Part shown: positions 1-64,000 of the stretch, one piece after another
Layout of the letters: each line of letters begins with the position of its first letter
Position numbering within the stretch: the stretch's first letter is position 1
NCBI GenBank assembly: GCA_017625695.1
Contig: JAGAKI010000079.1
Location: 2,312-66,311 of the forward strand
Length of the DNA stretch: 64,000 bases
Origin: Clostridia bacterium
Lineage (GTDB): Bacteria; Bacillota; Clostridia; UMGS1840
Direction of reading: 5' to 3'
Notes under the pieces: generated by a model
Told to the model about the DNA's origin: nothing
The model's input: the letters and a program-made list of their open reading frames with translations, nothing else
Database searches by the model: none
Made by a program: the position numbers and the translations under genes

Positions 1-1076
1 AGTTTTTTTCCACCGTTTCCGTAAAGAAGAATCTGCAAAAATTCCGGGTCCTGCTTGCCAATCGGTTTTGCCATGGAATAACCGTAGTGCTTACAGACAG
101 TTGCCAGCAGATTGTACGCAATACTGTCAGATTTGTCTGCCGAGTACCAACCGCTTCCCCGGATAGCACCGTCTAAAATGGATTTTTCGGGGTCAACCAC
201 CAGTGACGGGTCCACTTTCATCAGATGTCCGATGCCTCCGCATTCCGGACAGGCACCAAAGGGATTGTTGAAAGAAAAAGCACGGGGTGACAGTTCTTCC
301 ACCGAAATATCGCAATCAGGACAGGAATAGTTTAAGCTGTAGGTATTTTCTTTGCCTGAATCGTGTTCTGATAACGTCACCAGTCCGTCGGTTAAGCCGA
401 CTGCAGTTTCTATGGAATCGGTCAGACGGGAACGGATGTCCTCTTTGACCGCCATACGGTCTACCACGATTTCAACGGTATGCTTCTGATTTTTATCCAG
501 CTTGATTTCTTCGGCTAAATCATATTGATTACCGTCCACACGGACACGGATGAAACCGCTTTTCTTGGCTTTTTCCAAAACCTTCTGGTGTTCCCCTTTT
601 TTTCCCCGGATGACCGGTGCCAGAATGACAATTCTGGTTTTTTCGGGTAATTTTAAGATTTTATCCACAATCTGGTCGATGGTTTGCTTGTGAATTTCCT
701 TTCCGCAATTGGGACAATGGGGAATCCCGATGCGAGCGTACAACAGTCGCAGATAGTCGTAGATTTCTGTCACGGTACCCACGGTGGAACGGGGATTTTT
801 GGAGGTAGTTTTCTGGTCGATGGAAATGGCGGGAGAAAGCCCCTCAATCAAATCTGCCTGAGGTTTATCCATCTGTCCCAAAAACATCCGGGCATAAGAC
901 GACAAGGACTCCACGTATCGCCGTTGTCCTTCCGCATAGATGGTATCAAACGCAAGGGAAGATTTCCCCGAACCTGATACCCCGGTAAAGACCACCAGTT
1001 TGTCTCTTGGGATTTTTAAGTCGATATTTTTTAGGTTGTGTTCTTTGGCACCTTTGATATAGATATTATCTCTCAT
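1..1076 (-). CDS. uvrA: Excinuclease ABC subunit A, N-terminal part (runs off window start)
   Basis: Manual translation from CAT at 1074-1076 gives MRDNIYIKGAKEHNLKNID...TGVSGSGKSSLAFDTIYAEGQRRYVESLS, the UvrA N-terminus; lies downstream of uvrB. Confidence 0.97.
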   Translation of the reverse strand, partial: MRDNIYIKGAKEHNLKNIDLKIPRDKLVVFTGVSGSGKSSLAFDTIYAEGQRRYVESLSSYARMFLGQMDKPQADLIEGLSPAISIDQKTTSKNPRSTVGTVTEIYDYLRLLYARIGIPHCPNCGKEIHKQTIDQIVDKILKLPEKTRIVILAPVIRGKKGEHQKVLEKAKKSGFIRVRVDGNQYDLAEEIKLDKNQKHTVEIVVDRMAVKEDIRSRLTDSIETAVGLTDGLVTLSEHDSGKENTYSLNYSCPDCDISVEELSPRAFSFNNPFGACPECGGIGHLMKVDPSLVVDPEKSILDGAIRGSGWYSADKSDSIAYNLLATVCKHYGYSMAKPIGKQDPEFLQILLYGNGGKK

Positions 1077-1128
1077 ATTCGTTCCTCTTGGGATTTGATA
1101 AATTGCGCAAAATAAATGAATCTCATCG

Positions 1129-1305
1129 CTCGGCGTACACACGGTACGCCTTCGGATGACCCCTTCGGGTGAGATTTCTTCATTTTGCATCAATTTATCT
1201 GCATCTTGATTATTTTGGTATAGATTCTTAAATCACTGCAGACGATGAAAAAAGGAGACAGAATTCGGAAATTGAATCCCGAAGCTGTACTATGTGTACA
1301 GCGAG
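1129..1305. repeat. Two oppositely oriented copies of a CCGAAG-NNGTAC-loop-GTACNN-CGAG hairpin repeat
   Basis: Cores at 1129-1155 (minus) and 1279-1305 (plus); same core at 3480-3506, 44053-44078 and 44245-44270. Confidence 0.8.
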
Positions 1306-1341
1306 CGGTGAAATTCACGGGTTGTGTCCCTTTTTTCAAGT

Positions 1342-3312
1342 CTATGCTTGTAAATCTTTTATCTTATCCCGCAGTTCTGCCGCTTTTTCAAAGTCTAAGT
1401 TTTTCGCGGCTTTGTTCATTTCTTCGGTTAAACGGAGGATTTCTGTTTCCAGCCAACCGTTATCCAATGTTTCTTTTTTCTTCTTTTTCGACGGCAGTTC
1501 TGCCTTTTTGGTTGCTTCAATCACCGCACGGATGTCTTTTTTCACGGTCACAGGCACAATGCCGTGTTCTTCGTTGAATTTCTGTTGGATTTCCCGACGG
1601 CGGTTGGTTTCTTTGATGGCGTTTTCCATGGAATCGGTCAGAGTATCTGCATACATAATCACAGTTCCCTCCGCATTTCGTGCCGCTCTCCCGATCGTCT
1701 GAATCAAAGAGGTTTCACTTCGTAAGAACCCTTCTTTGTCTGCATCTAAAATGGCAACCAGAGATACTTCGGGCAAGTCTAACCCCTCACGGAGCAGATT
1801 GATGCCAACCAATACGTCAAATTCGCCCAATCGCAGGTCACGGATAATTTCCATACGTTCCATGGTGTCGATTTCCGAATGCAGATACCGCACACGAACG
1901 CCCGCCTCGGTGAAATAGTCGGTCAAATCCTCTGCCATTCGTTTGGTAAGAGTGGTTACCAGCACACGTTCCTTCTTTTCGGTACGCAAGTTAATTTCGG
2001 ATCGCAAATCGTCTATCTGCCCTGCGGTGGGTTTTACGAAAATTTCAGGGTCCAGAAGTCCTGTGGGACGAATGACCTGTTCCACAATTTGTGTAGAATG
2101 TTCCCGCTCGTATTCGGCGGGAGTTGCAGAAACAAACACCGCCTGATGGATTCTGTCGATGAATTCGTCAAAGTTTAAAGGACGGTTATCATATGCCGAG
2201 GGTAAGCGGAATCCATAGTCCACCAGAGAAGTTTTTCTGGCTCTGTCCCCTGCATACATCCCCCGCACCTGAGGAAGTGTTACGTGAGATTCATCCACTA
2301 CCAATAAGAAATCGTCGGGGAAATAGTCCAGTAAGGTGTAGGGAGCACTGCCCGGTTCTCTTCCGCTGATATGACGGGAATAGTTTTCAATCCCTTTGCA
2401 GAATCCAATTTCTGCCATCATTTCCAAATCGTAATTGGTACGTTCGGTAATTCGCTGTTTTTCAATCCATTTTTCTTTTTTATCAAAGAAATCAATTCGC
2501 TCTTCCAGTTCTTCTTCGATGGTTTTGATAGCACGTTTCATTTTGTCGTAGGAAGTGGCATAATGGGAAGCGGGAAATACAAAGATGTGTTCCCTCTCTC
2601 CCAGAATTTCGCCCGTAATGGGATTGATTTCGGTTAAGCGTTCCACTTCGTCTCCGAAAAACTCCACCCGAAGCACCATTTCGTTGGAGTTTGATGGAAA
2701 AATATCCAACACATCTCCATTCACACGGAAACATCCGCGATGAAAGTCGATGTGATTTCTCTCATACTGAATTTCGATGAGTTTCTTTAAAATTTCGTCA
2801 CGGTCTTTTTCCATTCCCCGGCGAAGAGATACACATAAATCGGTGTAGTCCTCCGGGTCCCCCAAACCGTAGATGCAGGAAACAGATGCCACGATGATGA
2901 CATCGGTCCGTTCAAATAAAGCGGTGGTGGCAGCGTGACGGAGCTTGTCAATTTCGTCGTTAATCTGAGAATCTTTTTCAATAAAGGTATCGGTACCGGG
3001 AAGATAGGCTTCCGGCTGATAATAGTCATAGTAACTCACAAAAAATTCCACCGCATTATCGGGAAAGAATTCCTTGAATTCACTACAGAGCTGGGCAGCT
3101 AAGGTTTTATTGTGTGCAAGGACCAGCGTGGGTTTTTGCACCTTTTCAATTACGTTGGCAATGGTAAAGGTTTTCCCGGAACCGGTAACGCCAAGCAAGG
3201 TCTGATATTTATCGTTTTGTAAGATTCCCCGGCTTAATTTTTCGATTGCCTGGGGTTGGTCCCCCTTTGGTTTCATATGGGACGCAATGCGAAAAGGTTT
3301 TTCTAATTTCAT
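1342..3312 (-). CDS. uvrB: Excinuclease ABC subunit B
   Basis: [42 protein letters not shown]-terminal UVR motif; ATG at 3312 with GGAGG RBS. Confidence 0.98.
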
Positions 3313-3456
3313 ATCAGCACCTCCTCTCTTCGGCACAATAAGGGCAATCGGTGATGCCGAAAGCCCTTATGTGAGTGAATCATTTTGAAAGCAGGCAAAG
3401 CCTGCATCGGATAGAGCATTGCTCATAGGGAAAATGAAAAATTGTTCAGAATTTAC

Positions 3457-3517
3457 GAATGAAACCCGCAGGGAAGTTCCCGAAGCCGTACCGAGTGTAC
3501 GGCGAGTGGTTTCATTC
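3457..3517 (+). repeat. GTAC-hairpin repeat copy with outer stem GAATGAAACC...GGTTTCATTC
   Basis: ccgaag-ccgtac-cgagt-gtacgg-cgag at 3480-3506. Confidence 0.75.
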
Positions 3518-3534
3518 GGGGATTCTGGGCGATT

Positions 3535-4422
3535 TTATCCATTTTTCGTAATCTTCTGGAACATAAGTCCAACTAACCCCGGTCCGATATGAACGCCAAT
3601 GGTAGACCCTACCTGGTCAATGTGAATTTCTTCGCCGGGGAAGTTTTTGTGTACCATTTCTACAAATTCGTCATAGTATTCCGCTTTGGTGGAGTAAACA
3701 ATCATATAGCGGTAACCGCCTTCTTTGGTGGCGTCTTTCACCAGATCCATAATGCGGGTCATGGCTTTTTTAATGCCGCGGATTTTTTCTGCCGGTGCTA
3801 CCAAACCGTCTTTTACGGTGAGGATGGGTTTGATGTCCAAAATGGTTCCCAAAAGGGCGGATGCACCGGCGATTCTGCCGCCACGTTTTAAATATTCCAA
3901 GGTACCGTTTACCAAAAAAATATTATTGGAGCGGCAGCAATTTTCAATGATTTTCACCACTTCGTCGGCAGAAGCACCGTTTTCGTAAGCGGTAATACCG
4001 TCTTTGATGGCATAGTAATAACAAATGGTATAAAATTTGGAGTCGATTAAGCGGACATCTAATTTGATGCCGTCCTCTTCCAGATTTTTGAGAGCGATTC
4101 TTACGTTGTTGTAGGTGGGACTGCCCGCAGAGGAAATACAAGTGAAAATGTAGGTATCATATTCATTTTTTGCCGCCAGTTCCCGAAAATATTCTTCAAT
4201 GGCAAAGGCAGTGACCTGAGATGTCGACACATTTCCTTTGTTTTCTTCCATAAAGGCAAACACTTCATCGGAGGTGATATCCACCCCGTCATAGTATTCC
4301 AGCACTTCGCCGCTATGAGGTTTTAAATAGACATGAAAGGGCAAAACATCAATGTTTTTCTCCTTTACATACTCCTTTGGAATATCTGCTGCAGAGTCGG
4401 TAATAAACTTAATTTTTGCCAT
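3535..4422 (-). CDS. DegV family fatty-acid-binding protein
   Basis: ITDSAAD N-terminus, STSQ, LEYLKRGGRI, KPIL, HIGPG motifs. Confidence 0.93.
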   Translation of the reverse strand: MAKIKFITDSAADIPKEYVKEKNIDVLPFHVYLKPHSGEVLEYYDGVDITSDEVFAFMEENKGNVSTSQVTAFAIEEYFRELAAKNEYDTYIFTCISSAGSPTYNNVRIALKNLEEDGIKLDVRLIDSKFYTICYYYAIKDGITAYENGASADEVVKIIENCCRSNNIFLVNGTLEYLKRGGRIAGASALLGTILDIKPILTVKDGLVAPAEKIRGIKKAMTRIMDLVKDATKEGGYRYMIVYSTKAEYYDEFVEMVHKNFPGEEIHIDQVGSTIGVHIGPGLVGLMFQKITKNG

Positions 4423-4439
4423 TTTCCTCTGTCCTTTCT

Positions 4440-4655
4440 TTAGGATTGTACGGTGATTTCGTAATTTTCAAACACAACTACATCGCCGGAGCGAAGCTTT
4501 TTTCCCCGACGGGTTTCACATTCACCGTTGACGGTTACCAGTCCGTCTACAATAACATATTTGGCTTCCCCGCCGGTAGCAACGATGTTTTCGGCTTTTA
4601 AAAGATTTTGCAGAGTGATGAATTCATCCCGCAGAATAAATGTAATCTTTTCCAT
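4440..4655 (-). CDS. S4-domain RNA-binding protein (YaaA-like)
   Basis: FITLQNLLK..TGGEAK..VNGECETRRGKKL. Confidence 0.9.
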   Translation of the reverse strand: MEKITFILRDEFITLQNLLKAENIVATGGEAKYVIVDGLVTVNGECETRRGKKLRSGDVVVFENYEITVQS

Positions 4656-4657
4656 AA

Positions 4658-6148
4658 TTATTTTCCTTTTTGTTGTAATACTTCTTCTAACGTTTCAGTG
4701 ATAATTTTCAGCACTTCAATCCGGGCGTAACGCTTGTCATCTCCGGCAATTAAGTGCCAGGGTGCAATTTTGGTATGGGTTTTATCGATCATTTTCTCAA
4801 TCGTGCAAAGATAATCATCCCATTTTTCACGGTTGCGGAAATCTTCGTCGGTGAGCTTCCAAGCTTTCTGGGGATTTTCCCGACGGTCTTCAAACCGTTT
4901 TAATTGCTCCTCTTTTGAAATATGCAGAAAAAACTTGATGATGGTGATACCGCTTCCTACCAGATGTTTTTCCATATCATTAATTTCAAAAAATGCACGG
5001 TCGTATTCTTTCTGGGTACAGAAGCCTTCTACCGCTTCCACCATCACTCTGCCGTACCAGCTACGGTCAAAAATAGCAATATGTCCGGTTTTGGGGAAGT
5101 TCTTCCAGAACCGCCACAGATAATGATGAGCCAGCTCCTCCTTGGTGGGAGCAGGAGTGGAAAATACCTGATATCCACGGGGGTCCAGTGCAGTGGTTAA
5201 GCGTTTGATGGCTCCGCCCTTACCGCCGGCATCCCATCCTTCAAATACAATGATAACAGGTTTTTTCTTCAGATAAAGACGGTTATGCAGATGCTCTAAC
5301 TTTTCCTGATAGCAGGCAAGCTTCTGCTGATAGTCTTTTTTGTCTAATTTTAAGGACAAATCCACCGAGTCTAAGTAATTGGTGGCAATATGACGGTCCA
5401 GGATAGGACGGGGAGACTTGGTTTCCTGTTTCTTTAACGCAATTTTCTTTTCCAGCTCGGTGATTAAAATTTCAAAAATCCGCAACGTTGCATAGGTAAT
5501 GTCATTGGCGTTAACCAAATGCCAGGGTGCATTTTCCTTGTCAGTTCTTTCAATAATTTTTTCCGAAACCTCACGGTATTTTTCGTATTGCTTGTTATGC
5601 TTCAAATCGTCCTTGGAAACACGCCACGCAGTTTCTTTGGATTCCATCAGTTCTTTCAGGCGGTTCTTCTGCTCTTCTTTGGAAATATGCACAAAGAATT
5701 TGATCAGCAGATTATCGTCATCTGTCAGCAGTTTTTCAAATGCATTGATTTCATCCAGATCGTGATAGAAACGACCGGTTTTTACCTTTTTGTCAATATG
5801 GTCATTGAGGACACGGCGGTACCAGCTACGGTCAAAAATGGCGATTCTGCCCTTTTCGGGAGTTTTGGTGATAAAACGCCACAGAAATGGATAACGGCTT
5901 TCTTCCTCGCTTTCATCCTTGATGGTATACACGGTGAAGCCACGGGGGTCCAAAGGAAGGATGAAATGGTTAATCAGCTGTCCTTTCCCGGAAGCACCCC
6001 AGCCTTCCATTACGATAATGACGGGAATCTCCAAAGCTCTTGCTTCCCGTTGCAATGTGGCAAGACGCTCCTGATAGCCTTCCAGTTTCTTTTTTAATTC
6101 TTTGGGAGAATCGGTGGTTAAGGTAAGAGTTTCACATTTTTTGAGCAT
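4658..6148 (-). CDS. pap: Polyphosphate:AMP phosphotransferase (two-domain PPK2 family)
   Basis: Two PPK2 domains: EGWGASGKG / EGWDAGGKGG, FDRSWY twice, HISKEEQ twice. Confidence 0.88.
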   Translation of the reverse strand: MLKKCETLTLTTDSPKELKKKLEGYQERLATLQREARALEIPVIIVMEGWGASGKGQLINHFILPLDPRGFTVYTIKDESEEESRYPFLWRFITKTPEKGRIAIFDRSWYRRVLNDHIDKKVKTGRFYHDLDEINAFEKLLTDDDNLLIKFFVHISKEEQKNRLKELMESKETAWRVSKDDLKHNKQYEKYREVSEKIIERTDKENAPWHLVNANDITYATLRIFEILITELEKKIALKKQETKSPRPILDRHIATNYLDSVDLSLKLDKKDYQQKLACYQEKLEHLHNRLYLKKKPVIIVFEGWDAGGKGGAIKRLTTALDPRGYQVFSTPAPTKEELAHHYLWRFWKNFPKTGHIAIFDRSWYGRVMVEAVEGFCTQKEYDRAFFEINDMEKHLVGSGITIIKFFLHISKEEQLKRFEDRRENPQKAWKLTDEDFRNREKWDDYLCTIEKMIDKTHTKIAPWHLIAGDDKRYARIEVLKIITETLEEVLQQKGK

Positions 6149-6254
6149 ATTGATACCTGCTTTCCATAGTTGTCAGTCTAAGTGGTGAATTGTGTACTGT
6201 CAAAGGCATTTTGAATCGGGATATCAGCTATGAAAGCCTTTTTGTCTCCCGTAT

Positions 6255-6384
6255 TATCGATAAACACGCTTTGCGTGTTCGATATGCTATCAATCTCGTT
6301 GCGTCAGCAACATATCGAGTGCGACAGCACATATCGAATCCCCTGGGATTTATCGACTATCTCGCCAGAGATTGATATCGAGTG
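6255..6384. repeat. Array of short unrelated hairpins joined by (A/T)TATCGA linkers
   Basis: gttgc-gtca-gcaac, gtgc-gaca-gcac, atccc-ct-gggat and atctc-gcca-gagat, each followed by a tatcga linker. Confidence 0.7.
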
Positions 6385-6472
6385 TTTTTTGATTGCATCA
6401 AAAAACACATACAACCTACTTTATAACAAAGGGACAACACCCTCAAAGCCTTGGGGGCGTTGTCCCTCGTGA

Positions 6473-7672
6473 TTAGTCAGTTAAATTTGCAACGAAACGT
6501 GCTAAGCGTTCCATTCCTTTTTCAATGCTTTCCATACCGGTTGCATAGGACCAACGGCAGAAATCGTCAGCACCGAAGCCGGAGCCGGGCACCAATGCCA
6601 CCAGTTCTTTTTCCAACAGCAGAGAACAGAAATCATCGGAAGTATGGATGGTTACACCTTCGTATTTTTTGCCCTTTACTGCCGAAATATTCATCATAAT
6701 GTAGAACGCACCTTTGGGCATTCTGCAGGAAAGGCCGGGAATGGCATTGATTTTTTCGTACATGTAATTTTTACGTTCTTCAAAGTGTTTTTTCATATTA
6801 TAAACACAGTCTAACGAACCATCCAACGCTGCACAAGCTGCTGCCTGGGCAATGGAGTTGGGATTGGAAGTAGCGTGGGACTGGATGTTTGCCATTACCT
6901 TTGCTAAGTTCTCTTCACAGGCGGTATAGCCGATCCGCCAGCCGGTCATGGCATAGGTTTTGGAAACGGCGTTTACGGTAACTGTCAGTTTTTTGATTTC
7001 TTCGCCCAACGTTGCAATAGAAACGGTGTCACCTTCGTAAATCAAATGTTCATACACTTCATCGGAAATGACTACCAACTGTTTTTCGACACAGAAATCT
7101 GCAATTTTCTGCAGTTCTTCTTTGGAATATACGGAACCTGTGGGGTTGGAGGGACTGCACAGAATCACCGCTACGGTTTTATCGGTCACTTTTTCTGCCA
7201 GCTCTTCCACAGTGAATTTGAAATCGTTTTCTTCGGTGGTATTTAAAATGACAGGAACCCCGTCTGCCAGCTTCACCATTTCGGGATAGCTTACCCAATA
7301 GGGTGCAGGAACGATGACTTCATCGCCGGGGTCACAAATCGCCATAAAGATGTTGGTTAAGGAATGTTTTGCCCCATTGGAGATTACGATGTTTTTTACT
7401 TCGTAATCCAGATTGTTTTCCCGTTTCAATTTTCTGACGATTGCCTGCTTTAAGGCAGGGGTACCGGAAGCGGGAGTATATTTGGTCATCCCTTTGGATA
7501 ATGCTTCAATTGCTGCTTGCTTGATATGGTCGGGCGTATCAAAATCGGGTTCGCCGGTTCCGAAGCCAACCGCATCTATGCCTTCCGCTTTCATCGCTTT
7601 GAATTTGGAATCAATTGCCAGAGTGGGAGATGCAGAAACTGCACCGCCTTTTTTACTGATTTTAATTTCCAT
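6473..7672 (-). CDS. PLP-dependent class I/II aminotransferase (aspartate aminotransferase-like)
   Basis: GEPDFDTP, SPSNPTG, SDEVY, SKTYAMTGWRIGY. Confidence 0.93.
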   Translation of the reverse strand: MEIKISKKGGAVSASPTLAIDSKFKAMKAEGIDAVGFGTGEPDFDTPDHIKQAAIEALSKGMTKYTPASGTPALKQAIVRKLKRENNLDYEVKNIVISNGAKHSLTNIFMAICDPGDEVIVPAPYWVSYPEMVKLADGVPVILNTTEENDFKFTVEELAEKVTDKTVAVILCSPSNPTGSVYSKEELQKIADFCVEKQLVVISDEVYEHLIYEGDTVSIATLGEEIKKLTVTVNAVSKTYAMTGWRIGYTACEENLAKVMANIQSHATSNPNSIAQAAACAALDGSLDCVYNMKKHFEERKNYMYEKINAIPGLSCRMPKGAFYIMMNISAVKGKKYEGVTIHTSDDFCSLLLEKELVALVPGSGFGADDFCRWSYATGMESIEKGMERLARFVANLTD

Positions 7673-8026
7673 TGTAATTTATCTCCATTCTGTTGCGTAA
7701 GCGGGAACTTCTCTTCCCAAATAGAATCCCAAAATATGCAACTTTTTTCTTTTCAAATTTCAAACCGGATTCTATTTTACTATATTATATCAAAAAAATC
7801 AAGGGCTTGTGAAAGAATTTTGCAATTTTTTTAAATTTTTCCGTCATTTTTATATTGGGGTGAAATTTGCTTTCTGAAAACTTCCGGTTCCGGATTGATT
7901 TCACAGCTTGTCCCAATTCTTTTATTATAACAGAGAAATCCCGATTTGTAAACAAATTTACATCAATTTTATTGATTCTTTTTTCCGTTTGTGGTAAACT
8001 ATGAAAAAAGAAGGAGGCGGATATTT

Positions 8027-8905
8027 GTGAACGTACTGGCATTTGGTGAGATTCTGTTTGACTGTTATCCCACAGCGGATAAAATCGGCGGCGCTCCCTT
8101 TAATTTTTCAGCACATCTGGCACAGCTTGGAGCTTCAGTTTTCCTGTACAGTGCGGTAGGGGACGATGCTTTGGGAAAAAAAGCAATCCATCTTGCAAAA
8201 GAGTACGGTGTCAATACCGGGTATCTTGCGGTGTGTGCTGACTATCCCACCGGAATCTGCAAAGTAACCTACCGTGGTACGGAACCCGACTATGATTTAC
8301 GCCAGGAAAGTGCTTACGACCATATTCCGTCGCCCGAACCTCTTTTTGGTAAATCCTTTGATGTGCTGTATTTCGGAACTCTTGCCTGTCGCAACGAAAC
8401 ATCCAAAGCCTCGTTACGCCGGTTGCAGCAGAACTGTCGGTTTGAAACGGTGTTTTTTGATATGAATCTCCGGCAGAATTATTATTCAAAAGCTTTGGTA
8501 AAAGAGGGCCTTGTGGCGGCAGACATTGTAAAAATGAACCGGGAAGAATTTTCCTATGTGAAAGAAATTTCAAACATTTCCGATTCTGACATAGCATCCG
8601 CTCTTCATAAAATCTGTCAGAGGTATGAAATCAAAACCGCAATTCTCACCTTAGACAGCGACGGTGCCTGCGTATGGGATAACACAGACGGATTCCAAAG
8701 CGTTCCGGCAAAGGCGACAGAATTTGTATCTGCCGTAGGTGCGGGAGACAGCTTTTGTGCTTGCTTTTTGTATCATTATAAGATGGGGCATCCCCTTTCG
8801 GTTTGTCTGGAAAAAGCATCTCTGTTAGCGGGATTTGTGGTGTCACGGGAGGAAGCAATCCCCCTTTGCTCAAAAGATTTCTTAAAAAATTTGCAGACAA
8901 TCTGA
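8027..8905 (+). CDS. PfkB family carbohydrate kinase (fructokinase-like)
   Basis: AFGEILFD, GGAPFN, FFDMNLR, AVGAGDSF; GTG start after AAGGAGG. Confidence 0.9.
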   Translation: MNVLAFGEILFDCYPTADKIGGAPFNFSAHLAQLGASVFLYSAVGDDALGKKAIHLAKEYGVNTGYLAVCADYPTGICKVTYRGTEPDYDLRQESAYDHIPSPEPLFGKSFDVLYFGTLACRNETSKASLRRLQQNCRFETVFFDMNLRQNYYSKALVKEGLVAADIVKMNREEFSYVKEISNISDSDIASALHKICQRYEIKTAILTLDSDGACVWDNTDGFQSVPAKATEFVSAVGAGDSFCACFLYHYKMGHPLSVCLEKASLLAGFVVSREEAIPLCSKDFLKNLQTI

Positions 8906-9096
8906 AAAACGCATATTCAAAAAGTGAAGAAAACAAGAGAAAATAAGAGAAAACAAGAGAAAACTATTTTTAGATTGAAAAATTTATGAAAAATGGTTGA
9001 CAAATGAGAAATCTTCTTGTATAATGAATCACGTTCGTAAAAAACGGACACCAAATACGATTAAAATAAAGATTAATATAAACTCGGAGGTTTCTT

Positions 9097-9528
9097 ATGA
9101 AAGATACTTATCTTGCAAAAGCAGGACAGACCGAAGCAAAATGGTACATTGTTGACGCTGCAGATATGCCCTTAGGTAGAACCGCTGCGAAAGTTGCTTC
9201 CATTTTAAGAGGAAAACATCGTCCTGAATTCACTCCCAACGTTGACCTGGGAGACCATGTTATCGTTATCAACGCTGAAAAAGCGGTATTAACCGGTAAC
9301 AAACTGAAAAATAAAATCTACTACAGACACACCGGTTACATCGGCGGCTTAAAAGCAGTTCCCTACGAAAAGCTGATGGCTGAAAATCCGGAAAAAGCTA
9401 TGATGCTGGCAATCAAAGGCATGCTGCCCCACAACTCTCTGGGCAGAAAAATGGCTACCAAAGTTAGAATTTACAAAGGTTCTGAACATGAAAATCAGGC
9501 TCAGAAACCCGAAGTATACAACGGTTAA
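9097..9528 (+). CDS. rplM: 50S ribosomal protein L13
   Basis: [36 protein letters not shown]. Confidence 0.99.
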
Positions 9529-9545
9529 TAGGGAGGATTTAAGAT

Positions 9546-9944
9546 ATGGCTAAAAATTTAGAAGTATATCTTGGCACCGGCAGAAGAAAAAGCTCTGTAG
9601 CAAGAGTTCGTCTGGTTCCCGGTAAAGGTAACATCACCATCAATAAAAGAGATATTGACGATTATTTCGGTCTGGAAACCTTAAAATTAGTTGTTAGACA
9701 GCCCCTGAACTTAACCGCAACCGCAGGTCAGTTTGACGTTATCGTTAACGTATTCGGCGGCGGTGTTTCCGGTCAGGCTGGTGCAATCAGACACGGTATC
9801 ACCAGAGCGTTAATCAACTTCAACGCTGATTTGAAATCCGACCTGAAAAAAGCTGGTTTCGTAACCCGTGACCCGCGTATGAAGGAAAGAAAGAAATACG
9901 GCTTGAAAGCAGCTCGTCGTGCACCTCAGTTCTCAAAACGATAA
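9546..9944 (+). CDS. rpsI: 30S ribosomal protein S9
   Basis: [45 protein letters not shown]. Confidence 0.99.
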
Positions 9945-9960
9945 AAAAATTCAGTTTTTT

Positions 9961-9993
9961 ATTCCCACAAACCCAGTGTTTGTGGGAATTTTT
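9961..9993 (+). terminator. Hairpin terminator after rpsI (inside the element)
   Basis: attcccacaaac-ccagt-gtttgtgggaat followed by a T run. Confidence 0.7.
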
Positions 9994-10044
9994 CAGTTTT
10001 AAAGAACCGATAAAAACACATAAAAACTCATTAGTGACACACAA

Positions 10045-10061
10045 AAGATATACAAGTGATA
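10045..10061 (+). promoter_or_regulatory. Probable integrase arm-type site (left end)
   Basis: aagatatacaagtgata repeated exactly at 23248-23264, near the other end of the element. Confidence 0.65.
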
Positions 10062-10124
10062 CACACAAAAAAGCAAGCAAAAAACCAGGATTGAATCATC
10101 TTCAGTTCCTGGTTTTTATATAGC

Positions 10125-11174
10125 TTATATCAAATCAATTGCTTCAACAAGTTGCTGTATATCAAAATGTGTATATACTTTTTCAGTTAATGACATTGCA
10201 CCTGCATGACCCACGATACGCTTTATAATGGTTTGATTGACTTCCGCTTTTGCTAACAAAGAAATTGTTGTGTGTCTTGTATCATGTGGTAAATGTTGAA
10301 GTTCCATTTCTTGCATTAAGGGTTTCCAATACGAATCAAAATAATTTCTGTATGTGAAATGTTTTCCTTCAGGTGTGCAAACAAGATAGTCACACCCTTC
10401 TTTCTGCATCCATTTTTCAAAGAAAGGTAAAACTTTTTTGGAAATTGGAACCTTACGAATTCCAGATTCTGTTTTTGAAGCAATAACATCAAAATACCTT
10501 TCTTCCAGGTGAACATCCTGTTTTTTTAAATCTAATAATTCTGATATACGAACACCGCTGTAAATTAAAATCAAATAAATTTGAATATATTCATTGCGAT
10601 TGACATTATTCCATAAAGTTTGAATTTCTGATTCAGTGAATGGTTTATGTTTTTCTTCTTTTCCTTTTTCCTTGTGCTTAACAATATCAACAAATTTAGA
10701 ATAGTCTTTTTGACAAAGGTCATTTTCCATAGCAAATTGGTACAATTGATTGAAAAGAACTCTTAATTTTCGCAATGTGGGGTAATTTTTACCGCAAGTA
10801 TCAATTACACCTTGAAGATGCGTTTTCCTGATTTCAATGAATTTCATGCTATAAAGATTTTTGCATACAGCATAAGATGCTTTATATCCGTTTACATTTG
10901 AATGTGATATTGTTTCAAATTTTTCTGCTGACCATTTATCATATATTTCTGCAAAGGTTATATCATTGTTTATATCATATGGATTTGAATTGTATATAGC
11001 TAATGCGTTCAATGCTTCCTCTTTTGTTTCATAATATCCAATATATTGATATTTCCTTTTAAGTTTATCACCTTTTTCGTCAATTTCCCATGAGAGTGTT
11101 TTTCTTATTGCCCAGGGTTTTCTTCTATTTCCAGGCAATTTGTAAACTGAACCATATCCATTTGGTAGTTTCAT
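10125..11174 (-). CDS. Tyrosine recombinase / phage-type integrase
   Basis: MKLPNGYGSV N-terminus; catalytic motifs SGVRISELL, KT, HDTRHT, VGH, VYTH. Confidence 0.95.
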   Translation of the reverse strand: MKLPNGYGSVYKLPGNRRKPWAIRKTLSWEIDEKGDKLKRKYQYIGYYETKEEALNALAIYNSNPYDINNDITFAEIYDKWSAEKFETISHSNVNGYKASYAVCKNLYSMKFIEIRKTHLQGVIDTCGKNYPTLRKLRVLFNQLYQFAMENDLCQKDYSKFVDIVKHKEKGKEEKHKPFTESEIQTLWNNVNRNEYIQIYLILIYSGVRISELLDLKKQDVHLEERYFDVIASKTESGIRKVPISKKVLPFFEKWMQKEGCDYLVCTPEGKHFTYRNYFDSYWKPLMQEMELQHLPHDTRHTTISLLAKAEVNQTIIKRIVGHAGAMSLTEKVYTHFDIQQLVEAIDLI

Positions 11175-11322
11175 ATCAAATTCTTCCTTTCTGATTGACA
11201 AATCAAAAAAGAATTGATATAATAAATACATACCATTTCATTTTTGATTTGCTCACTTGCACTCATTTTGATTTGGTTACTTTCTGAATTCCCAGTGTTG
11301 CAGCACAGGGAATTCTTTTTAG

Positions 11323-11733
11323 TTAATTGTTGTTGGAATCATTTTCTGTTGCAGCAGAAGATGGTTCTTTTTTGTATTTTGGATGTATTGCCAAGTCAGC
11401 AACATATTGAACGGCTTTGGATTTACCTAAAGAATTTAATGTATCGAAATCATTCAACATTGCCAATGCATCTGACCCAAATGCTTTTTCAATTTCTTCT
11501 ATAAGTTTCACATCAGAGCGAAGTTTTTCTATATCCACTGTCAAATCAAATGGTGATACTCCCAGAACAGATGCAATATCTTCAATCACATTCCATGGTG
11601 CTTCTATTGAACCATTTTCATACTTTCTAATTGTAGCTTCCTTTTTTCCGATAGCTTCCGCAAGTTCTATTTGTGTCATTTTCATTTGTTTTCGAACAGC
11701 TTTAACCCGCTTTCCAAAGACAGTTTTATCCAT
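11323..11733 (-). CDS. XRE/cI-like HTH repressor
   Basis: GKRVKAVRKQMKMTQIELAEAIGKKEATIRKYENG. Confidence 0.9.
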   Translation of the reverse strand: MDKTVFGKRVKAVRKQMKMTQIELAEAIGKKEATIRKYENGSIEAPWNVIEDIASVLGVSPFDLTVDIEKLRSDVKLIEEIEKAFGSDALAMLNDFDTLNSLGKSKAVQYVADLAIHPKYKKEPSSAATENDSNNN

Positions 11734-11779
11734 AAATTCACTTCCTTTCACCTTTAAATGTGATTTCATTATATCACAA

Positions 11780-11884
11780 CCGATATTAAAAATCAAGTAT
11801 TTTCTAAAAGAATCTAAATATATCTATTGACAATATCGTTTTAAAGGTGTATAATATAACAAAAACGATATTTAAAATATCGGT
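11780..11884. promoter_or_regulatory. Divergent switch region with consensus rightward promoter and CGATATT operator-like repeats
   Basis: TTGACA (11827)-17 nt-TATAAT (11850); cgatatt/aatatcg repeats near 11782, 11832, 11866 and 11876. Confidence 0.75.
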
Positions 11885-11899
11885 ACAAGGGGTGAAAAT

Positions 11900-12139
11900 A
11901 TGAAAATAGATAATCAAAAGTTTGAAATCGCTATAGCAAATGCTTGTATGACATTTAGTGACTTATCAAAAAAATCAGGAATTTCACTATTCACCATCTC
12001 AAGAATGCAGGGTGATGTAAAAATAAGACCTGAAACTATTGGGAAAATTGCAAAAGCATTAAATGTAAAAGTTGAAGAACTGATTGAAACAACTGCTGCA
12101 ACAGTCAATCAGAACACCAGGAATTCAGAAAGTAATTAA
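11900..12139 (+). CDS. Cro-like HTH protein
   Basis: TFSDLSKKSGISLFTISRM..ETIGKIAKALNVKVEEL; divergent from the repressor. Confidence 0.85.
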   Translation: MKIDNQKFEIAIANACMTFSDLSKKSGISLFTISRMQGDVKIRPETIGKIAKALNVKVEELIETTAATVNQNTRNSESN

Positions 12140-12161
12140 AATGAAAGTGAGAGAATCAAAA

Positions 12162-12596
12162 ATGAAAACAAATCTTTTAGAAAAAATCAATCTTGAAGAA
12201 ATACTTGCCATCACATCATCAGGCACAAAAGGAAAACATTATGTAAATGTGACACTTCAAAACGGCGATATAATCAGACATTCCATGAATGATGCATTTG
12301 GAATCCATTATTGCAATGAATTCATTCGTTCCCTAAAAGTTTATGATGAAATATATCTTGAAGAATGTTTGCACAATCACATACATTTGTATGAGAAAAT
12401 CATAAGTGATTGCAATTACCTTATTCATATAAAAAAGGTTCTTGATTTATTACATAGACAAGACATCACCGCAAATCAAATATATTTATGTATATTAAAC
12501 AGAATACTTCCCAAACACAATGTATCATATGATGAAGCAATATTGCACAGACCATTGAAAGAATGGGTTCAGGAAGCTGTTACATATTTCAATTAA
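12162..12596 (+). CDS. Hypothetical protein (element early operon)
   Basis: Uninterrupted ORF between the Cro-like and primase genes; start could be 12141. Confidence 0.6.
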   Translation: MKTNLLEKINLEEILAITSSGTKGKHYVNVTLQNGDIIRHSMNDAFGIHYCNEFIRSLKVYDEIYLEECLHNHIHLYEKIISDCNYLIHIKKVLDLLHRQDITANQIYLCILNRILPKHNVSYDEAILHRPLKEWVQEAVTYFN

Positions 12597-12608
12597 GGCG
12601 GTGAGAAA

Positions 12609-14621
12609 ATGACGGAATTAAAACAAATTGCATCTATCCTATATGATGGCTTTTATTGTGGTGGCGGTGGTAGTGACGGAAATCCAAAAGTCAGAAAAGG
12701 AAAATCAAAACCTGCTTCTTTAGACTATGCGTTAAAAAATTTTCCTTATATTCTTGGAAAAATTAAAAACAACATTATTATAACAGATTATGATTCTGAT
12801 GAAACATTTCAAGCAAGATTTGCTATTGTGAAAGCTTTAGAGCAAAGCTGTATAGTAATTAAATCCCCACACAAAGGCGGTCATATCTATTGGTTCAACA
12901 GAAATCATTCATATACAGTTAGTAACAGTATAAATAAAACAATATTAACACTTTCCCCAGTTGATTATAAATGTGGAATAAAAATTGTTAAAAGCACTGG
13001 TGAAATCAAAGATTCAGATTGTTATGGGTGTTTATCAAATGATGATAAGACTTTAAGAAAGATACTATATATCAAAATCAATGATGATAATACACTTGAT
13101 GAACTTCCATTTTATGATTTACCAATGAAATCAGGAATAAAACATAACTTCCTTAATATGAAATCAGGTGATGGAAGGCAAGATGGATTGTTTACTTATA
13201 TGAACCCATTAAAAGCTGAAGGGTATTCTTATGAGCAATTCAGAATAGTTTCTGAACTTATTGATAAATTCATATTTTCAGAATCATTGGGTGATGAATT
13301 TGAAAATGCTATCAGAAAAGAAGCATGGGATTCAATCAATAGTTCAGCAAGTTCTGAATTTTTCAGGGGTAAAACTTTTTTACATGATAGATTTGCGGAA
13401 CATTTAAAAAATACTTATTACATTAGAAAAATAAATGGACAGCTTCAGATTTATAAAGATGGTGTGTATGTCAGCGGTAATGAAGAAATAGAAAAGTGCA
13501 TGTGCAAAGAAATCCCATCACTGACTGATGCAAAAAGAAAAGAAACTTTAAAGCAGCTTAATCTGATATGTGATGAAATTGTTATAAATGATAAGAATGC
13601 ACATATGATTGCATTCAGAAATGGTGTATTGAATATTTTGGATGATTCATTCACACCATTCACACCTGACCATGTTATCACAAACAGAATTGATTGGGAT
13701 TATAACCCACAGGCTTATGATGAACTGACGGATAAAACACTTGACAAGATTGCTTGCAATGATAAAAACATCAGGTCATTACTTGAAGAATGTGTAGGTT
13801 CATGTTTTTACAGGTCAAACACTCTTGCAGGTGGAAAAGCATTCATATTAACAGGAACAGGAAGCAACGGAAAGTCAACTTTTATTGAAGTTCTTCAGTC
13901 GATACTTGGTGAAAATAATTATTCTGTTTTGGATTTAAAAAGTTTATCTGACAGGTTTTCAACAATTATGATGTTTGGTAAGCTTGCAAATTTGGGTGAT
14001 GATATTAGTAGTGAATATATTGCTGATGTGTCAGTTTTCAAGAAAATAACCAGGGGTAATGAAATTGATGCAGAACAGAAAGGTCAACCGAAATTTAGTT
14101 TTAAACCTTATGTAAAACTGATTTTTTCTGCAAACAACATTCCCCGAATGGGAAGGGGTGACACATCAGCTGCACATGACAGATTGTTGATTATACCCTT
14201 TAATGCACACTTTTCAAAAAATGATGCTGATTATGATAATACAATAATATGGAAATTGCAAAGTCAGGAAGCTATGGAATATCTGATTCAATTAGGAATT
14301 CAGGGGTTAAAAAGAGTGCTTCAGAACAAGCAATATACACATTCTAACAAAGTTGATTCACAGCTTGATGAATACCGCATTGAAAACAACCCTATTCTTT
14401 CATTTGTTGAAGAAATTGGTGCTGATTCAATTGAAAATGAACCGACAAAAGATATTTTTACAAGGTATTGTGTTTACTGCTCACAAAATGGTTTTAAACC
14501 TGTTTCAAATATAAATTTTTCAAGACAGATATGCAATCAATTAAATTTGAAAACAGTTTCAAAAAAAGTAGGCGGAAAAAAATATCAAATCTTTATAAAA
14601 CAAGTACAAGATACAAGATAA
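12609..14621 (+). CDS. Phage/plasmid primase-helicase, P4/D5 family (SF3 helicase)
   Basis: D5_N-like IAFRNGVLNI...DWDYNP; Walker A GTGSNGKST; NLGDDIS; FSANNIP; N-terminal DYD...GGHIYW prim-pol-like motif. Confidence 0.9.
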   Translation: MTELKQIASILYDGFYCGGGGSDGNPKVRKGKSKPASLDYALKNFPYILGKIKNNIIITDYDSDETFQARFAIVKALEQSCIVIKSPHKGGHIYWFNRNHSYTVSNSINKTILTLSPVDYKCGIKIVKSTGEIKDSDCYGCLSNDDKTLRKILYIKINDDNTLDELPFYDLPMKSGIKHNFLNMKSGDGRQDGLFTYMNPLKAEGYSYEQFRIVSELIDKFIFSESLGDEFENAIRKEAWDSINSSASSEFFRGKTFLHDRFAEHLKNTYYIRKINGQLQIYKDGVYVSGNEEIEKCMCKEIPSLTDAKRKETLKQLNLICDEIVINDKNAHMIAFRNGVLNILDDSFTPFTPDHVITNRIDWDYNPQAYDELTDKTLDKIACNDKNIRSLLEECVGSCFYRSNTLAGGKAFILTGTGSNGKSTFIEVLQSILGENNYSVLDLKSLSDRFSTIMMFGKLANLGDDISSEYIADVSVFKKITRGNEIDAEQKGQPKFSFKPYVKLIFSANNIPRMGRGDTSAAHDRLLIIPFNAHFSKNDADYDNTIIWKLQSQEAMEYLIQLGIQGLKRVLQNKQYTHSNKVDSQLDEYRIENNPILSFVEEIGADSIENEPTKDIFTRYCVYCSQNGFKPVSNINFSRQICNQLNLKTVSKKVGGKKYQIFIKQVQDTR

Positions 14622-14823
14622 AATATAATGGGTACAAGATTAAACACACTCATTTTGTACTGCTTCAAAACCGCACGAAATCAAACTTTTTTGTTGCAGT
14701 ACAAGATGGTACAAGATGTTTTTAACTTCTTGTGAAATAAATAAAAAAAAATAAATACTCTAAAATTTTATTTTAAAAAAATAATATAATATATAATTTA
14801 ATTTATCTTGTACCATCTTGTAC
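14604..14823. other. Putative replication origin (GTACAAGAT iterons around an AT-rich stretch)
   Basis: Direct iterons at 14604, 14612 (partial), 14632, 14699 and 14709; inverted atcttgtac at 14805 and 14815; near-pure A/T at 14735-14805; directly after the primase gene. Confidence 0.75.
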
Positions 14824-14860
14824 TATTGAAAATTATTATTCAAAGAAAGGATTGAATTAA

Positions 14861-15169
14861 ATGAATATATCAGATGTTAAAAAGAACCATCCAACATTTC
14901 TGACCGATAATATATTGATAAATAAAGTCGGCAGAATTAACTACTATATTGACCCAAGAACAAGAATTGCTACTGATGGTGAGATACAGAAAGTAAAACC
15001 CATTGCATGGAATCATACATATTTTTGGATTGTATGCCCTTTCTGTCAAAAAATTCACCAGTATTCAATCATGCAGACCAGGAAAGATAAACATGTTGTA
15101 TATGCAAATTGTAAAGGCAGAATTAATAACGGAATTGACCAACAACCACTTTTGATTGATTCTATATGA
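14861..15169 (+). CDS. Small hypothetical protein with CPFC..H..C possible zinc ligands
   Basis: RBS GAAAGGA; WIVCPFCQKIHQY...ANC. Confidence 0.65.
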   Translation: MNISDVKKNHPTFLTDNILINKVGRINYYIDPRTRIATDGEIQKVKPIAWNHTYFWIVCPFCQKIHQYSIMQTRKDKHVVYANCKGRINNGIDQQPLLIDSI

Positions 15170-15283
15170 GCAGAAATCAAAGTGTTGTCAGATTTGTCAG
15201 TCCTTAAAAAAGGGAATCACAAGAAAAACACTTGCTGAATGGAAAAATAAGTATGGTGACATTTCCGACACCATAAAAGGAAG

Positions 15284-15484
15284 GTGAAGTACATGAATAA
15301 AGATAATTTGATACACAACAGCACCCGAACACATGAAGAATTAAGTGAAATGGGAAGAAAGGGCGGTGTTGCATCTGGTTTAGCCCGCCGTGCAAAGAAG
15401 GAACGCACACAGGATTTACAGGCAGTTGTAAACCGTTGCACATACAATGAAGTTATTGGAATGTTGCTGAAAAACAAGAAATGA
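15284..15484 (+). CDS. 66-aa KGG-motif protein resembling the N-terminus of some phage small terminases
   Basis: NLIHNSTRTHEELSEMGRKGGVASGLARR; RBS-like AAGGAAGG; start could be 15293. Confidence 0.55.
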   Translation: MKYMNKDNLIHNSTRTHEELSEMGRKGGVASGLARRAKKERTQDLQAVVNRCTYNEVIGMLLKNKK

Positions 15485-15705
15485 TAAAGCCCGAACAAAG
15501 CCCGATTATATATACATTTCGCACACCCTAAAAAGGGCGGGCGAAGTTGTTGACATTCAGGTTGAAAATTTGGATAAATTTTGATTTGAACAAGACTTTT
15601 CAAGACTTTTTAACAACAAAAAACCCACATAAACCCATATGAATCAAATGTTTTATATATGTTTGTCAGTATAAACAATCAAAATTATGAAGGGAATGAT
15701 GCAAT

Positions 15706-15978
15706 ATGGCAAAAGCAATAACTGATATTGAACTTACTGCGGTTATCGGTGAAGAATTATTCAAAAAATGTTTAGAAAAATTTCATGGTAGACAATATTA
15801 TTTTAAGAAAAAATCAAACCCCTTGCAGTTTAAAAACCAAAGAGAAAAAGAAGAATTTATCCATGATGCGTTTTTAAACGGATTGTCCTTTGAAGAAATA
15901 GGTGTAAAACTGCAAATTACCCCCGAATATGCAAGAAAGGTTTTTTATAAGCAGTTGCACCAAAAGAAAAACAGTTAA
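15706..15978 (+). CDS. Mor-like HTH transcription activator
   Basis: VIGEELFKKCLEKFHGRQYYF plus C-terminal HTH GLSFEEIGVKLQITPEYARKV. Confidence 0.6.
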   Translation: MAKAITDIELTAVIGEELFKKCLEKFHGRQYYFKKKSNPLQFKNQREKEEFIHDAFLNGLSFEEIGVKLQITPEYARKVFYKQLHQKKNS

Positions 15979-16211
15979 AACTGGCAATAGAAAATTTTAG
16001 AGAATATCCATATATTGTGCATATATATTTATTACAAGCACAATATATGGTATAATTAGGTATAATCATTGAATTGGTTGTGCCTTTTCTTTTTTGCCCT
16101 GAAATATCTTTATTTCTTACCTGTGACACACAAAATTAATACAAAACAGTGATTTTACAATGTGTTGTAATTATCACACTGATAATTTTAATACTGAAAG
16201 GATGATGAAAA

Positions 16212-16607
16212 ATGGAAAAATCAACAAACAGCACTGAACCAAACTGCACTGAACAAAACTACAACATTGAAGAATTTACAAAAGAATTAATAAGCATTTT
16301 CGGGAAGCTTAAACAGACACAATGGAATGATAAATTTATCAATCAATATTCTGCTTACAAAAGAATTCTTGACTTGTATGCAAATATGGGTGAGGTTCAC
16401 ATCAGGAATATGAAAAATGCAGTGGCTTATTTTAAACAAGAGCAACAAAAATATCATGACCTTTGTAAAGAATTGTTTACAGTTGCAAAAAACCTTAACC
16501 CCAAATTTGTTGATATTTCAGAACCAAAGCTTCAGCAACAGATGGATGATCTGCAAAAGATGATGCAAGTATTGGAAAAGCAGATGGGTGAAACAAATGT
16601 ATCATGA
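16212..16607 (+). CDS. Hypothetical helical protein
   Basis: RBS GAAAGGA; first gene of a tightly packed operon. Confidence 0.65.
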   Translation: MEKSTNSTEPNCTEQNYNIEEFTKELISIFGKLKQTQWNDKFINQYSAYKRILDLYANMGEVHIRNMKNAVAYFKQEQQKYHDLCKELFTVAKNLNPKFVDISEPKLQQQMDDLQKMMQVLEKQMGETNVS

Positions 16608-16860
16608 ATATATTAAACAGCGGCTTAATACAATTACAGCTATTGTGAATAAACGGAACAAAGAAATACACCATATATCAAATTTAAAGTATAGAGTAAT
16701 TTCAGGCAGAAAACACATCCCTATTACAGACAAAATGAGAAAATCAATGATTCGGAAGGTTAAAGAAAAATATAGTTCTCAAATTTCAAAGCTATATGAC
16801 GAAATAAACGAACAACTAAATTCTTTAAATCTTCCAATATTAGAAAATCCATATAAATGA
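16597..16860 (+). CDS. Hypothetical basic protein
   Basis: Overlaps the previous stop; K/R-rich. Confidence 0.55.
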   Translation: MYHEYIKQRLNTITAIVNKRNKEIHHISNLKYRVISGRKHIPITDKMRKSMIRKVKEKYSSQISKLYDEINEQLNSLNLPILENPYK

Positions 16861-16877
16861 AAGGCGGTAATTTAAAA

Positions 16878-17603
16878 ATGAATATTACATTGACTAAAGA
16901 AACAAATAAGCTTATTGAAGCACACAGAGCTATTGACAAGAAAGGTGCAGATGATATGTGGGCAGTGTTGGATAAATGGAAAGAACCTTCCATGATAAAT
17001 AAATATCAGCCTGAAGCATTAATTTCAGAATGTAATGCTGAACTGAATGAAGTTATTTCCGAATGCAGAAAAGCTGATACTTTATTGAATCAAAAATTAA
17101 AAAATGAAGTTTCAAATGCAAAAGCAAAAGTCATTCCTTGCTGCATTACATCCATTACAAAACCAAATGATTATGCAATGCAAGTAAATAATGCATTACA
17201 TTTTATCACACTTGAAGGTGAAGAACTCACTGATGAAAAAGCCTATAACATTCTGAAGCAGTTTATTGAAGATTATGAACAGATGGAATTGTTTGCAGCA
17301 GTTGTTGAAAAACAGGTGGGTACAGAAAAATTTATAAATGCAAATGGTACTTGCTTTTTCAAGAAAACTTTTGGTAAATACAGCAGAGCAAAGGCAATTA
17401 TAAATTTGTTTAATGAGATTGAAGCTTTATCAGAGAATCTTTTTATCATCCCTAAAGTGGCAAGTAATACATTCATTATAAATGCACATTATTTCAATGT
17501 AGTTAAGGATGGTTATGCAGAAATTGCAGATGAACAAAATATTTTAAACTTGCTTGCCGAACTGGATATTGCACTAAAGGATGTAATTGAACCAATAAAG
17601 TAA
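16878..17603 (+). CDS. Hypothetical helical protein
   Basis: Uninterrupted ~240-aa ORF with RBS AAGGCGG; start could be 16857. Confidence 0.65.
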   Translation: MNITLTKETNKLIEAHRAIDKKGADDMWAVLDKWKEPSMINKYQPEALISECNAELNEVISECRKADTLLNQKLKNEVSNAKAKVIPCCITSITKPNDYAMQVNNALHFITLEGEELTDEKAYNILKQFIEDYEQMELFAAVVEKQVGTEKFINANGTCFFKKTFGKYSRAKAIINLFNEIEALSENLFIIPKVASNTFIINAHYFNVVKDGYAEIADEQNILNLLAELDIALKDVIEPIK

Positions 17604-17619
17604 TTAAGGGGTGAAGCTG

Positions 17620-18540
17620 ATGACAAATGAAGAATTGGTTGAGCAAATACAATCAGGAATAAATGTTCAAAACAATATGGGTTTGCTGTATGAGCAGAAC
17701 AGAAATTTTATTTATAAATTGGCTTTACCCTATTCTAATTATGTTGAAATTGATGATTTAATGCAAGAAGCATATTTTGGACTTAAAAGAGCAGTTGAAG
17801 GTTTTGATTCAAGTAATAAATTCAAATTTTTAACATATGCAGAAGTTAAAATAAAATCAGCAATGCAGCGGTATTACTATAATCATGGATTGACAAAGCG
17901 AATATCGGTTCATACCCTTGAATTGATACACAAATATCATAGGTTCAGGAAAGATTTTTACAACAAAAATAATGCGTATCCATCTGAAGAACAAATTCTT
18001 AATGAACTTCATATAACAGCAAAAAAACTTAAAGAACTGGAAACAGTCATTCATTCAGAACATTGTCAAAGTATGAATGATATTATTCCAGGAACTGAAG
18101 ATATTACACTTGAAGAAAGCATTGCAGATGAATATGATTTAGAAAATGATGTGACTGATAGAATCTGCACTGAAGCAGTAAATAAATCTATTTGGGAAGC
18201 TGTAAAAGAATTAGATAAAAGAAGTTCTGAAATAATAATTGGCAAATATAAAAACGGATTGACATTAGAAAAAATTTCAGAATTGTTGAACATATCAAGA
18301 ACAAGGGTGCAGCATATGGAACAATTTGCATATAAAACTTTATATGATAAAAAAACCATTATGGAAGCTGCTGAATTTTATGGTTATGATTCAGCAGCTT
18401 CTTATCATTATGGTGTCAGTAGATTTAAAAACACTTTCACATCATCAACAGAATATGTTGCGATAAAAAACATTACTTTACAAGAGAAAATGAAAAAGTT
18501 AGATAATAAACTTAAAAAAATTATGGATGGGCGGTTGTAA
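17620..18540 (+). CDS. Sigma-70 family RNA polymerase sigma factor (element-encoded)
   Basis: MTNEELV, DDLMQEAYFGLKRAVEGFD..FLTYA (region 2), TLEESIAD, TLEKISELLNISRTRVQHME (region 4). Confidence 0.88.
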   Translation: MTNEELVEQIQSGINVQNNMGLLYEQNRNFIYKLALPYSNYVEIDDLMQEAYFGLKRAVEGFDSSNKFKFLTYAEVKIKSAMQRYYYNHGLTKRISVHTLELIHKYHRFRKDFYNKNNAYPSEEQILNELHITAKKLKELETVIHSEHCQSMNDIIPGTEDITLEESIADEYDLENDVTDRICTEAVNKSIWEAVKELDKRSSEIIIGKYKNGLTLEKISELLNISRTRVQHMEQFAYKTLYDKKTIMEAAEFYGYDSAASYHYGVSRFKNTFTSSTEYVAIKNITLQEKMKKLDNKLKKIMDGRL

Positions 18541-18869
18541 TGAGCATGAAAGAAAAACTATACCAAATTAAACTTGCATACAAGTTTGTTGAATTTTACA
18601 AAAAAGATATTGAATGGTGTAATAAGCAAATTGAAAAATCAATTGCATATCGTGATTCTTTATCAACTGAATGTGACCAGTATATTGTAAAAATCAATAA
18701 TTTTCTTGCTGCTGTTGAACAGTTGCCTGAAGCATGGCAAACAATTATATTAAGAATATATATCGAAGGTGCGACAATAGAAAATATAGCTTCAAGAAAT
18801 AATTGTACCGTTGATGATATTATAAACATTCATGACTTGGCTTTGCAAAAGCTTGAAACATTAATCTGA
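18540..18869 (+). CDS. ArpU/RinA/DUF1492-like late transcriptional regulator
   Basis: AAVEQLPEAWQTIILRIYIEGATIENIA...IHDLALQKL, a sigma-region-4-like HTH. Confidence 0.65.
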   Translation: MSMKEKLYQIKLAYKFVEFYKKDIEWCNKQIEKSIAYRDSLSTECDQYIVKINNFLAAVEQLPEAWQTIILRIYIEGATIENIASRNNCTVDDIINIHDLALQKLETLI

Positions 18870-18930
18870 TAATAACTGTTTTTACAGATTATTATAAATA
18901 CTATTTAGCAGAAAGGGGGTGTAAAGTAAT

Positions 18931-21900
18931 ATGAGTAAAATTTCTACCATAATCGAACTTCAGGATAGAATGACCGCCCCATTGAACAACATGGCTAATG
19001 CAATGCAATCAACAATAAGTGTTGCAAATGATTTGAACAACACTGGGATTGATTTAAATGTTGACAATACAACATCAAAAATTTCAGATTTAGTTCAGCA
19101 ATTGCATAGTGTTGAAGCAATACAAGATGATATTTGTGCCAATGCTGAAAATATGTATATCATACCAAAAGATATGCAAAATGACATACGAGATGCCAAT
19201 GCAGAAATTCATAGATTAAAAGCTGCTTTAGAATTTGCTGCTTCTCCTGACATGGATGCAAGTTCAGCAATTAAACAATATGATTCAATTCAAAATTCTA
19301 TCGAAGAATTAATTGAAAAACAAGGTGCATTAAATTCAAAGATGGCTTCATCCCCATTTCAGACAGGAACACAAGCAACCCCTGTCACATGGAATTCAAA
19401 TGGTTTTGATGTGTTTACAACAAGCGGTGCAGAAAGATATGAACAGGAAGTTCAATCTTTGAATCAATACTTGCAACAGTTGTATGGAACACAGCAACGA
19501 ATCACACAACAGGCGGTCAACACTGATTTATTCCCTGAAAACATGGTTGCAGACCTGACCCACATGCAGGGTAAGATGGAAGCAATCAGGGCGAAAGTTC
19601 AGCAAATTGAGCAGAACCCATTGAATATGGGTAGTGATGAAGCTAACAGTCAGCTTGAACAGTTAAGAAGTCAGTTGCATCAGATGATTGATGCACAAAA
19701 TGATTTGAATAATGCAGTCAATGACATGGATGTTTCTGCTGCAAATTCAGCATACCAAAGACTTTCTTCAACAATCAACACAACTGAAGCACAAATCAGG
19801 GATAATGTTGACGAACAAGGCAGGTTCACAAATGAGGTTAAAAACAGTGAAAATGCTGCTTCAGGTTTAATGTCAACAATTAAAGGTGTTGTTGCTGCTT
19901 ATGCTACAATTCAGACTGCAAAAATGGTCATTGATGTTTCTGACACTTTGACACAGACAACTGCAAGACTGAACATGATGAATGATGGACTTCAGACCAC
20001 TGAACAGCTTCAGCAAATGATTTTTGCTTCAGCTGAAAGGTCAAGGGGTTCATATCAAGCAACAGCAGATACTGTTGCAAAATTGGGGTTGAATGCAAGT
20101 GATGCTTTTAATTCAACACAAGAGATTGTCACATTTGCAGAGCAGTTGAATAAGCAGTTTATAATTTCAGGTGCATCCATTGAAGAAATGAAAAATTCAA
20201 CATTGCAATTAACACAGGCTTTGTCAAGCGGTGTTTTGCGTGGTGATGAATTGCGTTCTGTATTTGAACAAGCACCAATGATTGTTCAAACCATTGCTGA
20301 TTATATGGATGTTCCAATTGGTAAAATCAGAGAAATGGCAGCTGATGGTCAAATTACAGCAAACATTGTAAAAAATGCAATGTTGGATGCTGTTGATGAA
20401 ACGAATGCAAAATTTGAATCAATGCCAAAAACCTTTGGTCAGATTTGGACATCTATGCAGAATCGGGCTTTGATGGCTTTTCAACCTATACTTCAAAGAC
20501 TAAATAAAATTGCAAACAGCAAGGCATTCAATACATTTGTCAACAATGCAGTTTCTGCTTTAACAGTGTTAGCAGGTGCATTGACAACTGTTTTTGATAT
20601 TGTTGTCAAGGTCGGTGCATTCTTTGCAGATAACTGGTCAATTATTGCACCGATAATATACGGAATCACAGCAGCGGTTGCTGCTTATACAGCGGTTATG
20701 CTGATATACAATGCAGTTCAGGCAATAAGCAATTTACAGAAGAAAATAGCTGCAATTTCAGCAGTCATGCATGGTGCAGCAATAACGCAGGAAATGATTG
20801 CAACCACTGGCTTGACAGCAGCACAGCTTCAATTCAATGCAGCCTTGTATGCTTGCCCTTTGACATGGATAATCCTTTTAATCATAGCAATTATTGCATT
20901 GTTTTACATTGTTATTGCAGTAATAAATGATATTTGCGGAACATCAGTCAGTGCAACAGGAATAATCATGGGATTGCTTGCAACACTTGGTGCTTATATA
21001 TTCAACTGTATTGCATACTGGTGGAACATAATTTCAGCATTCATTGAATTTTTCGTGAATGTTTGGAAAAATCCTGAATATGCAATCAAAGCACTTCTTG
21101 TGAATTTAATCAATGCCTTCCTGAACTTCTGCTTGGCAATTGTTCAAGGAAATGGTGCTGCAATCGGTGTGATTGTCGGTGCATGGTATGCGTTTTGTCA
21201 GATAATTTCAAACATTGTTGCAGCGGTTTATAACTTCTTTGCAATGTGTATTGAATGGATTGTCAACGCATGGAATCAGTGTGTGTTTGCGGTTCAAACA
21301 TTACTGTATAACATAGCTGATGCAGCTTTGGGTGCAGCACAAGGTGCTGCTTCTTCAATGGAAGCTGCTGCAACTGCAATTGGAAATGCTTTTGTAAGCG
21401 GTGCAAATGCTGCAATCAATGCAATTAACTGGATAATTGATGCAATTAACATGATACCTGGTGTAAATATTGGGAAGTTTAGTCAATTAGGACCTGTCAG
21501 CTTCAATGCTGTTTCAACCAAAATTGGTGATATGCGAAGCAATCTTTCCCAACCAACTGCACCTGAAACATTCACCCTTGACAGAATGGACTTTGGAAGT
21601 ATTTCTGAAGCTTATGACATGGGTAATCAAGCAGGACAGGATTTTGCAGCAGGATTTGAAGGAACAGTTGCAGATATTCAGTCAGGGATGCAAGACTGGC
21701 TTGGTGAAACACCTGATGATTATTGGGAAGCACCAAAGCTTGATTATATCAATCTTGGGGATGCTGCAAAAGCAGGTTATGAATTCGGTTCAGGTGTTGA
21801 AGATAAACTTTCAAATTTTGGAAATCTTGACACTGGTGACATGGAAAACATGCTAAATGACATTGCATCAAATACTGGTGATACTGCTAAAAATAGCGGT

Positions 21901-22143
21901 AATGCAGCAGATGGTGCAGGTAAAGCAGCAGATGCTTTGGATTGTACGGATGAAGAATTGCAATATTTAAGAGATATTGCAGAAAGGGATGTCATAAACA
22001 GATTCACAACCGCTGAATTGAAAGTTGAAATTCATTCAGAAAACAACATCAATTCTGATATGGACATTGATGGTGTTGTTGAAAGGTTTACTGAAAAAGT
22101 TTCTGAAGAACTTGAAGCTGTTGCTGAAGGGGTGCATGTATAA
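18931..22143 (+). CDS. Phage tail tape measure protein (1070 aa)
   Basis: Tape-measure domain [36 protein letters not shown]; hydrophobic and Trp-periodic middle; C-terminus [26 protein letters not shown] recalling Clostridial myophage TMPs. Confidence 0.92.
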
Positions 22144-22178
22144 TTAAATAAGCTTAAATTCATCTTTTCTTTATAGTC

Positions 22179-22223
22179 AAATACCCTTTGTAAACTTTAT
22201 AGATTTTGCAAAGGGTATTTTTT
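22179..22223 (+). terminator. Intrinsic terminator after the TMP gene
   Basis: aaataccctttg...caaagggtattt followed by a T run. Confidence 0.8.
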
Positions 22224-22287
22224 CATTTCAGTTGATTTATTCATCAAAATATGCTATAATTATGTAAAAAGATTGAAGGTGTTTAAA

Positions 22288-22476
22288 ATGCGTGTGTACG
22301 AATCATGGATGCAGTATATTGTTTGTTATCCCTGTTCTGATGAAGAAGGTTTTGACGGAATTCATGATGGTGGTTGGAAAGGTGTCAGAGATGATGCACC
22401 TGATGAAGCCAAACAAGCATTTCAAAAATTTCTTGAAGAAGAAAAAGAAAATCTAAAAAATCATGTAAAAGTTTGA
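22288..22476 (+). CDS. Small hypothetical protein
   Basis: Follows promoter TTGATT(22232)-17-TGnTATAAT(22255). Confidence 0.55.
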   Translation: MRVYESWMQYIVCYPCSDEEGFDGIHDGGWKGVRDDAPDEAKQAFQKFLEEEKENLKNHVKV

Positions 22477-22487
22477 AGGTGAATTTG

Positions 22488-22889
22488 ATGGATGAATTAA
22501 AGAAGATGTCTGATAAGGAATTATCTATCAGAATGGTTATGTATATTGAACGAGTTCAGAAACTTATGGATTCTGTATCAGAAATAATGGATGGAAAAGG
22601 AACAAAAATGTTGATTAATTCCATTCATCATGAATATAAAGCAATTAAACAAGCAGTAAAAGATGATGCACATTATTTGAATCTGACTATGAACAGAAGG
22701 ATTGATGAAGGTTCTGAACTGTATAATGGATTTTTCAAACCTTCCATCAGTGAAGCTGCTGCATTCGGTTTTGCTTCATCTACAAATAGCAGGATAGATT
22801 TCAAGTTCTATGATTCACTTGAAGAAGCAAGATATAAGTTAACTAAATTCTATACTTTGGAAGAATGGAAAAAGGTTATTGAAAGTTAA
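22488..22889 (+). CDS. Hypothetical protein
   Basis: Uninterrupted 133-aa ORF with RBS-like GAAGGTG. Confidence 0.65.
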   Translation: MDELKKMSDKELSIRMVMYIERVQKLMDSVSEIMDGKGTKMLINSIHHEYKAIKQAVKDDAHYLNLTMNRRIDEGSELYNGFFKPSISEAAAFGFASSTNSRIDFKFYDSLEEARYKLTKFYTLEEWKKVIES

Positions 22890-22910
22890 TTTTCAAAATG
22901 GTGTATATGT

Positions 22911-23219
22911 ATGAGAAACATATCAATTGAAATTTCTGAACAAACTAAAAATATTATTGAACTTGCGACAGGAACAAGCATTGAAAATATACTTGAGCAA
23001 ATTAAATTTGAAATATTAAAGGATAATGAAGCACATGGTAAAATTTCAGTTTGTGAAGCAGCAAAAAGAATGAATAAATCACCACAATTTGTCAGAATGG
23101 GATTGCAGCAAGGCACACTTCCCTTTGGTGCAGCTGTAAAAATGCCAGGTGGGAAATATTCATATTATATCAGTCCTAAAAAGTTTTATGAATATGTGGG
23201 AAATACTGAAAATAACTGA
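22911..23219 (+). CDS. Excisionase-like winged-helix DNA-binding protein
   Basis: ISVCEAAKRMNKSPQFVRMGLQQGTLPFG..YSYYISPKKF; lies next to the right att site. Confidence 0.65.
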   Translation: MRNISIEISEQTKNIIELATGTSIENILEQIKFEILKDNEAHGKISVCEAAKRMNKSPQFVRMGLQQGTLPFGAAVKMPGGKYSYYISPKKFYEYVGNTENN

Positions 23220-23401
23220 ATTCTTAAAAAGTTCAGCTTTTTACCATAAGATATACAAGTGATATACAAAAAGTGTTGTAAGGCTTGAAAATAGGCAGTT
23301 TGGAATTATCCAAACGTTAATCGTTGGAACAATTTTATATGCACAGTTCAAAATCCCGCAGAGAAAAGTACGGGGTTAATAAGGAAGTATTTTCCGCAAG
23401 A

Positions 23402-23744
23402 TTAGAAATAGTCTTGCGGAATTTCCTTTTTTTCGGGAATAAACTCCTTTTGCGGAATAAATTCACCGATGAAATTAAATATGATCTGTATTTTCTGTAC
23501 TCTTTGTCCGCTTGATTTATCGGGAGCGTGAACAACAATTTTTTTTGATAAACTCATTTACGATTGTCGGTGTTAATTCTTTAATACCGACATATTTTTT
23601 GACAATTTCGTGAAACTGCTTAAAGTCAATTTGTTGCCTGTCAAAAATGTTTGTTTCTTCTTCAAAAACTCTAATCTGTTTCTGTAATTCTGCCTGTTCG
23701 GTTTCGTATTCATTTAATAAACGAATTTCGTTGTAAAAATACAA
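23402..23744 (-). pseudogene. C-terminal fragment of a TnpX-like serine recombinase (DUF4368-like), frameshifted
   Basis: KKYVGIKELTPTIVNEFIKK, then a frameshift in an A run continuing IVVHAPDKSSGQRVQKIQIIFNFIGE; no N-terminal part or RBS seen. Confidence 0.75.
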
Positions 23745-23953
23745 CCTTGGTGGAGAAAATTTTTGTTATTTTTCTTTCATATAGGTAACATCTAAAATTG
23801 AATTTTTACACACAGAAAACCAAAAATTTTTTCTCTCATTTAAGACACAATCAAAGGAAGAAAATTATGCAAAGTTAAAAAATATTTATTGTCATTTCGC
23901 TGAAAATTATATTTTAATATTGTATTTATAGGCATAAAGTGGTATAATTATAA

Positions 23954-24173
23954 TGTCACATAAAATCAGAATTTAATAATGCGAAATTTTTTCTTTTTAT
24001 CCAAGGGGGTATTATACCCTTTTCTTTTAATATCTTCACGTTTGAATAGGTAAAAATGCAAATTCCACGTGGAGATATAGAAAGTTTAATTTCGCTCTAT
24101 TTTGATTTTGTGTGACAACAAATCGGAGTTTGCATTTTTCGGTGTGCAGCTTCGATAGTTGCACACCTTTTTT
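23954..24173 (+). promoter_or_regulatory. Structured leader or sRNA ending in an intrinsic terminator
   Basis: TGnTATAAT at 23940-23948; stems 23954-23988/24088-24117 and 24052-24066/24125-24139; terminator ggtgtgcagc..gttgcacacc-tttttt. Confidence 0.5.
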
Positions 24174-24260
24174 AATTTGTAATAAAGTGTAAGGGAGGTT
24201 TTAATTTTTGTTTCGCAAATTAGAAGGTGCAATACACAAATTGAAATGGAGGAACAAAAA

Positions 24261-24965
24261 TTGAAAAAGACATTAAAAGGTTATTTGTTAGGATTTATAA
24301 GTGCAACACTTATGGTGGGGTGTGTCACAGCTTTTGCTGCGAATACAACTACCCTTTACAATGTAATTGCCAACGGAATTAAAATTGTTGTTGACGGACA
24401 GAAACTCAATCCTACAGATGTAAACGGAAATAAAGTTGAGCCAATTATTTACAATGGCACTACATATTTACCTGTAAGAGCAGTTGCTAACGCTCTTGGT
24501 AAGGCGGTTTATTGGGATGGTCCTAATTACACAGTTTATCTTGGAGATATGAACGGAGGATTGGAATATCCAACTGAAGAATTAAGCATAAATGATGATA
24601 TAGGCGGTGGAAGTTGGACTGAATCAGATGTTTTAAAAGATAATTTAGGAAATACATATTCAAGAGCTATATATCCTTGGTTGAGTGCACGAGTAGATTC
24701 AAGTAGAAGATATGAAAAAATATGTAATATGAAATTCTCAAGTTTTAAAGGAACAATTTATGTTATGAATGGTAGTAACACTAATGGAAGTACCCAGTTC
24801 CTTATCAAAGCAGATGGTAAAACTATATATACATCGCCTGAGATAACAAAATCATCTGCTCCAATAGACTTTGATGTTGACATAACAGGTTGCTATAATT
24901 TGCAAATAGTTTGTACTGGTGATCCTGATTTTGTTTGCATAGGTAATGGTGGTTTTTATCAATAA
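24261..24965 (+). CDS. Secreted protein with copper-amine-oxidase-like N-terminal (stalk) domain and NPCBM/NEW2-like domain
   Basis: Signal peptide ..TAFA; IIYNGTTYLPVRAVANALG; FLIKADGKTIYTSP..FDVDITG. Confidence 0.8.
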   Translation: MKKTLKGYLLGFISATLMVGCVTAFAANTTTLYNVIANGIKIVVDGQKLNPTDVNGNKVEPIIYNGTTYLPVRAVANALGKAVYWDGPNYTVYLGDMNGGLEYPTEELSINDDIGGGSWTESDVLKDNLGNTYSRAIYPWLSARVDSSRRYEKICNMKFSSFKGTIYVMNGSNTNGSTQFLIKADGKTIYTSPEITKSSAPIDFDVDITGCYNLQIVCTGDPDFVCIGNGGFYQ

Positions 24966-24971
24966 TGTTTA

Positions 24972-25045
24972 GCAAAAAAGAACAGGCAAGTCAAGGGTAA
25001 ATACACGAGCTACGCTCACCCTTGACAAACCTGTTCTTTTTTTGC
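24972..25045. other. Long inverted repeat with GTCAAGGG...CCCTTGAC core
   Basis: gcaaaaaagaacagg-caa-gtcaagggt ... acccttgac-aaa-cctgttctttttttgc; resembles hairpins recalled from Clostridial mobile elements. Confidence 0.55.
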
Positions 25046-25499
25046 AGTATATCAGTTAAGGGGATTTAAGCCGAAAAACGGACTTAAATCCTCTTTTTCA
25101 AAAAGTTGTTGATTCACAATTTTTGTCACGCAATAGAACCTCATTTTTGAGGTTTTGAATATAAAACCATTATCTTGTCTGTTGTAGTTAGTTTTAACTC
25201 CATAAAGCATGGATTTTCAAACTCTATTGCGTTACTTTTTACCCCATATAAACGAAAACAAGCATACCGCCATAAAAAAGCGATATGCTTGACTTTCTTT
25301 TACACCCTGATTGTCGGGAAGTAGTAATATTTACAATACTTCCTTATCACTACCCACCTAATCTGCGGGATTTTTTGTTTCTCTGTCTTGCAATCGGTAA
25401 TATCATATGGTATAATGACAGTTAGAAACGTATACAATCGCTTCCTCCCAACCGGCCCCCCGTTGCGGATTTTATCGTAAGCAGAAAGGATGACTTCTT

Positions 25500-25754
25500 A
25501 TGAAAATTACCATATGTATCGGCAGTTCCTGCCATATCAAAGGCTCCCGTCAGATTGTAGAGGCCCTGAGTGCATTTGTCAGCGAGCATCATTTGGAAGA
25601 CAAGATTGAGCTTGGTGGAACCTTTTGCATGGACAGATGTCAGGAAGGTGTTTGTGTAACGGTGGATGACGAGTTTTATTCCCTGACCCCCGAGACGGTT
25701 TCGGACTTTATCAAAAACCGGATTTCACCTGAAGTATCGGAATTTATACAATAG
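25500..25754 (+). CDS. Thioredoxin-like [2Fe-2S] ferredoxin (HfsA-like)
   Basis: ICIGSSCHIKG...FCMDRC. Confidence 0.85.
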   Translation: MKITICIGSSCHIKGSRQIVEALSAFVSEHHLEDKIELGGTFCMDRCQEGVCVTVDDEFYSLTPETVSDFIKNRISPEVSEFIQ

Positions 25755-25762
25755 GAAAGGGT

Positions 25763-27451
25763 ATGGCAACCATGTCAAACTGTTTAACCTTAAAAAAATC
25801 AAACTGTAAAAACTGTTATAAATGTATCCGGCACTGTCCTGTGAAAGCCATTCGTTTTTCCGGCAATCAGGCACATATCATTGAAAACGAATGTATTCTG
25901 TGCGGACAGTGTTTTGTGGTATGTCCTCAAAATGCCAAGCAGATTGTGGATGAAACCGAAAAGGTAAAGGTATTGCTCCAATGCAACGAGCAGGTCATTG
26001 TAAGCTTGGCGCCTTCCTTTGTGGCAAATTACGACGGCGTTGGCATTGAGGCTATGTCTGATGCCTTAAAAGAGCTTGGATTTTACGCGGTGGAAGAAAC
26101 GGCAATTGGTGCCACCATCGTGAAAAAGGAGTATGAAAGAATGCTCCGTGAAGATGAGCGGGACATTATCATTTCTTCCTGCTGTCATTCGGTGAATCTG
26201 CTGATTCAGAAATATTTCCCCAAGGAACTGGAATACTTGGCGGACGTGGTTTCTCCCATGCAGGCACATTGTATGGATATCAAAAAAAGATTCCCCGGTG
26301 CCAAAACCGTATTTATCGGACCTTGTGTTTCCAAAAAAGACGAAGCGGAACATTATGCAGGCATTGTGGATGCGGTCTTGACCTTTGAAGAGCTGACCAA
26401 CTGGTTCAAAGAACAAAATATGGAACCGAAAGCCAAAATGGATTCCAAAACCGAAAGCCGTGCCAGATTTTTCCCGACCACCGGTGGTATTTTAAAAACG
26501 ATGGAACCGGGAATTTCCGGATATACCTATCTTGCGCTGGACGGAGTGGAAAACTGTATGGCAGCCCTCCGGGATATTGAAAACGGCAATATCCATAAAT
26601 GCTTTATCGAGATGTCTGCCTGCACAGGAAGCTGCATTGGCGGTCCCGTAATGGAAAAATATCATCGCAGCGAACCTGTAAAGGATTATATTACCGTTGC
26701 AAGCTATGCAGGGCACCAGGATTTCCCGGTAAATCAGCCGGAATATCTCACCTTAAAAAAACAATTTTCTTATATCGAACACAGATTGCAGCCGCCCACA
26801 GAAACCGAAATTGCCAATGTGCTTCGTCAGATGGGAAAACACAAGCCCTCGGATGAATTAAATTGCGGTTCCTGCGGATATAACACCTGTCGGGAAAAGG
26901 CAATTGCCATCTGTCAGGGAAAAGCAGAAATTTCCATGTGCCTGCCTTTCTTAAAAGACAAAGCAGAAAGCTTTTCCGACACCATAGTAAAAAATACTCC
27001 CAACGGTCTGATTGTGTTGAATGAGGAACTGGAAGTTCAGCAAATCAACGAAGCGGCAAGAAGAATGATGAACATCCGCTTCAGCTCCGATGTATTGGGA
27101 GAGCACGTAGTACGGATTATGGACCCCTCTGATTTTATTCAAGTAAAAGAAACCGGAAACGACATTAAAAACAAAAAAATTTACTTAGCGGAATACAACC
27201 GCTATGCGGAAGAATCGGTGGTGTATGACAGAGATTCCCGTATGTTAATCGGTATTATCCGTGATATTACCGACGAGCAGAAAGAACGGGAAAAGAAAGA
27301 AAACATCAGCCGTCAAACGGTGGAAGTAGCAGATAAAGTAGTGGATAAACAGATGCGAATCGTCCAGGAAATTGCATCCTTATTAGGGGAAACTGCCGCA
27401 GAGACCAAAATTGCACTGGCAAAACTGAAGGAGTCGATTCAGGATGAATAA
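25763..27451 (+). CDS. PAS-domain [FeFe]-hydrogenase-like sensor protein (HfsB-like, group C)
   Basis: 2x[4Fe-4S] motifs; SSCCHS, GPCVSKKDE, EMSACTGSCIGG; NCGSCGYNTC FeS domain; C-terminal PAS. Confidence 0.88.
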   Translation: MATMSNCLTLKKSNCKNCYKCIRHCPVKAIRFSGNQAHIIENECILCGQCFVVCPQNAKQIVDETEKVKVLLQCNEQVIVSLAPSFVANYDGVGIEAMSDALKELGFYAVEETAIGATIVKKEYERMLREDERDIIISSCCHSVNLLIQKYFPKELEYLADVVSPMQAHCMDIKKRFPGAKTVFIGPCVSKKDEAEHYAGIVDAVLTFEELTNWFKEQNMEPKAKMDSKTESRARFFPTTGGILKTMEPGISGYTYLALDGVENCMAALRDIENGNIHKCFIEMSACTGSCIGGPVMEKYHRSEPVKDYITVASYAGHQDFPVNQPEYLTLKKQFSYIEHRLQPPTETEIANVLRQMGKHKPSDELNCGSCGYNTCREKAIAICQGKAEISMCLPFLKDKAESFSDTIVKNTPNGLIVLNEELEVQQINEAARRMMNIRFSSDVLGEHVVRIMDPSDFIQVKETGNDIKNKKIYLAEYNRYAEESVVYDRDSRMLIGIIRDITDEQKEREKKENISRQTVEVADKVVDKQMRIVQEIASLLGETAAETKIALAKLKESIQDE

Positions 27452-28616
27452 TTTATGTGCAGACATCGGCTATAAAAGCATCAACCATGTGGGAGAACAG
27501 CTTTGCGGCGACCATGTGGAAATAGTGGAACAAAGTGATCATTCTACGGTGATTGTGCTGGCAGACGGCTTGGGAAGCGGAGTAAAGGCAAGCATTTTAT
27601 CGACCCTGACCTCCAAGATTATTTCCACAATGATGGCAGCAGGGCTTCCCCTGGAAGAATGTGTGTCCACCATTGCAGCAACCCTGCCGGTTTGTTCCGT
27701 GAGAGGCGTTGCCTATTCCACCTTCACCATTCTCCATATCATCAATAACGAAACGGCAGAAATCATTCAGTATGACAATCCCCGGGTGATTGTTCTCAGG
27801 GACAATCAAAATTTTGATTACCCCACCACCGAAATGAATCTTGACGGGAAAAAAATCTTAAAATCTACCGTCCGTTTGCAGGAGGGAGACATTTTCATCG
27901 CTATGAGCGACGGCTGTCCCCACGCCGGCATCGGAACCGCCTACAATTTCGGATGGAAACGGGAAGACATTATCGACTTTATGGAAACCATGTCGGTGAC
28001 CGGATTGACCGCGAAGAATTTATCGACTCTTCTGGTGGACGAATGTGATAAGCTTTACGGACAGAAACCCGGTGACGATGCCACCGCCTGTATTGTGAAA
28101 ATCAGAAAACGACAGCCGATGAATCTGTTGTTCGGTCCTCCCTCCAACCGGGATGACTGCGACCGTATGATGTCCCTGTTTTTTTCCAAAGAGGGAAAAC
28201 ACATCATCTGCGGTGGAACCACGTCATCCATTGCGGCAAAATATTTGGGAAAACCCTTAATTCCCACCTTAAGCTACGAAAAAAGCGATATTCCTCCCGT
28301 TGCCAGCCTGGAGGGAGTGGATTTGGTCACCGAGGGCGTGATTACCGTCAACCGGGTCTTGGAATATGCCAAAGACTATCTGGGCGATAACGAGATGTAT
28401 AGCCATTGGAACTTCCGAAGAGACGGCGCCTCACTCATTTGTCAGCTTCTCTTTGAAGAGGCAACCGACATTAATTTTTATGTGGGGCGTGCCATCAATC
28501 CGGCACATCAGAATCCGGATTTACCCATCAATTTCAACATCAAAATGAATTTGGTGGGTGAACTGTCAGACTGTCTCCGACAAATGGGAAAACGAATTAA
28601 AGTAAGCTATTTTTAG
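27444..28616 (+). CDS. SpoIIE/PP2C family serine phosphatase (HfsC-like)
   Basis: LCGDH, LADGLGSG, MSDG, GDDAT. Confidence 0.88.
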   Translation: MNNLCADIGYKSINHVGEQLCGDHVEIVEQSDHSTVIVLADGLGSGVKASILSTLTSKIISTMMAAGLPLEECVSTIAATLPVCSVRGVAYSTFTILHIINNETAEIIQYDNPRVIVLRDNQNFDYPTTEMNLDGKKILKSTVRLQEGDIFIAMSDGCPHAGIGTAYNFGWKREDIIDFMETMSVTGLTAKNLSTLLVDECDKLYGQKPGDDATACIVKIRKRQPMNLLFGPPSNRDDCDRMMSLFFSKEGKHIICGGTTSSIAAKYLGKPLIPTLSYEKSDIPPVASLEGVDLVTEGVITVNRVLEYAKDYLGDNEMYSHWNFRRDGASLICQLLFEEATDINFYVGRAINPAHQNPDLPINFNIKMNLVGELSDCLRQMGKRIKVSYF

Positions 28617-28711
28617 GGAGTGTATCCCAATCCTATGGGGTTTTCTCTGGACTCCCGTGAGAACCAAATGCTATACTTTATGATGAGAATAAGAAAGCGA
28701 GAATTACAGTT

Positions 28712-29368
28712 ATGATAAAAGGTGCAATTTTTGATTTGGACGGAACCTTATTAGATACCCTGGAATCCATTGCCAAATCGGGAAATGAAATGCTTTGTAG
28801 CTTTGGACTTGCTCCCGCTCCCGTGAAGCAATACGGCGTATTTGCCGGAAACGGAGCCGATGTGTTGGTAGAACGGGCACTTTGCTACAGCACAGACAAC
28901 AAGCTTTCCCTTTTGGAAGATGCCAAACGGCGGTATCGGGAATTCTTCCGGGAATTCTGCAGTTACCGGGTCAAACCCTATGAGGGAATTGTTCCCTTAC
29001 TGGAAAAACTGAAAGAAAAAAACATTCGTCTTGCCGTCTGCACCAACAAGCCACACGAAAATGCCGTCCGTTTAATCCAAGAATATTTTGGGGATAATGT
29101 ATTTACTGCGGTGCTGGGACAACGGGAAGGATTTCCCAAAAAGCCGGACCCCAAAGGAATTTTTACCATTCTGTCTCAATGGGACATTTCCCCCGACGAA
29201 TGTGTGTACTTGGGAGACAGTGATGTGGATATGAAAACGGGAAAAAACGCCGGCTGTCTGACGGTAGGTGTGTTATGGGGATTCCGTGACAAAGAGGAGC
29301 TTCAGGCAAACGGAGCCGACCATGTGATTGCCCATCCAATGGACCTCATTTCTCTATTGAAAGGATAA
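28712..29368 (+). CDS. HAD family hydrolase (phosphoglycolate phosphatase-like)
   Basis: FDLDGTL, CTNK, KKPDP, GDSDVD. Confidence 0.9.
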   Translation: MIKGAIFDLDGTLLDTLESIAKSGNEMLCSFGLAPAPVKQYGVFAGNGADVLVERALCYSTDNKLSLLEDAKRRYREFFREFCSYRVKPYEGIVPLLEKLKEKNIRLAVCTNKPHENAVRLIQEYFGDNVFTAVLGQREGFPKKPDPKGIFTILSQWDISPDECVYLGDSDVDMKTGKNAGCLTVGVLWGFRDKEELQANGADHVIAHPMDLISLLKG

Positions 29369-29372
29369 GCCT

Positions 29373-30158
29373 ATGATACCAAAACACGAACTTTCCACCT
29401 ATAAACAGCTGTTTCGGGAAGTATTTTCGGAATCGTTAGAATTTTGTGATAAAATTTTTTCCCATCGGTTGGATACGGTGTTTGACAAGCGGGAAAACGG
29501 ATCTATTGTCAGTTTTTTATATGCCATTCCCTTTGCTGCCAAAGTAAAGGGGAGACCCTGCCGTGCCATTTACGTTTACGGCGTAGGAACCGTCCCCGAA
29601 GCACGGGGCAAAGGCTATATGAAAGAAGTGTTTCAGAAAATGGAAGCTTTTTACAACGATACCGTTGATTTTTACTACTTGGTTCCTGCAAGTGAATCTT
29701 TGTTTTCTCTGTATGAAACCTTAGGCTACAAAACGGGATTCTATCTGAAAAAAGAACTGCTGTTTTCCAAGCGAAACCCTGATTTAGCCTATGACATCAA
29801 AGAAGCTCCCGAAGAATTTCACAAAGATTACCTTGCCTATCTGGAGCAATTTGACACGGCAATCATCCGCACCGAAGAAGACAATCGTTTTTATCTGTCG
29901 GAGGGGAACTATTATAAAATCGGAAACAGCGGATTTTTACTGTTGAAAGAGAATAACACCTTGTATTTACGGGAAATGTTTCTTGACAAAGAAGCTGAGT
30001 TAGACTGCTTTTTAGATTTTTTGGCACAAAAAGGGACGGACTCGGTGATCCTCACCCGTCCGGAAGCAAAAACGCCCTACGCTATGGTAAAACCCGTTTC
30101 CCCCTTTGTTAAAAATGCAGATTTTTCCATAGGATATACCAATTTGAATTTCGATTAA
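29373..30158 (+). CDS. GNAT family N-acetyltransferase
   Basis: YVYGVGTVPEARGKGYM, LYETLGY. Confidence 0.85.
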   Translation: MIPKHELSTYKQLFREVFSESLEFCDKIFSHRLDTVFDKRENGSIVSFLYAIPFAAKVKGRPCRAIYVYGVGTVPEARGKGYMKEVFQKMEAFYNDTVDFYYLVPASESLFSLYETLGYKTGFYLKKELLFSKRNPDLAYDIKEAPEEFHKDYLAYLEQFDTAIIRTEEDNRFYLSEGNYYKIGNSGFLLLKENNTLYLREMFLDKEAELDCFLDFLAQKGTDSVILTRPEAKTPYAMVKPVSPFVKNADFSIGYTNLNFD

Positions 30159-30327
30159 TGGTTCTATTCTATGTAAGATGTCAAACAAGTTATAGAAAAC
30201 CGAATACAAAAAAATGTTGTTATCATAACGAAACGGAGCAGTGAATTTCACTGCTCCGTTTCCTGTTCTTATGCGTACACCCCATAGGAATTTCCTCTTT
30301 TTTACTATAAAGTATGGGATGAGAAAC

Positions 30328-32286
30328 TTATTTTTCGTCAACCCAAATTTCCCCTATCCCAAACATTTTTCCGGCTGCATCTGCTTCGGCATCTTCTGAT
30401 ACCGTCAACGTCAGAAGATGTTGGGTATCGCTTAGTCCGAATTCTACCAGAGAGTTATTTTCGTACCATTTATAATTTGCAAGATAATTATGACAAGTTC
30501 CTTGGCGTTCAATATTACCTTCCATATCTGTAATGGTATAGGTGCATTCTCTTCCCTGACCACCGGTTAGTCCGCACAATAAGATTCGTGTTCCGGTAAA
30601 CTGGAATTGGAGGGTTGCTCCGGATTTTGAAGAGGCAATATATTGTTGATAGGGATTCTGAATCGGAGTTCCGTAACCCTCTGCTACCACATTGCGTATT
30701 TCGGGATTTATCATCCAGTTTTCATCAAAATTAGTGTATAACGGACTGATTGCTGTCGCATGAAATACATCAGGAGTTTCAGCGATATATTTTTCCGGAG
30801 GTAAGATGATTTTTTGATAATATTTAGTAGGATTGTTTTTCAGCTCCTGATACATCAGATTCGCAATATTTTTGCCTTGTTGTGCATCGGGATGAACATT
30901 GTTTGACTTGACATAATTATCCCAGCTGTCTTGTGGATGCTTTGAAATGGAATCCAATACCAGTTGATGAGAATTTAAGGCAAATAATCCGTAATGGTTT
31001 AAAACCTGATCATATTTTTCAATGTTACTGGTGATTCCGTAATTTTGCAACCGTTCGTTATATCGTCTGTCCGGAATGTGAATAAAAATGATGACCGGAA
31101 CGTGTTGCTGTGCGTAGCTTTCGCGAATCATACTTTCTACATTTTGTTGCATTGTCAGACGGTTAACTTTTGTCTGGTCATTTAAAGTGAATTCAACAAA
31201 TACAATGTCCGGGTGATGAACCAATACTTCATCGTAGAATCGTATGGTTCCGTAATTGCTGCCGGTTCCGCCAACTCCTGCATTATTGGAGGTAATGGTT
31301 CCGGTTCGGTCTTGTTGCAACAGTGCCAACAGAGGATTGGAATAATGCCCACCCTGTGTAATAGAACCGCCGATAAACGAAATATGAAGGTCTTTACTTG
31401 GGTCCATTACATTGTCATACCCATAGGTTTTTTTTAGTTCTTTTTTTTCAACCAGTGGTTTAAGGTTATTGTTTTGCCACATAAAAGAGGAAATTCTTTT
31501 TGTGCGTTCGGGAAGATTGACAAAAGAAAAAGATATTTGTTTGGATTGTTCATATCCCAACATATCGACAGCTTCCTTTTTTAAACGGATAAAGGAACCG
31601 TTTTGGTCATATACTGCAGTATATACTGTAAAATTGGAGATTCCATCCTGATGGGTATGGTTTGTAATCTGATAGCTTACGTTTAGTTCTCCGTTCTGCA
31701 GTTGTTCCGGGGATTCAATTACTTTTCCGTCCGAAGTAGTAAGCGTAAGCGTGTTGTAACTGATATCGTTCTTGATAGAAAATAATTTTGTGTAATTTAA
31801 CATCCCAAACTGAATGCGGAGACGCAAATTTTCTTTTTCCCACATTTGATTGGGGATCAGGATGCGAAATACATCGATGGTATCGGTTCCTTTTTGCAAG
31901 GTATAATTTACTTCTTGATTTCCTCGTAGGATAGACACAGTATCTGTGTTGATTTGTTCTGCAGGAATTTTTGTATCCAGAGTAACCACCACAGCGGCAC
32001 TCTCATTCATTGCTGTAACTTCTGCTGAAAGCACTTTGCAGAGTTGCCACCGTACAGATTGGAATTTATCATAGTTAGGAATTCCGTTTAAAGGAGTGCC
32101 GTCTTTCTCTGCCCGGAGCACAGCGTCCTTCAGCATAAAAAAATAATCGGAAGTTTCCGAGGTAATGCCCTCTGCCGGATATTGCATTAACAGCTCTGTA
32201 GCGGTGGCTGTTGTTCCTTCGGCAGATACCATAGCGGAAAGTAATATGGCGAACGCTATCGTCATACATAAGATTTTTTTGTGCAT
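30328..32286 (-). CDS. Secreted SGNH/GDSL-type hydrolase
   Basis: Signal peptide; FIGGSIT, NAGVGGT, EFTLND, NVHP blocks. Confidence 0.8.
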   Translation of the reverse strand: MHKKILCMTIAFAILLSAMVSAEGTTATATELLMQYPAEGITSETSDYFFMLKDAVLRAEKDGTPLNGIPNYDKFQSVRWQLCKVLSAEVTAMNESAAVVVTLDTKIPAEQINTDTVSILRGNQEVNYTLQKGTDTIDVFRILIPNQMWEKENLRLRIQFGMLNYTKLFSIKNDISYNTLTLTTSDGKVIESPEQLQNGELNVSYQITNHTHQDGISNFTVYTAVYDQNGSFIRLKKEAVDMLGYEQSKQISFSFVNLPERTKRISSFMWQNNNLKPLVEKKELKKTYGYDNVMDPSKDLHISFIGGSITQGGHYSNPLLALLQQDRTGTITSNNAGVGGTGSNYGTIRFYDEVLVHHPDIVFVEFTLNDQTKVNRLTMQQNVESMIRESYAQQHVPVIIFIHIPDRRYNERLQNYGITSNIEKYDQVLNHYGLFALNSHQLVLDSISKHPQDSWDNYVKSNNVHPDAQQGKNIANLMYQELKNNPTKYYQKIILPPEKYIAETPDVFHATAISPLYTNFDENWMINPEIRNVVAEGYGTPIQNPYQQYIASSKSGATLQFQFTGTRILLCGLTGGQGRECTYTITDMEGNIERQGTCHNYLANYKWYENNSLVEFGLSDTQHLLTLTVSEDAEADAAGKMFGIGEIWVDEK

Positions 32287-32450
32287 GTTTCATTCTCCTT
32301 TTCCATTGCTCGTTTCGTAAGAATTTGATTCTACAGACTCTATACATACTAATAATTTAGTATATGGTAATTCTAACAGAAATGTGTTCCTATGTCAACA
32401 AGTTTTAGTAATTTTATGGTAAAATCGATAATATCAAGGAGGTTTTTAGT

Positions 32451-32741
32451 ATGCAACTCTACAAGAATAGAATCCGAGATTTGCGGGAAGACCATGATTT
32501 ACGACAAATTGATGTTGCAACCGCAACGGGCATTGACCAAAAAACCTTATCCAATTATGAAACCGGAAAAACGAATCCGGACAGCTATTCGATTATTAAG
32601 CTGGCTGAATTTTTTCAGGTTACTACCGATTATCTCTTGGGATATTCCGGATCGAATATTCAGACAAATCAGGATATTCTGCGAGTATTGGAAACAATGG
32701 AACAAAGTTTAAAAGATTTAAAAAATGCATTGCAGCAATAA
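32451..32741 (+). CDS. XRE family HTH regulator
   Basis: RIRDLREDHDLRQ..LSNYETGKTNP..TTDYLLG. Confidence 0.9.
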   Translation: MQLYKNRIRDLREDHDLRQIDVATATGIDQKTLSNYETGKTNPDSYSIIKLAEFFQVTTDYLLGYSGSNIQTNQDILRVLETMEQSLKDLKNALQQ

Positions 32742-32890
32742 GAATGATTGGGAAAAAGCTGCAGTATCACAATCGTTAATTTTTTGATACTGTTTTCATA
32801 CTGAGGTATCCTATTCAACAAAAAGAGGAAATTCCTATGAATTTCCTCTTTTTTACTATACGTTGATTTTGCCGGATTTCAGCAAATCTG

Positions 32891-33574
32891 CTATCTGTTT
32901 AAGATTAACTTGGTTAATTCGATGGGAGAAACAATTTCACCGTCTTTGTAAACTCTCATATTACCGGATGCAATTTCGTCGATTAAAATAACTTCATCGT
33001 TGTTGTAACCAAATTCAAATTTGATATCCCACAAATCTAAACCGATGGTTTTTAAGTCATCAGCAACGATTTTGGTGATTTTTAAGGTCTGTTCTTTCAT
33101 GTCTTCAAACATTTTGGGGCTCATAACGCCTAATGCTGCCAGACCTTCTCCGGTTACCAGCGGATCGCCTTTTTCGTCATTTTTGAACGTACATTCCACA
33201 TAACCGCCTTCTAAAGGAGTACCGTCTTCGATGTATTCGCCGTATCTTCGGATGAAGCTTCCGGTTGCAACCAGTCTGCAGATGACTTCCAGACCGTGGC
33301 CGAATACTTTACCGGGAAGCACTTCCATGGTAGCATCTTCCACATTTGCAGATACATAGTGGGTTTTAATGCCGGCTTGTTTCAGTAAATCAAAATAGTA
33401 GATAGAAGTTCTTAAGTTTTCTCTGCCGATTCCTTCAATGGTTAAACCAACGGAGTTTTCGCCGGGATCAAACACGCCGTCTTTCCCGGTGCAGTCGTCT
33501 TTGAATTTTAACAGCACATTGCCATTGTCTAAAGAGTAAACGTCTTTGGTTTTACCTTCATAAATTTTGTTCAT
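32891..33574 (-). CDS. purC: SAICAR synthase
   Basis: [32 protein letters not shown]. Confidence 0.9.
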
Positions 33575-33873
33575 TGGTTCGTACCTCTTTTCTGGTATAG
33601 AATTCAAGTATTTGACTGTTCGCTGATTATTATTTTAACACGTTTTTTTTGAAAATTCAATATTTTCTTTTTATAAATTCCCATTTTTTTTAAATTTTAT
33701 GAAATTCTCCATAGAATTTGGGTGCATAGAATCAAAAAATCGTAAAAAATGAATAAGAAACCCGTATAAAAAAGTGGGATATCGGTTGACAATTCTACTA
33801 ATTTAGTATAAAATAACAATGATAGGACAAACTATTGCATATGAAAATTTTAATATAATTGGAGGAAAAAACT

Positions 33874-35667
33874 ATGGCAGAAAACAGATTAATCGGCTCT
33901 TATCCTGTAATCGGCATCCGTCCCACCATTGACGGCAGACGCGGTGTGTTAAAGGTAAGAGAATCCTTAGAAGACCAGACCATGAATATGGCAAAAGCAG
34001 CAGCCAAGCTGTTTACTGAAAATTTAAAATATTCCAATGGGGAACCTGTGAAAGTTGTAATCGCAGATACCACCATCGGCCGTGTAGCAGAAGCAGCAGC
34101 TTGTGCAGACAAGTTTAAAAAAGAAGGAGTAGACATTACCTTAACGGTTACTCCCTGCTGGTGCTACGGCTCCGAAACCATGGATATGGACAAAAACACC
34201 ATCAAAGCAGTATGGGGCTTTAATGGTACCGAAAGACCCGGTGCTGTATATTTAGCAGCAGTATTGGCAGGTCACGCACAGAAAGGCTTACCGGCATTTG
34301 GCATCTACGGACACGACGTTCAGGATGCAACCGATACTTCTATCCCCAAAGATGTAGAAGAAAAACTCTTAAGATTCGGACGTGCAGCAGTTGCAGCCGC
34401 TTCTATGAGAGGTAAATCCTATCTGCAGATCGGTTCCATCTGTATGGGAATTGCAGGCTCTATCATCGATACCGACTTTATGGAAGAATACCTGGGTATG
34501 AGAGTGGAATCTGTTGACGAGGTAGAAATCATCAGACGAATGACCGAAGGCATCTATGATGAAAAAGAATATCAGAAAGCTTTGGCTTGGGCAAAAGAAA
34601 AATGCAACATCGGTTTTGATAAGAACCCCGCTGAATTGCAGAAATCCGATGCTGAAAAAGAAGAACAGTTTGCATTCGTTGTAAAAATGATGTGTATCAT
34701 CAAAGACTTAATGAACGGCAACAAAAATCTGCCTGCCGGCTGCGAAGAGGAAATGGTTGGTCATAACGCCATTGCAGCAGGGTTCCAGGGTCAGAGACAG
34801 TGGACCGACTTCTATCCCAACTGTGACTTCCCCGAAGCAATGTTAAACACCTCGTTCGACTGGAACGGTGCAAGAGAACCCTATATCTTAGCAACCGAAA
34901 ATGACGTATTAAACGGTATCGGTATGCTGTTTGGTAAACTGTTAACCAATCGTGCACAGATGTTTGCAGACGTTAGAACCTACTGGAGCGGTGATGCTGT
35001 GAAAAAAGCAACCGGTTATGAGATCGAAGGCAAAGCAAAAGAAGCTGACGGATTCATTCACTTGATTAATTCCGGTGCTTGCTGTTTAGACGCTTGCGGT
35101 GAAGCAAAAGACGAAAACGGTAACGGTGTGATGAAACCCTGGTACGAAGTGACCGAAGCTGACCAGGATGCTATTATGAAAGCGACCACCTGGAATATGG
35201 CTGACTTAGGTTATTTCCGTGGCGGCGGATTCTCGTCCAGATTTGAAACCAGAGCAGAAATGCCTGCAACCATGATTCGTCTGAACTTAGTCAAAGGCTT
35301 AGGCCCCGTTCTGCAGATTGCAGAAGGTTGGACCATTGCACTGCCCGAAGAAGTTTCCGACAAATTATGGAAACGTACTGACTACACCTGGCCCTGTACC
35401 TGGTTTGCTCCCAGAACCACCGGCGAAGGTGCATTCAAAACCGCTTATGATGTAATGAACAACTGGGGTGCAAACCACGGCGCAATTTCTTACGGTCACA
35501 TCGGTGCTGACTTAATCACCCTTTGCTCTATGTTAAGAATTCCCGTATGTATGCACAACGTACCCGAAGAAAAAATCTTCCGTCCTGCTTGTTGGAATGC
35601 ATTCGGTATGGATAAAGAAGGACAGGATTACAGAGCTTGTCAGAACTTCGGCCCCATGTATAAATAG
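33874..35667 (+). CDS. fucI: L-fucose isomerase
   Basis: [40 protein letters not shown]. Confidence 0.96.
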
Positions 35668-35719
35668 GCTTGAAAAATTGCGTATCATCCATTTTTCTTC
35701 GCCTTCTTTAGTTGAAGTA

Positions 35720-35754
35720 AAAAAAGACGAAATTCATTTTGAATTTCGTCTTTT
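35720..35754. terminator. Bidirectional terminator between fucI and ddh
   Basis: aaaaagacgaaattc-atttt-gaatttcgtctttt between convergent genes. Confidence 0.8.
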
Positions 35755-35782
35755 GTTTTGGCATCAAAGAAAAAGAATACTG

Positions 35783-36772
35783 TTACACCAACTCTTTTCG
35801 TAAGGTTGCACCGTCTTTTTCCGACAGGTAACAAAGAGGTACATCCAACACGGTTTTGGCACCGGATACACCTTCTTTGTTTAATTTTACTGCCGCTCTG
35901 GCATAGGCTACCAGCACACTGGAAGTAAATTCAGGATTGGATTCTAATTTCAAAGAGAATTCCAAGACGTGATTGGTTTCGTTGGCAAACCCGGATTTTC
36001 CGCTTCTGATTACGAATCCGCCGTGGGGAATTCCTGCATGATCACGTTTTAATTCTTCTTCCGAAATGAAGTTTACAGTAGTGTCATAATCTGCAAAATA
36101 GTTGGGCATGGTTTTAATTTCATTTTCAATTCTTGCCAAGTCCGCCCCCTCTTGTGCCACCACAAAACATTCTCTGGTATGCTTTTGACGGGTGGTAAGC
36201 TCGGGGTTTTCTCCGCTTCTTGCACCTTCAATGGCAGAGGGAACAGGAACGGTATACTGTTTGGCATCTTTTACACCGTCAATTCTGCGGATGGCATCGG
36301 AATGTCCCTGACTGACGCCCTTGCCCCAAAAGGTATAATCCTTCCCGGTGGGAAGCACAGCACCAAACAAGGCTCTCTGAATGGAGAACAGCCCCGGGTC
36401 CCAACCAACAGAAATAATCCCTACTTTGCCCGCACTTTTGGAGGATGCATCTACCGCATCAAAATATTCGGGAATTTTCGCATGGGTGTCAAAGCTGTCT
36501 ACCGTATTAAAATATTGGGAAAGCTCGGGTCCCTGCACGGGTAAATCGGTTGCAGAACCGCCACAGAGAATCAAAACATCCAGTTTGTCCTGAAATTTTA
36601 AAATATCGTTCACCGAATATACGGGAACGTCTTTGGTCAAGGGAGTTAAGGAATCGGGATTTCTTCTGGTAAATACAGCAGAAAGCTCCATATCGGAAGT
36701 ATGGGAAAGTGCCATTTCGACTCCACGTCCCAGGTTACCGTGACCAACGATTCCAACTTTAATTTTATTCAT
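35783..36772 (-). CDS. ddh: meso-diaminopimelate dehydrogenase
   Basis: GHGNLG, CGGSATD, VDSFDTHA, GWDPG, GVSQGHSDA, SNPEFT. Confidence 0.94.
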   Translation of the reverse strand: MNKIKVGIVGHGNLGRGVEMALSHTSDMELSAVFTRRNPDSLTPLTKDVPVYSVNDILKFQDKLDVLILCGGSATDLPVQGPELSQYFNTVDSFDTHAKIPEYFDAVDASSKSAGKVGIISVGWDPGLFSIQRALFGAVLPTGKDYTFWGKGVSQGHSDAIRRIDGVKDAKQYTVPVPSAIEGARSGENPELTTRQKHTRECFVVAQEGADLARIENEIKTMPNYFADYDTTVNFISEEELKRDHAGIPHGGFVIRSGKSGFANETNHVLEFSLKLESNPEFTSSVLVAYARAAVKLNKEGVSGAKTVLDVPLCYLSEKDGATLRKELV

Positions 36773-36971
36773 ATTAACACCTCCAAAAAGGATTCCTTTC
36801 CAAGAAAGATTCTATCAGTTATTTTATCACGGATTTTGGGGCAATGCAAGATTTTTTTTAATATTTTTCTTCCTTTTTTTCCGATTCCACGGGAAAAGTA
36901 TTGAATTTTTTCTAAAATTATGGTAAACTTAGGTTAGTGTTTTTTGAAAAAACCGATAAAGGAGAAAAAAC

Positions 36972-37640
36972 ATGGCAAAACTGATTGTGATAGAAGGCAC
37001 CGATGCCAGCGGAAAACAAACGCAATCGGAGCTTTTATATGAATTCTTTACCAAACATAACAGCAAAGTTTTAAGACTTTGTTTTCCCGATTATGAAAGT
37101 GAGTCCTCTTCTTTGGTTAAAATGTATTTAGGCGGCAAATTCGGCGATACACCCGACAGTGTAGATGGAAAAATCGCATCCATTTTCTATGCGTCTGACC
37201 GTTATGCTTCCTATAAAACCAAATGGGAAGCTGTGGCAAATGACCCGGATGCTGTCATCATTTTTGACCGGTATGTGACCTCCAATATGATTCATCAGGC
37301 GGCGAAGGTGAAAGATACGGCAGAAAAGGATGCATTTTTGGACTGGGTATACGACCTGGAATACGAGATTTTCCGTTTGCCGAAGCCGGACCATGTGATT
37401 TTCTTAAAAATGCCTCCCGAAACTGCACAGGAGCTTATGAAAAACCGTGCGAATAAAATCACCAATGAAGTGCAGAAAGACATTCACGAATCGGATGCCG
37501 CATATTTGACTGCATGCTATGAAAATGCGTGCTATGTGGCAGAAAAATATGATTGGACGGTGGTTCCCTGTGTGATTGACGGGAAGCTTCGCTCCATTGA
37601 TGAAATTCAGGAAGAAATCAGGAAAACTGTATGCAATTAA
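36972..37640 (+). CDS. tmk: Thymidylate kinase
   Basis: IEGTDASGKQTQ, FDRY, PKPD. Confidence 0.88.
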   Translation: MAKLIVIEGTDASGKQTQSELLYEFFTKHNSKVLRLCFPDYESESSSLVKMYLGGKFGDTPDSVDGKIASIFYASDRYASYKTKWEAVANDPDAVIIFDRYVTSNMIHQAAKVKDTAEKDAFLDWVYDLEYEIFRLPKPDHVIFLKMPPETAQELMKNRANKITNEVQKDIHESDAAYLTACYENACYVAEKYDWTVVPCVIDGKLRSIDEIQEEIRKTVCN

Positions 37641-38509
37641 AACCTTTAACCATTGATGACCGCGACCTTTTTTATCAGTATTATAAATCCAATCCGGCAA
37701 AGTGTTCTTATCTGAGCTTTGCCAATTTGTTTTTGTGGAAAGATGCGGAAGATATTCATTTTTTCGAGTATGAAGGACATCTGGTTGTGACCGGAAAAAG
37801 TCTGTATCACGGGGAACGCTATTTTATGATGCCGCTTGGCGGTTGTCTTTGCGGTAAATTGAAACAATATTTAGATGAAAATTTCAAAAACAAGTATCAT
37901 ATCTACGGGATTACTCATCTGGATGTGGAGTCTGTTCGGAAAAACTGCGGAGAGTTTTTTCAGATTGAACGTGTTCGGGATATGGATAATTATGTTTATT
38001 TATCGGAAAAACTGATTTCTCTCTCCGGGAAAAAGCTTCACGGAAAACGGAATCATATTAATAAATTCAAAGAGTTATATTCCTATCAATACGAACCGCT
38101 GACTGTAGATTCTATTGATAAAATACGTCCTTTTGTGGAAGAATGGTATCAGCAAAAAGCCCAAACGGACGCATCGATTCTTATGGAAAAGACGGCTTTG
38201 GAAAATGCTTTGAAGTATTTTATGGAATTGGAATTAAAAGGCGGAATGTTGCTGGTTGACGGAAAAGTTGTGGCGTTTTCCATTGGAGAACAGCTGAATT
38301 CCGATACAGCACTCATTCATTTTGAAAAAGCCGATACCAATTATCAGGGTGCCTACCCTATGATTAACCAGCAGTTTGTACAACACGAATGGAGTCATTT
38401 AACCTATATTAACCGGGAAGACGATATGGGCATTGAGGGTCTTCGGAAAGCAAAGCTCAGCTATCAGCCGGATGTTATGGTGGAAATGTACGCTGCTGTT
38501 CCGAAGTAA
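37631..38509 (+). CDS. DUF2156 / LPG-synthase C-terminal-like GNAT protein
   Basis: LSGKKLHGKRNHINKF, HFEKA, YINREDDMGIEGLRKAKLSYQP. Confidence 0.85.
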   Translation: MQLKPLTIDDRDLFYQYYKSNPAKCSYLSFANLFLWKDAEDIHFFEYEGHLVVTGKSLYHGERYFMMPLGGCLCGKLKQYLDENFKNKYHIYGITHLDVESVRKNCGEFFQIERVRDMDNYVYLSEKLISLSGKKLHGKRNHINKFKELYSYQYEPLTVDSIDKIRPFVEEWYQQKAQTDASILMEKTALENALKYFMELELKGGMLLVDGKVVAFSIGEQLNSDTALIHFEKADTNYQGAYPMINQQFVQHEWSHLTYINREDDMGIEGLRKAKLSYQPDVMVEMYAAVPK

Positions 38510-38536
38510 GGATTTTATTTACCTTCCCCTTTTTTA

Positions 38537-38882
38537 GGAAACCGGTGATTGTTTTTGTTGGATGAGATAGATTCTGATGCTATCTTTCATTTGTAGCGTT
38601 TTCCTCGATTCAAAAAGGTTTTTTGACACCTCATCAGTCACTACGTGACAGCTTCTCCTCCAAGGAGAAGCCTTTGTGCGGGGGTAACTGATTTTGCCTT
38701 CTCCTTGGAGGAAACCGGTGATTGTTTTTGTTGGAGGAGATAGATTCTGATGCTATCTTTCATTTGTAGCGTTATCCTCGATTCAAAAAGGTTTTTTGAC
38801 ACCTCATCAGTCACTGCGTGACAGCTTCTCCTCCCAGGAGAAGCCTTTGTGCGGGGGTAACTGATTTTGCCTTCTCCTTGGA
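38537..38882 (+). repeat. Tandem duplication of a 173-bp unit containing a REP-like palindrome
   Basis: ggaaaccggtgattg... starts at 38537 and 38710; units nearly identical. Confidence 0.9.
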
Positions 38883-39349
38883 GGAGAAGGGGGACCGCTT
38901 GCGGTGGATGAGGTGGAAAGGAAAACATTCATATGAATAGAATCAAGAATTCCAAACTTACTCTCAACTCACAAACTTTACGAAAAAATATGACAAAAGA
39001 GGAACGACATCTTTGGTATGATTTTTTAAAAAAACTTCCACTTACTGTGAAACGGCAGAAAGTATTTGGTAATTATATTGTTGATTTTTATATTTCATCA
39101 TGTAAGTTGGTCATTGAGCTTGATGGATCACAACATTATGAAGATGTTAATGCTTATAACGATGCTGTCAGAGATTCTTATTTCAACAAAAATCGAATTA
39201 CTGTTTTAAGATATTCAAATTCCGATGTCAATCTCAATTTTGATGGGGTATGCTCGGATATCTTAAATCATATTAATCATATTTCTTCGATTGATTTTTG
39301 ACACCTCATCAGTCACTGCGTGACAGCTTCTCCTCCAAGGAGAAGCCTT
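38625..39349. repeat. REP-like CACCTCATC...CTTCTCCTCCAAGGAGAAG palindromes around the DUF559 gene
   Basis: Copies at 38625-38674, 38798-38847 and 39300-39349 (plus) and 38869-38915 (minus); diverged copy at 43909-43963. Confidence 0.85.
38933..39301 (+). CDS. DUF559 / Vsr-like endonuclease domain protein
   Basis: LRKNMTKEERHLWY, RQKVFGNYIVDFY, LVIELDGSQH, RD, VLRYSN. Confidence 0.9.
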   Translation: MNRIKNSKLTLNSQTLRKNMTKEERHLWYDFLKKLPLTVKRQKVFGNYIVDFYISSCKLVIELDGSQHYEDVNAYNDAVRDSYFNKNRITVLRYSNSDVNLNFDGVCSDILNHINHISSIDF

Positions 39350-39411
39350 TTTTTGTTAGTTCTAAATGTTTCCTATTTTACTTCTTGTTTTATAAAAACT
39401 CTTATATACGA

Positions 39412-39443
39412 AAAAAGGCGGGACATAAAGTCCCGCCTTTTTT
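39412..39443. terminator. Bidirectional terminator ending the surface-protein/peptide operon
   Basis: aaaaaaggcgggac-ataaa-gtcccgcctttttt. Confidence 0.85.
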
Positions 39444-39473
39444 AATTCTGTTATTCAATTAATTAACAGGCAA

Positions 39474-39635
39474 TTAGATCTGAGAACCTTCGTCTAACAG
39501 AGCCATGTTGTAAGTAGTGGTGATTTTGCCACCGGAAGTAGTTACAACAGCGGTTTCTAACGGATTTTCGTAAGCGATTGCTTCGTTAGCCTGTAAGGAA
39601 ATAATTTCAACAGAAGGGCAAACATAATTTTTCAT
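39474..39635 (-). CDS. 53-aa peptide with YxxPxV leader (candidate RRE substrate); not in the ORF track
   Basis: MKNYVCPSVEIISLQANEAIAYENPLETAVVTTSGGKITTTYNMALLDEGSQI; AAAGGAGG RBS; followed by a terminator. Confidence 0.85.
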   Translation of the reverse strand: MKNYVCPSVEIISLQANEAIAYENPLETAVVTTSGGKITTTYNMALLDEGSQI

Positions 39636-39657
39636 CTCTATATATCCTCCTTTAAAA

Positions 39658-40515
39658 TTATTCAGCGATGGTTAAGGTGAAGTTGGTGTCAGCGATAACG
39701 GTATCGTTAGCGAAGAAATCTAATTCTTTTTCACCAGCATGAACGCCTTCTAAGATGATTTCAAAGGTACCATCCCAGTCACCGAAGGTGAAAGTGGTAG
39801 AACCTTCGTAATCTTTAACGGTGTCGCCGTTCATAGCACCATAGTATTTCTGAGCTCTTGCGCCTTCAACGGTAGATTCAGCAGTGAATACTACACCGTA
39901 GTTGGTAACGGTAGCATCAACTTTACCTGCACAGGTAATGGTGGTGCCAGCTGCAGTTGCAGAGAAGGGAGATTCGTCACCAGCGATTTCGATAGTGAAG
40001 TATGCGGGGCATTTTACAGAAGTAAAGTTAGCACCAGCAGCAACGCCTGCTACAGTATAACCAGAAGAAGTGGGGATTTTAGATGCGGTTAAAGCTTTGT
40101 CACCATAAGCAAAATCAGCTTCAGTTAATTTGGTAGCTGCATCAACTTTGTTAACAGTGTAAGTAATTGCTAATAAAGTACCTTCTTCAGTAACATAATT
40201 AGATAAGTCAGAGAAAGAAGCGATCATTTTAATCTGACCAGCTTTATTCTGGGTGTCATTCAGAACACAAGTAGCAAATTTATCGCCTAAAACTGCAGAA
40301 TCTTCAACATAAGTTGCAGCTTCAGTTAACAGAATGGAGTTGAAACCAGCACAAGCTTCAACATTGGTAACATAAATTTCAACAGTTGCAGTAGCGCCGT
40401 TATCTGTAATCACGGTATGCATACCACCGTCTTCATGAGGATCAGCAGCGAAAGATACCAGAGATAAAGAAGCCAGCATAGCCACTACTAATAAGAGTGA
40501 AAATACTTTTTTCAT
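39658..40515 (-). CDS. Secreted protein with cohesin-like beta domain
   Basis: Signal peptide ..VSFA; TVEIYVTN..GQIKMIASF..GTLLAITYTV pattern. Confidence 0.6.
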   Translation of the reverse strand: MKKVFSLLLVVAMLASLSLVSFAADPHEDGGMHTVITDNGATATVEIYVTNVEACAGFNSILLTEAATYVEDSAVLGDKFATCVLNDTQNKAGQIKMIASFSDLSNYVTEEGTLLAITYTVNKVDAATKLTEADFAYGDKALTASKIPTSSGYTVAGVAAGANFTSVKCPAYFTIEIAGDESPFSATAAGTTITCAGKVDATVTNYGVVFTAESTVEGARAQKYYGAMNGDTVKDYEGSTTFTFGDWDGTFEIILEGVHAGEKELDFFANDTVIADTNFTLTIAE

Positions 40516-40555
40516 TGTAATCAATTTCCTTTCAAAATTATAATTGAACTAAATC

Positions 40556-41479
40556 TTACAGATTATCATTGATGAAATCTGTACCGTAGTCATACAAGGA
40601 CAGACCGTTGTTTCCTAACAGAACGGCAATATCACCGCCATCGATGAATAAGTCATGTACAACGTCATAACCAGCAACAGTAGCGCCTTCAGTGATATCT
40701 AAACCGTTAACGTCCAACACTGTAGCAATGTCACTACCGTCGATAAAGAAGTCTTTTGCACCGATTACGTCACCGAACAGCATATCAACTGCGTCCATTT
40801 CAACATCTGCATCTTCAACAGTTGCATATTCCATATAGGGCAATGCAGCGTCTCTGGTGATAACAACAGCATATTCACCAGCTTCTAAACCTTCAAAGGT
40901 GTAGGTACCGTCAACGATTTCAACGGTTTCGATGGGGTTGATGATGAGTTCATCACCGTAGTTTTCAGCATAAGCAAGTGCTTCGTCCACAGTTACTAAG
41001 TGCGCAAATGTGCCGTATGCTGCTTTGTAAGCGTCTAAATCTTCCGGTGCAACGATTTCGTCAGCAACTAACATATCATAGTAGTCAGCTTCTACGAAAT
41101 TGTTAACGGAACCGCTTACGGTGTAGGTATCAGCTTCTTTTTCAAAGAAAATGGTACCAACTTCCTGTTTGTCGATGGCTTCGCCACCCATTACAACTTT
41201 AACGTTTTCAGTTAAGGGATCCATTAACTGGAAGGTAAAGCTGTCTGCTGCAGCCTGATCGATGTACTGGATAGAACCAACTTCGATAGTGTCGCCTTTG
41301 TAAGCAACGATGGTGGTCTGTTTGCCAGCATTCGCAGTAGCAGCGTCGCCGGATAAAGCTGCGGTATAGGTTTTGCCGTCTGCATTCAGAGCGATTTCAT
41401 CAGAAAAAGCTGCAAAAGAAGTCATAGACATGCTACCCATTACTGCTAAACCAGCGAGTAAAGCGATGAGTCTTTTCAT
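40556..41479 (-). CDS. Secreted protein with Ig-like X module and C-terminal dockerin-like duplicated Ca-binding motif
   Basis: DGTYTFEGLEAGEYAVVI; GDVIGAKDFFIDGSDIATVL / YDVVHDLFIDGGDIAVLL. Confidence 0.65.
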   Translation of the reverse strand: MKRLIALLAGLAVMGSMSMTSFAAFSDEIALNADGKTYTAALSGDAATANAGKQTTIVAYKGDTIEVGSIQYIDQAAADSFTFQLMDPLTENVKVVMGGEAIDKQEVGTIFFEKEADTYTVSGSVNNFVEADYYDMLVADEIVAPEDLDAYKAAYGTFAHLVTVDEALAYAENYGDELIINPIETVEIVDGTYTFEGLEAGEYAVVITRDAALPYMEYATVEDADVEMDAVDMLFGDVIGAKDFFIDGSDIATVLDVNGLDITEGATVAGYDVVHDLFIDGGDIAVLLGNNGLSLYDYGTDFINDNL

Positions 41480-41578
41480 AGTTTTTCTCCTTTACTTTTT
41501 TCCGGGAGGAAAATCCCGGGTATATTTATTTTTTTTTAAACAAAGTTAGGGTTGCCCACCCAAAGCAGAGGGCAAAAA

Positions 41579-42841
41579 TTACTGAGCGGATGCGTATGCA
41601 TAGTCACGCAGCGTCAGCATCAGCATAATTTCGGACATCAGCTGTTTTTCAACATCATTTTCTGCGTTCCAGGGATAGTTTGCGGGAGAAACGATAACCA
41701 TTCTCTGACCTGCTAACCACTGAACATCGCAGTTTAATGCTTCCGCAACAGCACGCAAGGGAACAAAGGTTCTGTCCTGCACGATTTCAGGAGCTACATC
41801 CATGGTTTTCTTCAGACCGTCATTGGTGTAGGTGGTGGAGCCAATCTGGAATACCAGTTTGGTTCTGCCGTTTTCAATGATGATTTCCTGAGTTTCTGCT
41901 ACATATTCTACTTTACATTTCAGTTCTTCTGCAATGTAACGCAGAGGAATCATAGTTCTGTCATCTTTGATATAGGGTTTTACTTCTTTGTTATCTTTAT
42001 CTACCCATTTTAAGGTACCATTTCCTACAGTACCGTAGTTATTTGCCTGCAAGAAGATTACATTTTCCGCTCTTAACTGTTTACGGGTTACCATATCAAG
42101 ATTTGCAGTACTGTCAGAAGTGATAACATCCTTCACACCAGTTACATCAGAAGAATCTGTTTTACCGTCAGGATAGTTAAAATCCACGGCACAACTCTGC
42201 ATACCATAGGAGTTAACTACCATCATACCGCCATAGACTAAATCGCTACTCTGCAATTTAAACTCTACAGGAGCATCAGACAATTTCTTCATAGTAATAC
42301 GAATAACTTCCAAACCATTTTCATCAGCCAATGCCTGGAATTTATCAGAAACAACAGAGTTAGGTGCTAACTGAGTATTCGTTATGCTAAATAATGCTAA
42401 AACACCATTCGCTGCTTTTGAACCTTTGAAAGACTGCCAATCTGCGATTTCTTCACCGGTTTCTAAGTCTTTTGCAATAATAGGACAGGATAAAGCTTCC
42501 AGTAAATCGGTAGTTACTTCTTTGGTGTCTTTATTAACAGGAGCAACTACTTCAGGATTGTAGGTAATTGTAGAAACAATCCCTTTGTATGTAGCGTTAT
42601 AGAGAGTGATATCTACGGTGAAGAATCCGTCTGCATCGGGAGCGGATACGTCAAATACAACTTTTGCCTTATCTGCTACCGGTGCCTGAGCAACCGGAGT
42701 TTCTTCTGCTCCTTCAGAGATTAACATAACATCGCCCTGAACTTCGGTCACAGTACCGTCTAATACTGCTTCTTCTGCAAATGCACAGCAGGATGCAGTC
42801 ATAACAGTTGCCAAAATCAAGGATAAAATTTTCTTTACCAT
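41579..42841 (-). CDS. Secreted protein with cohesin-like domain and copper-amine-oxidase-like N-terminal (stalk) domain
   Basis: FTVDITLYNA..ITYNPEVV; PYIKDDRTMIPLRYIAE, RTFVPLRAVAEAL. Confidence 0.7.
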   Translation of the reverse strand: MVKKILSLILATVMTASCCAFAEEAVLDGTVTEVQGDVMLISEGAEETPVAQAPVADKAKVVFDVSAPDADGFFTVDITLYNATYKGIVSTITYNPEVVAPVNKDTKEVTTDLLEALSCPIIAKDLETGEEIADWQSFKGSKAANGVLALFSITNTQLAPNSVVSDKFQALADENGLEVIRITMKKLSDAPVEFKLQSSDLVYGGMMVVNSYGMQSCAVDFNYPDGKTDSSDVTGVKDVITSDSTANLDMVTRKQLRAENVIFLQANNYGTVGNGTLKWVDKDNKEVKPYIKDDRTMIPLRYIAEELKCKVEYVAETQEIIIENGRTKLVFQIGSTTYTNDGLKKTMDVAPEIVQDRTFVPLRAVAEALNCDVQWLAGQRMVIVSPANYPWNAENDVEKQLMSEIMLMLTLRDYAYASAQ

Positions 42842-42862
42842 GGGAATCTACCTCGCTTCGTT

Positions 42863-43459
42863 TTACTGAATTTTGTTTCTGCCCAATGGGGACAGGGACA
42901 ATCGAACCTCTGCCAACACTGCGGATTCTGCTGAATTTCCGAATTCCCAGAGTGCATCGGCAGGAGTGATGACAACAATTCGTTCCTGCTGCAGCCATTC
43001 TACAGCTCTTCCTAACGCAACAGACACAAATCGGACAGGAACAAACGTTCTGTCCTCCAAAATCTCTGCTGCACAATCCATTTCGTAAGTCACTCCATTG
43101 AGATTGTAAGTTTTTTCATCAACTGTCAGCTCCATTACGGTTTCACCCAAAGTAATGGAAATGCCTCTTGTTGCCGGGTCATATGTAACGGTTGCACCCA
43201 ACTCTTCTGTAATGAAGCGAAGAGGAACCATAGTTCTATCGTCTTTAATATAGGGTTTGACTGCCATGTTTCCACGGTCAATCCACTTTAACGTTCCATC
43301 GGACACGGTGGCATAATTATCTATCTGCAGAAAGATAACGTCAGCTTTCCGTAAGCGAACAGCTTGTTCCGCCTCGGTTTCCACAATATCCGCAGCAAAA
43401 ACACCCACTGACATGGAGCAAGCCAGAGCCATAAGCAACAGGAAAAATCTCTTCACCAT
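42863..43459 (-). CDS. Secreted copper-amine-oxidase-like N-terminal (stalk) domain protein
   Basis: PYIKDDRTMVPLRFITEELG, RTFVPVRFV; paralogous to the C-terminal half of the next gene. Confidence 0.85.
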   Translation of the reverse strand: MVKRFFLLLMALACSMSVGVFAADIVETEAEQAVRLRKADVIFLQIDNYATVSDGTLKWIDRGNMAVKPYIKDDRTMVPLRFITEELGATVTYDPATRGISITLGETVMELTVDEKTYNLNGVTYEMDCAAEILEDRTFVPVRFVSVALGRAVEWLQQERIVVITPADALWEFGNSAESAVLAEVRLSLSPLGRNKIQ

Positions 43460-43908
43460 TGGCTTACACCTCCTACAATCCATAGACAATTAGCGATTTT
43501 ACTATGGTTATTATAGCACAGCGATTTTTTTTTGTAAACCCTTTTTCCTAAAAAACCTAACTTTTTTTTGTAAAAATACCAACTTGTTTTTTGTATAAAT
43601 TGCACAAAGATTTTTTTTACTTTCGTGATATTCTACTGTTTCCACAAAGAATTCCACATTTATAGTGGATTACTTTTTTGTTACAAATTTTTTTCCACAA
43701 AAATGATGAATTTACCTGTGGAATTTGTAGAAATTTTTTTTCAGATATATCATTTTTGTATCATTCTTATGGAAATTTTCTTTGATTTGATAGAATTTTG
43801 CTATACAATTATATATATAGGGGGAACGATGCTTCTGCCGTTTGCAGAATTTTTTGTCAAATGATGCAGACATCGGATTCCATCAAGTTTTCTCGTTGGA
43901 AGGGGTTC

Positions 43909-44335
43909 CACCTCATCCGTCAAAACCTGAGGTTTTGACACCTTCTTTGCAAGGAGAAGGCTTGCGAGGGGGGCGGTCTATGTTCTTTTGCAAACCGCTA
44001 CGCGGTGCAGAAAAAGGGCATAGAATCAATCAATCAAGCCCGCAGGGGTTACCCGAAGACGTACGCCGGTACGTCGAGAGGCTTGATTGGTTCATAGCAA
44101 AAGGCATTTTAATCAAAATTTGTGACAACAAATTTTCACCTTAGAAAATAATAATACCAAGAGTGTGTATGCCGTTTGCGGTCTATGTTCTTTTGCAAGC
44201 CGCTATACGGTGCAGGAAAAGGGTTCGGAATTAACAAACTGACCCCGAAGCTGTACTCAGGTACTGCGAGAGGGGAGGTTTGTTGATAGCAACAAGCATT
44301 TTCAATCAAATTTCGTTTTTACGAAATTTCACCTT
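43909..44335 (+). repeat. Composite intergenic repeat cluster: one CCTCATCC REP and two ~205-bp units carrying GTAC hairpins
   Basis: gcggtctatgttcttttgcaa at 43973 and 44178; hairpin cores at 44053 and 44245. Confidence 0.75.
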
Positions 44336-44382
44336 TTAAAAATTAACTATCTTTGGTGTTGCTTGTTGCGTTCCGGATTCTT

Positions 44383-45993
44383 TTACAAGCCGTCGGTGAT
44401 GATTTTTTTGTGTTCTACCCTGATACAACGGTCTGCCATATCAAAGGCTGCTTGCTTATGAGAAATAATGATGCAGGATTTTCCGGGGATGGAACGGATG
44501 TTTTGCAAGACTTTGGCTTCGGTTGCTTCATCTAAGGCTGAGGTACATTCATCCAGCAGGAAGAGGGGAGCGTCCAGGTAAACCGCTCTTGCAATGGCAA
44601 GACGCTGCACCTGTCCCTCAGATAAACCAAGTCCTTTTTCGCCAAGGACGGTATCCATTCCCTGAGGTAAGGTCTGAATGAAATCATAGATATCTGCAGT
44701 TTTGGCAGCTTCGATGATTTTTTCTTCGTCTATGTTACGGTAGAACGCAATATTTTCACGGATGGTACCGGAGAGAATCATATTTCCCTGAGGAACATAT
44801 GCCACTTCGCCAAAGCAGGACACTTCTCCGGAGGTGGGTTTTAAAATTCCCATAATCAGTTTTAAAAAGGTGCTTTTTCCAATGCCGGAAATACCGCCAA
44901 TGGCGATAAATTCCCCGTGTCTCATGGTGAAGTCGGTATGCTCAAACACAGTTTCTTCCCCGTAAGCAAAGCTCATATTTTGAATCTGCACCAACGCTGA
45001 TTCATTTTTGCTTAGCAAAGACTTACGCTCATCCGGCGACAGATTTTCCAAATCCATCAGCCGTTCTGCGGAAGCGATGGTGGAAAAATACTGGGGTACG
45101 ACGGAGGATAAATCTTTCACCGGAGTCTGCACCTGATTAAGCAACTGTAAAATTGCGGTCAGGGTACCGAAGGTCATCAGCCCCAAAGACAGTCTCCAGG
45201 CACAGTAACCCAAAGCGATATAGTAGCTTCCGGTCAGTGCTAAATAGAATAGTATATTCATCAGGATGCTGATGTAGCTTCGTTTGATGGTGAATTTAAA
45301 ATGAAGAAGCTGGAATTCTCTGGCGTGATTGATTACTGCATCTTCGGTACGGTAAGCTTTGATTACCAGAAGATTCTGCAGAATTTCCTGCATAAAGGAT
45401 TTGGTTTTGCCGTCAGTTTCCATACATTTTTTGTGGAGTTTTTTCATACGGGAGGAATAGAGTCTTGCCCCAAAGAAAATCATGGGACAAAGCAACAGAC
45501 ACACCAGTGCAAACCATTTGTCCAGACGGAACAATTCATAGAAGCTTAAGACAATCCGAAACAGCAGAGACACCAGGTTGGGAATCAACAGCATCACACC
45601 TGTGACAATCACATTGACGTCAGAATGGATCAGATTAATAAGCTCTCCGGAATGAATGTTGCTGATTTGCTGCCAGTCACGCCCCAGACAAACACCAAAG
45701 ACGTATTCTTTCAGACGAATGGCATATTTTCCGCTCACACGGGCATTCATTAACGAATAGACCACCTGACTTCCCAAAAGCAACAAAAGCATCACAAGCA
45801 AATGTGCAATCTGACCATACAGACTGCCTTCCTTTGCGTGAGATGCAATGTCTAATACTTCTTTGGAAACAATGGCAAACCGAACACCCAGGTAGGACAT
45901 CAGCATCCCAAGCAGGGTGAGAACTGCCAGTTTCCCATACATTTTTGCACCGGTTCGCTGACACAACCATTTAATTTGTTTCTGATTTTTCAT
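44383..45993 (-). CDS. ABC exporter, fused permease and ATPase
   Basis: N-terminal TM helices; GISGIGKST, LSEGQVQR, LLDECTSALD, ISH. Confidence 0.92.
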   Translation of the reverse strand: MKNQKQIKWLCQRTGAKMYGKLAVLTLLGMLMSYLGVRFAIVSKEVLDIASHAKEGSLYGQIAHLLVMLLLLLGSQVVYSLMNARVSGKYAIRLKEYVFGVCLGRDWQQISNIHSGELINLIHSDVNVIVTGVMLLIPNLVSLLFRIVLSFYELFRLDKWFALVCLLLCPMIFFGARLYSSRMKKLHKKCMETDGKTKSFMQEILQNLLVIKAYRTEDAVINHAREFQLLHFKFTIKRSYISILMNILFYLALTGSYYIALGYCAWRLSLGLMTFGTLTAILQLLNQVQTPVKDLSSVVPQYFSTIASAERLMDLENLSPDERKSLLSKNESALVQIQNMSFAYGEETVFEHTDFTMRHGEFIAIGGISGIGKSTFLKLIMGILKPTSGEVSCFGEVAYVPQGNMILSGTIRENIAFYRNIDEEKIIEAAKTADIYDFIQTLPQGMDTVLGEKGLGLSEGQVQRLAIARAVYLDAPLFLLDECTSALDEATEAKVLQNIRSIPGKSCIIISHKQAAFDMADRCIRVEHKKIITDGL

Positions 45994-46465
45994 TTTGTTG
46001 TTCTCCAAGCATATGACGATACTTGCGTAAACGGAAATTTACAATCTTCCACCGCCAGGGCATCAGCAGATGCCAGATTCTTACGTACATCCAGTAGAGA
46101 GGACTTTTCACAGAATGTTCCTTTCCCCAGCGGGTATAGGAGGTGACAACGCCGAAAATCTGCTCCCGGTTGACCGGAGGCTCCGGCTTCAACTCGTTAT
46201 CGCCCGCAATGAGGTAGGTGCCGTCCTTTTGAATTTTTAAGACCCGATGGAGAATGTATCTCCCATCGGTACGGCGATGAAAGGTGATATCATATTTTTT
46301 GATTTTTCCGGCAGGAGACAGGGTAACCGTATCCCGTCGGGTATGGAGCATAGGGTACATACTGTTTCCGGTAACAGTCAGTCGGACAGTATCTCCCCGC
46401 CGGAGCAATTCTTCCACCAACAGTCCCATTTGCCGGACATCGGCAATTTTTCTCGGAGCTTCCAT
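45971..46465 (-). CDS. S24/S26 family peptidase-like protein
   Basis: VTGNSMYPML, YILHRV, AGDN (Ser/His variant). Confidence 0.85.
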   Translation of the reverse strand: MEAPRKIADVRQMGLLVEELLRRGDTVRLTVTGNSMYPMLHTRRDTVTLSPAGKIKKYDITFHRRTDGRYILHRVLKIQKDGTYLIAGDNELKPEPPVNREQIFGVVTSYTRWGKEHSVKSPLYWMYVRIWHLLMPWRWKIVNFRLRKYRHMLGEQQNEKSETN

Positions 46466-46469
46466 ACTG

Positions 46470-46727
46470 TTACTCCATTAAATTGTTATCGGACAGGATT
46501 TTGATGAAATTTTCAATATCCCGCATTGCAGTTGCTTCATCAATGTCATATTCTGCGGTCATTTTTGCACACAGGGCAGGAAGTTCGATGCCTTCCTGGA
46601 GAAGTTCCCACAAAAAGGCTCCGGTTTCGTTTACGGTAATCATAGCAGTGAAATCTACCTGACCTACGGGAATTACAATGTAGCTTCCGGCTACTTCTTT
46701 GAGCATAAAGCCTTCTTTTAATTTCAT
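46470..46727 (-). CDS. PqqD family protein (RiPP recognition element)
   Basis: MKLKEGFMLKEVAG..VNETGAFLWELL..EYDIDEATAMRDIENFI. Confidence 0.9.
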   Translation of the reverse strand: MKLKEGFMLKEVAGSYIVIPVGQVDFTAMITVNETGAFLWELLQEGIELPALCAKMTAEYDIDEATAMRDIENFIKILSDNNLME

Positions 46728-46843
46728 AAAAAATCCTCTTTTCTTCAGAATGGGGGATTGCAGCACATTCTGTCAGATGTGCAGCGTCAAGCAATATCAT
46801 GCTCTCTCTCCAAAGGGATTACCCTTCGGGAGAAAACAGGCAA

Positions 46844-47638
46844 CTATCGGAACAATCTGCCAAACCAGCGGACAGGAGTTGCCGTCTGATAATAATTACT
46901 TGCATATTTTTCGATGTATTCGTTATCTAACAGCAGATGTCCGTTTACATTCAGATAATGGGCGAATTCCCCGGATATTTTTTCGCTTATCAGCTGATAG
47001 GCCTTTTCCAGATTGGGGGGACGGTTGTTCTGATTGTGCGTATCGGAACCTAACAGATGGATTTTGTTTTTCTGAATCATTTTAAATACGGAACGGCGGG
47101 TCGCTTTTTCCAAAATTGCTTCCCCGTTGATTTGAAAATACAAATCCATCGATGCCAGCTTGTCAATCTTCTTTTTATCCACATGAGGATAACGCTCAAT
47201 GTGGGCAATCACCGGAATCAGATTCCGATGGGCAATCAAAGCGTAAATGGAATCAAACATCCAGTCATACCACGCAGTGTAGGGCATTTCCACTAAAATG
47301 TAGCGGGTTCCCTCTATGGCAAGTTTTTCGATGCCTTCCACTTCGGACAAATCGCAGGTCAACGCCACCTCAGCTCCCATACGAAGGTTGGGAATGGTGA
47401 TTCCGTTTTGGTTGGCATATTCGGTAATCTCTTTCACTCTGCGAGCCCGTTTTTCTACAAAGCTCTGAATAGTGGTGTTGTCAAAATCTTTAAAGTGGGG
47501 AGTCAGGATGACGGTTTCCACATTCTGGCGATACTCCTCCTCCAGCATTTTTACGGAGGTTTCAATATGCTCGGGTCCGTCGTCCATCCGATGAAGAATA
47601 TGCGAATGAACATCAATATATTTTAACACGGTGTTCAC
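46844..47638 (-). CDS. PHP-family tyrosine phosphatase (CpsB/CapC-like)
   Basis: DVHSHILHRMDDGP, TPH, GAEV, AHIERY, GSDTH. Confidence 0.92.
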   Translation of the reverse strand: MNTVLKYIDVHSHILHRMDDGPEHIETSVKMLEEEYRQNVETVILTPHFKDFDNTTIQSFVEKRARRVKEITEYANQNGITIPNLRMGAEVALTCDLSEVEGIEKLAIEGTRYILVEMPYTAWYDWMFDSIYALIAHRNLIPVIAHIERYPHVDKKKIDKLASMDLYFQINGEAILEKATRRSVFKMIQKNKIHLLGSDTHNQNNRPPNLEKAYQLISEKISGEFAHYLNVNGHLLLDNEYIEKYASNYYQTATPVRWFGRLFR

Positions 47639-47661
47639 CTGCTTTCCGGAAGATTTTTATC

Positions 47662-48573
47662 CTATTTTTGATTTTTCTTTTTGGGAACGATGATTTTTTC
47701 TCCCTGGGCAGTTTTGCTGTTCTGACGGATTTTGTTCAGAAGCTCTGCCTGTTCTGCCTTTTTCTCCTGAGCCTGTCCGCTGGTGTATTCATAGCGGTTG
47801 CCGTAATACTGCTTCTTATAGTAGCCATATCTGCCGTAGCCGGTATGATAGCGGTAGTAGGAACCGCCTTCTTCGGAGGCATCGTTCAACATAAAGCCAA
47901 GCACCTTAGCACCGGAGAATTTCAATTTTTCCAGCGCCTCCTGCAAGGATTTATGGTCAGTAATTCCCTGACGTGCCACTAAAACCGTACCGGATGCATT
48001 GCTTGCCAACAACAATGCGTCTGCCAGCAAGTTAACCGGCGGAGTATCAATCAAAATATAGCGGTATTCTTTTTTCAGTTCTTTGAGCATATCTTCCATT
48101 TCTTTGGAAGACAACAGCTCCGCAGGATTGGGAGGAATGTGACCGCTGGGCATCACCCAAAGATTTTCATACTGTGTAGGATGAATTGCTTCTTCTACAG
48201 AACAGAAATTACGCAGTGCATTGGATAACCCCATTTTGGAAGCAATCTGAAACACCTTTGCGATACGGGGTTTTCTTAAGTCACAGTCGATGAGCAAGGT
48301 TTTTTCACCGGTCTGGGAAAAAGCAATCGCCAGGTTAATACAGTTGGTGGTTTTCCCTTCCATCGGCCAGGAACTGGTTACAATGATGGTACTGCTTTCT
48401 TCTTCGGGGAGAGCAAAACGGATATTGGTTCTGCCGATTTTATATGCTTCGCGGATATTGAAGCTGGATTTATCGTCAATTAAATGAGTGCTTCGGGTGC
48501 TTCGGGTTGGCTGAGTGGCTTTTTTCCGGGAACGAAACACCGCACCCAGGGTAAGGTTATTAAGCTTTTTCAT
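47662..48573 (-). CDS. BY-kinase (CpsD/CapB-like)
   Basis: EAYKIGRTN, PMEGKT, IDCDLRKP, IDTPP, C-terminal Tyr cluster. Confidence 0.93.
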   Translation of the reverse strand: MKKLNNLTLGAVFRSRKKATQPTRSTRSTHLIDDKSSFNIREAYKIGRTNIRFALPEEESSTIIVTSSWPMEGKTTNCINLAIAFSQTGEKTLLIDCDLRKPRIAKVFQIASKMGLSNALRNFCSVEEAIHPTQYENLWVMPSGHIPPNPAELLSSKEMEDMLKELKKEYRYILIDTPPVNLLADALLLASNASGTVLVARQGITDHKSLQEALEKLKFSGAKVLGFMLNDASEEGGSYYRYHTGYGRYGYYKKQYYGNRYEYTSGQAQEKKAEQAELLNKIRQNSKTAQGEKIIVPKKKNQK

Positions 48574-49360
48574 TGCGGGTTTCCTCCTCTGTTTCTGAAT
48601 GATAGCCGTATCCGTAGCCATAGTTATAGTTATAGCTGTAATATTTTCCGCCGTATCTGCTGTCGCCCTTGCCTTCATGATGCAGATTGGGGATAACGGT
48701 CAATACGGGGAGCTTGTACTGCTCGGTTAATTCTTCTTTGGATTTGACGGAAGTATTCATCAGCTCAAATACAAATGCCAAACCGCAAGCTAATACCATA
48801 CCGATTACAATACCGATGATGGTGTTCTGCGGAATGTTGGGAGAAGAGTGAGTGGTGGGGAGGGTAGCTTTGTCTACTGTTTCTACCGCACCGGCACGAA
48901 CCACACGGATAATTTCCGGAGGTGCTACCTGTTCAATTGCATCGGCAATGATTTTTGCATCCTCGGGATTGTTTGCAGAGATACGAACTTCAAATACTTC
49001 AGTTTCTTCCACAACATCGGCACCGATCATTGAACGGATTTCTTTTGCGGAGTAGTTCAGACCCAGTTTGCTGATTTTGGAAGAAACGGTTTCCAAAACC
49101 TGGTCACTTTTCAAAATTACCATATAAGTGTTAACCAGTTTCGCAGACAGTGCAAAGTCGCTGGTGTTGAGTGCCTGAGTCGTTTGCCCGTCTTTCTGAT
49201 TGTAAACATACAGTGTGATTTTGGAAGTATACTTTTTGGGAAGCACATACTGTGAATAGGAAAAAGCAACAATGCCTCCTACCAGAGCCAGTGTAACAAT
49301 CAGCCACAGCCGCTTCAACAATATTGTGATAATGTCATTGACGGTAAAATTCCGTTCCAT
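48560..49360 (-). CDS. Polysaccharide co-polymerase / kinase modulator (CpsC/Wzz/YveK-like)
   Basis: Two TM helices, PKKYTS, SSPN, LPVLTVIP; Tyr-rich tail. Confidence 0.9.
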   Translation of the reverse strand: MERNFTVNDIITILLKRLWLIVTLALVGGIVAFSYSQYVLPKKYTSKITLYVYNQKDGQTTQALNTSDFALSAKLVNTYMVILKSDQVLETVSSKISKLGLNYSAKEIRSMIGADVVEETEVFEVRISANNPEDAKIIADAIEQVAPPEIIRVVRAGAVETVDKATLPTTHSSPNIPQNTIIGIVIGMVLACGLAFVFELMNTSVKSKEELTEQYKLPVLTVIPNLHHEGKGDSRYGGKYYSYNYNYGYGYGYHSETEEETRNEKA

Positions 49361-49687
49361 GTGATTTGTTTCCTTTCCTGAAAAGTCCGGACAGCTTGCC
49401 TTCGGATTTAACATTATATAAAAATAATTCTAAACTATTGTATCATAAATTTGGCTCTGTGTCAACCGATTTATGGATTTTTCATCGAATATTTGGTCAT
49501 TTTTTTGATATTTCCGGCAAAGATTTCCCAAAAGGCAGTTTGTTTGGAAATATTCATACAGACTGACAGTTTTATCTTGACTTTTTCTGCATTTTATTGT
49601 ATGATAGATTTATGAAGTTGTATAATTTCGGATTTTTACGCATGATCAATTATAAAATCCATCTGTGATTTGAAGGAGAAACTTCCG

Positions 49688-51550
49688 ATGGAACGATTGC
49701 GAAAGTATAAAAAATACAGTCTGATTCTTGCAGATTTTGTCTGCATTGTGTTTGCGTATCTTGCATTTATCATTATCCGTTTTGACCAGGGCGTTTCCCA
49801 GGTCATCATAGACCAGACGATAGCCACCGTGGCACTGACCACGGTTTGTACCGTCCTGTCTCTGATTGCCGGCAAATGCTACAATACCCTCTGGAAATAC
49901 AGCAGTTTACGGGAATACAGCAGAACGATGGGTTTTTTCGGCATCGGCGTTCTGCCGGTCATGATTCTTCGCCTGGTTTTTCCCAATGCCATTCTTTCTC
50001 ATAAAATTATGCTGATTTTCGGCTTCTTGAGTGCGGTTATGATAGTCATTACCCGTGTAGCAATCCGTATCATTCTCTCGGCAACCGATTTGCCTCATAA
50101 AAGCAAGGACGGTGCCAACACGTTAATTGTGGGGGGCGGATCTGCTGCCAAGCTTCTGATTGAGGACATTTTAAGAAATCAGTCTCATTTATACAACATT
50201 GTGGGAATTATTGACGATAACCCCGAAAAAGTGGGACGTTCCATTCACGGTTACCGTGTCTTCGGCTCCCGTAAGGAAATCCCATCCATTGCCAAAGAAC
50301 AAAATGCAGAGGTCATCATCATTGCCATTCCCTCTGCCGATCAGCATACCATACAGAAGCTGCTCGCTATCTGCAGTGAGACAGTTTGCAAAATCAAGAT
50401 TCTGCCCAGTATTGAGCTGTCGATGACTGATAAGAAATCCATTTCCGCCAAAACCATCCGTGACGTGGAAATTGAGGACCTTCTGGAACGTGACCCTATT
50501 ATTCTGGATAATAACAGCCTCCAAAGTCAAATCAGCGGAAAAACTGTACTGGTTACCGGAGGCGGCGGATCCATCGGTTCGGAGCTATGCCGTCAGATTG
50601 CAAAATATCAGCCGGGCAAGCTGATTGTTTTAGATTGTTATGAAAATAACGCCTACGATTTACAGCAGGAGCTTCGCTATCAGTATCCGGAGCTTTCCTT
50701 AGATGTTATCATTGCTTCTGTGCGGGACGAAAAACGTCTGAATGAACTGTTTGACTACTACCGTCCCCATCTGGTATTCCACGCAGCTGCCCACAAGCAT
50801 GTGCCTCTGATGGAAACCAGCCCCCAGGAAGCCATCAAAAACAATGTATTCGGCACCTGGAACACAGTTCACGCCGCACATCAGTACGGGGTTGAAAAAT
50901 TTGTACTGATTTCCACCGACAAAGCAGTAAATCCCACCAATGTAATGGGTGCCAGCAAACGAATCTGCGAAATGATTACCCAGGCAATGCAGCCGGTTTC
51001 CGATACCGACTTTGTTGCGGTACGGTTCGGGAATGTGCTTGGTTCCAACGGGTCGGTAATTCCCCTGTTCAAACGTCAGATTCAGCGGGGCGGTCCCGTT
51101 ACGGTAACCCATAAGGATATCACCCGTTATTTTATGACCATTCCCGAGGCATCTCAGCTGGTGCTACAAGCAGCAAGCTTTGCCACCGGCGGCGAAATTT
51201 TTGTGCTGGATATGGGACGTCCGGTGAAAATTTACGATTTGGCGGAAAAGCTTCTGCGGCTGTCCGGCTATGTTCCCAATAAAGACATCAAAATCCAGGT
51301 GACCGGACTTCGTCCCGGAGAAAAGCTGTATGAAGAGCTTTTAATGGCAGAGGAAGGTCTTACCAACACTTCTCACAACAAAATCTTCATCGGACAACCC
51401 CTGGGTTGTGAATATCAGAGCTTGTCCCAGCAGTTAGACGAGCTGAAGAAAGTTCTCTGGGGCAGCGATCCCGATGCGGTCAAACGGGCAGTTGCCGCTA
51501 TGGTGGATACCTATTCCCCCGATTTAGACTGCGATAAAGTAAAAAATTAA
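49688..51550 (+). CDS. NDP-sugar 4,6-dehydratase (CapD/PglF family)
   Basis: TGGGGSIGSE, HAAAHKHVP, STDKAVNPTNVMGASK, RFGNVLGSNGSV, GLRPGEKL. Confidence 0.94.
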   Translation: MERLRKYKKYSLILADFVCIVFAYLAFIIIRFDQGVSQVIIDQTIATVALTTVCTVLSLIAGKCYNTLWKYSSLREYSRTMGFFGIGVLPVMILRLVFPNAILSHKIMLIFGFLSAVMIVITRVAIRIILSATDLPHKSKDGANTLIVGGGSAAKLLIEDILRNQSHLYNIVGIIDDNPEKVGRSIHGYRVFGSRKEIPSIAKEQNAEVIIIAIPSADQHTIQKLLAICSETVCKIKILPSIELSMTDKKSISAKTIRDVEIEDLLERDPIILDNNSLQSQISGKTVLVTGGGGSIGSELCRQIAKYQPGKLIVLDCYENNAYDLQQELRYQYPELSLDVIIASVRDEKRLNELFDYYRPHLVFHAAAHKHVPLMETSPQEAIKNNVFGTWNTVHAAHQYGVEKFVLISTDKAVNPTNVMGASKRICEMITQAMQPVSDTDFVAVRFGNVLGSNGSVIPLFKRQIQRGGPVTVTHKDITRYFMTIPEASQLVLQAASFATGGEIFVLDMGRPVKIYDLAEKLLRLSGYVPNKDIKIQVTGLRPGEKLYEELLMAEEGLTNTSHNKIFIGQPLGCEYQSLSQQLDELKKVLWGSDPDAVKRAVAAMVDTYSPDLDCDKVKN

Positions 51551-51594
51551 TAGCACTCGCCACCCAAAACAGCGCAAACGAAACGGAGAAAAAC

Positions 51595-51897
51595 ATGGTA
51601 AAACACATTGTATTCTGGAACATTAAAGACGAAGTAAACGGCGAATCCAAAGCACAAATGATGCTTCGGATGAAAACTATGCTGGAAGATTTGAACGGAA
51701 AGATTCCCGGTCTTCTCACCTGTGAGGTGGGGATTGACAAAAACGGCAGCGATGCAGCATACGACATCTGCCTGTATTCTGAATTTCCCGACTGGGAAAG
51801 CTTGAATGCCTATCAGGACCATCCTCTTCATGTAGCATGTAAAGGCTACATCCGTGAAATCGCAGAAAACAGAGTATTGTGCGACTACGAAGTGTAG
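51595..51897 (+). CDS. Dabb family protein
   Basis: MVKHIVFW..YQDHPLH..DYE. Confidence 0.88.
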   Translation: MVKHIVFWNIKDEVNGESKAQMMLRMKTMLEDLNGKIPGLLTCEVGIDKNGSDAAYDICLYSEFPDWESLNAYQDHPLHVACKGYIREIAENRVLCDYEV

Positions 51898-52018
51898 GAA
51901 ACGGTTGGTAAAAGGAGCCGGGACTACAAAGAGAAAATTCTCTTTTGGTGCGAAAAGCAAAGAGATTCACAAAAAATTCACCAAACCCTGTTAGACTATC
52001 ATTCCAAACGGAGGCACT

Positions 52019-52438
52019 ATGTATCCAAGAACCTTAGCCATTGATTACGGTGACAGAAGAATCGGACTTGCCGTGTCCGATTTGTTAGGCATTACGGCAC
52101 AGCCGGTGGGATATCTCACGGTGAACGGTGACCGGGATGCACTCCGTCAGCTGACGGGATATGTAAAAGAATATCAAATCCAAAAATTTGTATTGGGTCT
52201 TCCGAAAAATATGGACGGCTCAGAGGGCAGCCGGGTAGAAAAAACCCGTGAATTTGCAAGAAAACTGCAGGAAGATTTCCCCGAAATTACCGTGGAATAC
52301 TATGATGAGAGAATGACCACCATCGTTGCCCAACGGGCACTCATCGGAATGAACGTCCGCAAAAAAGAAGGAAAAAAAGATATGCTTTCTGCTGCCATTA
52401 TTCTGCAGGGATATCTGGAAACTCATCCCAATGGCTGA
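52019..52438 (+). CDS. ruvX: Holliday junction resolvase-like protein RuvX/YqgF
   Basis: AIDYGDRRIGLAVSD, GLPKNMDG, DERMTT, AAIILQGYL. Confidence 0.93.
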   Translation: MYPRTLAIDYGDRRIGLAVSDLLGITAQPVGYLTVNGDRDALRQLTGYVKEYQIQKFVLGLPKNMDGSEGSRVEKTREFARKLQEDFPEITVEYYDERMTTIVAQRALIGMNVRKKEGKKDMLSAAIILQGYLETHPNG

Positions 52439-52493
52439 TAATGTTTCGGAAGAAACTTGCATAAAATGAAAAGAATCAAAGGAGGATACTCTT

Positions 52494-52826
52494 ATGGACA
52501 AAAATAAAAATATGGACCCTATGATGGAAGAAAACATCATAACCTTACCGGATGACACAGAGGACGAACCCATCGAACAAATCGTTACTCTGTATGACGA
52601 AGACGGTAATCCCGAAGATTACGAACTGATTGACCTGTTTGAATTCAAAGACGGCATCTACGGTGCATTTACTCCCGTTCTGACCGGAGAAGAACCCGAC
52701 CAGGTAGACGTGGTAATGCTGAAAGTCACCGAAGACGGCAATGCCTTCATCGAAATTGAAGATCCGTCCGAAGAAGAAGCAGTATTTCAGGAACTTTTAC
52801 GTCGGGAAGACAGTCTGTTAGATTAG
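52494..52826 (+). CDS. DUF1292 family acidic protein
   Basis: IVTLYDEDG..; follows ruvX as is usual in Firmicutes. Confidence 0.8.
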   Translation: MDKNKNMDPMMEENIITLPDDTEDEPIEQIVTLYDEDGNPEDYELIDLFEFKDGIYGAFTPVLTGEEPDQVDVVMLKVTEDGNAFIEIEDPSEEEAVFQELLRREDSLLD

Positions 52827-52897
52827 AAGAAAAGGAAATTAAAAAAGCCGATGGGAACAAAGGGTCCTGTCGGCTTAAAAAAACGAGGCTTTAACAA

Positions 52898-55138
52898 ATG
52901 GTATTATGCTCAAAATGTAAAAAAAATATGGCTGTAGTCTTTGTCACCAAAATGGAACAGGGCAAAGAAGTTTCTGAAGGTTTATGCTTTAACTGTGCCA
53001 AAGAAATGGGAATCAAACCCTTTGACAAACTGCTGAGTCAGTTTGGAATCAATGAGGAAGATTTCGCCAATATGAATGAGCAGTTTTCCGAAATGATGGA
53101 AGACGGCTCCATGTTCGGCGACAATATGATGATGTTCCCCGGGGAAGGTGCGATGTCTCCCGACGGAGAAGAAATCCGTCCTGAAGATATCGGGATCAAA
53201 CAGAAAAATCCCAAACAGAAACAGAAGAAGAAAACCCCCTTGGAAACCTACGGCACCAACTTAAACGACAAAGCAAGACTGGGCGAAATTGATGCGGTGA
53301 TCGGAAGAGAATCTGAAATTAACCGTGTCATTCACATCTTAAACCGCCGTACCAAAAACAATCCGGTCCTGTTAGGGGAACCCGGCGTTGGAAAAACTGC
53401 GATTGCAGAAGGTCTTGCCTTAAAAATTGTGAGGGGAGAAGTGCCTCACAAATTACTCAATGCACAGATTTATCTGATTGATTTTGCGGGAATGATTGCA
53501 GGAACGCAATTCCGGGGTCAGTTTGAACAACGCTTGAAAGCGGTGGTAACTGACGTTATCGAACGCAAAAACGTCATTATGGTAATTGACGAAATTCATA
53601 ACATTGTTGCCGCAGGTGATGCCAACGGTGCCATGAATGCTGCCAACATTTTAAAACCCTATCTGGCAAAAGGCGAACTCCGGATGATTGGTGCTACCAC
53701 TCCGGAAGAATACCGCAAGCACATTGAAAAGGATTCTGCCTTAGAACGCCGTTTTGCAACGGTAGCAGTGGAAGAGCCGGATATTTATGAAACCATTGAA
53801 ATCTTAAAGGGCATCAAAGGATATTACGAGGATTATCATAAGGTAAACTATTCCGATGAAGCCATTGAAACTGCCGCTGTAATGGCAGACCGTTATATTT
53901 TTGACCGCAAGCTGCCCGACAAGGCAATCGACCTGCTGGACGAAAGCGGTGCGGTGAAAAATGTTGCCAATGACACCCTGGTGAAGCTGGACGAATTAAA
54001 CCGTGAGCTGGAAAACATCGTGGCATTAAAAGAAAGCTCGGTGGAAAATGATTCCATTGACGATTATCAGAAAGCGGCTGACTACAAAATTCAGGAATGT
54101 CAGCTAAGAGAAAATATTGCTGCTCTGCAAAAATCCGCTTACCGTGCAGTTTCTACCGAAGACATTGCAACCGTGATTGAAAACATCACCAAAATTCCCG
54201 TAAAAAATATCACCGGGATTGAAGCAAAAAATCTCATCCATCTGGAAGAAAAAATTGCAAAACGCATTGCCGGTCAGGAAGACGGCGTGAAAGCGGTTGC
54301 CGCTGCAGTCCGCCGTGGAAGAGCGGGACTTTCTGCAAAACGAAAACCCACTTCCTTTATTTTTGCCGGCCCCACCGGAGTTGGGAAAACCGAACTAGTA
54401 AAAACCCTTGCTTATGAGCTGTTCGGCTCGGAAGAAAGCATCATTCGTTTCGATATGAGTGAATATATGGAAAAGCACACCGTGGCAAAGCTGATTGGTT
54501 CCCCTCCAGGATACGTTGGCTACGATGATGCCGGGTTACTCACTGAAAAAATCAGAAAGAAACCCTATTCCATCATTCTATTTGATGAAATAGAAAAAGC
54601 ACATCCCGATGTGTTCAATCTGTTACTGCAGATTTTAGACGACGGTATCTTAACCGACAGCCACGGCAAAACCGTGCGGTTCTATAATGCTATTATCATT
54701 ATGACCACCAATGCGGGCAGTGACTACAAAGCCGCATCGTTGGGATTCTCTCAGGGAACGGAAAGCAAAGCAAAAGATAAGGTCAACAAAGCACTCCGTG
54801 AATTTTTCCGTCCCGAATTTTTAAACCGTGTGGATAAAATTGTGGTATTTGACCCGCTGGGCAAAGAAGAACTCAAAAAGATTACCCACATTATGCTTTC
54901 GGATATTGAGAAAAATCTCCGTGACAAAAAGCTGTATGTGTCCTTCTCGGATGCCCTGGTGGAATACCTCATCGAAAACGGGTTCGATGAAAAATTCGGT
55001 GCCCGTCCCTTACGCCGTTTAATTGAACGGGAAGTGGAAGACAAAATTGCAGATTTGTTTATTTCCGGCGAACTGACTTCCGGTGAAAACTTCCTCGCAG
55101 ATTACAAAAACGAAGAAGTGGTAATTACCAAACAATAA
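52898..55138 (+). CDS. Clp protease ATP-binding subunit (ClpE/ClpC-like, N-terminal Zn finger)
   Basis: CSKC...CFNC; [13 protein letters not shown]; [26 protein letters not shown]. Confidence 0.93.
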
Positions 55139-55207
55139 CACAAAAGAAGAACGCTGTTTTTTAAGATTTTAAAAAACAGCGTTCTTTTTCTTCTGTAGCG
55201 GATGATG

Positions 55208-55402
55208 TTACCTGCAGAATGATTCGTCGTCTTCCACTTCGTCCTCATCGGATGGCATATCCATATACATATCTTCGGTTTCCAGTTCAATCTCAATCAG
55301 TTTTTGTATCAGCGGTTCGGCTGTTTTGATGTCTTTATAATCTTCTATAACATCTGCCACCTTTCCAAATAAATGAAAATACAATCTTTTGTAATCAATC
55401 AT
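55208..55402 (-). CDS. 64-aa acidic hypothetical protein
   Basis: MIDYKRLYFHLFGKVADVIE...ETEDMY; RBS-like AAAGGACAGAGG. Confidence 0.6.
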   Translation of the reverse strand: MIDYKRLYFHLFGKVADVIEDYKDIKTAEPLIQKLIEIELETEDMYMDMPSDEDEVEDDESFCR

Positions 55403-55688
55403 TTTCCTCTGTCCTTTCTGTTTCCAATAAAAAATGCGTAGCATCACAGTGAAGCTACGCATGAAAAACGCATAGCCTCTGTGCAACCACGCAAATTTTA
55501 CATCTCCAGCATAAAACAACCAAAAGTATGCAAAAACAGAGTATGCATTTTTACCAATAGTAAAAATACACACTTTTTGATTGCTATATGCAAAAAAACA
55601 GAAATATTCAATTTGCGTGGTTACCGTCATTGTAACACAGAAGAAAAAATTTGTCAATAAAATAATAGGGGATTCCAAATAACATTTG

Positions 55689-56012
55689 GACGTAACCACA
55701 CAGCGGGACGATGTGGCATCGTCCCCTACGAAGGTTGATGCAACGTTTTAGGAGTATACAAACGTATGGTACCACCCACACAAAAAAACGTTATCGAGCG
55801 ACGAAACCAAAAAATTCCGCCCTTATTTTCGCAATTCTCCACCGTTGTCAAAGGACGATGGTCGGGATTGCGGAAATACCAGGCGGTGTTTTCTTTTTGG
55901 TTCTTTTCTTTGACATCAAAGAAAAAGAACATATAAAAAACTTTAATTCCAAATCAACGTTTAGACGTAACCACACAGCGGGACGATGTGGGCATCGTCC
56001 CCTACGAAGGTT
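55689..56012. repeat. Two GTAG-type REP copies (GTAGGGGACGATGCC(C)ACATCGTCCCG on the minus strand)
   Basis: ~48-bp direct repeat at 55689-55736 and 55964-56012, with the palindrome gttcttttctttga..tcaaagaaaaagaac between them. Confidence 0.85.
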
Positions 56013-56104
56013 TCTCCGACAAGATAGCGATCCCCATGGAGTTCCCAAACAATTTCATAACCATCGTAAAAAAGGCTGTTCCCTCATGGAAACAGCCTTT
56101 CGTC

Positions 56105-56968
56105 TTATTCTTTTGTCAATTCTTTGATTTCGTGGTCATCGTGGTCCTCATGAACGATTGCCTGTTTGATGATTTTGACATCTTTTTTGTGGTAGGTGCC
56201 AATGGCTTCGGTATCGGAGGAAACTGCACGAAGGATTCCTGTAATCACGTTGACGTCAATTACGGTTCCTTCTCCGCCGCCGGGCAGTTTGACCAATGCA
56301 CCGTGGCGGGGGGTATCTTTCCACATATCCTCATAGGAGGACTGTTCATAGTTCAAGCAACACATCAGTCTGCCGCAGGCACCCGAAATTTTGGTGGGAT
56401 TTAAGGACAGATTCTGGTCTTTTGCCATTTTGATGGAAACAGGTTTAAACTCGCATAAGAAAGTGGAACAACAGCACTGACGTCCGCAGGGGCCAAAGCA
56501 TTTTAACATTTTTGCTTCGTCACGGACCCCAATCTGCCGAAGCTCAATACGGGTACGGAACACACTTGCCAGGTCTTTTACCAGTTCACGGAAGTCTACT
56601 CTGCCGTCTGCGGAGAAATAGAACAGAATCTTACTGCGGTCAAAGGTATATTCCACTTCCAAAAGATTCATTTCCAAACCATGTTTTTTGATTTTTTCTT
56701 CGGCAATGCCAAAGGCTTTTTGTTCTCTTTCTTTATTTTCCGCCAACTGCTTGTTATCTTCTTCGGTGGCAATCCGGATGACCGGTTTTAAGGGAGGAAC
56801 CAAGTCTTCTTCGGCTACCATCGAATTCCCACGGACCACTTTTGCATATTCCAGACCACGTGCCGTTTCCACGATAACACAGTCATCGACATTGACGGTG
56901 AGTCCGTTGGGGTCAAAGTAATACACTTTGCCAAAGTCTTTGAATTTTACACTGATTACTTCTATCAT
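56105..56968 (-). CDS. ricT: PSP1-domain protein RicT/YaaT
   Basis: GKVYYFDP, RVDFRELVKDLA, RQIGVRDEA, CGRQCCC, CGRLMCCL. Confidence 0.92.
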   Translation of the reverse strand: MIEVISVKFKDFGKVYYFDPNGLTVNVDDCVIVETARGLEYAKVVRGNSMVAEEDLVPPLKPVIRIATEEDNKQLAENKEREQKAFGIAEEKIKKHGLEMNLLEVEYTFDRSKILFYFSADGRVDFRELVKDLASVFRTRIELRQIGVRDEAKMLKCFGPCGRQCCCSTFLCEFKPVSIKMAKDQNLSLNPTKISGACGRLMCCLNYEQSSYEDMWKDTPRHGALVKLPGGGEGTVIDVNVITGILRAVSSDTEAIGTYHKKDVKIIKQAIVHEDHDDHEIKELTKE

Positions 56969-56972
56969 AATA

Positions 56973-57926
56973 TTAGGAAATCCTTTCTTTATTCAGATGA
57001 TTTCGGATGGAGGTGAGGGCAGTGAGTACCCCGATATTATATGCACCGTTTGCCGAAAGCTTTTGTTTTAAACTCCGAAGTTCCTTGTAGATATTCTCTG
57101 CGGTTCCCACAGGAAGGGAAACCTCCCAGCGGATATCGGTATTTTTACAAAGAGACGGATCGGAAACGGTACTGTCATAAACCAAACTGTTGAAAATATC
57201 CCAAAGTGCTTCCCATTCCTCCTGATAGGTGAGAAAATCACTGTACAGACGAATCACTTCTTTGGTGGTTCTTTTCTGAAACAGCAGGCGGATATCGGAA
57301 ATCAGGGTTTCCCGCATGGAGCGGTACCCCTCCGACTCTGCCAGTGCAAACGCTCTTGTTGCCGAGCCGTTGGCACGGGAAAGTAAGCCGTCTTCAGGGA
57401 TGGGTTTTCCCTCGTTTTGAAAACACAGTTTCAACTCTGCCAGAGATAAGGGAGAAAAGCGGATTTGCACCCCACGGGATAAAATGGTGGGCAAAATCAT
57501 GGATAAATTGGAAGTCACAAGCACAATCACCGCATAAGAGGGCGGTTCTTCAAATACTTTTAATAAGGCATTCTGTGCCTGGACGGTCATTTTATCTGCA
57601 TCGGTAATCACATAAATTTTTTTGTCAAACAAAAAGGGTTTTAAATAAATTTCGGACGTAATTTCTCTGATATCCGAAACGGAAATACTTTTTTGGGGAC
57701 GGATGATTTTTACATCAGAAGTAGAAAAAAACTGCTGACAGGCATCACAGGTTCCGCAGGCCGAGTGATTCCGACAAACTATACTTTTGGCGAATTCAAT
57801 TGCCAGCGTGGTTTTTCCCACACCGCTCTGTCCGTAAAAAATGTAGGCGTGACTCAGCTTCCCCGACCCAATTGCCGTGGAAAGAATTTCTTTGGGAAGT
57901 TGTTGCCCGATGACACGTTCAAACAT
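56973..57926 (-). CDS. holB: DNA polymerase III delta-prime subunit
   Basis: HAYIFYGQSGVGKTT, CGTCDAC, AQNALLKVFEEPP, TILSR; upstream of ricT. Confidence 0.9.
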   Translation of the reverse strand: MFERVIGQQLPKEILSTAIGSGKLSHAYIFYGQSGVGKTTLAIEFAKSIVCRNHSACGTCDACQQFFSTSDVKIIRPQKSISVSDIREITSEIYLKPFLFDKKIYVITDADKMTVQAQNALLKVFEEPPSYAVIVLVTSNLSMILPTILSRGVQIRFSPLSLAELKLCFQNEGKPIPEDGLLSRANGSATRAFALAESEGYRSMRETLISDIRLLFQKRTTKEVIRLYSDFLTYQEEWEALWDIFNSLVYDSTVSDPSLCKNTDIRWEVSLPVGTAENIYKELRSLKQKLSANGAYNIGVLTALTSIRNHLNKERIS

Positions 57927-57929
57927 TTC

Positions 57930-58412
57930 TTACCTCGCTGTGACAGCTAAAATTTCTTTTTCCCGCTGACGCATCACTTTTTTATCGTCGTCATTCATAT
58001 GGTCATAGCCAAACAGATGCAAAATTCCGTGCAGTACCAGATAGCAAAGCTCTTTTTCAAAGGTATGCCCGTATTCTTGTGCCTGTTCCCGGATTTTTTC
58101 GTGAGAGATTAAAATATCGCCCAATACCACCTTGTTGGTTTCAGGGTCATAATCCCATTCGGTCAACGGATGTTCCAGCACTTCGGGAGCTTGGAAAAAC
58201 AGCATGGGAAACGACAGCACATCAGTCGGTTTGTCAATCTGACGCTGTTCTTTGTTCACTTCCCGGATGGTTTCATTATCGGTTACGGTAATGCTAAGCT
58301 GTACGGGAAATGAGGGATTTACGGCTTCCAGACAGTTTTTCACAAAGGTAAGAAGCAGTTCTTCCTCTAAAAAATCTTCCAGAACCTCATTATAGAATTC
58401 TATGGTATGCAT
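57930..58412 (-). CDS. ybeY: rRNA maturation endoribonuclease YbeY
   Basis: PTDVLSFP, LGDILIS, HGILHLFGYDH. Confidence 0.95.
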   Translation of the reverse strand: MHTIEFYNEVLEDFLEEELLLTFVKNCLEAVNPSFPVQLSITVTDNETIREVNKEQRQIDKPTDVLSFPMLFFQAPEVLEHPLTEWDYDPETNKVVLGDILISHEKIREQAQEYGHTFEKELCYLVLHGILHLFGYDHMNDDDKKVMRQREKEILAVTAR

Positions 58413-58455
58413 GAGCCTACACTCCGGTTTTTTAAAATTCAAAATAGGAATCCAT

Positions 58456-59334
58456 TTAACAAATAATTTCTTCCTCACGTTTTTCGCCCAAAAAGCAGAT
58501 GCCAACCACCTGGGGACCTGCATTGCAAACGATACAGGGACCGATCAGATTATTTTCCAACGCTTTTTCCTTTAAGTTTTCTTTCATCTGCCTGGTAAAG
58601 TCTTTGGAATCGTTGGAGCCGCGGAACAAAACATACTGTTTGTCTTCCCCGATGCGTTCTTTGGCAACCTGACAAAGGGCATCCATTGCCTTGGGGATTC
58701 CCCTTGCTTTCTGATAAGTCACCGAATCTCCGCGGGTTAAGCACATGATGGGTTTAATCCCCAAAAGTTCCCCGGCAATTGCCGCCGCTGTACCGATTCT
58801 GCCGGATTTTTTGGCGTATTGCAAATCAAACACGGTGAAATAGGTTTCCAGTCGGGAAAACCAATCTTCCAGATAGTTTAAAATCACTTCCACCGGCTTG
58901 TTATCATTTGCCATTTTTGCCGCCTGAAGCACCGGATAGCCGTAACAAGCGGAATAGGCCATGGTGTTAATGACATATATTTTCATCTTACAGTCGGGCA
59001 TATCATTCAGAAACATTTTTCTTGCCAACTGTGCGGAATTAAAGGTAGAAGAAGCTTTCTGATTGATGGTGACAATCAGAAGGTCGGTTACGTCGTCTTT
59101 ATATGCTGCTTTGATTTCGTCTAAAAATGCAAATGGCGGTACCTGTGCGGTAGAGGGAATAGACCCGTCTTCCGGTAACATGCCGTAAAATTCATCCTTG
59201 GTAAAATCATAGGCTTCTTTGTATTCTTTCTGCCCAATGGTAACCGTCATAGGAATCAGAACCACTCCGTGTTTTTGTGCGGTTTTCAAATCAATATCAC
59301 TGGCGGTATCTGTAACTAATCTGATTTTTGCCAT
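58456..59334 (-). CDS. DegV family protein
   Basis: VTDTASD, STAQ, YAKKSGRI, KPIM, NAGP. Confidence 0.9.
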   Translation of the reverse strand: MAKIRLVTDTASDIDLKTAQKHGVVLIPMTVTIGQKEYKEAYDFTKDEFYGMLPEDGSIPSTAQVPPFAFLDEIKAAYKDDVTDLLIVTINQKASSTFNSAQLARKMFLNDMPDCKMKIYVINTMAYSACYGYPVLQAAKMANDNKPVEVILNYLEDWFSRLETYFTVFDLQYAKKSGRIGTAAAIAGELLGIKPIMCLTRGDSVTYQKARGIPKAMDALCQVAKERIGEDKQYVLFRGSNDSKDFTRQMKENLKEKALENNLIGPCIVCNAGPQVVGICFLGEKREEEIIC

Positions 59335-59545
59335 AACGAACATCTCCTGTGAGTAAAATATAGTTCAGTTTATTATACTATAGATTTGTGAAAATATCAA
59401 GAACATTTTTTAAATTTTTCCCGAAAGATACCAAACTTTGGGAAACATTTTTGGGTTTTTCGTAAAAAACAGTTGAATTTTTGAGAAACTTATAGTATAA
59501 TGAAGGGTAATTACAATTTGATACTTGGAAAGGCAGTGTTCATTT

Positions 59546-60610
59546 ATGGAAATTACAGTAACAAAAACTACAAATCCCGGTCAGAAACCCGATCAGTCCA
59601 ACTTGGGCTTTGGTAAAATTTTTACTGACCATATGTTTGAAATGGAATATACCGAAGGCATCGGCTGGCACGATGCAAAAATCGTTCCTGTGCATAACTT
59701 AAGCCTGCATCCGGCTTGTATGGTATTCCACTACGGTCAGGAAATGTTTGAAGGCTTGAAAGCATATCGCGGCAAAGACGGAAAGGTGCGTCTGTTCCGC
59801 CCCGAAATGAATGCAAAACGTACCAACAACACCAATGACCGTCTCTGCATCCCCCACATTCCCGTGGAAGATTTTGTGGAAGCGGTAAAAGCGGTAGTAA
59901 AGGTGGATGAAGACTGGATTCCCACCGCAGACGGTACTTCCTTATACATTCGTCCCTTCATCATTGCAACTGACGAATTCTTAGGGGTTGCCCCCTCCAA
60001 AACCTACAAATTCATGATTATCCTTTCTCCCTCCGGAGCATACTATGCAAGCGGTCTGGCTCCGGTTGGCATCTGGATTGAAGACGAATATGTTCGTGCA
60101 GTAAAAGGCGGTATTGGCTTTGCAAAAACCGGCGGTAACTATGCGGCTTCCTTAGCAGCCCAGGTAAAAGCTCACGATGACGGTTATTCTCAGGTGCTCT
60201 GGTTAGACGGTGTGGAACGAAAATATATTGAAGAAGTTGGTGCTATGAACATCTTCTTTAAAATTGACGGCACCATCGTAACTCCCGCATTGAACGGTTC
60301 CATTTTACCCGGTGTTACCCGTGACAGCGTCATTCAGTTATGCAAAAAAATGGGTCTCCCCGTGGAAGAAAGAAAAATCAGTGCAGAAGAGCTGATTGCT
60401 GCTCAGAAAGCAGGCAAGCTGGAAGAATGTTTCGGTTCCGGTACTGCAGCGGTAATTTCTCCCGTTGGCAAGCTCCGTTACAAAGACGATGTAATGCTCA
60501 TCAACAACAATGAAATCGGTCCCGTATCTCAGAAATTATACGATACCATCACCGGAATTCAGTGGGGTAAAATTGAAGATGATATGGGTTGGACTGTTGA
60601 GGTAAAATAA
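59546..60610 (+). CDS. ilvE: Branched-chain amino acid aminotransferase
   Basis: FTDHM, HYGQEMFEGLKAY, LYIRP, KTGGNY, ILPGVTR, GTAAVISP. Confidence 0.96.
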   Translation: MEITVTKTTNPGQKPDQSNLGFGKIFTDHMFEMEYTEGIGWHDAKIVPVHNLSLHPACMVFHYGQEMFEGLKAYRGKDGKVRLFRPEMNAKRTNNTNDRLCIPHIPVEDFVEAVKAVVKVDEDWIPTADGTSLYIRPFIIATDEFLGVAPSKTYKFMIILSPSGAYYASGLAPVGIWIEDEYVRAVKGGIGFAKTGGNYAASLAAQVKAHDDGYSQVLWLDGVERKYIEEVGAMNIFFKIDGTIVTPALNGSILPGVTRDSVIQLCKKMGLPVEERKISAEELIAAQKAGKLEECFGSGTAAVISPVGKLRYKDDVMLINNNEIGPVSQKLYDTITGIQWGKIEDDMGWTVEVK

Positions 60611-60639
60611 GTCCCAATATAAAATCAGGAGTGTAAATT

Positions 60640-61200
60640 ATGCAGGTAAACGGCTTTAAAAAATCCGTGTTCGGCGGTCTCAAAAAAGACGAGGTGCTGA
60701 CCTATCTTGAGCAGATGTCCCGTGATGTGGAAGCAAAAATCCGCAATAAGGATGACGATATCCGTGAACTGAAAAAAGAGCTTTCCGAAAAGAAAGAAAA
60801 AGTGAAGGATTTAAAGAAAGAATTAGAAGACCAGAAAGAATCCTACGAAAAGAAACTTTCCTTGCAGGAAGCGGAATATAAGGAAAAATCCGAAGAGCTA
60901 AAAGAAGCGTTCCGCAAAGAAAAGGAAGAACTGCTGGAAAAGTTAAACGATATTAAAGTACAGTTCACTTTAGAAAAAGAAAAAATCGGCAGAGCCCTTC
61001 TCACCGCAGAGGAAACTGCAAACGGCATCATTGAAAACGCCAAAAAACAGGGAGACGAAATGATTGCCGAAGCCAAGAAGAAAGCCGATATCGAAAAAGA
61101 ACGTTATAAAAAGCAGAAAGCCGATGTCACCGACTTTACCTACGACATCAAAAAACTGATGGAAAAGCTGACTGCCGACTTGAAAGAACGTTTGGACTAA
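60640..61200 (+). CDS. DivIVA-like coiled-coil protein
   Basis: FKKSVFGGLKKDEVLTYLE N-terminus followed by a long coiled coil. Confidence 0.7.
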   Translation: MQVNGFKKSVFGGLKKDEVLTYLEQMSRDVEAKIRNKDDDIRELKKELSEKKEKVKDLKKELEDQKESYEKKLSLQEAEYKEKSEELKEAFRKEKEELLEKLNDIKVQFTLEKEKIGRALLTAEETANGIIENAKKQGDEMIAEAKKKADIEKERYKKQKADVTDFTYDIKKLMEKLTADLKERLD

Positions 61201-61202
61201 TG

Positions 61203-61244
61203 AAAAAAAGACGAAATTCGTTGCTCACGGATTTCGTCTTTTTT
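61203..61244. terminator. Bidirectional terminator
   Basis: aaaaaagacgaaat...atttcgtctttttt between convergent genes. Confidence 0.8.
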
Positions 61245-61281
61245 GATACAATATGACATAGGGAAAAGAAACTCTCTGCCG

Positions 61282-61524
61282 TTACTGGGCAAGATAGCTC
61301 TTTAACAGCTCTTCCATAATTTCATCCCGCTCCAGTTTGGCAAGCAAAGCCCTTGCATTATTGTAGCTGGTGATGTAGGTGGGGTCGCCTGACATAATAT
61401 ATCCCACAATCTGATTGATGGGGTTGTATCCTTTTTCTTTTAATGATTCATATACGGAAAAAAGAATTTCACGGATATTCTTTTCGTCATCTTTCGGTAA
61501 TTGGACCAATCTTGTTTCGCCCAT
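61282..61524 (-). CDS. IreB/UPF0297 family protein
   Basis: [31 protein letters not shown]. Confidence 0.93.
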
Positions 61525-61825
61525 TGGGATCATTCCTTTCCGAATCAATTTTAACCTTCTTAAGGTGTATTGACATTATAACACGGGTTTCAAAAGATTT
61601 CAACTGTTTTCACAAGAACTTCATAGAAATGAAAAAAATTTTTAAAAAAATTGTAAAAAACCTTGATTTTTGGAAAAAGATATGTTATACTGTTCGAGAA
61701 TTCGCACGCGCCCTCATACAAACCCGGTGACAAAGTTAAATTTTTTCATGGCTTTGTTCGTTTGTAAGTGAAGCATTTTCAAGGCTTTGCTCGGCGCCGA
61801 GGAACAACCAGAAAGGAACATTATT

Positions 61826-62557
61826 ATGAGCAACGTAATCTCCATGAAACAGTTACTGGAAGCAGGCGTTCACTTCGGTCATCAGACCAGAAGATGGAAC
61901 CCCAAAATGGCTCCGTACATCTTCACCGAAAGAAACGGAATCTACATTATCGACTTACAGAAAACTCTGAAAAAAGTAGAAGAAGCTTACTACTTTGTCA
62001 GAGATATCGCAGCTCAGGGCGGCGAAATTCTGTTTGTTGGTACCAAAAAACAGGCTGCAGACGCTGTCAAAGCAGAAGCTGAAAGAATCGGCATGTACTA
62101 TGTAAACGCAAGATGGTTAGGCGGTATGTTAACCAACTTCAAAACCATCCGCAGAAGAATTGACAGACTCTTCCAGTTAAACAAAATGGAAGAAGACGGT
62201 ACCTTTGATTTACTGCCGAAAAAAGAAGTTATCAAATTAAACTTAGAAAGAGAAAAATTAGAAAAATACCTGGGCGGTATCAAAAACATGAAAAAGCTCC
62301 CCAGCGTTTTGTTTGTTGTTGACCCCAGAAAAGAAAGAAACGCTATCTTAGAAGCGAAAAAACTGCACATCCCCGTTGTTGCTATCGTTGACACCAACTG
62401 TGACCCCGATGAAGTTGACTACGTAATCCCCGGTAACGACGATGCAATCCGTGCTGTAAAACTGATTGCTGAAACCATGGCTAACGCTATGATTGAAGGC
62501 AAAGAAGGCGCAGCTGTAGCAATGGAAGAAGAAACCGACGAAGGAGCAGCTGAATAA
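61826..62557 (+). CDS. rpsB: 30S ribosomal protein S2
   Basis: [27 protein letters not shown]. Confidence 0.99.
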
Positions 62558-62637
62558 TTTAGAAACTGATTTTTATGAAAATAGGCAACCTTGCGCTTGC
62601 CTATTTTCCATATGATAAAGAAAAGGAGAATTTTATT

Positions 62638-63525
62638 ATGGTTACACCTCAGATGGTTAAAGAATTAAGAGAAATCACCGGTTGCGGTATGATGGACTGT
62701 AAAAAAGCATTATCCGAAACCAATGGCGATATGGACAAAGCGGTTGAATTTTTAAGAGAAAAAGGCCTGGCTGCTGCTGCAAAAAAAGCAGGCAGAATTG
62801 CTGCTGAAGGTATTGTTTCTGACTTTACCTGTGACGGCGTTGGCGTTATCATCGAAGTAAACTCTGAAACCGACTTCGTTGGTAAAAATGCAGATTTCCA
62901 GACGTTTGTAAAAGATTTAGCTGAAATCGTTGCAAAAGAAAATCCCGCTGATGTTGATGCACTGTTAAAATTAGCTTACAAAGATTCCGGCATGAGCGTT
63001 GAAGAAATGTTAAGAGACAAAATCTTAACCATCGGCGAAAATATGACCATCAGAAGATTTGAAAGATATGAAGGTGCTGTTGCTACCTACATCCACGGCG
63101 GCGGAAGAATCGGTGTTATGGTTCAGGCTGAAAACGCTTTAGACGGCGATGCTTACGAAGCAGCTCGTGATGCAGCGATGCAGATTGCAGCTATCAACCC
63201 CACCTATTTAGACAAATCCACCGTTCCTCAGGAAGATATCGATAAAGAAAAGAAAATCTTAATCGAACAGATTAAAAACGATCCCAAATCTGCCGGCAAA
63301 CCCGACCAGATTATTGAAAAAATGGTTATGGGCAGAATTTCCAAATTCTACACCTTAAACTGCTTAAACCAGCAGGAATTCGTAAAAGATTCCGACAAAA
63401 CTGTGGAACAGTATCTGTCTTCCAAAGGCGTAAAACTGGTAAAATTTGTTCGTTTTGAAAAAGGCGAAGGCTTAGAAAAGAAAGTTGACAACTTTGCAGA
63501 AGAAGTTGCAAATATGTCCAAATAA
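62638..63525 (+). CDS. tsf: Elongation factor Ts
   Basis: VKELREITGCGMMDCKKAL, EVNSETDFV. Confidence 0.99.
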   Translation: MVTPQMVKELREITGCGMMDCKKALSETNGDMDKAVEFLREKGLAAAAKKAGRIAAEGIVSDFTCDGVGVIIEVNSETDFVGKNADFQTFVKDLAEIVAKENPADVDALLKLAYKDSGMSVEEMLRDKILTIGENMTIRRFERYEGAVATYIHGGGRIGVMVQAENALDGDAYEAARDAAMQIAAINPTYLDKSTVPQEDIDKEKKILIEQIKNDPKSAGKPDQIIEKMVMGRISKFYTLNCLNQQEFVKDSDKTVEQYLSSKGVKLVKFVRFEKGEGLEKKVDNFAEEVANMSK

Positions 63526-63727
63526 TTGTTACAATCCGAAATGGCAAGCACCAACTTCTGATGCTTGCCATTTTTACAGCACAGCCATTGGCTGTTCTTC
63601 CCGCCTTCGGCGGCGGTTCTCTCCAACTGACAGAGGACAAGCACATCTCGCAAATTGAGGATTCGTTAAAAAGGAAAAGAAACTGTTTTCTATCGGAAAG
63701 CAGAAATTATAGAGAGGATTGAAAAAA

Positions 63728-64000
63728 ATGCAACCGATTTATAAAAGAGTATTGTTAAAAATCAGCGGCGAAGCACTGGCAGGCGAAAACGGCTTCGGCT
63801 TGGACTTTAATGTAATTGCCAACATTGGCAAACAAGTGAAAAAATGTGTGAGCATGGGTGTTCAGGTGGCCATCGTAGTAGGCGGCGGCAACTTCTGGAG
63901 AGGAAGAACCGGCGAAAATATGGACAGAACCCGTGCAGACCATATGGGGATGCTGGCAACTGCCATCAACTCGTTAGCCATTGCAGATTCTTTAGAAGCG
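63728..64000 (+). CDS. pyrH: UMP kinase, N-terminal part (runs off window end)
   Basis: [38 protein letters not shown]; follows tsf. Confidence 0.97.

Follow-up and report, generated by a model that had tools for sequence, protein, structure and literature searches.

In the window, the whole stretch of 64,000 nucleotides of Clostridia DNA analysed here, a discrete element of 13,376 bp (~13.4 kb; positions 9945-23320) carries a full-length tape measure protein (TMP) as its only recognisable virion gene. The reading we favour, with a confidence only somewhat above even, is that this is an integrated satellite of PBSX/Xkd-like contractile-tailed helpers, and that its own, helper-matched TMP is put into helper-built tails, making these chimeric. 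The element apparently belongs to a large, undescribed family of gut Clostridia. As judged from sequence comparison, it passes from host to host, has its insertion site at the rpsI 3' end and can occur as a circle, and its TMP is evidently kept under purifying selection and exchanges sequence with contractile-tailed phages.

The prevailing view until 2025-2026 was that satellites use the tails of their helpers unaltered; the PLEs of Vibrio cholerae were then reported as the first chimeric-tail family, and wider use of the strategy was only suggested (PMC12987554). While the idea of a satellite TMP in tails is thus no longer new since 2026, the locus described here and its relatives would add a case that is independent and far simpler (just a TMP), from another phylum and from a different habitat, the gut of ruminants and humans.

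The ends of the element were derived by comparison with its counterpart in a second host (L011), and additionally with a diverged copy (L018). The rpsI sequences of window and L011 differ, and near-identity runs from the rpsI stop codon to ~23309. The insertion point is the last 12 nt of rpsI (rpsI 9546-9944), a 12-nt repeat of which is found at 9933-9944 and 23309-23320, and contigs of run X8 diverge from the window sequence at 23307. These ends fit the limits given in a preliminary description of this DNA (9930-23320). The integrase gene lies beside attL, and the element stands apart in composition (30-32% GC vs 42-46% in the flanks), with the TMP part at 37-39% vs 30% for the backbone. The sites at the two ends are as follows.

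9933-9944 (+): attL core, formed by the final 12 nt of rpsI, from the window/L011 comparison; it recurs at the right end in L011 and L018
10042-10069 (+): left arm repeat, direct repeat D11, 25/28 identical to 23245-23272
23245-23272 (+): right arm repeat, partner of 10042-10069
23309-23320 (+): attR core, copy of the rpsI 3' end, 10/12 matching in the window and 11-12/12 in L011 and L018

In L018, the diverged copy, a core of the arm repeat, 17-20 nt long, is kept at either end, and the two repeats are possible Int/Xis arm sites.

Between these ends come, in order, int, an HTH repressor and cro, a P4-type primase-helicase, an iteron ori, several small ORFs, a sigma-70 factor, a small HTH protein, the TMP gene, its terminator, two further ORFs and a putative Xis gene. 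Profile matches in Pfam, PHROGs and NCBIfam bear out the gene content and order that had been proposed earlier, with two labels excepted (see below).

10125-11231 (-): tyrosine integrase, 368 aa (PF00589 2.3e-20; phrog_1 6.5e-52)
11323-11796 (-): HTH_3 repressor, 157 aa (PF01381 3.5e-13)
11900-12139 (+): cro-like HTH protein, 79 aa (PF13443 7.1e-9)
12084-12596 (+): ORF o170, 32-34% conserved in L012 (synteny), no family match
12609-14621 (+): primase-helicase of the D5/P4 family, 670 aa (DUF5906, D5_N, Pox_D5; phrog_864 3.3e-143)
14600-14825 (no strand): predicted replication origin, with GTACAAGAT iterons, direct and inverted, flanking an AT-rich core
14861-15169 (+): ORF o102, weak zinc-ribbon match, 61% identical in L012
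15706-15978 (+): ORF o90a, no assigned function
16212-17603 (+): ORFs o131, o90b and o248, which head the sigma-TMP gene string
17611-18540 (+): sigma-70 family factor, 309 aa, regions 2 and 4 (PF04542, PF04545; phrog_351 1.3e-40; TIGR02937 above cut-off)
18540-18869 (+): small sigma-region-4/HTH-like protein, 109 aa (sub-threshold Sigma70_r4; phrog_36 7.7e-6)
18931-22143 (+): tape measure protein, 1070 aa (TMP_3, phrog_1068, TIGR02675)
22179-22226 (+): intrinsic terminator after the TMP gene, a hairpin (22179-22220) followed by a U run
22273-22889 (+): ORFs o67 and o138, no assigned function, with their own promoter-like site at 22232-22260
22911-23219 (+): 102-aa ORF, possible excisionase (phrog_6058, a family of no assigned function, 2.3e-21), 66% identical in L012

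At the left, a divergent promoter-like pair marks the repressor/cro switch (11796-11768 on the minus strand and 11827-11855 on the plus strand, the latter a 12/12 match). The primase-helicase scores 187 bits against TIGR01613 (cut-off 108.7), and the origin call of the preliminary description holds, with GTACAAGAT iterons in both orientations around the AT-rich core; its position directly after the primase gene follows the PICI arrangement. Alongside this P4-family primase, general Pfam and PHROGs family scans gave no psu, sid or delta match.

The sigma factor is the hallmark gene of the family (201 relatives) and has no homologue in five helper-like phage records, two of them ~95% complete. 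Of the ORFs that precede it, o90b and o248 are conserved across the satellite family, and o131, o90b and o248 have no family match in Pfam, PHROGs, PADLOC or NCBIfam. The fold of o248 matches Atlas entries at a TM of 0.43 at most, and hhalign relates it to a ~250-aa protein of other subfamilies with 86% probability; the structure model of o131 is all-helical at low confidence (pLDDT 61), and that of o138 is uninformative (pLDDT 40). The small protein downstream of the sigma factor had been called ArpU-like, and the 102-aa ORF at the right end Xis-like. Neither label is confirmed: the former has weak matches to sigma region 4 and a PHROG transcriptional regulator and nothing more, and the sole match of the latter is phrog_6058, to which no function is assigned, with none in Pfam or NCBIfam. 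By hhalign, the small protein is also not XkdN-like. The terminator noticed earlier after the TMP gene stands (-18.5 kcal/mol, z -3.4); a simple scan overlooked it, as the loop exceeds the length that scan permits.

The full-length TMP is confirmed by Pfam TMP_3 (3.8e-46), phrog_1068 (1.7e-246) and TIGR02675 (above cut-off), and, as previously suggested, it is the only virion gene that can be recognised. Genes for capsid, portal, sheath, tube or baseplate are found in the element neither by Pfam, PHROGs, PADLOC and NCBIfam nor by custom profiles, and no Pfam or PHROG match of a structural or lysis kind exists apart from the TMP. Seventeen profile HMMs built from head and tail genes of helper-type phages, run on the six-frame translation, likewise give no match in the element apart from the TMP; they reveal neither gene debris nor capsid or tail genes hidden among the hypothetical ORFs. 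Tail assembly chaperone and baseplate hub are not found in the element by hhalign and profiles. No element ORF matches terS, cpm, ppi or similar packaging or capsid-redirection genes in Pfam, PHROGs, PADLOC or NCBIfam, and no known cos or pac site was found in it; the family scans also give no relaxase or conjugation gene.

The element is not a singular arrangement. It occurs again after rpsI in L011 (98-100% amino acid identity per gene), where rpsI and rplM share only 74 and 63% identity with their window counterparts, and diverged syntenic copies follow rpsI in L012/L018 (int 53%, pri 45%, sigma 53%, TMP 67%) and in L048. Among the loci from sigma-seeded scans that have at least 2 kb of downstream sequence (n=98), 40 carry a TMP no more than 3 kb downstream of the sigma gene; clustering at 95% identity sorts the 32 distinct TMPs from satellite contexts into 20 groups, and int-to-TMP spans in the family are 8.2-13.7 kb. 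These recurrences bear out the mobile, PICI-like layout that had been proposed, and not an origin by a single deletion. One relative (L023) has a 55-nt terminal overlap with the primase gene split across its ends, yielding an 11.6-kb circle. The element is covered in full by contigs of four independent ruminant-gut runs, most of the differences falling in the 5' half of the TMP gene; the contigs compared show no attP joint. None of 55 family loci has a match to the profiles for portal, scaffold, major capsid, sheath or tube, and what some relatives carry in addition belongs to the inner or connector structures: a head-tail adaptor (19 loci), an XkdN-like chaperone (13/55) and an XkdR-like protein (5 loci).

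The closest TMP is that of a myophage fragment (L013; 83% amino acid identity), where the gene lies within a sheath-tube-XkdN-TMP-XkdP/Q-baseplate module. Specifically, bases 19381-22144 are 94.6% identical to the L013 TMP gene, including exact runs at 19552-20066 (515 nt) and 20836-21530 (695 nt), and homology ends at the TMP stop codon; the N-terminal ~140 residues (32% identity) and two internal patches are diverged. In the tree, satellite and myophage TMPs interleave, which takes 14-15 label changes; well-supported branches impose no fewer than 12 of these. The satellite TMP looks like one that recently recombined with a contractile-tailed phage TMP, and the module around the closest TMP, together with the exact runs of up to 695 nt, agrees with the myophage partner that the preliminary description had envisaged. 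The dN/dS of the TMP is 0.21 between the window and L012 (dS 0.96), 0.19 between the window and L011, and 0.13-0.33 for other satellite-phage pairs, and reading frames are intact in the TMPs compared. Values of ~0.2 between satellites indicate purifying rather than relaxed selection. We suggest, with a confidence somewhat below even, that continuing gene conversion with helper TMP genes keeps the TMP in step with the current helper, that the satellite's own sigma factor drives it, and that it is the one constant morphogenetic gene of a large, undescribed family in gut Clostridia. A co-resident prophage with a related TMP, which the preliminary description had raised, was not found: the three host genomes (G000, G066, G067) contain no L013-like sheath and no second TMP. 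As these genomes are MAGs, the helper may be unbinned.

In the mechanism we propose, members of the family, laid out as integrase, repressor/cro switch, primase-helicase with iteron ori, and a late string from their own sigma-70 to the TMP, would depend on temperate contractile-tailed phages with a PBSX/Xkd-like tail module. Helper infection or induction would cause the element to excise and replicate, its sigma factor would drive the TMP operon, and the satellite TMP would be built into tails of helper sheath, tube and baseplate proteins; these chimeric tails would secure transfer of the satellite, possibly at cost to the helper. Induction and packaging by a helper are hinted at indirectly by the sequence exchange with a phage, the circular relative and the sharing of one element by two hosts. 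We infer the substitution from family-level gene content and from the analogy with PLE11, whose TMP is reported to be incorporated into tails otherwise built by ICP1 (PMC12987554). An earlier remark that PLEs interfere with tails is correct in substance, as published in 2026 (PMC12987554).

Like the PLEs, the element would be an integrative satellite of a contractile-tailed phage with its own TMP. PLEs also carry their own tail assembly chaperone, a likeness confined to some relatives of the window element (13/55), which itself has only the TMP and no chaperone, baseplate hub or recognised Rta. Its hosts are Gram-positive gut Clostridia, its helper type is temperate and PBSX-like rather than lytic like ICP1, and a sigma factor heads its late string. 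A point against substitution is that the window TMP almost equals that of the helper (83% identity to a phage TMP, exact runs included); the TMP of PLEs shares 20% identity with its ICP1 counterpart (PMC12987554). The sequence relation to PLEs considered here is that of the shared TMP family, beyond which none was seen. If such a family with a helper-matched TMP exists, satellites of Gram-positives would have a long-standing and widely used strategy of tail-core replacement that arose independently of the Vibrio PLEs, a TMP alone would be the smallest gene set for claiming helper tails, and the mosaic TMP patches would mark a satellite-helper contest (e.g., with a TMP-targeting inhibitor among the small ORFs). 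The recent and repeated TMP exchange may also allow uncultured satellites to be paired with their helpers from sequence alone, and it poses the question of what a satellite gains by supplying a near-copy of its helper's tape measure.

A near-copy could also serve to spoil tails, in a satellite or defence island whose TMP acts mainly as a dominant negative, co-assembling with the TMP of the phage or titrating its chaperone, so that the host population is protected rather than the element transferred. The TMP is near enough to the phage protein to co-assemble while differing in its ~140 N-terminal residues and two internal patches, the element has no chaperone of its own, and TMP-targeting defences are known in Tab (PMC10884400) and Rta (PMC12987554). 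We nonetheless consider such a decoy unlikely: a circular relative, and two distant hosts that share a near-identical element, suggest efficient horizontal transfer, which needs working tails, the chaperone and head-tail adaptor added in relatives look like tail building and not blocking, and the repeated uptake of helper sequence brings the TMP closer to the helper's, not further from it. Less probable again is an integrative, self-replicating island that moves without phage particles and for which the TMP is cargo of other purpose or an often re-acquired passenger. Not all P4-type primase islands are known to be satellites, no packaging gene or site was found, and no helper was found in the three host MAGs; against it, family scans find no relaxase or conjugation genes, relatives carry more virion parts, and the TMP is full-length, under purifying selection and interchangeable in sequence with working phage TMPs.

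The exact shared runs of 515 and 695 nt are ample for homologous recombination, and the TMP might instead be a stretch of homology through which element and helper recombine and travel as a co-integrate. This would account for the missing terS and pac site and for the TMP being the one constant virion gene, always matching a phage lineage. It strikes us as improbable, however, as dN/dS of 0.2 at dS ~1 between satellites and intact frames favour protein function, a co-integrate would load 13 kb onto a ~40-kb genome, and none is found among 73 phage-context loci. An integrase, switch, replication genes, late activator and tail gene are also the layout to be expected of a reduced phage, and a phage ancestry of the family is probable; yet decay of a prophage after a large deletion, with the TMP surviving by chance, is a very remote prospect, contradicted by the recurrence and selection data. 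The same architecture is found in at least 20 diverged lineages, an identical element in two hosts and a circular form in a relative, dN/dS is 0.2, and the six-frame profile search gives no debris.

The satellite reading also places the element beside known satellite types. PICIs/SaPIs are 10-15 kb long, with an integrase at one end, a repressor/cro switch, a primase-helicase with iteron ori and a fixed site, and without capsid, tail or lysis modules; classical PICIs have genes that set capsid size or act in packaging (terS, cpm, ppi) and are not known to have one for a tail protein. The window element shares the size, terminal integrase with att site, repressor/cro, primase, ori and missing head, tail and lysis modules, but in place of terS, cpm or ppi, none of which was found, stands a TMP that is predicted to be sigma-driven. 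TMP-encoding satellites of Mycolicibacterium, the EPIPs, form particles whose tails differ in length from the helper's (PMC12822802, preprint). By the authors' gene list they additionally carry terS, head-tail adaptor, stopper, scaffold, capsid protein and a serine integrase, and, unlike the window element, they have Actinobacteria hosts and siphophage helpers (PMC12822802). Predicted tmp genes are also indicated for cf-PICIs outside Vibrionaceae in the caption of a figure (Extended Data Fig. 10, PMC12987554); cf-PICIs encode their own capsid and packaging proteins, whereas the window element encodes none (portal, scaffold and major capsid 0/55 family loci).

Among phages, the window TMP belongs to the family of the PBSX/phiC2-type myophages and recombines with it (L013 and 73 phage-context loci). 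A complete or defective PBSX-like prophage was considered for the element itself and was rejected, since the head, sheath, tube, baseplate and lysis genes that always flank the TMP in phage contexts are missing. In these myophages the TMP lies between an XkdN-like chaperone and XkdP/XkdQ in a full head-tail operon, whereas in the window element it follows the sigma factor and is followed by a terminator. The C. difficile phages CDMH1, phiC2 and phiMMP01 have TMPs of 35-38% identity.

The candidate satellite (window 9945–23320) stands out by a GC content of 30–32% vs 42–46% in its flanks, and its genes and signals run in the following order.

Gene order of the element, from its upstream boundary to its last gene
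Directly upstream of the element: rplM–rpsI (matches to Ribosomal_L13 and Ribosomal_S9)
First gene, (−) strand: tyrosine integrase
Second gene, (−) strand, after the integrase: HTH_3 repressor
Third gene, (+) strand: cro-like HTH protein; a perfect consensus promoter lies between the repressor and cro-like genes
After the cro-like gene: ORF of 170 aa, no function assigned
Primase-helicase of 670 aa, D5/P4 family (TIGR01613 score exceeds the cut-off)
14600–14825: GTACAAGAT iterons in both orientations, with an AT-rich core in the centre
Between the iterons and the sigma gene: five ORFs, small or of unassigned function
After the five ORFs: full sigma-70 family factor
Between sigma and TMP: o109, 109 aa
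Tape measure protein (TMP), 1070 aa (Pfam TMP_3, 3.8e-46; phrog_1068, 1.7e-246)
3′ of the TMP gene: strong hairpin terminator
Downstream of the terminator: promoter-like site, then o67 and o138 (67 and 138 aa), no assigned function
Last in the element: ORF of 102 aa, possible excisionase

Searches of the element with the Pfam, PHROGs, PADLOC, and NCBIfam HMM libraries found no virion or lysis gene besides the TMP, and 17 profiles built from head and tail genes of related phages found no further virion gene in its six-frame translation. The coordinates, gene order, and sole virion gene given in the preliminary description are thus borne out. Two of its labels are not: the “ArpU-like” 109-aa protein resembles sigma region 4, and the sole match of the “Xis-like” 102-aa ORF is a PHROG of no known function. 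Among the small proteins, o248 (248 aa) matched only itself in a word-based homologue search and reached a best TM of only 0.43 in a fold search of the Atlas, and the AlphaFold models of o138 (pLDDT 40) and o131 (131 aa; pLDDT 61) are all-helical but of low confidence. Low GC (30–37%) extends past attR, the right-hand rpsI-end repeat, through window 23321–25000, which holds short minus-strand ORFs without family match (23335–23744) and a 239-aa protein with Cu_amine_oxidN1 and NPCBM domains (24246–24965); this stretch may be left over from a further island that used this site.

A scan of the genome collection recovered the same element in another Clostridia MAG (L011), with every gene 95–100% identical in amino acids to its counterpart in the window, beside host neighbours that are far more diverged (rpsI 74%, rplM 63% identical). 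This sharing of an element between such diverged rpsI–rplM loci implies recent movement between distantly related hosts. Identity between the two starts at the rpsI stop codon and stops near window 23309, and right after the element end both genomes repeat the last 11–12 nt of their own rpsI; from these bounds and the repeated rpsI end, we conclude that the 3′ end of rpsI is the insertion site. L012, which is probably the same assembly as L018, also has a copy behind rpsI, diverged but unchanged in gene order (integrase 53%, primase 45%, sigma 53%, TMP 67%, and last ORF 66% identical), and a still more distant copy, L048, likewise lies after rpsI. Contigs from four independent gut runs (bovine, goat, other) cover the whole element, and among the pieces listed most differ from the window by ~1% and those of the 5′ half of the TMP gene by ~4–8%. 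No attP or empty-site joint was found in these contigs, short-sided joints being disregarded. For a relative, a circular form was observed: the ends of the gut-metagenome contig L023 (1–11691) overlap by 55 nt and divide its primase gene, making it an 11.6-kb circle with integrase, switch, primase, sigma, and TMP genes. Terminal overlaps of 64–127 nt occur in five other sigma-bearing contigs (L099, L123, L142, L144, and L158). The window's own contig carries, outside the window, a second integrase (G000:C71:143008–144066) that is 32–34% identical to those of the sigma-bearing loci L068 and L076 and may mark another island in the same genome.

The preliminary description had raised the question of whether this architecture recurs without structural genes, and it does. 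Scanning metagenome and IMG/VR contigs with an alignment of 30 sigma-factor relatives, and keeping the best 80 loci per collection, yielded the sigma ORF in 154 loci, 98 of them with at least 2 kb of downstream sequence, and in 40 of these 98 a TMP gene follows sigma within 3 kb; as the collections share entries, these counts include some non-independent loci. The common order is integrase (−), repressor (−), cro, a primase of 630–670 aa, small ORFs, a ~250-aa protein, sigma, one or two small ORFs, and a TMP of 637–1126 aa, with integrase-to-TMP spans of 8.2–13.7 kb. The ~250-aa protein before sigma is probably related across subfamilies (hhalign probability 86%), and the 32 distinct TMPs found just after a sigma gene (“satellite-context”) form 20 clusters at 95% identity. 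Profiles for portal, scaffold, major capsid, sheath, and tube matched none of 55 family loci. Where members do carry extra virion genes, these encode inner or connector components—a head-tail adaptor in 19/55 (phrog_615, 4e-39 for one), an XkdN-like chaperone in 13/55, an XkdR-like protein in 5/55, and a second head-tail protein (profile ht3) in 4/55—and XkdP/Q or baseplate wedge genes are rare.

In isolated phages, the best matches to the window's TMP are C. difficile myophages (35–38% identity, residues 240–1066); closest overall is L013, a 12.1-kb IMG/VR myophage fragment whose TMP is 83% identical in amino acids over its full length and is flanked by sheath, tube, and XkdN-like chaperone genes at one end and by XkdP/XkdQ, baseplate, and fibre genes at the other. 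In nucleotide sequence, window 19381–22144 and L013 are 94.6% identical, with exact runs of 515 nt (19552–20066) and 695 nt (20836–21530) interrupted by two patches at 67–69% identity (20067–20280 and 20731–20880); the first 450 nt of the TMP gene are essentially unrelated, and homology ends at the TMP stop codon. GC in the TMP part is 37–39% vs 30% in the rest of the element. A resident element that recently underwent gene conversion with an incoming phage would be expected to show such a mosaic. In the patch at 20067–20280, all four gut runs share the positions at which they depart from the window; it behaves like a polymorphic cassette.

Exchange of this kind would not be confined to a single pair. 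A second scan seeded with a TMP alignment added 80 loci, mostly full PBSX-like head/tail operons, and a FastTree tree was built from 108 distinct TMPs, each 600 aa or longer (123 rows before identical sequences were merged, shorter ones dropped, and L001, a copy of the window, omitted), labelled as 70 phage, 32 satellite, and 6 unclear. Phage and satellite TMPs are intermixed, requiring 14–15 label changes, at least 12 of them forced by well-supported branches, and several satellite lineages adjoin a particular phage lineage, e.g., the 1064-aa TMP of L034-type elements lies beside the 1065-aa TMP of phages L196/L198 (93% identity). Selection on the TMP, on which the preliminary description had also turned, is purifying and not relaxed, with a Nei–Gojobori dN/dS of 0.21 against L012 (at dS 0.96), 0.19 against L011, and 0.13–0.33 in six other satellite–phage pairs; the overall value of 0.57 against L013 reflects a barely alignable N-terminus and near-zero divergence elsewhere.

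Comparison of loci shows an island of a mobile, self-replicating type whose insertion site is fixed and whose TMP is conserved, and which has repeatedly exchanged sequence with contractile-tailed phages. Upon helper infection or induction, the element would excise and replicate from its ori, its sigma factor would transcribe the tightly packed o131-o90b-o248-sigma-o109-TMP string, which terminates at the hairpin, and the satellite TMP would be built into tails of helper-made proteins, as PLE11 of Vibrio cholerae provides precedent for. At the scale given in PMC12987554 (95 aa for 10–15 nm), the satellite TMP, with 1070 aa against 1028 aa, would be expected to lengthen tails by about 5–6 nm. 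Lacking its own chaperone, the window's element would depend on that of the helper. Both the ~142-aa ORF that 35 loci have between sigma and TMP and o109 of the window were ruled out as XkdN-like chaperones (hhalign probability <1%). In a PLE11-like scheme, a small satellite protein would block the helper TMP and the satellite variant would escape; here this is speculation, with which the divergent TMP patches and small ORFs are merely compatible.

The preliminary description had envisaged a co-resident prophage with a related TMP, and none was found in the window's genome (G000; 98% complete, 84 contigs) or the other two host MAGs (G066 and G067), in all of which binning may hide phages. G000 has no second TMP, and matches in it to 179 panel proteins of related phages are confined to the element itself and a few unrelated host proteins; G066 and G067 likewise have no second TMP and no close sheath, that of G067 being distant (26% identity). 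Among 61 relatives' genomes searched, five including G000 gave any TMP match and none a full-length close one, and the sigma profile had no match in five helper-like phage records, in a scan run without positive control.

Other readings of the element fare differently against these data. That it is a decaying prophage is contradicted by recurrence, circular form, and selection on the TMP, and that the TMP gene serves as mere homology for recombination is contradicted by constraint at the protein level. A purely defensive, dominant-negative TMP is possible, but it agrees less well with the signs that transfer is efficient and with the chaperone and adaptor added in relatives. Movement by some route other than phages is conceivable, but no conjugation gene was detected.

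Satellite-encoded TMPs and chimeric tails are already known from work published in 2025–2026. Western blots and mass spectrometry showed the PLE11 TMP replacing the phage TMP in particles, and the text of that study also notes predicted tmp genes in PLE-like elements and cf-PICIs (PMC12987554); for Mycolicibacterium, EPIP satellites with a TMP and altered tail lengths have been reported (PMC12822802). New here are a gut-Clostridia family with a sigma-headed late string, the rpsI insertion site in the branch of the window's element, the extreme case of a TMP as sole virion gene, and mosaic identity to helper TMPs. Supplements and figures aside, literature searches gave no description of Clostridia TMP-bearing satellites or of a sigma–TMP element; Gram-positive elements overlapping with this family may appear in the supplementary tables and Extended Data Fig. 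10 of PMC12987554.

Family members differ in what surrounds the TMP. L034-type elements have a separate 143-aa XkdN-like gene upstream of it (L034 9846–10277), and in L034 (9398–14902) sigma is followed by the 142-aa ORF, this chaperone, the 1064-aa TMP, an adaptor (phrog_615), and a 130-aa DUF7675 protein; relatives are L035, L037, L040, L093, L108, L110, L113, and L122. Over a 202-nt stretch, the subfamily's DUF7675 gene matches phages L196 and L198 at 99.5% identity. Short satellite matches to phage head modules (92–99.5% nt identity) were considered as a mimic of the scaffold C-terminus and rejected, since they map to small ORFs with no assigned function (DUF7675/phrog_6473 and phrog_29156); these being present in only 8/73 phage loci and absent from the window, the matches were dropped as evidence for capsid redirection. 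The phrog_29156 case concerns a 109-aa ORF after the TMP (L243 12473–12802; L246 8981–9310), 95–96% identical over 136–208 nt to a 75-aa phage ORF located 3′ of the minor head protein gene in L193, L194, and L236. Eight sigma-bearing elements have no TMP (L033, L038, L042, L112, L117, L063, L083, and L084), sigma being followed by nothing, a ~335-aa ORF, a 1140-aa ORF, or a 546/336/218/442-aa string, and variable cargo seems to occupy this slot. In L021, L022, and L100, an XkdR-like gene follows a 654-aa TMP, and in L022 (13564–14866) baseplate wedge (bpW) and baseplate J-like genes come next, skipping XkdP and XkdQ; this may be a satellite with a larger tail set, or a hybrid.

Follow-up and report, generated by a model that had tools for sequence, protein, structure and literature searches.

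A leader-bearing 53-residue peptide as a candidate exported surface component in uncultured ruminant-gut Clostridia

Maturation of ribosomal peptides under the guidance of an RRE is a known process, and the lasso peptides offer a close likeness to the system described here. Lasso precursors served by a split-B RRE, as in TbiA/TbiB1, bear a Y-x-x-P-x-L leader motif approximately 17 residues from the leader end, and these systems employ a stand-alone PqqD-family RRE together with an ABC exporter. Double-glycine-leader peptides are also ribosomal products with a short N-terminal leader, the removal of which is linked to ABC export. SipW, in turn, is a dedicated ER/archaeal-type signal peptidase with matrix-protein substrates. 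On the cell surface, cohesin-dockerin and SLH anchoring devices place one conserved terminal module on varied N-terminal modules. Finally, work on gut metagenomes has described, in the available text of the preprint, PqqD and Peptidase_S24 genes flanking a family of signal-peptide proteins, and treats that neighbourhood as an antimicrobial-peptide locus (bioRxiv 10.1101/2025.01.13.632881).

In the 64,000-nt stretch of Clostridia DNA analysed here (the window), a gene of 53 codons plus stop, pep53, occupies positions 39474..39635 of the minus strand, and its translation, MKNYVCPSVEIISLQANEAIAYENPLETAVVTTSGGKITTTYNMALLDEGSQI, is exactly the peptide given in an earlier note on this DNA. We put at roughly 55% the probability that pep53 is a precursor, processed by a PqqD-S24-ABC module into a small peptide that is exported in abundance and serves as a subunit of a surface assembly. 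Relative to the known forms of RRE-guided maturation, what is probably new in this case is a different leader peptidase, the lack of a cyclase, and a likely structural role.

Pep53 is encoded at eleven loci in MAGs of uncultured ruminant-gut Clostridia, has 28 homologues of 74-98% identity in the protein database, and possesses a paralogue of 89% identity on contig C3 of its own genome. Across 13 aligned loci its pN/pS is 0.22, and variable alignment columns are distributed over codon positions 1/2/3 as 13/7/30. Given the homologues, the second genomic copy, the low pN/pS and the codon usage discussed below, pep53 is a real, protein-coding gene under strong constraint. A spurious ORF, or non-coding sequence, has nothing in its favour except the short length of the frame; the chance of it is negligible, and the conservation pattern (homologues, paralogue, pN/pS, codon adaptation and locus adjacency) refutes it. 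Searches of Pfam and NCBIfam with pep53, even at E-values up to 10, returned no family, and the ESM Atlas gave unnamed clusters only, at 0.88, a value under the tool's level for more than a lead.

The flanking signals claimed in the earlier note are likewise present. A Shine-Dalgarno sequence, AAAGGAGG (39646..39653, minus), can be read from the sequence 10 nt ahead of the ATG, inside the 22-nt gap that separates pep53 from the upstream gene, surf288. On the far side, some 30 nt past the stop codon, a stem-loop search located an intrinsic-terminator-like hairpin of 14 pairs with flanking A and T runs, i.e., T runs on both sides when each strand is read (39411..39443, both strands), which marks the operon end and could terminate transcription on both strands.

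Codon choices like those of ribosomal protein genes had also been claimed, and the codon adaptation index (CAI) bears this out: with 17 ribosomal-protein genes of the same genome as reference (range 0.60-0.87, median 0.757), pep53 scores 0.893, higher than 99.9% of the 1239 ORFs that are 200 aa or longer. The two genes immediately upstream of it, surf288 and surf307, reach 0.87 and 0.81, respectively, and the PqqD, S24 and ABC genes of the module 0.65, 0.36 and 0.53. Codon bias at the ribosomal level suggests that pep53 may be made in stoichiometric, structural amounts. A weak hint of expression comes from a 170-nt contig of a gut metatranscriptome library that covers 39469-39638 with one mismatch, although DNA carry-over is possible and the contig conveys neither strand nor level. 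The four metatranscriptome runs belong to one study, contain 7-15% of the sampled words, and are represented by contigs only, which give neither strand and level nor the ends of transcripts; uncovered parts are uninformative.

Pep53 divides into two parts that evolve differently. Residues 1-21 (39573..39635, minus), delimited as a leader by their variability and by a motif shared with other families, are the more variable part (pN/pS 0.47) and follow the pattern M-K-x-Y4-x-x-P7-x-V/L9-E10 ... L14 ... E18-x-I20-A21. Residues 22-53 (YENPLETAVVTTSGGKITTTYNMALLDEGSQI; 39477..39572, minus), the presumed mature peptide, form a nearly invariant core (pN/pS 0.11). In an alignment of 29 sequences, M1, K2, Y4 and P7 of the leader are invariant and position 9 is V, L or F. 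The break after A21 coincides with the change from variable to near-invariant sequence, in agreement with the leader/core division proposed earlier, and, judged by sequence, residues 1-21 appear to behave as the lasso/RRE-type leader that the earlier note had claimed. If 'YENPLE' was the RRE motif meant there, that detail is probably wrong, the class-wide motif being Y4-x-x-P7-x-V/L9; Y22 of pep53 is not retained in the sister genus.

The geometry of the leader is also lasso-like. The accessible text of PMC10368454 has the Y-x-x-P-x-L motif of lasso leaders spanning positions -17 to -12, and the 17-18 residues between Y4 of pep53 and the presumed leader end (residue 20-21) fit this rule as stated there. 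Cleavage would fall near A21/Y22 and would release a mature 32-mer, the exact site being uncertain because position 19, P3 in a would-be signal-peptidase cut, does not always hold a small residue across the class (A15 N7 R4 D3 of 32). The core is acidic, with four acidic residues against one Lys, is rich in Thr and Ser, and ends in Ile. Comparison of species within the genus shows 92-100% identity for the main-locus peptide, against only 39-74% for the protein encoded next to it upstream. By inspection, residues 1-21 contain no hydrophobic stretch and hence no Sec signal peptide, and Sec-dependent secretion was rejected on this ground. In the alignment of 29 sequences no GG occurs at the leader end; the G35-G36 pair of the core lies well inside the conserved region, and only G36 is invariant.

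A check suggested by the earlier note, a search for similar ORFs near homologous clusters, indicated that the leader extends well beyond pep53. Specifically, the DNA pattern for M-K-x-Y-x-x-P-x-(L/V/I/F/M)-E, with position 9 as xTx codons, was matched 79 times, with 61 of the 401 Clostridia genomes positive; a reversed control pattern gave 15 matches. An S24 homologue was present in 48 of the 61 pattern-positive genomes as compared with 99 of the other 339 scored genomes. Outside the genus, the pattern occurs on the same strand as an S24 gene and at 1-3 kb from it, within a limit of 10 kb, in 13 genomes of six other Clostridia families (by family: G381, G179; G096; G378; G296, G369, G002, G044, G244, G322; G014, G087; G159), of which the six families are the safer number, since the genomes are related and genome counts overstate independence. 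The matches near S24 genes translate to peptides of 26-62 aa with GGAGG-type ribosome-binding sites. Among 32 distinct peptides, conservation is also seen at positions that the pattern does not impose (L14 in 27, E18 in 24, I20 in 23 and A21 in 29), and outside the pep53 family A21 is kept in 19 of 22. The leader motif is common to pep53 and 22 distinct peptides of other families.

As its leader is shared and co-occurs with the PqqD/S24/ABC module, pep53 belongs, as one family among others, to a class of small peptides that bear this leader and are linked to the module. The earlier note had proposed pep53 as a substrate of the PqqD protein, the peptidase and the ABC exporter; comparative genomics upholds the link between them, through which the leader would be bound and cleaved and the core exported. 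Genome-wide scans found the two pep53 copies to be the only leader-bearing ORFs in their own genome, with no leader-like small ORF in the gap of about 900 bp that separates the surface operon from the ABC gene. Likewise, no small leader ORF lies within 1.2 kb upstream of PqqD at 19 loci of other families, where the peptides are found elsewhere in the clusters. In the sister genus, the gene for a peptide of 53% identity follows that for a secreted protein of 275 aa, with a surf307 homologue next to them.

The module itself consists of three minus-strand genes that the earlier note had placed upstream of pep53 on the same strand, and they indeed lie there at a distance of 4.7-7.1 kb. They encode a PqqD-family RRE protein, PqqD98, proposed as leader-binding chaperone (46470..46766, minus; PF05402, E 4e-16), an S24/S26-type serine peptidase, proposed as leader peptidase (45971..46465, minus; PF00717, E 2.6e-6), and an ABC exporter with TMD and NBD (44383..46008, minus; PF00664 and PF00005). 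The closest solved sequences to PqqD98 are the lasso B1 proteins TbiB1 (5v1u, E 1.6e-5), 9x90_B and TfuB1, and the lasso PqqD models of NCBIfam match it only below their cut-offs. A second PqqD gene of the genome (C58:24540-24887) stands alone, with no peptidase or leader peptide nearby. In the peptidase, the boxes G33-x-S35-M36-x-P38, H73-R74 and G88-D89 are invariant in 18 homologues; G-x-S-M-x-P, H-R and G-D-N are the boxes of Ser-His (ER/archaeal, SipW-like) signal peptidases. The match of the enzyme to TIGR02228, archaeal-type signal peptidase I, is weak (E 4.9e-8, 33 bits, under the cut-off of 51.85), no N-terminal membrane anchor is visible by inspection, and no sequence match to solved structures was obtained at E-values up to 1. 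The ABC exporter has no C39 peptidase domain in Pfam or NCBIfam, and its alignment with bacteriocin/NHLP exporter models starts only at about model position 125-140.

The PqqD-S24-ABC module is far more widespread than the pep53 family. Of 400 sampled Clostridia genomes, 147 hold a homologue of the S24 peptidase, and of the best 30 S24 loci 29 have a PqqD gene, and 28 the ABC gene, next to the peptidase gene. Within the window the module genes follow the capsule genes for Wzz, a tyrosine autokinase and CpsB. In this genus the module is a transcription unit separate from pep53, the two being divided by the gap of about 900 bp with its own promoter, and four pep53 cassettes (L003, L011, L012 and L013) are located away from any module, so that action of the module in trans must be assumed.

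How far does the system resemble those already described? As in the split-B lasso systems, the leader motif, its distance from the leader end, the stand-alone PqqD-family RRE and the ABC exporter are all in place, and HprK-like genes in sibling clusters recall the phosphorylated lasso peptides with their HprK-type kinases. In contrast to lasso systems, the candidate leader peptidase is of the Ser-His S24/S26 kind, the leader has I-A at its end in place of T-x, and the 32-residue core bears no sign of a macrolactam. A search of pep53's own genome (98% complete) with PF13471, the B2 transglutaminase-type protease, gave no match at E-values up to 0.01, and PF00733, the macrolactam synthetase, gave three short matches only (21-27 bits, 39-86 profile positions), in frames of 339-367 aa, none of them near either peptide locus. 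With both the asparagine-synthetase-type cyclase and the B2 protease absent from the genome, pep53 was rejected as a lasso peptide. The double-glycine/C39 systems were rejected in turn, as pep53 lacks a GG/GA motif at the leader end and its ABC protein a C39 domain; recognition would instead fall to a separate RRE and cleavage to a separate serine peptidase. The likeness to SipW-type peptidases lies in the shared boxes, the weak archaeal signal peptidase I match and a dedicated peptidase encoded near genes for surface or matrix components, but the module peptidase has no membrane anchor and pep53 no hydrophobic signal, the peptide presumably being presented by the RRE.

With regard to published work, the preprint cited above features the same PqqD-Peptidase_S24 pair in gut Firmicutes (bioRxiv 10.1101/2025.01.13.632881). 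In its available text the substrates are signal-peptide-bearing proteins, whereas here they would be leader peptides, and neither M-K-x-Y-x-x-P-x-L-E peptides nor the domain cassette described below was found there. A literature search outside the subscription journals found nothing further on the module or the leader class, and no described substrate.

Pep53 is the last gene of a five-gene surface operon, which starts downstream of a sigma-70-like promoter known from its consensus match only (TTTACA-17-TATAAT, TG-extended, 11/12; 43510..43538, minus). The preceding genes, all on the minus strand, encode two secreted Cu_amine_oxidN1 proteins (42863..43489, PF07833, E 9.6e-33, the first gene of the operon; and 41579..42841, PF07833, E 3.4e-31), the secreted protein surf307 (40556..41479), whose dockerin-like C-terminal repeats are recognisable by eye only and give no Pfam dockerin match, and the secreted two-domain protein surf288 (39658..40524). 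An AF2 model of surf288 (pLDDT 71.7) has two beta domains, the N-terminal one (approximately residues 33-126) being possibly cohesin-like; when the whole model was compared with the PDB in Foldseek, cohesins made up most of the matches (E 4e-6 to 4e-4), at TM-scores of only 0.24-0.55, and Pfam assigns the protein no family and no cohesin match. The C-terminal domain (approximately residues 185-288; 39661..39972, minus), delimited as the region shared with other proteins, matches no Pfam or NCBIfam model and is the proposed partner of the pep53 core.

It is this domain that accompanies pep53 most faithfully. At all 13 loci first collected, pep53 follows a secreted protein of 276-874 aa, and these proteins have only their C-terminal ~100 aa in common. 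A profile of the domain found 31 representative proteins among 1.84 billion, with the domain at, or a few residues from, the C-terminus in 28 of the 31 listed (the exceptions being P0054, P0057 and P0060), and the domain occurs in every one of the 11 genomes of the genus, including the present one, and in none of five of the sister genus at E-values up to 1e-5. In a family-wide search of 16 genomes, a pep53 homologue came next, within 26-32 nt, at 15 of 16 domain loci, and this adjacency holds also at loci far from the PqqD/S24/ABC triad. Within the genus, pep53's invariable neighbour is the C-terminal domain of the upstream protein, a link that is tighter than that to the module and that the earlier note does not mention. 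The pairing is not universal: one domain locus, where the copy is more divergent and sits on an LRR protein, lacks the peptide, and related cores in family f12 stand alone, without a gene for the partner domain. A metagenome scan built on a closer alignment of the C-terminal domain gave 144 pattern matches, none of which was confirmed as a relative.

Structure prediction was also applied to the pairing. Co-folding of surf288 residues 180-288 with core residues 22-53 gave a score of 0.58 (runs 0.68/0.58/0.58), against 0.02, 0.01 and 0.00 for three controls; the partner pLDDT was 67 or higher, and 85% or more of the contacts were shared. In the benchmark, 116 of 157 solved complexes and two of 215 mismatched pairs reached the mark; at 0.60 or under there were only 18 of the 157 solved complexes plus both mismatches, a band in which a result such as this one is more often wrong than right unless the pairing was likely beforehand. 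As such, the model lends weak support to the idea that the C-terminal domain of surf288 may bind the pep53 core, for which donor-strand complementation serves as a working analogy. The arrangement is reminiscent of the cohesin-dockerin and SLH devices, in that one conserved terminal module is carried by varied proteins and surf288 itself may bear a cohesin-like domain. The partner proposed here differs in being a separately exported 32-mer, which none of those systems uses, and the conserved module of surf288 lies outside the families of Pfam and NCBIfam.

Several other readings of pep53 deserve consideration. It may be a modified RiPP, the core of which is tailored after RRE binding and before cleavage and export, with the modification carrying the function; for example, Ser/Thr could be phosphorylated by an HprK-like protein encoded on contig C46 or glycosylated by enzymes of the capsule locus. 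Sibling clusters make this reading worth weighing. In families f4, f37 and f82, PqqD-S24-ABC genes (the PqqD or ABC gene being undetected in some loci) are followed by a secreted protein of 315-361 aa, a peptide, and directly 3' of it an HprK-like protein, to which f4 and f82 add an SLH protein and then Wzz; in f27 and f56 a radical SAM/SPASM enzyme precedes Cys-rich peptides, and HprK-like, S24 and ABC genes come after; and f16 has a 31-aa peptide followed by HprK-like and S24 genes. One leader/peptidase/exporter logic thus seems to serve tailored as well as apparently untailored cores. The Thr/Ser-rich core, the location of the module behind Wzz-TyrK-CpsB, and the C46 homologue of the HprK-like protein (E 3.1e-35), which sits beside an SLH protein in pep53's own genome, would all suit a modification, and the available text of PMC10368454 reports that HprK-type kinases phosphorylate lasso precursors with the aid of the B1 RRE. 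Still, neither pep53 locus of the genus contains a tailoring gene, the HprK-like proteins match curated families weakly (E 0.0025 to 2.6e-9, far below the cut-offs), and pep53 ends in Ile, whereas the f4 peptides have Ser, all of which leaves a tailored core unlikely.

We regard as similarly improbable a role inside the cell, in which pep53 would be a small cytoplasmic protein, translationally coupled to the upstream gene, that serves the C-terminal domain as chaperone or targeting factor before or during secretion of the upstream protein, independently of PqqD/S24/ABC. Such a factor would account for the 22-32-nt spacing of domain and peptide genes at 15 of 16 loci, also far from the module, for the missing Sec signal and for the weakly supported co-fold, but would leave unexplained both the class-wide leader in PqqD/S24/ABC clusters of six other families and the faster evolution of the N-terminal third of pep53; moreover, all 11 genomes of the genus that were examined hold the cassette and, where searched, the module. 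Export by the module without any physical tie to the upstream protein, as a secreted signalling peptide or bacteriocin, is a distinctly poor prospect. Peptide pheromones and class II bacteriocins do follow a scheme of leader, dedicated peptidase and ABC exporter, and the solitary f12 cores would agree with this, as would the treatment of PqqD/Peptidase_S24 as an antimicrobial-peptide locus in the available text of bioRxiv 10.1101/2025.01.13.632881. Against it, none of the adjacent genes codes for immunity, a receptor kinase or a regulator, the ribosomal-protein-level codon bias is more suggestive of stoichiometric, structural amounts, and the core is acidic and near-invariant between species, unlike diversifying bacteriocins; the bacteriocin form of the proposal was rejected.

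The reading that we prefer, an exported surface subunit, can be set out as a sequence of steps. The lasso-type leader (residues 1-21) would be bound by the PqqD-family RRE encoded 7 kb upstream; the cytoplasmic S24/S26 enzyme, of the Ser-His, signal-peptidase-like kind, would remove it near A21/Y22; and the C39-less ABC transporter would export the 32-residue core. Since the locus has no cyclase, B2 protease or tailoring enzyme, the product is probably a linear beta-hairpin peptide, possibly left unmodified. Once exported, the core would most likely associate with the ~100-residue C-terminal domain of the upstream secreted protein, a domain that occurs joined to N-terminal modules of several kinds (cohesin-like, CBM-like, LRR), as would be expected of a module for anchoring or assembly. 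In this way the peptide would act as a subunit, or as an adaptor, within a cell-surface assembly that is highly expressed and encoded beside the capsule locus. A structural surface peptide had been offered as one alternative in the earlier note, and it is now the better supported one, because the adjacency to the domain holds also at loci without a module; the support, which includes the co-fold and the CAI, is indirect.

A bolder version is entertained only tentatively and is rather doubtful, namely that PqqD-S24-ABC constitutes a leader-guided, Sec-independent route, and that the unmodified beta-hairpin 32-mer which it delivers in this lineage is the non-covalent subunit of an undescribed C-terminal anchoring or assembly domain, common to cohesin-like, CBM-like and LRR surface proteins. 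If true, this would be a new Gram-positive way to build or anchor a surface layer, with RiPP recognition machinery employed for structure and not for natural-product chemistry.

Genome-mining tools of the antiSMASH type label such loci just 'RRE-containing'. Naming the substrate class, short peptides that gene callers pass over and that begin with a leader of the form M-K-x-Y-x-x-P-x-L-E...E-x-I-A, would make the function of a very common gut-bacterial module directly testable. RRE machinery may here serve the secretion of an abundant structural peptide, not an antibiotic, and the unrecognised C-terminal domain, together with a peptide partner of its own, may be a surface-anchoring device of uncultured ruminant-gut Clostridia.

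The leader of the 53-aa peptide gene ending the surface operon (pep53) recurs on Cys-rich peptides at three loci in other sampled genomes (L077 in G381, L078 in G179 and L079 in G096), where these peptides are encoded together with a radical SAM/SPASM enzyme, an HprK-like protein, an S24 peptidase and an ABC exporter. The products of these sibling clusters are probably thioether-type RiPPs that share the same module for leader removal and export. L077 additionally encodes an NTP_transf_5 protein. An HprK-like protein of 313 aa, with weak ScmC/HprK-related matches, is also encoded in the peptide's own genome, directly after a 501-aa SLH-domain protein (pair at C46:96910-99409); in two Clostridia families (f4 and f82), this HprK-like and SLH pair comes after leader peptides. 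The own genome also carries a second, stand-alone PqqD-family gene (C58:24540-24887; 115 aa; PF05402, 35 bits), in whose surroundings neither a peptidase nor a leader peptide was found.

Orphan leader peptides in family f12 (L087, L088, L086 and L055) possess cores resembling that of pep53, with the stretch '...(V/I)T(T/V/I)Y.(V/I/M)..F/L...' common to both. These peptides are isolated, for example beside ychF, and distant from the module of the genome that each belongs to. A paralogous cassette, consisting of a 427-aa secreted protein and a peptide, lies in the own genome at a contig end (L003; C3:1-2570), adjoining a transposase-like fragment at 2001-2570; this position suggests that the cassette is mobile or duplicating. 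The C-terminal domain of surf288, the surface protein encoded beside pep53, recurs in divergent form in a 572-aa leucine-rich-repeat (BspA-like) secreted protein (L111; G360:C40), and the stretch behind the gene for this protein is without a peptide gene.

The surface operon is flanked by intergenic repeat elements (38641-38928, 43842-44144 and 44176-44286), which also take up the 900-bp gap behind the ABC gene. Strings such as '...SMFFCKPL.GA.KG..IN...' and '...PPHP...LQGEG...' are common to the spurious translations of these elements. Similar strings occur beside the module in another, unrelated family (L045), where the PqqD gene is adjoined by a DUF559 gene 52% identical to the window copy. 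The latter, an endonuclease-like gene (38933-39301, forward strand; PF04480, E 1e-26), converges on the pep53 terminator.

The surface protein surf307 (40556-41479, reverse strand) possesses, by eye, two C-terminal dockerin-like repeats; a Pfam search of surf307 returned no dockerin match. The corresponding duplication is clearer in its sister-genus homologue (L089:6676-7821), as duplicated 'GDIDxNxEIGSRD' segments. Taken with the cohesin-like domain of surf288, the surf307 repeats hint at a non-cellulosomal cohesin-dockerin pair. Codon adaptation of surf288, surf307 and a 420-aa Cu_amine_oxidN1 protein, all encoded within 39658-42841 on the reverse strand, is 0.74-0.87, equalling or nearing that of ribosomal-protein genes. 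These three are probably among the cell's most abundant proteins, and perhaps form an S-layer-like coat.
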